A stretch of 35,897 nucleotides of DNA from a virus (Duplodnaviria > Heunggongvirae > Uroviricota > Caudoviricetes): the IMG/VR virus record IMGVR_UViG_2675903675_000001, positions 64,001 to 99,897 of that record. One strand, written 5' to 3'. How positions within the stretch are numbered: the stretch's first letter is position 1; each line of letters begins with the position of its first letter. The position numbers and the translations under genes were made by a program. This document shows, in pieces, positions 1 to 35,897 of the stretch. The notes beneath the pieces were generated by a model, which was not told where the DNA came from, searched no databases, and was given only the letters and a program-made list of their open reading frames with translations.

Positions 1-1
1 G

Positions 2-3000
2 CCTTATGAAGCCGCAGATAACGTTGCTTCTAAAACAGTTGCCTCTATTTTAGATCTTCTCGGTGAAGGCGTTATAGGTGGTCTAAAGAACGGTGAAAAG
101 TCTATCTTTCTAGATGACGTCCCTGTTCAAAACCCTGACGGTTCAATGAATTTCAAGGGAGTGAAAACGTGGGAACGTAAAGGTCACCAAAATCAATCCC
201 CAATTGACGGGTTTGATGACATTGAAACACCAAGAAACGTAGCTGCGGAGTTACGTAAAGATTCGCCTAAAACGCTGTCCATTGATAACGACGACACTAA
301 CCGTTTAAGAGTTATCATGGAGTTTCCACGCTTGTCATCAACCGACAAAAGCAGTGGTGATATTAACGGCGCATCCGTTCAGTTTGAATTCGCACTTGCT
401 GTTGGTGCCGACAATTTCAAACCTATTGCCCCTGTTGGCTTTAGCTCGTCAGTAGTCACGGTTTCAAAGAAGTCTAGCGGTAAGTTTCAATACGAATACT
501 TAATTGATTTACCCACTGGAACAAAAAATCGTCGCGTTCGAGTTTCTCGTGTTACCGCCGATTCAAGCAATGATTACCTTCAAAACAAGACGATCGTAGC
601 CTCTTATGGTGAGATTGTCTTTGCTAAAATGTCATATCCAAACAGCGCACTTGTGGGGATCACGATAGACTCAAGAGAATTTGGCGGTAATTTACCACGC
701 CGCTCTTATTTGGTCGGCGGTATCTTAATTCGAGTACCGTCAAATTATGACCCTGTGAGCAATGAGTATAAAGGCGATTGGGATGGTAGTTTTGAATACC
801 GATCATCATCAAATCCTGCTTGGATTCTCTACGACCTATTAATCGAAAAACGATATGGTTTAGGGAGCTATATTAGTGAGTCGATGATTGACGTTGGTAA
901 GATTTATCAAATCGGTCGATACTGCGATCAATACGTGCCAGACGGCTTCGGTGGGATGGAAAAGCGTTTTACCATCAACACTGTGATTGCAACTCGTCAA
1001 GAAGCGTTTAAGGTCATTAATGACATTGCTTCGGTTTTCCGTGGCATGGTGTTTTGGGCTGGTGGGATGATCAATCTTCGCCAAGACAGCCCTTCAAGCC
1101 CTGTTATGCAGTTTTCTGCTGCCAATATTATTGACAAAATTACTCGCAAAGGCTCAGCACGTAAAGACCGCCCTACCGTAGCGCTGATTACCTACAATGA
1201 TAAAGACGACCTGTACAAGCAAAACGTTGAGTATGTCGAAGATGAAGATGCTAAGAAAGAACACGGCATCCGAAAAATCGAATCTCTGGCATTTGGCTGT
1301 ACTAGCCGCGGTCAGGCGAATCGCGTCGGTTTATGGATTCTGTATACGTCTAAAATGGAAACGGACGTTGTTATCTTCAAGGCGGGTATAGACAGCTCTT
1401 TGTTGATGCCGGGTGATTTGGTCAAGGTTCAAGATAAATACCGCTCTGGTAAACGAAACTCGGGTCGTGTCGTTTCTTGTACCAAAAATAGCATTACGTT
1501 AGATTCGTCGGTTAATTTGGCGAACCAAGGCGCTTTCATCACCTTCTTAACGCCAGAAGGTAAAATGGTTGATCGCGATTTACTTCAAGCCGCTGGAAAC
1601 CACACAACCGTCACCTTCAAAAGTGCAATCAAAGATGATGAAATGCCTGTGTCACTTGGTCTTTGGACAATTACCGAGCCTGATTTAGAACCTTCGTTAA
1701 TGCGTGTGATTAGCGTAAAAGATGAGGGGAAAGGCGTTTATGAAATTATGGGCGTTGACCACAATCCATCTAAGTTTGCGGCTATCGATCAGGGCGCGGT
1801 TTTAACACCATCCAAAACAACCGTTTTAGATCCAACTTACAAAAAGCCTGAAAATATTCAAATTGAAGAAGCTACTTACATTTCTTCACCAGGCAACCTG
1901 TCAGTTAAGTTATTAGTTTCTTGGGACGGCTTCTCGCCTTTCTATGCGATCCGTTATCGGCGCAGTGATATTATCGATAACTGGCGTCAACTCCAATTAA
2001 CAGATAGCCAATATGAAATCCTGAGCGTCCCTGACAAGTCTTCATACGACATCGAAGTCTTTGCACTATCTGTCACTGGAAAGCGAACAGAATCTATTTC
2101 ACGCACATACAAGACCGTCGGAACAATGACACCGCCAGATGCCCCTAAGAATCTAGTGGCGGTGGGGGATTATCGCCAAAATATTATTACGTGGATCAAC
2201 CCATCTTCTATCGACTTAGAGGCGGTAAATGTTTATGGATCGAAAACAAATAAAATCGAGACGGCGACTTTGCTGGCAAAAGTGCCATCCACGGTCTTTA
2301 ACCACTCCGGTTTGGAAGATGACGCAACATGGTTCTATTGGGTCAGAGCAGTTAACAAAAGAGGTATGCTGAGTCCTGCTAACTCTAATCTCGGCACAAA
2401 AGCGACAACGAAAGAAGTTATGTCGTTTTTGAAAAATAAAATCACTGAAACTGAATTAAGTAAAGATCTGCTGGCTGATATAAACGACAACGCATCAGAT
2501 GCAGCGGCGGAAAAAGTCACCGCAGCCGTTGAAGTCAAAGTTGGCGAAATTAAAAAAGCTGTTGATGAAAGCAAAGCCGCGTCTGATAAGGCTGTTTTAG
2601 ATGTAACTAAAAATGCACTATCAATTGATAAAGAAATTGCAGAAAGAAAGGCGGCAATTAAAACGCTATCCGACGCTGCTGTGTCAGAAAGCCAGAAGCG
2701 AGCAGAGGCTATTAAAAAAGAATCTGATGCTAGAGTCGCTGATATAAAAAAAGAAGCGACTTCTCGCAGTAATGCTTTAAAAGAGGAGTCTCGGTTAAGG
2801 GAAGAATCTTTAAAGGCGGAATCTAATGCTCGTAATACAGCAATACTGAATGAGAAAACTGAGCGAGGCGCGGCTATTACCGCAAGTGAGAAAAAATCAC
2901 AAACGGCAACCGATGCTTTGGCAACAAAAGTCAACCGCCTATCTACCGCAACCGACGCTAACTCAGCCGCAATCAAGAAAGAAGAGCAGGCTAGAATTAC

Positions 3001-6000
3001 CGCAGATTCATCAGAAGCGGTCGAAAGACAGTCTTTAGCTTCGCAAATGAGAGGTGACTATACTGGAAAGGACTTAACAAAAGTCACGGCTGGTTTGGTA
3101 TTTGAGGAGCGTGAAGCGAGAACATCCGGTGATAAAGCAGAGGCGTCAGCTAGACAGTCACTAGAAACTCGATTAGGTGAAAGTGTAACGGCCGTTAATA
3201 AGTCAATTGAGTCAATAAGCACATCCCAAAAAGCACAAAGTGGTGAAATTACAGCAATTAACACTTCGCTAAAAAACAAAGCGGAGTCTAGCGCAGTTAA
3301 TTCGCTTAACTCAAAAATTGAAGAGCAGGGTAAAAGACTAACTTCTCAAGGATCGGCAGTAACAAAGTTACAGAACGACCTAGGTTTGACTAACACTAGC
3401 GTAGGTAAAAAAGCCGACAGCTCAGCTTTAACCGCTTTGGATAGTAAAGTTACCCAGCAGGGTAAGGATATTAGCTCACAAAGCGGCAGTATCACGGCTC
3501 TGCAAAATAGCTTAAAAACTACCAATGCTAATGTTGAAAAAAAAGCCGATAGTTCAGCTCTAAGTATATTGGACAATAAAGTCATCCAGCAAGGGAAAGA
3601 TATATCATCAACAAGTAACAAAACCACTGCTCTTGAGAATAGTTTAAAAACGACTAATGCAAATATTACCAAAAAAGCCGATAGCTCAGCTTTAACCGGT
3701 TTGGATAGTAAGGTTGTTCAGCAAGGAAAGGATATTTCTTCGGTTAGTGGTAGCGTGACAGATCTTAAATCAGTTCTAAATCCTAGAAGCGCCTTTGTTG
3801 TAACTGCCGCTTGTCATCGCTCTGCATCAAATATGAATTCAACATTAACCAATGAAAAAGGCAAGGTGTTGGTTGGGGGTGGTCGAAGCTTCGCATTAGT
3901 GACTTTCAAAAGAGAGAATGACGGCTCCACATCAGTAGATTTTAGTAAGGTTTACGACATTTATGCAAAACCAGAAGACGGAAAGGCTCTTGTAGAGGAT
4001 GTTAAGAAATTACCTTACGGTACTAGCGCTTGTATTTTCACTAATGACGACCCTAGTCAAAATCGTGAAACAATTACTGAGGCTATTGAAATGCTTGGCG
4101 GTACGAAAGAGGCGATCGCCAAAATCCCTCATCGCGGTGCTTATATTTTAGTAGGTTTTGTCGGTTTAAATAAAGGTGATGCTATTGAATTGTCTGCGAC
4201 TAAAGGCGGAAACAAAAATTCTTTTGTTAAAACGTCAATAGAGTTCATTGATGGGACACTTGTGGGGCTGGGATCGTCGGCTGGTGCTATAGATATATCA
4301 AACGCTAATGCCTCAGCTATTACGAAATTAGACAACGAAGTTAAATCTATAGGTGGAAAAGTAACATCTCAGTCCACGCAAATGAGTAAACTTCAAAACG
4401 ATCTTGGTACAACAAACCTCAATGTGAGCAAAAAAGCCGAATCAACGGCATTAAGCTCTCTTGACAGTAAAGTTACCCAGCAGGGTAAAGATATTTCGTC
4501 AGTTAGTGGTAAAACTACGGCTCTTGAGAATAGTTTAAAGACGACTAATGCAAATATCGGCAAGAAGGCCGATAGTTCGGCTTTAACGGCTTTGGATAGT
4601 AAAGTTACCCAACAGGGGAAAGACGTAAGCTCAGCTAATAGCAGTATAACGCGCCTGTCAAATACACTTAAAGATATGTCTGTAGGTGGTGTTAATCTTT
4701 TTTCCGAGAGTGATAGTGAATTAGGGACAGTCCAAGAGTCGATCAATGTAGGTTCAGCTTATTCGGCTGTTAAATATCCGGGAGACAACCGAGTAAGAAA
4801 TAAAACTCTAATTGATAGCGGCAAAGGTATTGTCATCAGTATAAATGCTGATTATGAGTATTTTGTGACTTGTTTTGATAAGTCGTCTAAATATCTAGGC
4901 TCAGGGAGATCGTTTTCTTGGAGAAAAGATTTACTTGTTATACCTCCCTTTTTAGGTTTTGTGGGTGTTGTTGTTCGTCGTTCTGACGGGGCTAAAATGT
5001 CCTTACTCGATGTTGTTAAGTCAAGAATAAAGGTAGAAATTGGCAATGTTAGAACAGATTGGTCTCCATCGCCTTTCGACATCGCTTCTGTTAATGATGT
5101 GTCAAATATTAAGTTGGCTAATAGCAAGGTTATATCTGGCTTGGATAGCAAGGTTACACAGCAAGGAAAAGATATTTCGTCAGTTAGTGGTAAAACTACG
5201 GCTCTTGAGAATAGTTTAAAAGTCACAAACAACAATGTAGGAAAAAAAGCAGATGCCGCAGCTTTAAATTCACTAAACAGCACAGTGGATAAACAAGGTA
5301 AAGATATAACGTCTCATGGAAAAAGTATTACCGCTCTTGATAATTCAACCTCTTCGATTAAAAGTGGTTTGGATGATACAGAAATTCTAGCTAGGATCAC
5401 CACCAATGGTAAACAAATAATCCCTGTACCTAACTTTAATGAAGGTAAAAATGATGTCTATCTTTATAACAACGCTAATAACGGAAATATTAGTATTGAT
5501 GTTATAGGTAGAAGATCTACTAATCCAACGACTTCAAGTCATGAAATCGCTATGACAGTGAAAGGTATTGCAGCGCCTAACTATGGCGGTTTTAGAAGAG
5601 AGGTTCATTCTAAACCAAACGCTGTTTTTGTGACAAAGTATATTATCAAATTGCCTTTAGGCTGGGCTTTGCAAGCAAACACAAACCCTCTAGGTGACGG
5701 ATATATTGACAAATTTGTTGGCAATAGAGAAGGTACTGGTAAATACGAAACCTACTATCGCGTCACTAAATGTGGTGAAGTTGGGAAATTTCAAACTTTT
5801 GGTTATGTGAGCGTCTATATTTCTGATAGCAGCAAAGCCAAAGCACCTACTTCTGCCTCCCCCATGACTTGGTATTTAGCGCAGATTGAAGTTTATGAAA
5901 CAACCGACTATGCTTCGGCAACACCGGAAGTTACTGATTTTATGTCTTCTGCTAAAACCTCATTAGACAGCTTAACCAATGCAACAAAATCACAATCATC

Positions 6001-8311
6001 TCAGTTAACTAATTTGCAAAACAGCCTTAATACGACCAATACTAACGTAGGAAAGAAAGCTGAATCATCGGCGTTGAGTGCTTTAGATAGTAAAGTTACT
6101 CAGCAGGGTAAAGATATTTCATCTGCAAACAGCAGTATCACATCGTTGAAATCATCGATTTTACCTCGCACTGTATTTTTGCTGAAATCGGCTGGAGCTG
6201 GGTCTGGCATTATAGGGAAAATAACAAATGATAAGGGTGTTGTGATAGCAACGGCGGAAAGAAGTTACTGCTTGATTGTTTTTAAATTAAACAACGATGG
6301 GTCTACTGTAGTTGAATCAACAAAAAATTACGATGTGTTCGCTAATAAAGACATGGGGGTTGCTTTATCCAAAGATGTGGCTGCTTTAGGTAACGGAAAA
6401 TATGCAGCTCTTATTACACATGATGAGCCTACTAGGAATAGAGAATCAATATTGCCTGCTGTTGAGCGTCTTGGGGGAACTAAGGAAACTCTATATTCGT
6501 TTCCGCATAGAGGCGCTTATATTCTTGCGGGCCGAGTTGGGGCTAATAAAGGTGATTCAATAGAGTTGGCTTCCAGAACGGGAAACGACAAATCCGCAAT
6601 GGTTCAGACATCCATTGAGTTTGTTAATGGCGTATTGATGAATCACGGTAACGGTGGAGGTATTGCTATTTTAGCATCAACCAATGCCAATGCTATATCA
6701 AAATTAAATACAGACACCAAAGCGACTGACGGCAGAGTTTCATCCCAATCTACGCAAATAACTAAACTTCAAAATGATTTAAATGCCACAAATTCAAATG
6801 TAAGTAAAAAAGCTGAATCATCGGCGTTGAGTGCTTTAGATAGTAAAGTTACTCAGCAGGGTAAAAATATTGATTCCGTAAGTAGTAAAACTACTTCTTT
6901 GGAGAATGGGTTAAAGACTACAAATACAAATGTTGGAAAGAAAGCGGACACATCGGCATTAAACACTTTAAGTTCAAAAGTTACTGATGTTGAAGGTAAG
7001 GTAAAATCAGCGGCTTCAAGCGTCACGGCGTTGTCGAGCAAAATAGATCAAGTTAAAAATGATTTAACTGATTTAATTGAGGTTGATCTGGACTTATCTA
7101 AATTAGATGAAAATACCTACTATCCGGTTACTTTGAATTTAAACATTACAACGCGTTATTACTTCAAAGTGTTTAGAACGCTGGGTCAATTCTCAAATAA
7201 CAAACCTAGTTATGCGACTCATGGCAGTAAAACCTTTGCAACTATTCTTGAGTGGAGTGTTAGCGGTGAAGGTTGGGGGACTCAAAATATAAATAGAATT
7301 ATACATAATTTTGGTTTTAGATTCGTAAACCAATCACCAGTGCTAGGCCCCGAGCAGCTAGCAAACAGTTCGACTGAGTATGTTTATTTGAGAGGTGGGT
7401 CGTTCTACAAGTTAACTAAGCCTAAAAACTGCGCTCACTATATAAGAACAACAAAATATACGACAGACAAACAAAGTGTAGGTCCAATACCTTACACTGC
7501 AAATAAAGTACCTGTTTCAGTAGGGAAAGCGACCTCAGATGCCTTGTCCGACTTGTCAACTAAGATAAGCGCCGTTGATGGAAAGTTAACCTCAACAGCA
7601 AATGATGTAACTAGATTGAAAACTACCATTGGAACCAAAGCCGACTCCAGTGCGTTGAACTCACTTAGCAGCACCGTGACTCAACAGGGTAAAGATATTA
7701 CAGCTCAATCAACGTCTTTAAGCCAGTTAACCACGAAAGTAAACGGGCAGGGATCAACAATATCAACGTTGAATAAAACTGTTACGGACTCTAACAAGTC
7801 ACAAGCAGAGACGAATAAAACCATAGAGAGTAAATTCAACGGCTACACTGCTAGAATAAATCAGGTAGAGAAAACTGTCGCAAGCGGAGGTGGTCTTAAC
7901 TCTACTTGGATGGTTAAGATGGAAGTTAGAGCTGACGGCAAGAAATACGCATCAGGCATAGGTCTTGGTGTTGACGGGAAGACGCTGCAAAGCCAATTCT
8001 TGGTTCAGGCTGATAGATTTGCATTGATGAACACAGCCAACGGTAAAGTGACTACTCCATTCGTTATCGACGGTGGTGTAACTTACATCAACGCGGCATC
8101 AATCAAAGATGGGTCTATCGGAAGTGCTAAAGTCGGTGATTTACAATCCAACAACTACGCGGCAGGTAAAACAGGTTGGAAGTTTGGCAAAAACGGTATA
8201 CTTGAGATGAACGGCCAAACTTCAGGACAGGGTAGATTGTCGATTTCAAACAACAGGATAGATGTTTACGACGAAAAAGGCGTTTTACGTGTTCGATTAG
8301 GTTTATTATAA
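2..8311 (+). CDS. Giant tail-tip/host-specificity protein (lambda gpJ-like central tail fibre), 5'-truncated by the window edge
   Basis: The frame is open from base 2 (PYEAADNVASKTVASILDLLGEGVIGG..., a J-like N-terminus), so ATG146 is not the true start. J motifs SNPAWILYDLL, YGLG, YCDQYVPDGFGGMEKRF, GCTSRGQANRVGLW; FN3-like repeats; coiled coil; DUF1983-like C-terminal region (SQFLVQADRFA...TPFVIDGGVTYIN). Confidence 0.93.
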   Translation, partial: PYEAADNVASKTVASILDLLGEGVIGGLKNGEKSIFLDDVPVQNPDGSMNFKGVKTWERKGHQNQSPIDGFDDIETPRNVAAELRKDSPKTLSIDNDDTNRLRVIMEFPRLSSTDKSSGDINGASVQFEFALAVGADNFKPIAPVGFSSSVVTVSKKSSGKFQYEYLIDLPTGTKNRRVRVSRVTADSSNDYLQNKTIVASYGEIVFAKMSYPNSALVGITIDSREFGGNLPRRSYLVGGILIRVPSNYDPVSNEYKGDWDGSFEYRSSSNPAWILYDLLIEKRYGLGSYISESMIDVGKIYQIGRYCDQYVPDGFGGMEKRFTINTVIATRQEAFKVINDIASVFRGMVFWAGGMINLRQDSPSSPVMQFSAANIIDKITRKGSARKDRPTVALITYNDKDDLYKQNVEYVEDEDAKKEHGIRKIESLAFGCTSRGQANRVGLWILYTSKMETDVVIFKAGIDSSLLMPGDLVKVQDKYRSGKRNSGRVVSCTKNSITLDSSVNLANQGAFITFLTPEGKMVDRDLLQAAGNHTTVTFKSAIKDDEMPVSLGLWTITEPDLEPSLMRVISVKDEGKGVYEIMGVDHNPSKFAAIDQGAVLTPSKTTVLDPTYKKPENIQIEEATYISSPGNLSVKLLVSWDGFSPFYAIRYRRSDIIDNWRQLQLTDSQYEILSVPDKSSYDIEVFALSVTGKRTESISRTYKTVGTMTPPDAPKNLVAVGDYRQNIITWINPSSIDLEAVNVYGSKTNKIETATLLAKVPSTVFNHSGLEDDATWFYWVRAVNKRGMLSPANSNLGTKATTKEVMSFLKNKITETELSKDLLADINDNASDAAAEKVTAAVEVKVGEIKKAVDESKAASDKAVLDVTKNALSIDKEIAERKAAIKTLSDAAVSESQKRAEAIKKESDARVADIKKEATSRSNALKEESRLREESLKAESNARNTAILNEKTERGAAITASEKKSQTATDALATKVNRLSTATDANSAAIKKEEQARITADSSEAVERQSLASQMRGDYTGKDLTKVTAGLVFEEREARTSGDKAEASARQSLETRLGESVTAVNKSIESISTSQKAQSGEITAINTSLKNKAESSAVNSLNSKIEEQGKRLTSQGSAVTKLQNDLGLTNTSVGKKADSSALTALDSKVTQQGKDISSQSGSITALQNSLKTTNANVEKKADSSALSILDNKVIQQGKDISSTSNKTTALENSLKTTNANITKKADSSALTGLDSKVVQQGKDISSVSGSVTDLKSVLNPRSAFVVTAACHRSASNMNSTLTNEKGKVLVGGGRSFALVTFKRENDGSTSVDFSKVYDIYAKPEDGKALVEDVKKLPYGTSACIFTNDDPSQNRETITEAIEMLGGTKEAIAKIPHRGAYILVGFVGLNKGDAIELSATKGGNKNSFVKTSIEFIDGTLVGLGSSAGAIDISNANASAITKLDNEVKSIGGKVTSQSTQMSKLQNDLGTTNLNVSKKAESTALSSLDSKVTQQGKDISSVSGKTTALENSLKTTNANIGKKADSSALTALDSKVTQQGKDVSSANSSITRLSNTLKDMSVGGVNLFSESDSELGTVQESINVGSAYSAVKYPGDNRVRNKTLIDSGKGIVISINADYEYFVTCFDKSSKYLGSGRSFSWRKDLLVIPPFLGFVGVVVRRSDGAKMSLLDVVKSRIKVEIGNVRTDWSPSPFDIASVNDVSNIKLANSKVISGLDSKVTQQGKDISSVSGKTTALENSLKVTNNNVGKKADAAALNSLNSTVDKQGKDITSHGKSITALDNSTSSIKSGLDDTEILARITTNGKQIIPVPNFNEGKNDVYLYNNANNGNISIDVIGRRSTNPTTSSHEIAMTVKGIAAPNYGGFRREVHSKPNAVFVTKYIIKLPLGWALQANTNPLGDGYIDKFVGNREGTGKYETYYRVTKCGEVGKFQTFGYVSVYISDSSKAKAPTSASPMTWYLAQIEVYETTDYASATPEVTDFMSSAKTSLDSLTNATKSQSSQLTNLQNSLNTTNTNVGKKAESSALSALDSKVTQQGKDISSANSSITSLKSSILPRTVFLLKSAGAGSGIIGKITNDKGVVIATAERSYCLIVFKLNNDGSTVVESTKNYDVFANKDMGVALSKDVAALGNGKYAALITHDEPTRNRESILPAVERLGGTKETLYSFPHRGAYILAGRVGANKGDSIELASRTGNDKSAMVQTSIEFVNGVLMNHGNGGGIAILASTNANAISKLNTDTKATDGRVSSQSTQITKLQNDLNATNSNVSKKAESSALSALDSKVTQQGKNIDSVSSKTTSLENGLKTTNTNVGKKADTSALNTLSSKVTDVEGKVKSAASSVTALSSKIDQVKNDLTDLIEVDLDLSKLDENTYYPVTLNLNITTRYYFKVFRTLGQFSNNKPSYATHGSKTFATILEWSVSGEGWGTQNINRIIHNFGFRFVNQSPVLGPEQLANSSTEYVYLRGGSFYKLTKPKNCAHYIRTTKYTTDKQSVGPIPYTANKVPVSVGKATSDALSDLSTKISAVDGKLTSTANDVTRLKTTIGTKADSSALNSLSSTVTQQGKDITAQSTSLSQLTTKVNGQGSTISTLNKTVTDSNKSQAETNKTIESKFNGYTARINQVEKTVASGGGLNSTWMVKMEVRADGKKYASGIGLGVDGKTLQSQFLVQADRFALMNTANGKVTTPFVIDGGVTYINAASIKDGSIGSAKVGDLQSNNYAAGKTGWKFGKNGILEMNGQTSGQGRLSISNNRIDVYDEKGVLRVRLGLL
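4487..5220 (+). repeat. 53-bp exact direct repeat (4487-4539 and 5168-5220)
   Basis: aaagatatttcgtcagttagtggtaaaactacggctcttgagaatagtttaaa occurs twice; offset 681 bp = 227 codons. Confidence 0.9.
6056..6865 (+). repeat. 57-bp exact direct repeat (6056-6112 and 6809-6865)
   Basis: aaagctgaatcatcggcgttgagtgctttagatagtaaagttactcagcagggtaaa occurs twice; offset 753 bp = 251 codons. Confidence 0.9.
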
Positions 8312-8329
8312 TAGGTATCTAATTACTTA
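8312..8329 (+). promoter_or_regulatory. Operator-like motif TAGGTA-tctaat-TACTTA upstream of the lysis genes
   Basis: 12/12 match to a quasi-palindromic motif recurring upstream of many genes in this window. Confidence 0.7.
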
Positions 8330-8387
8330 GTATGTTAAATGTGATATAAAATTCCCACCCCGATTTGCCTAACACATGGAGGTTAAT

Positions 8388-8714
8388 ATGGCTAACGAGG
8401 TGGGGGAAGTCACATCTGAGATGATAGAAAGAATCGTTAAGCAAACAGCTAAGGAAGTTGTATCTAGTTTGCAAAACGATATCCGCGAACAGATTACCGA
8501 AGAGGTTAGTCGAGGTCTGAAATCGCATTTCGGAGATATGACACCAACGCAACACAGCGTCCAACACGCGAATATTGAGAAGCTGTTGACCCGTCTTGAC
8601 AACCTCTCAAGTGGGTTTTATGGCGGAATCGTCTCAAAGATCGCATCGACGTTGATTACTGTTTTAATCCTCGGTCTAGCGGCATGGGGTTTGAAAAGTG
8701 GAATCGGAAGCTAA
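8388..8714 (+). CDS. Holin-like membrane protein (single C-terminal TM segment)
   Basis: GGAGGT RBS before ATG8388; hydrophobic C-terminus IASTLITVLILGLAAWGL; lies directly upstream of the muralytic gene. Holin function is inferred from position only. Confidence 0.6.
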   Translation: MANEVGEVTSEMIERIVKQTAKEVVSSLQNDIREQITEEVSRGLKSHFGDMTPTQHSVQHANIEKLLTRLDNLSSGFYGGIVSKIASTLITVLILGLAAWGLKSGIGS

Positions 8715-8725
8715 GGAGAGCAACG

Positions 8726-9424
8726 ATGACAGAGAAAAAAGTACCTAAAGGCGTAAGACTGAATAACCCGGGCAACCTAGAAATGGGTTCGCCTTGGCAG
8801 GGCTTAACCAAACAACCTCAAGATAATCGCTTTTGTAGTTTTAAAGATCCCACATTTGGGATTCGCGCAATTGCTGTCACGCTAATTACTTACCACGACA
8901 AGCGAAAAGCAAAAGACGGTTCGCGAATTGACACGGTACGCGAAGTTATTGAGCGATGGGCACCTTCGGTTGAGAATCATACGGAAAACTACATCAAAGT
9001 AGTTTGTCGAGCTATGGGAGTCCTCCCCGACCAAAACATCGATCTTCACAAATACCACCTTATTCGACCTCTCGTTGAAGCCATCATTTTTCAAGAAAAT
9101 GGCAGAGGCGATAAGAAGAATATTAATACCTGGTATAGCGCCGATGTTATTGACGAAGGCTTGCGTCGAGCTGGTGTCGTCAAGCCAACAAAAGAAGTCG
9201 GAAAAATCCCTGTTACGAAAGAAACAGCAAGCGCCACCATCGCCGCATCTTTAGGTATGGGGCAGATCGCAGAAGTTATGCCTCAAGTCTCCGACGCGTT
9301 GATCAAATCAGAAGGTCATTTATCCAGCGGCTCGATTGTTCGTATTGTTTTTGGTGTAGCTACTATTGCGGTGGCTTGCGTTATTGCTTACGCCCAAATC
9401 AAGCGTTATCAGCGAGGTTGTTAA
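8726..9424 (+). CDS. Lysozyme-like muralytic enzyme (NNPGN/RWAP family) with a hydrophobic C-terminal tail; probable endolysin
   Basis: AAGGAG RBS before ATG8726; motifs GVRLNNPGNL, FGIRAI, IERWAPSVENHTENYI, AIIFQENG; C-terminal hydrophobic IVRIVFGVATIAVACVIAYA. Confidence 0.8.
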   Translation: MTEKKVPKGVRLNNPGNLEMGSPWQGLTKQPQDNRFCSFKDPTFGIRAIAVTLITYHDKRKAKDGSRIDTVREVIERWAPSVENHTENYIKVVCRAMGVLPDQNIDLHKYHLIRPLVEAIIFQENGRGDKKNINTWYSADVIDEGLRRAGVVKPTKEVGKIPVTKETASATIAASLGMGQIAEVMPQVSDALIKSEGHLSSGSIVRIVFGVATIAVACVIAYAQIKRYQRGC

Positions 9425-9523
9425 TTAAATCGCCTGACGAAACAATAGCTTATCAAAGGTTCATCTAAGTCAACCTGTGTTTTAGTGATAATGTTAAGCT
9501 TCATTAATATATGGAATGAAAAG

Positions 9524-9793
9524 ATGAAAAAAATATTACCCTTCGCTTGTTTTTTTGTTTTGGTTGGATGCACCTCTATCCATGAAAAATCCATTCAGGA
9601 TATTGATTGTATTGGTGTTTATACATTGGGTAGTTTCCCTTATCAGCAAAAAGTTAAGCTGAAGTTATCACAAAAACACACTGACAAATTAGGTAGAGTT
9701 ACCTATAAAGCTGGTTCAAATTTAGGTGTCCGTTTTATTGGGCGTGGGATAATTAAAGAGACAGAGATCAAAATATTACATTGTAATAAATGA
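9524..9793 (+). CDS. Cor-like outer-membrane lipoprotein (superinfection-exclusion candidate)
   Basis: MKKILPFACFFVLVG|C lipobox; second Cys 13 aa later, a YKAG motif and a terminal Cys. This matches the size and Cys pattern of Cor lipoproteins of phi80/N15/T1-type phages. Confidence 0.6.
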   Translation: MKKILPFACFFVLVGCTSIHEKSIQDIDCIGVYTLGSFPYQQKVKLKLSQKHTDKLGRVTYKAGSNLGVRFIGRGIIKETEIKILHCNK

Positions 9794-9798
9794 GTCAT

Positions 9799-9830
9799 GA
9801 AGAATGACCTGTTCCAACAGGTCATTCTTC
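9799..9830. terminator. Perfect 15-bp inverted repeat gaagaatgacctgtt-cc-aacaggtcattcttc
   Basis: Seen directly. No U-tract; abuts the TAAGGAG RBS of the next gene, so a terminator role is uncertain. Confidence 0.45.
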
Positions 9831-9842
9831 TAAGGAGTTATC

Positions 9843-10094
9843 TTGAGTTTTGGGCTAGGTATTTTTGAAAATGGTAAAAACGTTGCTACGTATTTTGATA
9901 AGTATGTAATTGATGTCGTTGATATGAAAGGCTCGGGAAAAAAAATATACAACCCACCTGACGGAACTAAAATTACTCTTGTTTCCTTGTATGGTGTTCA
10001 CGATGCCACAAAGGTAAAGATAGAAAAAAATATTTTATCGTGGAATTTGAAACATTATTTTGCTGTTTATTGTGTGATTTTGGAAAAATTATGA
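9843..10094 (+). CDS. Small tail-tip-associated protein (type normally found after gpJ)
   Basis: TAAGGAG RBS, TTG start, N-terminal MSFGLGIFENG motif typical of small genes following J; ATGA overlap with the next ORF. Confidence 0.55.
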   Translation: MSFGLGIFENGKNVATYFDKYVIDVVDMKGSGKKIYNPPDGTKITLVSLYGVHDATKVKIEKNILSWNLKHYFAVYCVILEKL

Positions 10095-10747
10095 AATCGG
10101 GATTTGATTTTTTTTCAGGCAATGGGAAAAGTTTATTTCCTTATACTGAAACATCTTATGTCTTCTACAAGAAGATTGCTCTAAACAAAAATACATTATT
10201 AAACAATAGATTATTTGATAGCGGTATTCCTAAAGCGTCTAATGCGCTTTTTTTTATTAACTGCGATGAGATAAACATCAGTAAGTCATTTTTTAATCAT
10301 GCGCTAAACGACTCTGGTAAAAATTATATGTTTGAGATAAGTGGCGATTTGGACAAAGCCGTTAACTTATTTTTATATGTGTTTGTTACTTCAAAATTTC
10401 ATCAACAAAATACCCCCACATCAAAATGGGGGATTCAATTATTTGATGAGAAAGGTGAATTACATCATGTGTCAGGGCAGATACCGTTGGCATTATATTC
10501 AGCTAAAATTTCAGGAGTGAATTTTAGCTTAAAAGAAAGTTTTAAATTAGCAACATTAGTAAAAATGTATGGATTTTATTCTATGACTTCTTTTTTTTAT
10601 GGCTGGGTCAGGATTGGAGTATCTGCAATAGGAGTGAAAGATAAGGCCTTGTTCGCGAAAGATGTTATCGGCGCTGGAACGGCGCCTATGAGTTCTTCTC
10701 AGTTTGATACGACTTTAATCTATATTAATTGCAGTTTATATGATTAG
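10091..10747 (+). CDS. Putative receptor-binding/tail-tip accessory protein
   Basis: Start ATG10091 is coupled to the upstream stop; N-terminal MKSGFDFFSGNG and internal KWGIQLFDEKGEL motif; AT-rich. Confidence 0.55.
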   Translation: MKSGFDFFSGNGKSLFPYTETSYVFYKKIALNKNTLLNNRLFDSGIPKASNALFFINCDEINISKSFFNHALNDSGKNYMFEISGDLDKAVNLFLYVFVTSKFHQQNTPTSKWGIQLFDEKGELHHVSGQIPLALYSAKISGVNFSLKESFKLATLVKMYGFYSMTSFFYGWVRIGVSAIGVKDKALFAKDVIGAGTAPMSSSQFDTTLIYINCSLYD

Positions 10748-10757
10748 GCTTATTTTT

Positions 10758-10991
10758 ATGAAGTTTAAAATATATTTTTATTTACTACTTTCCATTTTAT
10801 TTGTGATTATCTCCGCCTATACATTAGGCGGCAAATCGGCTAAAAAATCGTTTGAAATTAAACGCCGACGGGAAGAAAGCGTCCGACTTAAAAAAACGAT
10901 AGAAGTTAAGAAAGAGGTCGATAATGAAGTGCGCCAAATGGAAGATGGCGGTGCTAATAATGAGCTTCGCAATAGTTGGATGCGTAAATAA
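10758..10991 (+). CDS. i-spanin (Rz-like)
   Basis: N-terminal TM (YFYLLLSILFVIISAYTLG) followed by a charged helical periplasmic segment; overlaps a downstream lipoprotein gene. Confidence 0.7.
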   Translation: MKFKIYFYLLLSILFVIISAYTLGGKSAKKSFEIKRRREESVRLKKTIEVKKEVDNEVRQMEDGGANNELRNSWMRK

Positions 10992-11148
10992 GCAGACAGA
11001 GATACAACAACCTGCTTTTTGTGATGTTAGTGGACCTATTTTCATCGGAAAAGAAGATGTGTTAACCGACTTAACAGCTAGACAAATTCTCACCCACAAT
11101 AATACAGGTGTTAAATTATGTCACTGGGTTGGATCAAATAGAAAATAA
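10924..11148 (+). CDS. o-spanin lipoprotein (Rz1-like)
   Basis: Lipobox IVG|C; FCDVSGPIFIG..DVLT..TARQILTHN..G.KLCHW pattern; overlaps the i-spanin 3' end by 68 bp in another frame. Confidence 0.72.
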   Translation: MKCAKWKMAVLIMSFAIVGCVNKQTEIQQPAFCDVSGPIFIGKEDVLTDLTARQILTHNNTGVKLCHWVGSNRK

Positions 11149-11153
11149 TAACA

Positions 11154-11180
11154 AAGGCTTAGGGCACCAAGCCTTAATTG
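11154..11180 (+). terminator. Hairpin aaggctt-agggcacc-aagcctt after the spanins
   Basis: 7-bp stem followed by T-rich sequence. Confidence 0.45.
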
Positions 11181-11270
11181 TTTATATAAATAAGAAAACA
11201 ATACATTTTATTAAATGTATTTATTTATAGGTTTTCTTTCAATTAGTAATTAATGCGTGTATCTTATGCT

Positions 11271-11302
11271 AAATAACAAGGCATACTTAAAAATAACAAG
11301 GC
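11271..11302 (+). promoter_or_regulatory. 12-bp direct repeat aaataacaaggc x2 (20-bp period) upstream of parA; candidate RHH operator/centromere
   Basis: Copies at 11271-11282 and 11291-11302, a related aataacaaaggc near 11147, and the palindrome atacattt-tatt-aaatgtat near 11201-11220. Confidence 0.45.
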
Positions 11303-11308
11303 GAAGAT

Positions 11309-11998
11309 ATGAAAAAAAGCGCAAAAATCATACTCGTAGGCGGTAGCAAAGGTGGGCCGGGTAAAAGCACCATTGCACAGCAAATCGCGGGTTATTTATT
11401 AATTAAAGAAAATAAAAAAGTACATCTACTCGATATTGACGTACAGAAAACAACTTATCAATGGTGTCAGGATCGAGTTAGCTTACCTTCCGAAAAACCG
11501 CCGAAGGAACTTTCTTATCATTATCGCAGCAATGAAGTAATTAAGTATGTTGAAGGCATTGCTGAAAAATATGATTACATAGTTATTGACGCTGGCGGCT
11601 TCGACTCAGAGGCTCAGCGTGAATCGATGCTCATTGCAACACACCTTCTTCTACCTATCCGCCCTAAACGTCGTGACGTTCGTTCACTGGCTACTCTTGA
11701 CGGTGTTGTTGAGAAAGCGCAGATCTTAAATGAAGATTTGAAGGTACGTATCGTGATGAATCAATGCCCTTCATTACCGAACCAATTGCCGCGCATTCAA
11801 TTCGCCAAAGATGTATGTGAAACATTCGGTATGCTGGCGGTTAATACGAACATTTATGCAAGAAACGTTTATGACGACGCCGAAGAAGCCGGTCGCACCA
11901 TCTTCGAATTGAAAGGTGATGAGCGTGACAAAAAAGCAGAAGGTGAAATTGAGCAGTTGGTAAAAGAATTTTTGTACGAGGAAAAGGCTAATGGTTAA
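11309..11998 (+). CDS. parA: ParA/ParF-family partition ATPase (short, no N-terminal HTH)
   Basis: Deviant Walker A GGSKGGPGKST, LLDIDVQKT, YIVIDAGG, RNVYDDAEEAG. Confidence 0.92.
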   Translation: MKKSAKIILVGGSKGGPGKSTIAQQIAGYLLIKENKKVHLLDIDVQKTTYQWCQDRVSLPSEKPPKELSYHYRSNEVIKYVEGIAEKYDYIVIDAGGFDSEAQRESMLIATHLLLPIRPKRRDVRSLATLDGVVEKAQILNEDLKVRIVMNQCPSLPNQLPRIQFAKDVCETFGMLAVNTNIYARNVYDDAEEAGRTIFELKGDERDKKAEGEIEQLVKEFLYEEKANG

Positions 11999-12353
11999 AA
12001 ATGCAATGTCAGGTTTGGGTAAAGTTGATCGCGAAAAGCTACAAGAAGAATTTTTAGCAAAATCCTCGGTGAAAGATAACGTGGTTAAACAGCGCGGTCG
12101 TCGCAAGAATAGTGATCATGTAATTAAAAGCAGAACCGTCTCTATGGAAGATGAATATCATGAAATTGTTGATTTACTCCGAATAGTTCCTAGACGTGCC
12201 AATTTAAGCCGCTCAGATGTATTTAGAGCAGCGTTAGTGACTTTAGCTCAATTACCCTTCGAAGATATCAAAGCAGCGCTAGAATTGAGTTTAGAGACAA
12301 AACCGGAAGATATAAAACAATTGTTCAAAGATTTAGATAAGAAAATTCCATAA
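11991..12353 (+). CDS. Partition partner with ribbon-helix-helix domain (ParG-like, type Ib)
   Basis: Overlaps the parA stop; flexible N-terminus then KSRTVSMEDEYHEIVDLL...LSRSDVFRAAL, an RHH pattern. Confidence 0.65.
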   Translation: MVKNAMSGLGKVDREKLQEEFLAKSSVKDNVVKQRGRRKNSDHVIKSRTVSMEDEYHEIVDLLRIVPRRANLSRSDVFRAALVTLAQLPFEDIKAALELSLETKPEDIKQLFKDLDKKIP

Positions 12354-12354
12354 G

Positions 12355-12378
12355 AAAAGGCGGTTGACAAACCGCCTA
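12355..12378. terminator. Hairpin aggcggtt-gaca-aaccgcct between convergent genes
   Basis: 8-bp stem at 12358-12377; the A-run on the left gives a U-tract on the minus strand. Confidence 0.6.
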
Positions 12379-13023
12379 CTCAGATAATGAATCTTTGCTG
12401 ATGACAACTAATCTATGAGTGTGGATGTCGGTATCGAATCCCCAACAAAACTTATCCCAATGGTTGTAGAAGTCCTCGGTGTCTTTGATTAAAGTGAGAG
12501 GTCTGTCCATTTCACCACCATCAGAGGCGTATACGTGATATTTTTGCGAGAACGCCCACAAAATCATATCAGCCCAAAAACCTTTGCCATCCATTGTTTG
12601 CTCTTCGTCAGTTACAACAATGCTATGAACCTCTAGCAAATTTTGGAAGAAGGTGCGCGGCAAATCTCTGATTGCGTTTCTGTGTTCAGGCTCACGAGTA
12701 CGCCAAACTTTTATCTGTGTACAGGTAGTTTTGCCGAAAATGATATCTTTTCTAAAACGAAGCTCGACAAGATAAACAGTCTCAGAACCTTCACCACTTT
12801 CCGCGATAAGTCTATACTGATCCTTGTTTAAGGACTTTAAGAATTTGTAGCCATGAGGCACGACATATCTAGACAGATCAAAAGTCTGTACACCATTTTC
12901 CACAAACGCAGCCGTGTGTTCTTTGTTTTTTGACGGTATCTGGAGTTTCTTGTCGAATCCCGCCTTGTCTATGATTTTAGGCATTGAGCTAACATTCCTT
13001 GATGCTGTCGGTATTCTATTCAT
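12376..13023 (-). CDS. Hypothetical protein with GNAT-like motif
   Basis: Likely start ATG13023 (AGAGGG RBS); QIKVWRT...LPRTFFQNLL...IVVTDEEQTMDGKGFW resembles the C-terminal pattern of phage GNAT-like proteins. Confidence 0.6.
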   Translation of the reverse strand: MNRIPTASRNVSSMPKIIDKAGFDKKLQIPSKNKEHTAAFVENGVQTFDLSRYVVPHGYKFLKSLNKDQYRLIAESGEGSETVYLVELRFRKDIIFGKTTCTQIKVWRTREPEHRNAIRDLPRTFFQNLLEVHSIVVTDEEQTMDGKGFWADMILWAFSQKYHVYASDGGEMDRPLTLIKDTEDFYNHWDKFCWGFDTDIHTHRLVVISKDSLSE

Positions 13024-13103
13024 GATATGCCCTCTAAAAGTTGGACAATCTATAAGTTTAGTATACACGAAAAACATTTGATTATATATCCGCCGTTTGT
13101 TTT

Positions 13104-13235
13104 AAAAAGAAAGCCTAGCTCCCATAGTATTTATATTATTTTTAACTACAGAAAATCAAAACAAGGTAGTAACTGATCCTTTGTTTTTTCCTATTTAAAT
13201 CTATTAATAACTTATGGGAGCTAGGCATTCTTTTT
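13104..13235. repeat. 23-bp inverted repeat pair (22/23 identical) with an 86-bp spacer
   Basis: aaaaagaaagcctagctcccata (13104-13126) versus tatgggagctaggcattcttttt (13213-13235). Confidence 0.85.
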
Positions 13236-13301
13236 CTTAAAAAACCGCAATCATACACCTACACAGCGGATTTGATTTGCATGTCTCTCACTGGTATAAA
13301 G

Positions 13302-13319
13302 TAGCTATTCACTTACTCA
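13302..13319 (+). promoter_or_regulatory. Operator-like motif tagcta-ttcact-tactca
   Basis: 10/12 match to TAGGTA-N6-TACTTA, 20 bp upstream of ATG13340. Confidence 0.55.
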
Positions 13320-13339
13320 CTACAAGGCATGTGATAAAT

Positions 13340-14068
13340 ATGCGGTTAACATTGGAAAGTTTCTTATCAGAAGACGATCCGCAAATGTTCATGTTTTCAT
13401 GGACGGCAGAGGATAAAGATAAGTGGGTTGTTGAAAACCTCGGATTATCCAAAACCAAGATAGAGGCGGAATTGTTTACCTCTAAATGGTTCGATTATCG
13501 TCACCTTCACCCAATGGACGCGACCTTATTATTCGCGGAATCATACAAACGTCAGTACAGCAAGATTATGGGTACTCACGGCAGAGAAGACTATAGGAAA
13601 GCCCCTTTTAAAACAGGCTTGAAACGTTGTCCGTTTATTCAGTTAGCTAAAGCAAACATAACCTCTCTTTGGAAAGCGCGTCAGAAGGCTGATGAGTTAG
13701 GCGTTGAGTATGATTACTTTGTTATGACCATGCTATCGATCGCGGCCAAACGAGAATGGCGTGACTTGCCTAGACCGCAACATCTTTGGCAAGACGATTT
13801 GTTAGAAATATTTCACGATAAGTATGAGAAGAGAAAGGGAACGCGCTTGTGTGGCTCTGAGTTGGATTATTTTAAAAAAGATAACTATGTGGGTGATGAA
13901 TCCCAAGACGCGCACAGAGCGTTTGTTATGGCTCAAATAAACGATGCTCTGCCTGAGAGACGACACTTGCTTATTTACTCGGCGGTTTTCTCATTGGGTT
14001 ATTTAGATGCTCAGTTCTTTGTTGACCAGTATCCGAAAGAATATCAGAAAGCCGCTAAATTCATCTAG
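13340..14068 (+). CDS. Conserved phage-plasmid hypothetical protein upstream of the helicase
   Basis: Long clean ORF heading the replication operon; probable start ATG13340; motifs KWFDYRHLHP, LWKARQKADELG, LPRPQHL. Function not recognised. Confidence 0.7.
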   Translation: MRLTLESFLSEDDPQMFMFSWTAEDKDKWVVENLGLSKTKIEAELFTSKWFDYRHLHPMDATLLFAESYKRQYSKIMGTHGREDYRKAPFKTGLKRCPFIQLAKANITSLWKARQKADELGVEYDYFVMTMLSIAAKREWRDLPRPQHLWQDDLLEIFHDKYEKRKGTRLCGSELDYFKKDNYVGDESQDAHRAFVMAQINDALPERRHLLIYSAVFSLGYLDAQFFVDQYPKEYQKAAKFI

Positions 14069-14123
14069 CAGCCCGTCTTAGCTATGAAAAAATCAAAATT
14101 GAATTAGGAAAAGGAAAAATGAA

Positions 14124-14354
14124 ATGAATCAAGATTACAACATTATCAAGTCACGGTTATCGTGGCTGAAATTTCATGATGTTAAGTTGGAAATAACAAC
14201 CAAGACAGGGAAAGTGGTAACAGGCTTTGTTCGTAAATTTGATGAGCAGTCGGCGTTGATTGATGAAGTTGGATTTAAAAATAAAAATGATTTTCTTACC
14301 GTTAACTACTCATCCATTGAGAGTTTTCGCAACATCGAATCAGTAACTTGCTAG
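14124..14354 (+). CDS. Hfq/Sm-like small protein
   Basis: AAAGGA RBS. LSWLKFHDVKLEITTKTGKVVTGFVRKFDEQSALI aligns by eye with Hfq Sm1 ([35 protein letters not shown]), and LTVNYSSIESF with Sm2 (QMVYKHAISTV). Confidence 0.6.
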   Translation: MNQDYNIIKSRLSWLKFHDVKLEITTKTGKVVTGFVRKFDEQSALIDEVGFKNKNDFLTVNYSSIESFRNIESVTC

Positions 14355-14366
14355 GCGGTAATTTAA

Positions 14367-15728
14367 ATGTCTTCCCCAATTTCAACAGAAATGGAATTAG
14401 AGCACACAAGCGTACCGCTTTCTGAAAAGTTCGATGAGAATTTCCAAACTATCTTAGCCGCTTACTATTGCCGAGATTATCGATTTGTTACACAAGCTCA
14501 CGATTTAGTTGAGCCAAGTCAGTTTGACAATCAGGCAATGGGTATTCTGGTAAAGACGGCTGGGAACTATTTCAAAATGTACCGCTCACCACCATCGATA
14601 GAAACTTTGGTTGCTATGGTAACGGCGGATATAAAGAAGAAGGTTATCCGAGCGGATTACTCAAAAGATATTGTCGAAGCCATTAAGCGAATTAACGCGG
14701 TTAAGCTCACTGACTCACAGTATATGGTAGATCAGGTCACTATTTTTGCTCAGTCGGTAGCATTCGACAATGCCATGATGAAAGCGGCAGAGTTTAAAGA
14801 CAAAGGTGACTTTGAAAAAGCCATGCAGATCATGGATAAGGTCAAGTATCTAGGAGCCAAAGGCACATCGGAAGTTTACGACTACTTTGAAGAATCTGCT
14901 AAACGCTATGAGGCTCGTGAAAGAGTGGCGTCTGGCGAAGCTCCACCTCAAGGCATAACAACTGGAAATAGAGCATTCGATAATTTGCTTTATCACAAAG
15001 GTTGGGGTCGTCGAGAAATGGTTTTATTTATGGGATTCGCTAAATCAGGAAAATCTACCGCCATGGGTGAGTTTTCCGTTAACGCAACTCTTGCCGGGTA
15101 CAACGTTCTTTACCTTTCTTTGGAAGTACACAAAGAAATTATCGCCGACCGTTTTGACGCTCGTTTGTCTGAAACTGAAATGGAGGCGCTTGTTGATGAT
15201 CGTGACAAGGTAACTAAAAAGCTGAAAGAAATAGGGGCTGATGAAAAAATCGGAAAGCTCTATGTTGTTCAGCGACCATCAGGCTCAGTAAGTCCTAACG
15301 ATGTTGCTCGTATCATCGAAGCAATTATATCTACCGGTGTCACTCTCGATATGGTTGCAGTTGATTACGCTGATTTGATGAAGCCTAACTATCGCTCAGG
15401 CGATCCTCGTGAAGATGTGAAGTCGATTTACTCCGACCTACGAGCGGTTTACGACACATACAATGTTGCAGGAATGACAGCCTCACAAACGAACAGAGAG
15501 GGTGGTTCGTCCGAAGTTGCAACAATGATGCACGCCGCAGACAATATTGAAAAAGTTCGTATTGCCGACTTGGTTATTACGATAAACAAAACGGAAGAAG
15601 AGAAGGCGAAAGGTGAAGCTCGATTGTACATTGCAGGTTCTCGTAACCAGAAAGGTGAAGTGAGCATTCGCATTGAACAGAATCTTGATCAGATGCGCTT
15701 TATTAAGCGAGTCATTGACATAACGTAA
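14367..15728 (+). CDS. dnaB: DnaB-like replicative helicase
   Basis: Walker A GFAKSGKST, YLSLE, VDYADLM, TASQTNREG, IAGSRN. Confidence 0.92.
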   Translation: MSSPISTEMELEHTSVPLSEKFDENFQTILAAYYCRDYRFVTQAHDLVEPSQFDNQAMGILVKTAGNYFKMYRSPPSIETLVAMVTADIKKKVIRADYSKDIVEAIKRINAVKLTDSQYMVDQVTIFAQSVAFDNAMMKAAEFKDKGDFEKAMQIMDKVKYLGAKGTSEVYDYFEESAKRYEARERVASGEAPPQGITTGNRAFDNLLYHKGWGRREMVLFMGFAKSGKSTAMGEFSVNATLAGYNVLYLSLEVHKEIIADRFDARLSETEMEALVDDRDKVTKKLKEIGADEKIGKLYVVQRPSGSVSPNDVARIIEAIISTGVTLDMVAVDYADLMKPNYRSGDPREDVKSIYSDLRAVYDTYNVAGMTASQTNREGGSSEVATMMHAADNIEKVRIADLVITINKTEEEKAKGEARLYIAGSRNQKGEVSIRIEQNLDQMRFIKRVIDIT

Positions 15729-15798
15729 GACTCCCGATCATAGGTATAGTATTAAAAATAACACACATAAGCAGCAAAGCAGATAGGAAGCTTTAACC

Positions 15799-16209
15799 AT
15801 GCTCAACCAGAATTTTTTAGTCGTAAACGAAGACAAACTAAATGATTTTCTAAACAAAATCGCAAAAACCGAAGTGACGAATATGAAAAACGGCGATTTG
15901 ATTGAATTTAGACATTTTCACACTAGCAAGAATTGGGAGAAGGCGACGTTCGTTTGTTACACACCAAACGGTTTCGTCATTAATTATCAAGGGGCGGAAG
16001 CGTTGTTCTCGGCTGGCACAATATCCATTCGACCTTATCAAAAAACTGATGAAGAAAAGCGATTGGATTCACTTGAAGAAATTATGATCGCTATTGGGAA
16101 AGACGTTTTTAACCTTATTAAAAGCCGCTCAAATATTGAAGAAGTAGAAAAAAACTTCTTCAATGTCATTAAAAGAGAATTTGAGTCGGCAAGATCGCTT
16201 GGTGAATAA
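15799..16209 (+). CDS. Hypothetical protein
   Basis: ORF with AGGA RBS filling the gap between helicase and primase. Confidence 0.65.
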   Translation: MLNQNFLVVNEDKLNDFLNKIAKTEVTNMKNGDLIEFRHFHTSKNWEKATFVCYTPNGFVINYQGAEALFSAGTISIRPYQKTDEEKRLDSLEEIMIAIGKDVFNLIKSRSNIEEVEKNFFNVIKREFESARSLGE

Positions 16210-16222
16210 AAGCCTTTAGTTA

Positions 16223-16265
16223 AAAGCCACAAACTATCGGGAAACGACTCGGTGTTTGTGGCTTT
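16223..16265 (+). terminator. Long hairpin aaagccacaaac...gtttgtggcttt upstream of the primase
   Basis: Perfect 12-bp outer stem with a partly paired 19-nt interior. Confidence 0.5.
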
Positions 16266-16303
16266 GCTACTATTAAGAAAAAGAAAATGTAAGAGATTGA
16301 GAT

Positions 16304-17434
16304 ATGGCTAGAGTAACCAATAGTGAACTGATAGAAAAATTAGCGTCTTTGGACTTTGAACAATATTTGCAAATAGAAGGCATTGCGTTTCGTAGAACAA
16401 CGGGTAAAAGTGGTCGAGAGTTAAATATTCGAGAATGCCCCACTTGCGGAAACCATAGCTGGAAAGTTTACTTCAATCCAAAAACAAACGTAGGTGTTTG
16501 CTTTGCTGGTAGTCACCCTCAAGACGAGCAGTTCAACACGTATCGCTTCTTAAAAGAATACTCCGGTTTAAGAGGACGTGATTTAAACGGTTATATTGAT
16601 TCACAGCTTCTAGAACAAGGCTGGCAACCTAAGAAAAAAGAGGTTGTATTAGAAAGCGGTGTCGATCTTAAACGCGAAGTCCAATTACCTATGCACTTCG
16701 AATTACCGCTACCAGATGGAAGATTGCCAACCTACCTTGATGAGAGAAACATTACCGCAGATTTAGTTAAATACTTCGACCTAAGCTTCATTACCAACGC
16801 CTCACACGTTTATCGAGACTATAGTGGAAAGGTTTCAACACAAGACTTTTCAATGAGAGTGCTTATCCCTATTTATGATTTGTCTGGTGAACTGAGTACG
16901 TTTCAAGGTCGTGATGTAACCGGTCAAGCTGAAAAAAAATATCTATTTCCATCAACACTACCTGCGTCGGGTCGATTTCTTTATAACGGCCACAACGCCA
17001 TGGGGAAAAGCACCGTCATTGTTCTTGAAGGCGCGTTCGATGTTTACGCAACAAAAAGAGCCATTTTTGGGGAAGAGTCATTAAGAGATTTAGTTGAGCC
17101 TATTGGTACTTTCGGTATGCACTTGTCAGGATCGGTAAACGAAGACGGCCAAGACCAGTTAGGCGGCTTCCTAGCTCTTAAAGCGGCAGGTTTAAAAAAC
17201 GTTGTACTCCTTTGGGATTCTGAAAAACAAGCAATTAAAAACACCGTAAAGGCGGCGAGAAAGCTGGTTTCTATTGGGCTTAATGTGAAGATAGCCGCAT
17301 TTGAAAAAGAAGGTCAGGACGCAGGTGGATCAACAGATGAAGAAATCGTAAACGCCTACTATCGTTCCAAGACATTCACATCAAAATTAGCCTTGGAATT
17401 AATGGTTCGAGGGCATAAAGCTATTTTAAAATAA
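16304..17434 (+). CDS. DNA primase (Zn-finger + Toprim)
   Basis: CPTC...CFAGSH Zn ribbon, FQGRD, KKYLFP, Toprim VLEGAFD and LLWDSE. Confidence 0.85.
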   Translation: MARVTNSELIEKLASLDFEQYLQIEGIAFRRTTGKSGRELNIRECPTCGNHSWKVYFNPKTNVGVCFAGSHPQDEQFNTYRFLKEYSGLRGRDLNGYIDSQLLEQGWQPKKKEVVLESGVDLKREVQLPMHFELPLPDGRLPTYLDERNITADLVKYFDLSFITNASHVYRDYSGKVSTQDFSMRVLIPIYDLSGELSTFQGRDVTGQAEKKYLFPSTLPASGRFLYNGHNAMGKSTVIVLEGAFDVYATKRAIFGEESLRDLVEPIGTFGMHLSGSVNEDGQDQLGGFLALKAAGLKNVVLLWDSEKQAIKNTVKAARKLVSIGLNVKIAAFEKEGQDAGGSTDEEIVNAYYRSKTFTSKLALELMVRGHKAILK

Positions 17435-17436
17435 TG

Positions 17437-17471
17437 TAGGTATTTAAATACTTATATAAAGCATATATTAT
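17437..17471 (+). promoter_or_regulatory. Operator TAGGTA-tttaaa-TACTTA overlapping a sigma70-like promoter (TTTAAA-17-TATTAT)
   Basis: 12/12 motif match; -35 at 17443-17448, -10 at 17466-17471. Confidence 0.7.
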
Positions 17472-17498
17472 CTATAAAAATACAGAGGCTAAGAGTAA

Positions 17499-18257
17499 AT
17501 GAAAAAAGAAACATTTGTGGAAAAAATTGGTGAAATTGAGGGTTTTCTTAGATTAGGTGAATCTGAGAAGCAGGAGATTGTTGATTGCGGCTTAGATGAA
17601 AAACAGGCCGAGTTTAGCAGACTTACCGAAGAAACATTCGTTTATGAGGCTGGTAAACCGTGTTTAGAAGTATGCCACGCATTGGTCAAAACCCATGATG
17701 CTGTTTACGACTTGGTTTACTTCCGTGACCTATCCAAAGTATCGTCCAAGACACCTAAAACCTACATGGTTGGTTTCAATGATAGAGCCTTGTCTACGGT
17801 TGTTTCAATGATGGAAGACAAAACAATGGCGGAAATGTTCGATCATTTCGTTACCGCCTACCAAGGCCAGTCGGACGAAGAGTTTATTGACATGCCTATC
17901 CCTGAATTGTCTAAAATTCTCCAAACCCAAAAATCGGGATTTTTGGGGGTCACTGTCCCAATGCCTAATTACAGCGAATTCAAAGGCAGTTCAAACGAAG
18001 TAATTTCTCAAATTAAGGATATACAAGGTAGAGTTTTGCTTCCAGCGTTAGGTGGTGTGATAGATGCCGTTCTACACGCCAATGCCTTTTGCGACAATGT
18101 GGTTAACCGCTCGGCTAGACTGATTGGAAATGCAATGGCGGAAATCGGTATGATCGATGAGCAGTCGGTTTCTTACGGATTAAAGGCGGCAAAAGGCAAA
18201 TTGTATGAGATTCAAATGCGCGGGTCTAAATTGGCTGGATTGGCGGGTATGTTCTAA
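17499..18257 (+). CDS. Hypothetical protein
   Basis: 252-aa clean ORF directly behind the operator/promoter. Confidence 0.75.
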   Translation: MKKETFVEKIGEIEGFLRLGESEKQEIVDCGLDEKQAEFSRLTEETFVYEAGKPCLEVCHALVKTHDAVYDLVYFRDLSKVSSKTPKTYMVGFNDRALSTVVSMMEDKTMAEMFDHFVTAYQGQSDEEFIDMPIPELSKILQTQKSGFLGVTVPMPNYSEFKGSSNEVISQIKDIQGRVLLPALGGVIDAVLHANAFCDNVVNRSARLIGNAMAEIGMIDEQSVSYGLKAAKGKLYEIQMRGSKLAGLAGMF

Positions 18258-18349
18258 AGCCGCTATAAACTAATTTATCCCCGTTTTGACTCAGATAACA
18301 TGCACTTATTGATTTAAGCAAGTGTATGTTTATCAAAAGGTAAAAGTGA

Positions 18350-18913
18350 ATGTATCAGTTAAAAGTAGAAGAAAGTATAACCGACCTACCGAAAGACGCC
18401 ACCACATCAAAAACGGCTTATAACAATTTCAGCATAAAGTGCGACACAACCGGATTCAGTCAATCATACTTTATGTGCCAAAACGTTGTTCTCGCGTTTA
18501 AGAAGGGGAAGTTGAAGCCTGAGCAACACTCCGCTTGCCAAAAAGCCTTTAAGTGCGTCTCCTGCCCTGCTCTACACATGATGGTCAAAGAAGCAAAAGA
18601 GGGTCGTGTGTTGTATTACCGACACTACGAACCAGCAGTTCAGAACTACCCTGATAAACCAATGGCTAAACCAAAATCGGAGAAGGCATCTTGGTACAAG
18701 CCTGAAATGAACATAGCAACAACCGAAATAGTTGAAGAGTCTAGCACACTGAAACATAGCGGCATTCAGAGCGTAATTGCTCACCCCAAACCAGCCAAAC
18801 CAGCCAAACCAAAAGAAGCAGTTGCTGAAAAGGCGGATTTATCTAGCGATATCTACAAAGCCGCAATGATGGAAGCCTATGAACGAGAAGGAACTCAAGA
18901 TGCAGCACAGTAA
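18350..18913 (+). CDS. Hypothetical protein with Cys-rich N-terminal domain and low-complexity C-terminus
   Basis: C-x10-C...C-x5-C-x2-C pattern; PKPAKPAKPK linker. Confidence 0.7.
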   Translation: MYQLKVEESITDLPKDATTSKTAYNNFSIKCDTTGFSQSYFMCQNVVLAFKKGKLKPEQHSACQKAFKCVSCPALHMMVKEAKEGRVLYYRHYEPAVQNYPDKPMAKPKSEKASWYKPEMNIATTEIVEESSTLKHSGIQSVIAHPKPAKPAKPKEAVAEKADLSSDIYKAAMMEAYEREGTQDAAQ

Positions 18914-19205
18914 AGAATTAAATCACCAACCTAAAGTTAATGAGCGTTGCTGGGCGCGTTTAAGCAGCGCTCTTCACCCTCGTTGGATGCCATGTAAGGT
19001 TTTGGCTATATCAGAAAATGGCATGGCTGTACGTCTTTACATGAAGTTCGACGGTGAAGAAGAAGAAGTAGATTGCTGGTTGGGTAAAGTCACCGATGTT
19101 GTTAATCGCCAACTAGATAAGTGGGAGTTTTTGCCAGCATGGGAAGACCCTAAGCCACAAATAGGAATTGAGGTTAAAGGTCTTTGCGCTAACTCAATTT
19201 CTTAA
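18900..19205 (+). CDS. Hypothetical protein
   Basis: AAGGA RBS before ATG18900; overlaps the upstream stop. Confidence 0.55.
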   Translation: MQHSKELNHQPKVNERCWARLSSALHPRWMPCKVLAISENGMAVRLYMKFDGEEEEVDCWLGKVTDVVNRQLDKWEFLPAWEDPKPQIGIEVKGLCANSIS

Positions 19206-19255
19206 TAAGATGGTTTTCAAATTTTAATAAATAACTAATTTAGGTAAATAACAAA

Positions 19256-20569
19256 ATGAGTAATGTATTAACAGCTTTGCGTAATAAGTTAGATCAGATG
19301 AACGAGGTGGGTACAAATAAAAAGAAAGAAATGCTTGCAGAGTTTTCTTCGATTGAGCAAGGCTATATGCATTATGTCCTTAGTCCATTCATGATGTTCG
19401 GCGTTAAGAAGTACAACAAGCCTAATTACGTTCAAGAAAAGACAGTGACTGACGCTGATATTATGTCATTGCTTGATGAGTTGAGAAATCGAGATGTTAC
19501 AGGGTCACAGGCTATTCAAGCGGTTGAATCTATTCTTGCTAAAATGACAGAAGAAGAGCAAGACATGCTCCGCCGTATTCTGCTTAAAACAACGAAAGCC
19601 GGTGTCGGCATTTCTATGTTTAACTCGGTCCATGGTAGCAACAAGATCCCAAAATTTGAGGTTCAGTTAGCCACCAATTATCGAGCCAAAGGTGACTTAA
19701 AATTAGAAGTTGTGAACAAGCACGCTAAGTTCCCGATGATAGCTCAAAAGAAACTAGATGGTATGCGTATCATTTGTAAGGTTGACGGTGATGACGTTGA
19801 GTTTCTGACACGTACAGGTAATCCAGTTACTGCGCTGGATCACTTAAAAGAAAAAATGATTTCTTTGCGTGAAGCGACAGGCTACCCATCTATATATTTC
19901 GATGGTGAAGGTGTTGTGGGTTCGTTTAACGGAACAGTGTCGGCGCTTCGTAAAAAAGGTGTTGAGGCTGTTGGCGCTGAGTTTTGGGTATTCGATTATT
20001 TTCTACCTGAGTGGAAAGTTGAAAGTGAGCATAAAGAGTATAAAAACACAGGGGTTAAATTACGTGATCGTATTTCATGTTTAATCCAATGGTTTAAAAA
20101 TTCTTCTAACTTGGGTAGCGTTAAGCTTTTACCTTTCTCTATTGTCAAAAGTCATGATGAGTACGTAGCACTCTTCAAACAACGCCTTGATGATAACGAA
20201 GAAGGTGAAATGGCAAAAGACCCTGATGCGCCCTATTATTTTAAACGAACTCGCTCTTGGTGGAAGTTGAAAGATGAGAACGAGGCGGATGGTGAAATTA
20301 TCGGGTTTAAGCCTGGTGATCCAGACGGTGCGTTTAAAGACACTTTAGGTTCAGTAACCGTCCGACTTGAAAACGGTGTTGTCGTAGATGCGTTAGGTAT
20401 CAAGCATCAGTATCTTGATGAAATTTGGAACAACCAAGATAAATTCATGGGCCGGATTGTTAAGGTTAATTTCCATGAATACACGCCTGACGGTAGCTTG
20501 CGCCACCCTCGCCTAAAATGGCCGTCTTGTTTACGTGACGATTCTGACCGAATTGGAGATAAAGAATAG
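19256..20569 (+). CDS. lig: ATP-dependent DNA ligase
   Basis: Motif I AQKKLDGMRI (KxDGxR), YFDGEG, EEGEMAKD, RTRSWWKLK, C-terminal OB fold ending SLRHPR. Confidence 0.93.
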   Translation: MSNVLTALRNKLDQMNEVGTNKKKEMLAEFSSIEQGYMHYVLSPFMMFGVKKYNKPNYVQEKTVTDADIMSLLDELRNRDVTGSQAIQAVESILAKMTEEEQDMLRRILLKTTKAGVGISMFNSVHGSNKIPKFEVQLATNYRAKGDLKLEVVNKHAKFPMIAQKKLDGMRIICKVDGDDVEFLTRTGNPVTALDHLKEKMISLREATGYPSIYFDGEGVVGSFNGTVSALRKKGVEAVGAEFWVFDYFLPEWKVESEHKEYKNTGVKLRDRISCLIQWFKNSSNLGSVKLLPFSIVKSHDEYVALFKQRLDDNEEGEMAKDPDAPYYFKRTRSWWKLKDENEADGEIIGFKPGDPDGAFKDTLGSVTVRLENGVVVDALGIKHQYLDEIWNNQDKFMGRIVKVNFHEYTPDGSLRHPRLKWPSCLRDDSDRIGDKE

Positions 20570-20571
20570 CT

Positions 20572-20606
20572 TAGGTATTTACATACTTATATAAATCATT
20601 TATATT
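20572..20606 (+). promoter_or_regulatory. Operator TAGGTA-tttaca-TACTTA enclosing the -35 of a TTTACA-17-TATATT promoter
   Basis: 12/12 motif; -35 at 20578-20583, -10 at 20601-20606. Confidence 0.75.
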
Positions 20607-20612
20607 CAGTTC

Positions 20613-20827
20613 CATCCTCCTTGGTTAATTACAATGTAAAGGGTTGTGCGCGTTTGTCGGAGTGGTTAAACGCTCAACCTTAAAGTTAAACACAGTGAGA
20701 GACGACTCACCACCGTCTCAATCTGTTACGCGGTAACTGATTTTTCGCTGAAATTGGTTACTCGGTAGCAGAGCTACAGTGCCCTTAAATGTCGTACCAA
20801 TAAAGAGCCTAACGGCTCTTTATTTTT
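20613..20827 (+). ncRNA. Candidate ~215-nt structured non-coding RNA
   Basis: Bounded by a promoter and an intrinsic terminator; no plus-strand ORF in the track; hairpins at 20642-20679, 20692-20726, 20733-20761 and 20765-20777. Confidence 0.5.
20799..20827 (+). terminator. Intrinsic terminator aataaagagcc-taac-ggctctttatt-ttt
   Basis: Perfect 11-bp stem with T-tract. Confidence 0.8.
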
Positions 20828-20846
20828 ATCATGAGAAAGGTGAACA

Positions 20847-21059
20847 GTGAGAAGAAGAAGTTTTATCAAGTCATTATCTTTACTGGCTTTTGCCCCTATT
20901 ACAGTAAATGCCGCGGTAAAAGAATCCCAAACGCCTAAACCAGAAAATAAAAACGCTGATATTACGGGCAATTCAGAATGCTCAATGAATTTCGATAGTA
21001 AAGGCTTGCGTGTTTACGATGAACGCGGAAATCTTAGAATACAGTTTGGCGAGCTATGA
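20847..21059 (+). CDS. Small protein with twin-arginine (Tat)-like signal peptide and gpJ-like C-terminal motif
   Basis: AAAGGTG RBS, GTG start; MRRRSFIKSLSLLAFAPITVNA|A; ends VYDERGNLRIQFGEL; ATGA-coupled to the next ORF. Confidence 0.65.
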   Translation: MRRRSFIKSLSLLAFAPITVNAAVKESQTPKPENKNADITGNSECSMNFDSKGLRVYDERGNLRIQFGEL

Positions 21060-21568
21060 ACGGTAAAGATATGATTAGTTGGGGTGATAGTGTTTCTAGA
21101 CATACGGATGTTATGTCACCTAACGCACGTCGATACTACAATGAACAGTATGTAGCTAATTTCAATCGTCACGTAAGAGAAGGTGAATCCATAGCCAAAA
21201 AATTACTAATGAATGTCAGAACTATCGATGGTCGAATGAATAAACGACATCTTACTGTGGGGATTAAGGTTGCTAAGATAGTCGGCGGCTGTCGGGGTGG
21301 TGGAAAAATAAAACTAACCTCTGATGTTCTTTCTCATTTTATTGAACGTGAAGAAGTTGCCTTTTGTGTCAGCGATTTTCCAAGACACTACCAAGAATCT
21401 TTTGATCATAGGTTTAATAGCGTAGATATCAAAACAAGTCGATATAGATTAGTTGAGTGTTTTAGTGAAATGTTTGGCAGAAAGATTTGTTGTTATTTTC
21501 TCGTTGAAACATCTATTGATTGGCTATATAGCAATGCAATTGTACAAAATAGGCTTTCGTTGTCTTAA
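21056..21568 (+). CDS. Hypothetical protein
   Basis: 170-aa ORF translationally coupled to the upstream gene. Confidence 0.6.
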   Translation: MNGKDMISWGDSVSRHTDVMSPNARRYYNEQYVANFNRHVREGESIAKKLLMNVRTIDGRMNKRHLTVGIKVAKIVGGCRGGGKIKLTSDVLSHFIEREEVAFCVSDFPRHYQESFDHRFNSVDIKTSRYRLVECFSEMFGRKICCYFLVETSIDWLYSNAIVQNRLSLS

Positions 21569-21619
21569 CGCCCAATTATTCAGTTAACTCTATTTTAATT
21601 TATTAAAACCCCCTCTTGT

Positions 21620-21650
21620 GACTCCCGACTATGAAGGTCTGGAGTCTTTT
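21620..21650 (+). terminator. Hairpin gactcc-cgactatgaaggtct-ggagtc followed by tttt
   Basis: GC-rich stem plus T-run downstream of ORF 21056-21568. Confidence 0.5.
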
Positions 21651-21738
21651 TAATTTATCGTCTATATTTACCTTATAAGAAAAAATACAACTTTCGTTAT
21701 TTACTTCAATAAGTAATTAATAAAAATAAGGCATTCTT

Positions 21739-22842
21739 ATGAATAATAATAAAGATCCGTATCGTAAAAATGAACATGTAGGAGTAAATGTAATTCAATA
21801 TTTAAATGTGATAGGTAGTCAATCACTTACCACATTGGAAAATAAAAACATTAATGGAAATATGATAAAAGATTTAATTAGTATATGGGTAAAGGTTTCC
21901 CTACTATTAACAAGGCGACGACCTGAGATTGCTGTTTCGTCATTACTTACTCATGTAATACCTGTAATTGGTGAAACTAGAATATTGGAATGTGACAAAA
22001 TTAAACTAAATCGAGTGTTTAATTACCTACTGTCCGAAGGCAAGATAAGTGAAGCGAAAAGAGTTTTCGCTCTTACAAAGCAATTTCTTACATGGTGTGA
22101 GCACCAAGGTTATATAGAGCACAACCCACTATCATCGATGACAAGAAAAGACATTGGGGGGAAATCTTCTGAGCCAAGGACTAGGGTACTATCTGACGCC
22201 GAAATATGGTGCTTTTGGCATGGCTTAGATATGTGGGATTTAAGCGAGTCCGTTCGATGGGGCCTAAGATTATGCTTACTAAGCGCTAGACGCCCTGACG
22301 AAGTGTTTAAGGCTCGAAAATCCGAGTTCAATCTAGATGCCGGTATATGGAGACAAGGCTCAAGAAACAAATCACGACGTGAGCATACTTTGCCTATAAG
22401 CCCCTTAATGCGAGTTTGTATTGAGAGGCTTTTGGCTGCAACGCCTGACGGTGAGTGGCTGTGCCCAGCTAAAACATCAATAAACAAACCTATTTCAAAA
22501 GGGGCGCCTGCCCAGGCGGTTAGAAGAATGATCCGCAGCCGTGAATTGTTTGGTTTAGATGAGTTTATGCCTCGTGACTTACGAAGAACGGCTAGAACGA
22601 AGCTGGCGGCTCTTGGTGTGCATAATGATGTATCACGTAAGATAATGAACCACGCACTTGAGGGCATAGATAGGGTGTACGATAGACATGATTATTTTGA
22701 TCAGATGACAGAAGCGCTTGAACTATATTCTAATGAGATAGAGCGGATTGTGGAAGCAGGGTCGTATAGAGAGTTGAAACATGATTATCAGCTAGGGGGG
22801 TTAAGCATTCCCCCTAGCTCAAAAATTTATTGTTTCAATTAA
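21739..22842 (+). CDS. Tyrosine recombinase/integrase
   Basis: SARRPDEV (catalytic R), KSRREH, PRDLRRT (HxxR position), IMNH, VYDRHDY (catalytic Y). The start may be ATG21862. Confidence 0.9.
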   Translation: MNNNKDPYRKNEHVGVNVIQYLNVIGSQSLTTLENKNINGNMIKDLISIWVKVSLLLTRRRPEIAVSSLLTHVIPVIGETRILECDKIKLNRVFNYLLSEGKISEAKRVFALTKQFLTWCEHQGYIEHNPLSSMTRKDIGGKSSEPRTRVLSDAEIWCFWHGLDMWDLSESVRWGLRLCLLSARRPDEVFKARKSEFNLDAGIWRQGSRNKSRREHTLPISPLMRVCIERLLAATPDGEWLCPAKTSINKPISKGAPAQAVRRMIRSRELFGLDEFMPRDLRRTARTKLAALGVHNDVSRKIMNHALEGIDRVYDRHDYFDQMTEALELYSNEIERIVEAGSYRELKHDYQLGGLSIPPSSKIYCFN

Positions 22843-23228
22843 GACTTTAAACTTTCTTCTATCGCCTTCACTGCTGCTTCTGACTTAATTCTAGAAACAT
22901 CCTCATCTACAGAGCTTCCCTTAGCGGCTCTGTAGGCTTCAATAACTCGTTTTTCATCATTTGTTAATATTTCCGCATGTCTTTCATAAATAGCAAAAAC
23001 TTCAGGGTATCTGCTTTGCATCACAATGCGGAACAACAAAGCCTCATCTATATTTAGCGCTTTGGCGAATGGAGTTATTTTTTCAGGTGGAAAAAGCATT
23101 TTTCCACTTTTAATCATCGATATATTATTATGGGCGGTGTAACCAACTTCCTCAGCTATTTGTGACTGCGATTTGCCGCTCGTTAGAATAGCAGCAGATA
23201 TAAAGTCTCCAATTACGTTTTTACTCAT
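22839..23228 (-). CDS. XRE-family HTH repressor (probable immunity repressor)
   Basis: KSQSQIAEEVGYTAHNNISMIKSGK...FAKALNID helix-turn-helix; divergent promoter region containing operator-like motifs. Confidence 0.85.
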   Translation of the reverse strand: MSKNVIGDFISAAILTSGKSQSQIAEEVGYTAHNNISMIKSGKMLFPPEKITPFAKALNIDEALLFRIVMQSRYPEVFAIYERHAEILTNDEKRVIEAYRAAKGSSVDEDVSRIKSEAAVKAIEESLKS

Positions 23229-23301
23229 TTTGTCTTCGCCTTGTATTAATTAATTTGTCACGTTCTTTTTAATGTTTTCAATATACACTTATACAAACTT
23301 A

Positions 23302-23484
23302 TAAGTAAATACATATCTATTAAAGTACACTAAGGTATATGCAAGTAAAGATTGATTTATCCTATTTACTTGATCCAGATCGATAAATTTAATCTATAAG
23401 TAAAAGTTATTGCAATCTATTATCATGTATCATTATAATCAGGCGCAAAGAAAACCTATGAAAAAATAGGTTACTAACTACATA
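23302..23484. promoter_or_regulatory. Divergent control region: operators at 23302-23319 (minus) and 23467-23484 (plus); rightward promoter TTGCAA(23410)-18-TATAAT(23434)
   Basis: Motifs read directly from the sequence. Confidence 0.65.
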
Positions 23485-23501
23485 CAATGGGCAGCAATTA
23501 A

Positions 23502-23717
23502 ATGACATCATTAGTAAATTTTTTTGGCAAGATTGTAATAGGGACGGCAGTTCTAGTAAGCGACAATGAGTTTGGCGAACTCATGGGGGAACACGCTCTT
23601 ACCAAAGATACAATTTACTCAAGTAGCAGTTTGCTAATCCACACTCTGACCACAGGTGAAAAAGTTTACACAATGACAGACAGCGGTATAGAAAAAGTAT
23701 TAACTCGCATCAAGTAA
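23502..23717 (+). CDS. Small hypothetical protein, first gene of the rightward operon
   Basis: Downstream of a strong promoter and followed by a terminator. Confidence 0.65.
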   Translation: MTSLVNFFGKIVIGTAVLVSDNEFGELMGEHALTKDTIYSSSSLLIHTLTTGEKVYTMTDSGIEKVLTRIK

Positions 23718-23729
23718 CCCACCTACATT

Positions 23730-23768
23730 AAAAAAAGCGTACAGATTGACTGCCTGTACGCTTTTTTT
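23730..23768. terminator. Bidirectional intrinsic terminator aaaaaaagcgtacag-9nt-ctgtacgcttttttt
   Basis: Perfect 15-bp inverted repeat including A/T tracts. Confidence 0.85.
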
Positions 23769-23817
23769 ATTATGCTTCCAACAAAATACACACATAGCAA
23801 AAGGCACATTAAACTCA

Positions 23818-26067
23818 ATGAGTGAAAAATCATCAATAAGACCGGAAGTGTTAAGTTTCCGCGATTCTTTGCAGACAGTAGTCAGCTTACTTACATCAAG
23901 AAAAATTCGTGTTGTGGATTTCGGCACGAGTGCTTACTGCGCTCACGACAAGAAAACTGGCGAACTACTTTACATCAACATACCATCCATACCGGATAGC
24001 GCCTCTGACGCACTTTTATGCGCTATTCGCGGATTTGTAGATCACGAGGTCGCCCACGTACTCTTCACCAACCCAAAAATCAGCACAATGATGAGTAGTA
24101 AGGTTTCTCACGCTCTTTGGAATGTTGTTGAAGATACCTTCATTGAAAGAAAAATGTCATCTATGTTCACGGGGAGTCGGAAAAATTTAATAAAAGTTCA
24201 AAAGCATCTTATCGAGAGCTTTTTTGAGCCTAAGATAGACACGTACATTCGGGAATATGGGAAAAACAACAAAGGTCTTTTCCTTGATATATTCTTAATG
24301 CCTGTATCTCGCGCATATTGCGGACATGGCCCTTTTATAGAGTTTATGGAGCCTTACTGGGGTCGATTCAGTGAAGAACTGGCTGTTCTTGATTCCATCA
24401 ATTACAAAACTCGAATTAATAGAATAACAAAGTCAGAAGGTTCAGCTAAGTTAGCCGCCGATCTACTACGCGCTTTTCGAGAAAAAAAGAAGGAAGAAGA
24501 GAAGCTCAAAGATCCAACACCAAAACCCGAAGAGCCAACGTCTGAGTCAGAAAAGCCCGAAGACGAGGAGAAAGACAAAACAACGTCAAAACCTTCTAAG
24601 AAAGCTGTTAAGGAAGAAGAAGAAAAAGATCCATTACCTGAGCCTTCCGAAAAAACAGAAGAACTGGAGCCAAAAGAAGAAGAAAAAAAAGAGGATGAAA
24701 AAAGTACGTCTTCACCTACTGATGAAAAGGAGGAAAAAAATAGTCATGATGATACATCGGAACCTGTAGAGCCAGAAGACCATGAACCGTCTCTAGAAGA
24801 CCACGATCCTTTAGAAGAGGGTAAACATGATCGGGAGTCAGAAAGTCGTGACAAAGGTTCAGTTGATGATTTTGGTGGTGGTGGTGATGGTGACACAGCC
24901 GATTCTTTACATGATGAAGACAGTGAAGAAGAAGGTGAAGAAAGCGAAAAGGGTTCAGAACCAAAAGAAGACAGCGAAGAAAGCGAAGAGGAAGAACTTT
25001 CGGCTGATGATATGAAGGAACTTGACTCAAAAGATGCCCCTGAGTCAAAAAGCATCGAGGATGCTTCTAGTGAGCTTATAGCAAGTGAAATGAAATCAAT
25101 AAGCGGTAGCACTTATCTACCTTTTTCTCGCGTTAACGATTTTATGGGACCTTTAGAAGATGCTCACAAAGCAATAAGTGAAGATGCGGTTTCTTTACCT
25201 GATGCCCCGTGGAAAAACAAAAATGCTCGTCGCTACATATTTGATGAAGATTTAGGTTTAATTAGTTTTAGACATAACATCGAAAGAAAGCTAACAAGCA
25301 AATCCAGCACATTGGCAAAAGACCTTGAAAGAGCCATAGCAAGCCGAAATAGAGTTCAGAAAGTTGGTGGGCTGCGTAGAGGTAAGGTTAATCCGTCAAG
25401 CTTATGGAAAATAGCAGTCCCCAGCATTAACGACGACCGTGTATTTTCTCGAAAAGAAGAGCACAGAGCGGTAAACGCTGCGGTGCAAATCGTTATCGAT
25501 TTATCTGGATCTATGGGTGGGTCACGAATTGCGCTTGCAACAACCGCAGCCTACGCACTATCGGACGCGCTAGATAAAATAAAAGTTCCAAATATTATAA
25601 CCGGCTTCACTACTGTCGGTATTTATGACACACATGAATCAAGCAGAGTTGAGCCTCTTTTCTTACCTACTTTGAAAAAATGGAATGAAAAATCAAACTC
25701 ATCAATCGTTAGAGCTAGATTAGGTAGTTGTTGTGATTTACTCCCTTTGAAAAACAACGTTGATGGGGAAAGCATTCTTGCCCTATCTCGTCATCACGTC
25801 GGAAGAACAGAGGATAGACAGATAATGCTTGTTTTATCTGACGGAGAACCTGCCGCGCGAGGCCACAACTTTAGACCTCACTTGATTGAAACTGCGGATT
25901 ATCTATTGAACAAAGCGAAGATAGATTTGTTAGCGGTGGGCATTCAAACAGATGCACCGTCTCATTATTATAAATACCATACAAAGGTGGATTCTCTTGA
26001 TGATTTACCCAAAACAGTGATTGCCGCTATCCGCAATATTTTGCTTGGAAATGGTATTTCATTCTAA
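23818..26067 (+). CDS. CobT-like VWA protein (N-terminal HExxH, acidic linker, C-terminal MIDAS)
   Basis: DHEVAH; long E/D/K-rich linker; IDLSGSMGG, LSDGEP. Probable start ATG23818. Confidence 0.85.
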   Translation: MSEKSSIRPEVLSFRDSLQTVVSLLTSRKIRVVDFGTSAYCAHDKKTGELLYINIPSIPDSASDALLCAIRGFVDHEVAHVLFTNPKISTMMSSKVSHALWNVVEDTFIERKMSSMFTGSRKNLIKVQKHLIESFFEPKIDTYIREYGKNNKGLFLDIFLMPVSRAYCGHGPFIEFMEPYWGRFSEELAVLDSINYKTRINRITKSEGSAKLAADLLRAFREKKKEEEKLKDPTPKPEEPTSESEKPEDEEKDKTTSKPSKKAVKEEEEKDPLPEPSEKTEELEPKEEEKKEDEKSTSSPTDEKEEKNSHDDTSEPVEPEDHEPSLEDHDPLEEGKHDRESESRDKGSVDDFGGGGDGDTADSLHDEDSEEEGEESEKGSEPKEDSEESEEEELSADDMKELDSKDAPESKSIEDASSELIASEMKSISGSTYLPFSRVNDFMGPLEDAHKAISEDAVSLPDAPWKNKNARRYIFDEDLGLISFRHNIERKLTSKSSTLAKDLERAIASRNRVQKVGGLRRGKVNPSSLWKIAVPSINDDRVFSRKEEHRAVNAAVQIVIDLSGSMGGSRIALATTAAYALSDALDKIKVPNIITGFTTVGIYDTHESSRVEPLFLPTLKKWNEKSNSSIVRARLGSCCDLLPLKNNVDGESILALSRHHVGRTEDRQIMLVLSDGEPAARGHNFRPHLIETADYLLNKAKIDLLAVGIQTDAPSHYYKYHTKVDSLDDLPKTVIAAIRNILLGNGISF

Positions 26068-26090
26068 TCAATCCGCGTACCTATGTTTAT

Positions 26091-26121
26091 AAAGAAAGCC
26101 TAGCTCCCATAGTATTTATAT
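26091..26121 (+). repeat. 31-bp exact copy of 13106-13136 (aaagaaagcctagctcccatagtatttatat)
   Basis: Direct comparison of the two intergenic regions. Confidence 0.9.
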
Positions 26122-26154
26122 AGTTCTTTCTTAGAAATAAATTAAAAATAAACA

Positions 26155-26172
26155 TAGGTACTTACTTACTCA
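26155..26172 (+). promoter_or_regulatory. Operator-like motif taggta-cttact-tactca
   Basis: 11/12 match, upstream of the AAA+ gene. Confidence 0.6.
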
Positions 26173-26244
26173 CCTAATATATTTATGTAATATGTCCTTA
26201 TAGATTTTTACAGTTTACAAAAAACAATTCTAAGGTAAAAGAAA

Positions 26245-27525
26245 ATGGCAGATGTAAAAGCGACCCAACCAAAAACGATTAATTGCAAACTATGCGGTCA
26301 CGCTGTTTTATCAATCAATCTTCATTTGAAAGTTAAACAAGATTCAGGTAAGTCGGATTGTGCAAATCGACCAACACACAAAGACGGTTCTGAAATGACT
26401 GACGCAGAGGCGTTTTCTGAGTACCAACGTCTTTACCCAAGCGCACCAACAATGTCGGCTGATGCGTTGGAGTACATGAAGAAGAAACAAGCTGAGAAAG
26501 CGGCTGAGATTGAGAAGGTTAGCATGGCGACTGTCGCAGAGCCTATTGAAGACAGCAAAGTTACGCCTATCCATGGTTACGTTGCTTCAACCGAATACAA
26601 GACTGAGCGAGTGGCGGCTAATGAAATTCTAAAAATGCCACTGTCAAAACTTTGCAATTCAACAGGTCGAGAGATTGTCGTTGAGACGTTTATCAACAAA
26701 CCATTCCCTGAATTTGTTCCTGATATTAACGAGTCGTATGTATTCAACGATACCGAGCTTGTTAAAGATGTTCTTATGATGTTTACGACAGGTATGCCCG
26801 GTTATCTTTGGGGTCATGCAGGAACAGGTAAGTCATCGTTACCAACTCAAATAGCGGCTCGACTAAACCGACCTATTATTCGTTCACAACATACAGCTTC
26901 AACCGAAGAGTCTCACATCACAGGTCAAATACTGGCGAAAGACGGTCGCACTTATTTTGAAGCAGGTTTGTTGACTCTCGCAATGAAACACGGCTGGATT
27001 TATTTAGCTGATGAATACGACTTTGCTTATCCGCAGATCTTATCACTATACCAACCGGTTCTTGAGGGTGAACCACTTGTTCTTAAAGAAGCCACCCCTG
27101 AATGGCGTAGGACGCTTAAACATAAACACTTTGCTTTCGTTGCGACTGGAAACACTAACGGGTCTGGTGACGAAACTGGACTGTATCAAGGAACAAACCA
27201 GCAAAACGCCGCAAACTTCTCACGTTTTGCGATTGTTTCAAAAGTTGAATACATGCCGATAGAACAAGAAAAGGCAATTTTAATGTCGTACGACATACCG
27301 GAAATGTTCGCTAATAAATTGGTTCAATTTGCCAAACGAGCGCGAGACGCTTACGACGCACATGAAATAACTCAACCAATTGGGCCTCGTGAGCTGTTAA
27401 ATGCAGGTTTGGTTGGTGTTATGCGTGGCGATCCTCTTTTGGGTATTAAAAAGGCTTATATAAACAAGCTTCCATCCGCAGCCGCAGCCGCAGTAACTGA
27501 ATTCGCACAACGTATCTTTGGTTAA
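26245..27525 (+). CDS. CobS/MoxR-like AAA+ ATPase with N-terminal Cys/His finger
   Basis: CKLC...H...H N-terminus; Walker A GHAGTGKSS; Walker B YLADEYD; ATGNTNG, SRF, IGPREL. Confidence 0.9.
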   Translation: MADVKATQPKTINCKLCGHAVLSINLHLKVKQDSGKSDCANRPTHKDGSEMTDAEAFSEYQRLYPSAPTMSADALEYMKKKQAEKAAEIEKVSMATVAEPIEDSKVTPIHGYVASTEYKTERVAANEILKMPLSKLCNSTGREIVVETFINKPFPEFVPDINESYVFNDTELVKDVLMMFTTGMPGYLWGHAGTGKSSLPTQIAARLNRPIIRSQHTASTEESHITGQILAKDGRTYFEAGLLTLAMKHGWIYLADEYDFAYPQILSLYQPVLEGEPLVLKEATPEWRRTLKHKHFAFVATGNTNGSGDETGLYQGTNQQNAANFSRFAIVSKVEYMPIEQEKAILMSYDIPEMFANKLVQFAKRARDAYDAHEITQPIGPRELLNAGLVGVMRGDPLLGIKKAYINKLPSAAAAAVTEFAQRIFG

Positions 27526-27528
27526 TTA

Positions 27529-27717
27529 ATGACAGGCTGTTTTGGATCGATAACAACAGCCTCTAAAAGCTCGTCTCTTTGCGTTTCCTGCAAGCATAGA
27601 GAGGCGTGTCACATTGAGGCAAAGAGAAGAATGATTGTTATTTTTGGTAAATTTGAATGCTTCCCACACGACGGATCGGGGAAGCGAGGGAATAAAAATG
27701 CAAGCGTTAATGGTTAA
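27529..27717 (+). CDS. Small Cys-rich hypothetical protein
   Basis: Bridges the AAA+ stop and the dnaE start; C...CxxC...C pattern. Confidence 0.5.
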   Translation: MTGCFGSITTASKSSSLCVSCKHREACHIEAKRRMIVIFGKFECFPHDGSGKRGNKNASVNG

Positions 27718-30700
27718 GACAGACTTTTCTTTAGGGGAGTCTACGATAAAGGCATCCAATGCGGTGAAATTTGCAAAAGAAAAGGGGTACAGAGCGATTA
27801 TCTCGGCTGACACGATGAATGTGTCGTCCATCATACCAATGCAGCTAGAAGCGGCTGGAGAGATTGACGTTATCTTAGGTGTCAGATTATCGATTGTTGA
27901 CTGCCCATTGTTAGAGTCGGAAAACAAAAAGCTAAAAGAACTTAACGAGCCTCTTTTGGAATTTAAACGTGACGTAGGCTACTCATTTACAGCTTTAGTT
28001 AAAAATGACAAAGGCTTTTCTGATATCTGCGAACTGTGCTCACTAGGTTATGAACGCGCTCAGTTTTACAAATACCCTAGACTTGATTTACGGCAAGTCA
28101 TAGACATTTACGCAAGAGGTAACATCGTTCTGATTACATCTGATTATGATAGCGTTTTTCGTCGCCGCGACTACAACGTTATTATGACCAAACTTGCTGA
28201 TATCAACAAAGACGACTTGTACTCTGCCGTTTACCCAATGGCTTCGCCTTTCTTTGACCAGATAAACATCAAAGCTTGCCAAGTAGCTGAAAGCCTTTCT
28301 TTGAATCGCGTTGCTTTTTACCCTGCCTACTACGAGTCGATCGATGATGCAGACCTTAAAGATGTAGCTTATCAAGTTTGTAACAACGTGAAAGCCGACC
28401 AAACCTATCGAATGAAAAAGCCTTATGTGCGAGATAACGCCATTAATGATCGTTCTCATTTAATCAAGAACCTGAAATCATTTAGTGAACGTGTGAAGGT
28501 CGGTGTACACGCAGATATGGTTTCAAAAAATCAAAGCGAGATTATCGATAAATGCCTTTGGCGTTGGCGAAAAATGGACGCCGCTTTACCCAAAATGGCA
28601 GAAAACGAAGCTGAAACCTTGAAGAATATGGCTATTCTTGGACTGCGCGAAAAGCTGACTGGCAAATCGTTTGGGTACACTCCGAAGAAACTAGAATGGC
28701 AAAATTACATTGATCGCATGAAGTATGAATTATCCGTTTTAACAAAACTAGGATTTTGCGGTTACTTCCTGATGGTTGCCGATTTGATGCAATACGCTAG
28801 AAAGGAAAATATTCCAGTTGGTGCAGGTCGTGGTTCTGTAGGTGGTTCTTTGCTGGCGTGGTGTATCGGTATCACTGATGTTGATCCAATTAGACATGGG
28901 TTGCTGTTTGAGCGTTTCATTAACCCCGAACGACTCGACTTACCGGATGCAGACTTGGACTTTTCACAGTCAAAGAGACACTTGGCGATAGAATATCTTT
29001 ATGAAAAATACGGTGATGATTATGTTGCAGGTATCGTCAACTACTCATATTTAGGCGCTGCTTCTTCAATTCGTGATTCCGCTCGTATCTTCAATGTTCC
29101 ATCGGCAGATTTGTCTGTCTCTAAAGATGTTAGCTTTGCAGCGAAAGGCGAAGATCGTCCGCTCGAAGAACTAAGAGAGGAACTTTCGTCACTCGACAAA
29201 TACGCAGAGAAGCACCCACAAGCCTTTAACGCAGCCTGTAAATTGAAAAGCATGTTACGCAGCTACGGACGACATGCGGCCGGTATGATTGTTTCGAGCG
29301 TACCTATTCGTGAGAGAGCTGTTATTGAGCTGAGAGGTGGTGAGCGTGTTATTAATTGGGATAAACGCCATTGTGAAGACATGGGTTTAATTAAGCTCGA
29401 CGTCCTCGGATTGGCTACACTCGATTTATTGCAATACGCCATTGATTATATAGAAGAGAGATTAGGCGTTGGTGTTGTTAATCTCAGCGAGGTTTCTCTT
29501 GATGATAGTAAAGTTATGGATAATTTTGCACTTGGTAGAACAAAAGGCGTTTTCCAGCTTGAAAGCGGATCAATGCGTAAATTGCTGAAAGATTTAGGCG
29601 GCGGTTTAGATCCAATCAAATTTGAAACTGTTGTGGCAACAACCGCATTATTTAGACCAGGGCCTATTCAATCAGGTATGTTGGAAACTTTCGTTTCTGT
29701 TGCAAAAGGTTTTGGTGAATCGGAATCTCTTCACCCTAAGTTGGATGACTTAACCAAAGAAACAAACGGCGTTATTTTGTATCAAGAGCAGACAATGAAA
29801 ACCGTGCAAATACTCGGCGGATTTACACTCTCAGAGGCGGATGGAATAAGAAAAGCTATTGGTAAAAAAGACGCTGCAAAAATGGCTTCAATGGGGGTTT
29901 TGTTTAAATCACAGGCTGGAGCTGGTTGGATTGATGTGAAATTTACGGATGGATCAACAAAAACCATTCACAGAGCAGAACATTTTAAACATGATGAAGA
30001 AAAACTAACTGTCGAAGAAGCATTGAGAAAAGGCATTGATTTAACTGTAGATGATAAGACTGTTTCTTGTATTGTCGAAGGCTCAGAACAACCCGGACTT
30101 AGCGAAGAGAAAGCCGACGAAGTATGGACTGCTCTCGAAAAAAATGGAGCCTATCAGTTCAACAAATCTCATGCCGTTGCGTATACTTTAATCAGCTATC
30201 AGGCTATGTGGCTTAAAACATATTACCCGGCTGAGTTCTTTGCCGCCGCAATTTCAATACTAGGCGAGGACAAACATCAGGACCTAGTAACTGACGCCGC
30301 CGACTACGGGATTTCCATACTTCCACCTGATATCAATATATCGACCCATCGTATGGAAATCAGAGTTATCGACGGATCACAAAAACTGTATGCACCTTTC
30401 AGCTCAGTCAAAGGTTGTTCAGAAAACGGTAGTAAAGCTATTGTGGAGGCAAGAGCGAAAATAGGCGGTAATTTTGAAAGCAAGGAGCAATTCATGAATA
30501 CGGTTAATCGTCGTTCGTGTAACGCTCGTGTCATTGAGTCTCTTGATTCAGTAGGGGCTTTTGCAAGCATAGATCCAACTCAGCCGCCAGCGACGGATGA
30601 ATCGCGACTTAAATCTCAGGCTGAATTGATGGGTAGCTTGATAGTCGAGGCGGTTAAGACAGATCGTGAATTCGTTATGGACGAAAAGAAAAACGCCAAT

Positions 30701-31228
30701 ATCAATCTGTTAATGTCTCGCATCGTTAAAGAAGAAAAGCTCGGTGAAGATATGGCTCGACCTAAAACAGGCAGAAAACCTAAGTTTATGATCATTCTCG
30801 ATAGCGCAAGTAAAGGTGATATCAAGAGCGGCTATTTCATGGAGTCAGGTTATAACGAGTTTAGAGCTATCTTAACGAACGCAGGTTTTCTGGTTGGTGA
30901 TTTGTATATCACTGGCGTGGTGAAAAAATCGAAGAAAGAAGGCGAAAAGAGCTATTCCAAAGAAGATATTTCAAAATTCACTGAATACATGAAATCTGAA
31001 ATTGAACTCGCTCAACCAACCTACATTTTGGCGGCAGGAAGTTTGGCAGCAGGTCTTTTCAACAATAAATCGAAACCCTCTGATCTTATTGGTAGGAAAG
31101 AATATATCGCAGATATGGATGCCACTGTCTTTTATGGGTTTAACCCTAACATTCTGTACTTCCGACCAGAGGAAGATGAGAAGCTGATCAAGATTGTGGA
31201 AGAAATTGCCGCAGCAGTAAACGAATAG
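27698..31228 (+). CDS. dnaE: DNA polymerase III alpha-like (DnaE) with C-terminal UDG-like domain
   Basis: GAGGG RBS before ATG27698; PHP domain, GRGSVGGSL, RLDLPDADLDF, GRHAAG, LIKLDVLG, YQEQ, FNKSHAVAY. Confidence 0.93.
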   Translation: MQALMVKTDFSLGESTIKASNAVKFAKEKGYRAIISADTMNVSSIIPMQLEAAGEIDVILGVRLSIVDCPLLESENKKLKELNEPLLEFKRDVGYSFTALVKNDKGFSDICELCSLGYERAQFYKYPRLDLRQVIDIYARGNIVLITSDYDSVFRRRDYNVIMTKLADINKDDLYSAVYPMASPFFDQINIKACQVAESLSLNRVAFYPAYYESIDDADLKDVAYQVCNNVKADQTYRMKKPYVRDNAINDRSHLIKNLKSFSERVKVGVHADMVSKNQSEIIDKCLWRWRKMDAALPKMAENEAETLKNMAILGLREKLTGKSFGYTPKKLEWQNYIDRMKYELSVLTKLGFCGYFLMVADLMQYARKENIPVGAGRGSVGGSLLAWCIGITDVDPIRHGLLFERFINPERLDLPDADLDFSQSKRHLAIEYLYEKYGDDYVAGIVNYSYLGAASSIRDSARIFNVPSADLSVSKDVSFAAKGEDRPLEELREELSSLDKYAEKHPQAFNAACKLKSMLRSYGRHAAGMIVSSVPIRERAVIELRGGERVINWDKRHCEDMGLIKLDVLGLATLDLLQYAIDYIEERLGVGVVNLSEVSLDDSKVMDNFALGRTKGVFQLESGSMRKLLKDLGGGLDPIKFETVVATTALFRPGPIQSGMLETFVSVAKGFGESESLHPKLDDLTKETNGVILYQEQTMKTVQILGGFTLSEADGIRKAIGKKDAAKMASMGVLFKSQAGAGWIDVKFTDGSTKTIHRAEHFKHDEEKLTVEEALRKGIDLTVDDKTVSCIVEGSEQPGLSEEKADEVWTALEKNGAYQFNKSHAVAYTLISYQAMWLKTYYPAEFFAAAISILGEDKHQDLVTDAADYGISILPPDINISTHRMEIRVIDGSQKLYAPFSSVKGCSENGSKAIVEARAKIGGNFESKEQFMNTVNRRSCNARVIESLDSVGAFASIDPTQPPATDESRLKSQAELMGSLIVEAVKTDREFVMDEKKNANINLLMSRIVKEEKLGEDMARPKTGRKPKFMIILDSASKGDIKSGYFMESGYNEFRAILTNAGFLVGDLYITGVVKKSKKEGEKSYSKEDISKFTEYMKSEIELAQPTYILAAGSLAAGLFNNKSKPSDLIGRKEYIADMDATVFYGFNPNILYFRPEEDEKLIKIVEEIAAAVNE

Positions 31229-31234
31229 CCGTTA

Positions 31235-31280
31235 AAGCCTTTCAGATAGTCTTCATCCCCTATCTGATTGGCTTATTATT
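31235..31280 (+). terminator. Hairpin aagcc..tcagatag-10nt-ctatctga..ggctt followed by T-rich sequence
   Basis: 8-bp inner stem with a 5-bp outer extension after the dnaE stop. Confidence 0.45.
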
Positions 31281-31310
31281 TAGTTGTTAAGATTTGAAAG
31301 AGAAAAGTAA

Positions 31311-31757
31311 ATGAAAAACGCAGTAACTAACAACCTACCAATTACACCAAAAATCAAAGAGAAAGCTAAGTCTATGGTTCTCGCCTCTCCTTTTGGGGAA
31401 TTTATATCAACGACAACAAACTTTGAGTTAGCCAAGGCGTTAGCAAAGAAAGACGATTTGCGTGTTAACCGCCATATCCGCAGCGTTGCAAAGAACCTAG
31501 TTGGTACAAGCAAACTGGACTTGTTGAATACTTTGATCAGCAATATCGCCAGTAGCAGCAACACAGAGAAAGCCTTAAATGATTTACTGCATTATCGCGA
31601 TAGATTCATTTCAAGTGCTGAGATTAGAGTGGCGGCAATGAATGAGTACATTGGCGGCGATTTAGATGACCTGAAATCGCAGGGCGTACCTTTAGAAGAA
31701 TTAACTCAGCGTGTCTCTGATTTTAGAGCGCAGTATTCAAATAAAGAGGCAGCATAA
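31311..31757 (+). CDS. Hypothetical protein
   Basis: 148-aa ORF; stop overlaps the next start (TAATG). Confidence 0.65.
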   Translation: MKNAVTNNLPITPKIKEKAKSMVLASPFGEFISTTTNFELAKALAKKDDLRVNRHIRSVAKNLVGTSKLDLLNTLISNIASSSNTEKALNDLLHYRDRFISSAEIRVAAMNEYIGGDLDDLKSQGVPLEELTQRVSDFRAQYSNKEAA

Positions 31758-32023
31758 TGGAACAAGTAACTTTAAAACTCACATACTTTAAAGCCAGCGG
31801 TAAATATTACTCAGAAGGTGAGCTAAAGGTTGATAAAAACTTAGATTGGGGCGTTTGTCTTGAGCTTGTTGATTTTCACTTTAGAGGTGCTTGCTTGCCG
31901 GGTCTTAATAAAGGCTCCAGCGGCTTTATTGTTCACGTTACAAGTGAAGATCATCCAAAGGCTTTTCCAGCGATAATCACCAACTCGTTGAAAAAGGTTA
32001 GTGGAAAAATCAACTCGCTTTAA
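31757..32023 (+). CDS. Small phage hypothetical protein (LTYFKxSGKYY type)
   Basis: GAGG RBS; translational coupling. Confidence 0.65.
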   Translation: MEQVTLKLTYFKASGKYYSEGELKVDKNLDWGVCLELVDFHFRGACLPGLNKGSSGFIVHVTSEDHPKAFPAIITNSLKKVSGKINSL

Positions 32024-32027
32024 TATG

Positions 32028-32062
32028 TAGGTATTAACTTACATATTAGGTTCATATAAAAT
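32028..32062 (+). promoter_or_regulatory. Operator taggta-ttaact-tacata overlapping a TTAACT-17-TAAAAT promoter
   Basis: 11/12 motif; -10 at 32057-32062. Confidence 0.6.
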
Positions 32063-32101
32063 AAAACACATATGCAGACAAAAAGATTTAGCAGGTAAAA
32101 A

Positions 32102-32641
32102 ATGAGTAATTTAAAAGAAAATATTAAGGCTCAAATCATCGAAAAAATAACCAAAGATTTGAGTATTGATCTAAGCGACCTTAATGCCGTTTGGGTTAAA
32201 CAGCCTGAGTTAATGATGACTTACGGCTCAAAAATGGCAGAGGCAGAACGATTAGCGGCGGAAGAGAAACGTCGGGTTGAGGCTTTGTCTGCGACGCTCT
32301 ACAACATCATTCGTTCAGATAGGGCAATGAGCGGCACAAAAACATCTGAAACAGGCATAGATTCAATGGTTAAGCAGGTTGAACGCTTGTACTCAGGTGA
32401 GGACGGTGACTTGAATTTAAACACAACATTCATTCAATCATTACCGGAAAAGGTTGAGACTATCTCACGCACTTTGTCAGCCGCCAGAGTCAGCTATGAG
32501 CACAACAAAGAGATTTACGAAATATTCAAAGCAGCGGTTGAAGCACTTCGTCACCGTCGCGATATGGTCGTACAAGCGTCTAAGAAAAGCATCTTGGATT
32601 ATGAATATTTGAACGCTGGTAGCTTTGCCGGAAAGAAATAG
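32102..32641 (+). CDS. UvsY-like recombination mediator
   Basis: ITKDLSIDLSDL...PELMMTYGSK and YEIFKAAVEALRHR resemble T4 UvsY (LKKDVFIDSTKL...LDFCSGALDAIKSR); adjacent to SSB and RecA. Confidence 0.55.
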   Translation: MSNLKENIKAQIIEKITKDLSIDLSDLNAVWVKQPELMMTYGSKMAEAERLAAEEKRRVEALSATLYNIIRSDRAMSGTKTSETGIDSMVKQVERLYSGEDGDLNLNTTFIQSLPEKVETISRTLSAARVSYEHNKEIYEIFKAAVEALRHRRDMVVQASKKSILDYEYLNAGSFAGKK

Positions 32642-32668
32642 AAACCTTACAAAAAAATAGCTTTTAAA

Positions 32669-32686
32669 TAAGTAATCACTGAACTA
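32669..32686 (-). promoter_or_regulatory. Operator-like motif (minus strand tagttc-agtgat-tactta) upstream of the SSB gene
   Basis: 10/12 match, sitting in the spacer of a TTTTAA-17-TATTAT promoter-like sequence. Confidence 0.5.
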
Positions 32687-32777
32687 TTATTTGCAACACT
32701 GAACGAACAGTAAAACAGGTAACGTGATTAAATTAATCAATTAACCAAACTTAAAAACGAATTAAAGGAAAGAACTT

Positions 32778-33761
32778 ATGTCAGCTTTATTAGATCTCAT
32801 TCGTAGTCAGCGTAAAGAAATGGCGGTAAAACGTGCAAGTCGTGGCGTTGATACTGTTAAGTTACAAAACGGTATTCAGTATCTCCGCGTATTCCCTAAT
32901 CCAGAAGATGCAGACGGTGCGTTTTATCAAATGTTTGGTATGCACTTTGTTAAAACCAAAGAAGACGGTAAAGACAAAACGGTTGCCACTATTTGTAAAA
33001 CTGCAACTTATGGTGATTCTTGCGAAATTTGTGAAGGCTTGATGGAAGCGAAAGCCATTTACAAAGGCAACAAGGATATGGAAGACCTGATTAATGACAT
33101 TCGTTCATCACAACGCTATATCGTAAACGGTGCTGTTACACCAACGCCTGATATGGCACCAGTTACCGCAGCTCAGTTAATTGAATTACCTCAAACCGTT
33201 TTTGAAGATTTACTTAAATCTATTGATGAAGATATGTCTGATGAAATCGGTATGCCTTTAGATGCGAAAGTAGGTTACTGCTTCAAGGTTGAACGTACTG
33301 GATCAGGTCGTGACACTAAATACTCTGTCTCTCCGGTTCGTCGTGAAGGTAAAGCAGAGATCCCTGCTAATTTAATGAGTTCAATGCACAACCTTCAAAA
33401 CTTCGCAGATAGCCAAATGGACGCAAATAAGTTGACAGTCGCGGCTAAAGTTATTGGTTCATTAACCGGAGTTTCAATTGGTATCAGCTCTACACTATCT
33501 CTTCCAGCAACGGGAACGACGGGCGTGTCTTCATTGCCGGGCTTTTCCGAGCCAGCAGGTGAGCCAAGTAAATCTGAAACGTTGATCGAAGCGGAAGCGA
33601 AGAAAGCAGCGGAAGCAGAATTCAAAGGTGCAGAAAGCGCCAAAGCTTCAGAAGCAGCCAAAAAAGCAGAACCAGCACCAGCACCAGAAGCACCAGCGGT
33701 AGAAGAGCCAGTTGGTGATGACGAGCTGGCTAAAATGATGGCAGAACTTAGCGGTCTGTAA
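32778..33761 (+). CDS. T4 gp32-like single-stranded DNA-binding protein
   Basis: LRVFP, MHF...C...CEIC Zn-ligand pattern, GYCFKVERTGSGRDTKYS, acidic flexible C-terminal tail. Confidence 0.75.
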   Translation: MSALLDLIRSQRKEMAVKRASRGVDTVKLQNGIQYLRVFPNPEDADGAFYQMFGMHFVKTKEDGKDKTVATICKTATYGDSCEICEGLMEAKAIYKGNKDMEDLINDIRSSQRYIVNGAVTPTPDMAPVTAAQLIELPQTVFEDLLKSIDEDMSDEIGMPLDAKVGYCFKVERTGSGRDTKYSVSPVRREGKAEIPANLMSSMHNLQNFADSQMDANKLTVAAKVIGSLTGVSIGISSTLSLPATGTTGVSSLPGFSEPAGEPSKSETLIEAEAKKAAEAEFKGAESAKASEAAKKAEPAPAPEAPAVEEPVGDDELAKMMAELSGL

Positions 33762-33784
33762 TTGGTAGATAACGTTGAACATTT

Positions 33785-33810
33785 GGGCGCATTCGTGCGC
33801 CCTTATCTTT
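33785..33810 (+). terminator. gggcgca-TTCG-tgcgccc hairpin followed by ttatcttt
   Basis: Perfect 7-bp stem with a UUCG loop. Confidence 0.6.
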
Positions 33811-33820
33811 GGGAAAGAAT

Positions 33821-34765
33821 ATGAACCTCTTATTAGTTGACGCTCACAGTCAAGGTTATTACCACCAGCAATCAGGCGCAGTTTTAAAAGTTGGTGATAT
33901 GGAAGTACAAGGCTTTTACAACACAATGAGAGCCGTTAAACGAACAGCTTCAATTATGAAAGCGCGTGTCATGGTGTTGTGGGATGGTAAGCCGGTGAAA
34001 CGCAATGCGTTATTCCCCAACTACAAAACTCGTGAACCTAATTCTGATATGGACGCTATGAAGTCGAAGTTTAAAGCTCAGCGCCCTCTTATCCAGCAAG
34101 CATTTTCTTATCTTGGTGTAGAACAACTCATTGCAGAAGACGGTGAAGCTGATGATTTAGCCGGGCTTATCGTTGCTCAAGAAAAGAAAAACTACGATCA
34201 CATTTATTTATTATCCGGTGATGGGGATTGGAAACAGCTTGTTTGTGAAAACGTTTCTTTCATCAATCAGCGCGACGACAAAATACTTTCTTTATCAGGC
34301 TTCCTTGAAGACACAGGTTTCCACACCCCACTTGCGTTTGTTCAGGGAAAAGCTCTTCAAGGCGATGCGTCTGACACCATTCCCGGTGTTGGTGGTATTG
34401 GTGAAAAAGGGTCTAAAGAATTTTTGGCTGAATACGGCTCTGTTGCCGAAATTAGAAAAATCGTTTTGGCTGGCGGCGAGTTAATGCAAAGTCGCTCTCG
34501 TAATAGCTTTATCAAATTGGCAAAGAATCACTTTAACGAAAAGTTAGGCATTGGAATGATGGATGCGTTTATACGCAATCTTAAATTAATGATGTTGCTG
34601 AACTGCCCTTTGAAGCCCGACACAATCACTTCTATTCCGACAGACTACAGCCCTGAAAAGCTTCGCGACCTTTTCCTTGAATATAATTTTCAATCGATTC
34701 TTGATGATTTGGACGTGTTTTTTACACCATTTAAACGCTATGGAGTAGGGGCAGAACTCGCATGA
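33821..34765 (+). CDS. 5'-3' exonuclease/flap endonuclease (PolI N-terminus/T4 RNase H family)
   Basis: LLLVDA, EADDLAG, LSGDGDWKQL, GDASDTIPGVGGIGEK helix-hairpin-helix. Confidence 0.9.
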   Translation: MNLLLVDAHSQGYYHQQSGAVLKVGDMEVQGFYNTMRAVKRTASIMKARVMVLWDGKPVKRNALFPNYKTREPNSDMDAMKSKFKAQRPLIQQAFSYLGVEQLIAEDGEADDLAGLIVAQEKKNYDHIYLLSGDGDWKQLVCENVSFINQRDDKILSLSGFLEDTGFHTPLAFVQGKALQGDASDTIPGVGGIGEKGSKEFLAEYGSVAEIRKIVLAGGELMQSRSRNSFIKLAKNHFNEKLGIGMMDAFIRNLKLMMLLNCPLKPDTITSIPTDYSPEKLRDLFLEYNFQSILDDLDVFFTPFKRYGVGAELA

Positions 34766-35034
34766 TTTTGTCATTAATAGATACAACCGTCAAAACAACG
34801 CCGACGACACTGGCAAAAGAAATCATCATGCTTCACGGACGTGATGGGTTAGGTCGTGTTCGCTCTATTTTAAACCAACGCGGAAACCCACCGACTGAAC
34901 GTGAACTTGAGCAGATCCACAAACATTGTCTAACCATTCATAACCGCGTTTGTAAGAACTTAGGTTTAGACATGATAGATGAAGAAATACTGAAAACTAT
35001 TTACCCGTTAGAGGTAGCGTATCATGGCAGTTAA
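34762..35034 (+). CDS. Hypothetical protein
   Basis: ATGA overlap with the exonuclease; overlaps the recA start. Confidence 0.6.
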   Translation: MILSLIDTTVKTTPTTLAKEIIMLHGRDGLGRVRSILNQRGNPPTERELEQIHKHCLTIHNRVCKNLGLDMIDEEILKTIYPLEVAYHGS

Positions 35035-35897
35035 TAAAGCACTGAAAGATTTTTTTAAAACGACTGTTAAGAAAAATGCGGTTCAGCAGCAAGTCAATAT
35101 TTGGCTAGATACTGGGATGCCTCATCTAAACAAAGCAATATCAGGCAACTACAGAAACGGCTTCCCATGCGGTCGTATTATTGAAATTTTTGGTTGGGAG
35201 TCGAGCGGCAAAACGTACATAGCCACTCAAGCCATGATTGCCGCTCAAAAAGCAGGTGGTATTGCTATATTCATGGATCATGAAAAAAGCTTCGATGCTG
35301 GACTTGCGGCTAAATGTGGTATGAACGTTGGTGAAGATGGTGATTGGATTTACCAACAGCCTGAAACTTTCGAAGAATCGATTGAGTATTCATCCTATAT
35401 CGTTAAGCAAATTCGTGAAAGTAAAGTAATCAAGAAAGAAGCGCCTATTGTCTTAGTTTTTGACTCGCTAGCCTCTATGGTGCCGAAACAAATCTTTGAT
35501 AAGTTTGAAAAGAAAGCTAACGGCAAAGCGACTGACAAAGACAACTTAAACATGAATGACAACACGGCTCTGGCTCGTGCTACATCAGCAAACTTCCCTG
35601 CTCTTTCCCAATGGGCGAGTAAATATAATGTTTGTATGATCTTTCTAAACCAATGCCGACAAGATATTGGCGTTGTTTTTGGTGACAATACAAAAGCGAC
35701 AGGGGGTAAAGCCCCTGCGTTCTACGCCTCTGTGCGTATTCAGCTCGGTAAGTCTCAAATTAAAGACGGCAAAGATCGCATCGGTGATATTGTCACCGCC
35801 AATGTCATTAAAAACAAAGTTGCGCCTCCATTTAAAAAGGCATCATGGAACTTCTTTTATGACACCGACATCGGCATTGATTCAATGGATTCGCTTA
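35024..35897 (+). CDS. recA: RecA/UvsX-like recombinase, 3'-truncated (absent from the supplied ORF track)
   Basis: GAGG RBS, ATG35024; WLDTG, GRIIEIFGWESSGKT, FMDHE, VFDSLASM, IFLNQ, GGKAPAFYASVRI, KNKVAPPFK; frame open to the window end. Confidence 0.93.
   Translation, partial: MAVNKALKDFFKTTVKKNAVQQQVNIWLDTGMPHLNKAISGNYRNGFPCGRIIEIFGWESSGKTYIATQAMIAAQKAGGIAIFMDHEKSFDAGLAAKCGMNVGEDGDWIYQQPETFEESIEYSSYIVKQIRESKVIKKEAPIVLVFDSLASMVPKQIFDKFEKKANGKATDKDNLNMNDNTALARATSANFPALSQWASKYNVCMIFLNQCRQDIGVVFGDNTKATGGKAPAFYASVRIQLGKSQIKDGKDRIGDIVTANVIKNKVAPPFKKASWNFFYDTDIGIDSMDSL

Follow-up and report, generated by a model that had tools for sequence, protein, structure and literature searches.

A small gene of an SSU5-type phage-plasmid was found to encode a 70-residue protein in which a predicted twin-arginine (Tat) signal precedes a C-terminus that profile searches identify as a homologue of the three-strand terminus conserved among J fibres of the phi80/T1/DEV type. 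The best explanation, still tentative, is that this miniprotein is a Tat-targeted mimic of the J tip, which would bind the partners of the tip (adaptor or receptor-binding protein, RBP) and carry them into the envelope. The gene lies in a stretch of 35,897 nucleotides, hereafter called the window, which is part of a complete virus record of 99.9 kb. Features are given in Table 1 by their position in the window.

Table 1. Position of the miniprotein gene, its surroundings and the tail-tip genes in the window.
Feature	Position	Strand	Basis or remark
70-aa miniprotein gene, GTG start	20847..21059	+	ORF behind a purine-rich RBS; relatives correspond to hypothetical protein WP_241543950
Tat-like signal peptide (residues 1-22); a predicted signal peptidase I site follows A22	20847..20912	+	sequence and motif rule
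Variable low-confidence linker	20913..20978	+	in-frame insertions (12 nt or longer) occur here
Beta-meander of three strands, homologue of the terminal turn in J-type fibres	20979..21056	+	profiles and AlphaFold
Palindrome TAAGTA-N6-TACTTA with one mismatch; a sigma70-like promoter overlaps it	20572..20606	+	kept in Providencia
Structured non-coding leader	20607..20830	+	ends in an intrinsic-terminator-like hairpin; partly conserved in Providencia
170-aa gene, no family	21056..21568	+	overlaps the miniprotein stop; travels with the miniprotein in Morganellaceae-type elements
End of J (PF09327-type tail-tip fibre), module putatively mimicked	8231..8311	+	Pfam PF09327 match in J
Cor-like lipoprotein	9485-9793	+	phrog_1119; candidate partner cassette 9485..10747
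Adaptor	9843-10094	+	phrog_557; candidate partner
Receptor-binding protein	10091-10747	+	phrog_425; candidate partner

The miniprotein gene and its host element

Gene order and near-identical proteins identified the window as an SSU5-type phage-plasmid that differs little from plasmids of Moellerella; compared with those of Moellerella wisconsensis, the ligase is 99.5% and the integrase 100% identical. Its tail tip is of the phi80/N15 type, with a full J-adaptor-RBP-Cor cassette whose counterparts are phi80 genes 21-24, genes 22-24 together corresponding to the set of Cor, adaptor and RBP. J (146-8311) exceeds 2700 residues and contains several internal repeats and inserted domains, its true start being located about 58 bases upstream of the window. 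The lysis genes (8376-9424) split J from the adaptor/RBP cassette, in which cor lies 5' of the two other genes, an order that differs from that of phi80. In relatives, transposon cargo with class 1 integron-like resistance genes or arsenic resistance was observed as insertions near the helicase-primase genes (L014:1-6785, L002:5681-14689).

The ORF, its RBS and its twin-arginine-like start are as described in an earlier sequence-only reading, and the distance of 12 kb from the tail genes given there corresponds to 12.5 kb from J. The N-terminus M-R-R-R-S-F-I-K is a twin-arginine motif in which I replaces L (RRSFIK at residues 3-8). It is followed by an uncharged stretch of 16 residues and a V-N-A site at positions 20-22. 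The h-region is short, with a best 12-residue hydropathy of 1.9. Within the first 35 residues, RRxF[LIV]K occurs in a single one of the 346 ORFs of at least 50 residues in the 99.9-kb genome, which is the miniprotein. The elements of the Tat-substrate sequence rule (twin-arginine motif, charged n-region, hydrophobic h-region) were all found, and the motif is invariant across the family. The window protein gave no match to TIGR01409 or PF10518 at E<=1.

No Pfam match was obtained, the PF09327 domain and the long shaft being absent from these 70 residues, and no Pfam, NCBIfam or PHROG family covers the whole protein. It has no lipobox, its sole cysteine being C45, and phrog_1119 matches the Cor-like gene, not this ORF. 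AlphaFold predicted strands at residues 46-50, 53-57 and 63-67 with pLDDT values of 82-85. Fold searches with this model returned nothing at E<=0.001, and all ESM Atlas leads were below 0.9.

Four Moellerella-type alleles differ by seven synonymous versus three nonsynonymous changes in their shared parts and all their length differences are in frame; therefore, the ORF is considered as a real gene. The Providencia PROV236 plasmid carries a syntenic orthologue of 78 residues, also in the interval between ligase and integrase, where a remote homologue of the 170-aa gene follows it. It is 31% identical to the miniprotein; the invariant positions cluster in the twin-arginine and terminal motifs, and both RRxFxK and D-x-x-G-x-x-R-I-x-x-G are retained. 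Conservation of the ORF and retention of the J-end motif in homologues, both asked for in the sequence-only reading, were thus borne out by a distant orthologue and a purifying signal.

Close homology is narrow (three clusters), and the copy in plasmid Drgb1 is decayed or mis-sequenced. Eight further SSU5-type intervals lack such a gene and harbour other cargo instead, for example phoH, tRNA and YafO genes, suggesting that it is optional cargo; HEPN and colicin-like genes were also found in this interval in related elements. In the same interval of Cronobacter and Enterobacter phage-plasmids, unannotated leaderless ORFs of 69-70 residues were observed (L008:15419-15628, L117:4001-4213); they lack a signal, and their J-like end is weaker (E=0.04-0.07). 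No miniprotein was detected in 251 + 401 GTDB genomes by a search whose first pass missed the known Providencia gene, a result that does not indicate absence.

Relationship to the end of J

The last 15 residues of the miniprotein and of J are identical at nine positions, in register with the stop codon, which confirms the match originally noticed. It scores 47 with BLOSUM62, and the runner-up among the 3909 frame ends of the genome scores 25. A profile built from J C-termini only (n=16, collected with J as query) and run against all six frames of the genome ranked the miniprotein second behind J (E=0.0012). In the reverse direction, a profile of miniproteins only returned J ends as top matches in 251 genomes (best E=1e-5). 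When longer proteins were sought with a profile, J proteins alone were retrieved. A second J-only profile gave E=3e-9; this value is partly circular, some of its J ends having been retrieved by the miniprotein profile, and E=0.0012 is preferred. Profiles and alignment agree on the presence of the J terminal motif at the stop codon, and the homologous part comprises about the last 25 residues with three predicted strands. Weak tblastn matches in P1-like E. coli plasmids were discarded as out-of-frame chance matches. P0053-57 (50% library) were set aside as unrelated repeats of fibres that align with the middle of the miniprotein.

At the DNA level, 26 of 48 nucleotides are identical and six of the nine shared residues are specified by different codons, suggesting that the copy is old. 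Between Moellerella and Providencia, the J ends are identical at 21 of 22 positions, whereas the miniproteins share 6 of 22; the expected co-variation with the cognate J was thus not observed. The own J ranks tenth by similarity to the miniprotein among 37 J ends, a set in which the top ranks include ends selected by the miniprotein profile. By these comparisons the miniprotein does not track its own J. Of the initial idea that it copies the end of its own J, the homology stands, but over about 25 residues, as an old event and not with the own J specifically. The related motif reported in the RBP gene is present; however, it was not scored by the J profiles and corresponds to an internal hairpin of the phi80 gp23-type family.

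Twin-arginine ORFs with J-like ends in viral contigs

Viral contigs were scanned with two DNA patterns covering the terminal motif and stop only, the N-terminus being unused. At least 211 stop-anchored matches were obtained; among the matches listed, 186 belong to long frames, 15 are cut by locus ends and 10 are short closed frames, of which seven are twin-arginine ORFs (L166, L130/L221, L184, L227, L302, L138). In comparison, 0.24% of the short frames in the scanned loci begin with an RRxFL-type start, which argues for a recurring family. The seven ORFs have 75-89 residues and an RRxFL start followed by an alanine-rich stretch; two of them are interrupted or shortened. Among the matches listed they form about four lineages, with 62-65% GC where measured. 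Residues M1, R3, R4, F6, D58, G61, L63, R64 and G68 are common to the window protein and the aligned members. Among the aligned members, TIGR01409 matches three of seven weakly (best E=0.036) and TIGR02811 matches two (E=3e-4). The neighbours of distant members were named by reading and not by HMM; one member lies in a tail operon, and three have lysis genes on one side and terminase genes on the other, all being co-oriented.

The three remaining short closed frames resemble J fragments, and L149 and L274 were rejected as family members for being such fragments. DNA patterns combining the Tat and terminal motifs were rejected, as their matches in metagenomes were Tat substrates of the usual kind and those in viral contigs were few. 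Leaderless ORFs of 45-60 residues with a J-end-like motif were observed next to J genes of other phages (L301:4516-4659, L168:8155-8310, L292:5784-6059).

The sequence-only reading had also considered a captured 3' end of J fused to a Tat leader. As a mere recent fragment this is unlikely since the fusion recurs, and a function-less fragment behind a chance arginine-rich start is very improbable. The narrow close homology, the decayed Drgb1 copy and the interrupted copies in viral contigs would fit such a fragment, but the purifying signal, the in-frame indels and the retention of both modules at 31% identity do not, and the fusion is found in several distant lineages, far above background. 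A further scenario is recruitment of the J-end meander to pair strands, as a generic module, with a host envelope protein, for instance to tune lysis or receptor assembly, any link to the tail having been lost. Fast divergence from J, the adjacent lysis genes of several members and the generic nature of three-strand meanders, for which fold searches gave no specific match, are consistent with it. It is nevertheless unlikely: the J-end invariants (D, G, R, G) and the stop register are kept in all members, suggesting a J-like interaction.

Expression, proposed function and known systems

The palindrome upstream of the gene has 15 copies in the genome versus 0.8 in shuffled sequences, 14 of them intergenic, at positions 8312, 17437 and 20572 of the window and at 12 further places of the genome. 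Copies stand ahead of J, of the lysis cassette and of a major-tail-like gene, and the palindrome is a candidate late-promoter or operator element of this phage-plasmid group. Besides a repressor site, a late-activator site as in P1 offers an alternative model, and either would mark a lytic regulon. Since tail and lysis genes share the element, expression would be lytic and not lysogenic; late timing is only suggested, as non-structural genes also lie behind copies of it. A terminator-like hairpin (20799-20824) is located directly 5' of the miniprotein RBS, with a similar one in Providencia, so that expression would need read-through. No tRNA (ARAGORN) and no Rfam match were found in the leader; its first loop is tRNA-like, and the corresponding interval of related elements contains genuine tRNAs (Asn, Ser, Tyr, Thr), so that the leader is possibly the relic of a tRNA or else an RNA with a regulatory role. 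The downstream 170-aa gene is 22% identical in Providencia and broken in Drgb1, and its AlphaFold model has a pLDDT of 34.

These features bear on superinfection exclusion, in which a periplasmic peptide made by the lysogen would stop the entry of phages with such a tip. The predicted export signal, the sigma70-like promoter and the cargo interval, elsewhere home to colicin-like, HEPN and YafO genes, are in line with it. However, the promoter element is common to lytic genes, homologues are co-oriented within late operons, the element already possesses a Cor gene and the miniprotein has no lipobox. On the model of lambda and T5, the tip of the adsorbed virion probably remains outside the outer membrane, where a mimic in the periplasm might not encounter it. 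Exclusion is thus distinctly unlikely; of the exported decoy or exclusion factor first proposed, what holds is a conserved gene keeping both motifs, while exclusion itself is weakened by the lytic promoter element and the late-operon homologues.

[quoted passage not shown] As the C-terminal end of J meets adaptor and RBP, the mimicked segment would be the docking end. The Tat-targeted J-tip mimic, in which a Tat signal is joined to a stand-alone version of the fibre's last turn, would be made in lytic growth; its three-strand end would fold or trimerise in the cytoplasm like the J tip and bind the ligands of the tip, either adaptor and RBP or J chains. The Tat signal would then tether the complex to the membrane or move it to the periplasm as a hitchhiker. 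Tat transports folded proteins and complexes (PMC13673990), and it would not be needed for a 48-residue peptide alone. A bait binding tip partners in the cytoplasm is, with due caution, the simplest account of both conserved modules. The phage could benefit by depriving a co-infecting competitor of parts of its tip, as suggested by the fact that the miniprotein does not track its own J, or else by delivering spare RBP that blocks the receptors on the lysing cell. Several observations stand against this mechanism: the signal of the window protein is below a TIGR01409/PF10518 match and has a short h-region, the terminator-like hairpin separates promoter and gene, and the palindrome also precedes non-structural genes. 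In addition, the leaderless Cronobacter and Enterobacter relatives suggest that export is dispensable in some versions, and about 25 tip residues are perhaps too few to trimerise.

The main rival to the mimic that removes tip partners is a decoy against J-targeting defences. The miniprotein would show an epitope of the J end to Tai-like or Bil-like host systems by which the central tail fibre is sensed or attacked, and in the phage's own lytic cycle these systems would be dragged out of the cytoplasm or onto the membrane. Escape mutations from Tai lie in the C-terminal region of J, and in the late operon of phi80 the counter-defence gene ati follows the genes for lysis (PMC11364771), the slot in which three distant members also lie; the patchy accessory distribution and the existence of leaderless cytoplasmic variants fit as well. 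A decoy would however be expected to resemble the own J, from which the miniprotein drifts, and it has no similarity to phi80 Ati; this explanation is considered unlikely. Tai and Ati of phi80 (PMC11364771) share with the miniprotein, putatively, the action of a small accessory gene on the C-terminal region of J, and several family members the late-operon place after lysis genes. TaiEcA and AtiEcA, compared by eye, show no sequence likeness to it; both lack an export signal, and neither mimics J. The genes tai and ati are divergent, whereas the miniprotein and its neighbour are co-oriented. A stretch of TaiEcA (L005:44365-44979) resembles, by eye, the hairpin motif of J-docking adaptor/RBP proteins and could be a means by which Tai engages J.

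With J-type fibres the miniprotein shares the homologous terminal motif in stop register; it differs in comprising only the last 25 residues or so, without PF09327 or shaft, in its predicted export signal, its remote position and its lack of co-variation with the own J. Cor (phi80, N15, T1) and T5 Llp are likewise small exported phage envelope proteins, export being predicted here, but these receptor-blocking lipoproteins act by binding the receptor and have their genes next to the receptor-binding gene, and the window has a separate Cor. As in class I Tat substrates, for which hitchhiker co-export is known (PMC13673990), the twin-arginine motif lies at the n/h border and a signal peptidase I-type site follows; unlike them, the miniprotein is phage-encoded and its predicted export would concern a passenger of about 48 residues derived from a virion protein. 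By sequence, it falls outside J, Cor/Llp and Tai/Ati and within the Tat-substrate rule. No description of such a protein was found in the open literature searched and no library family matched, in agreement with the initial statement that no system of this form is described. The architecture is new as judged from these comparisons, and the mechanism is the one we infer from it.

Lambdoid, T1-like, SSU5-like and N4-like phages all rely on the J-adaptor-RBP tip, against which tail-assembly defences discovered recently are directed. It is possible, though doubtful, that the miniproteins represent an undescribed widespread family combining a docking-end bait with a Tat conveyor, by which tail-tip or anti-tail defence proteins would leave the cytoplasm in competition or counter-defence. 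The genes are small and often unannotated. If true, a recurring exported mimic of the docking end would constitute a new phage accessory function and a rare phage-encoded Tat substrate.
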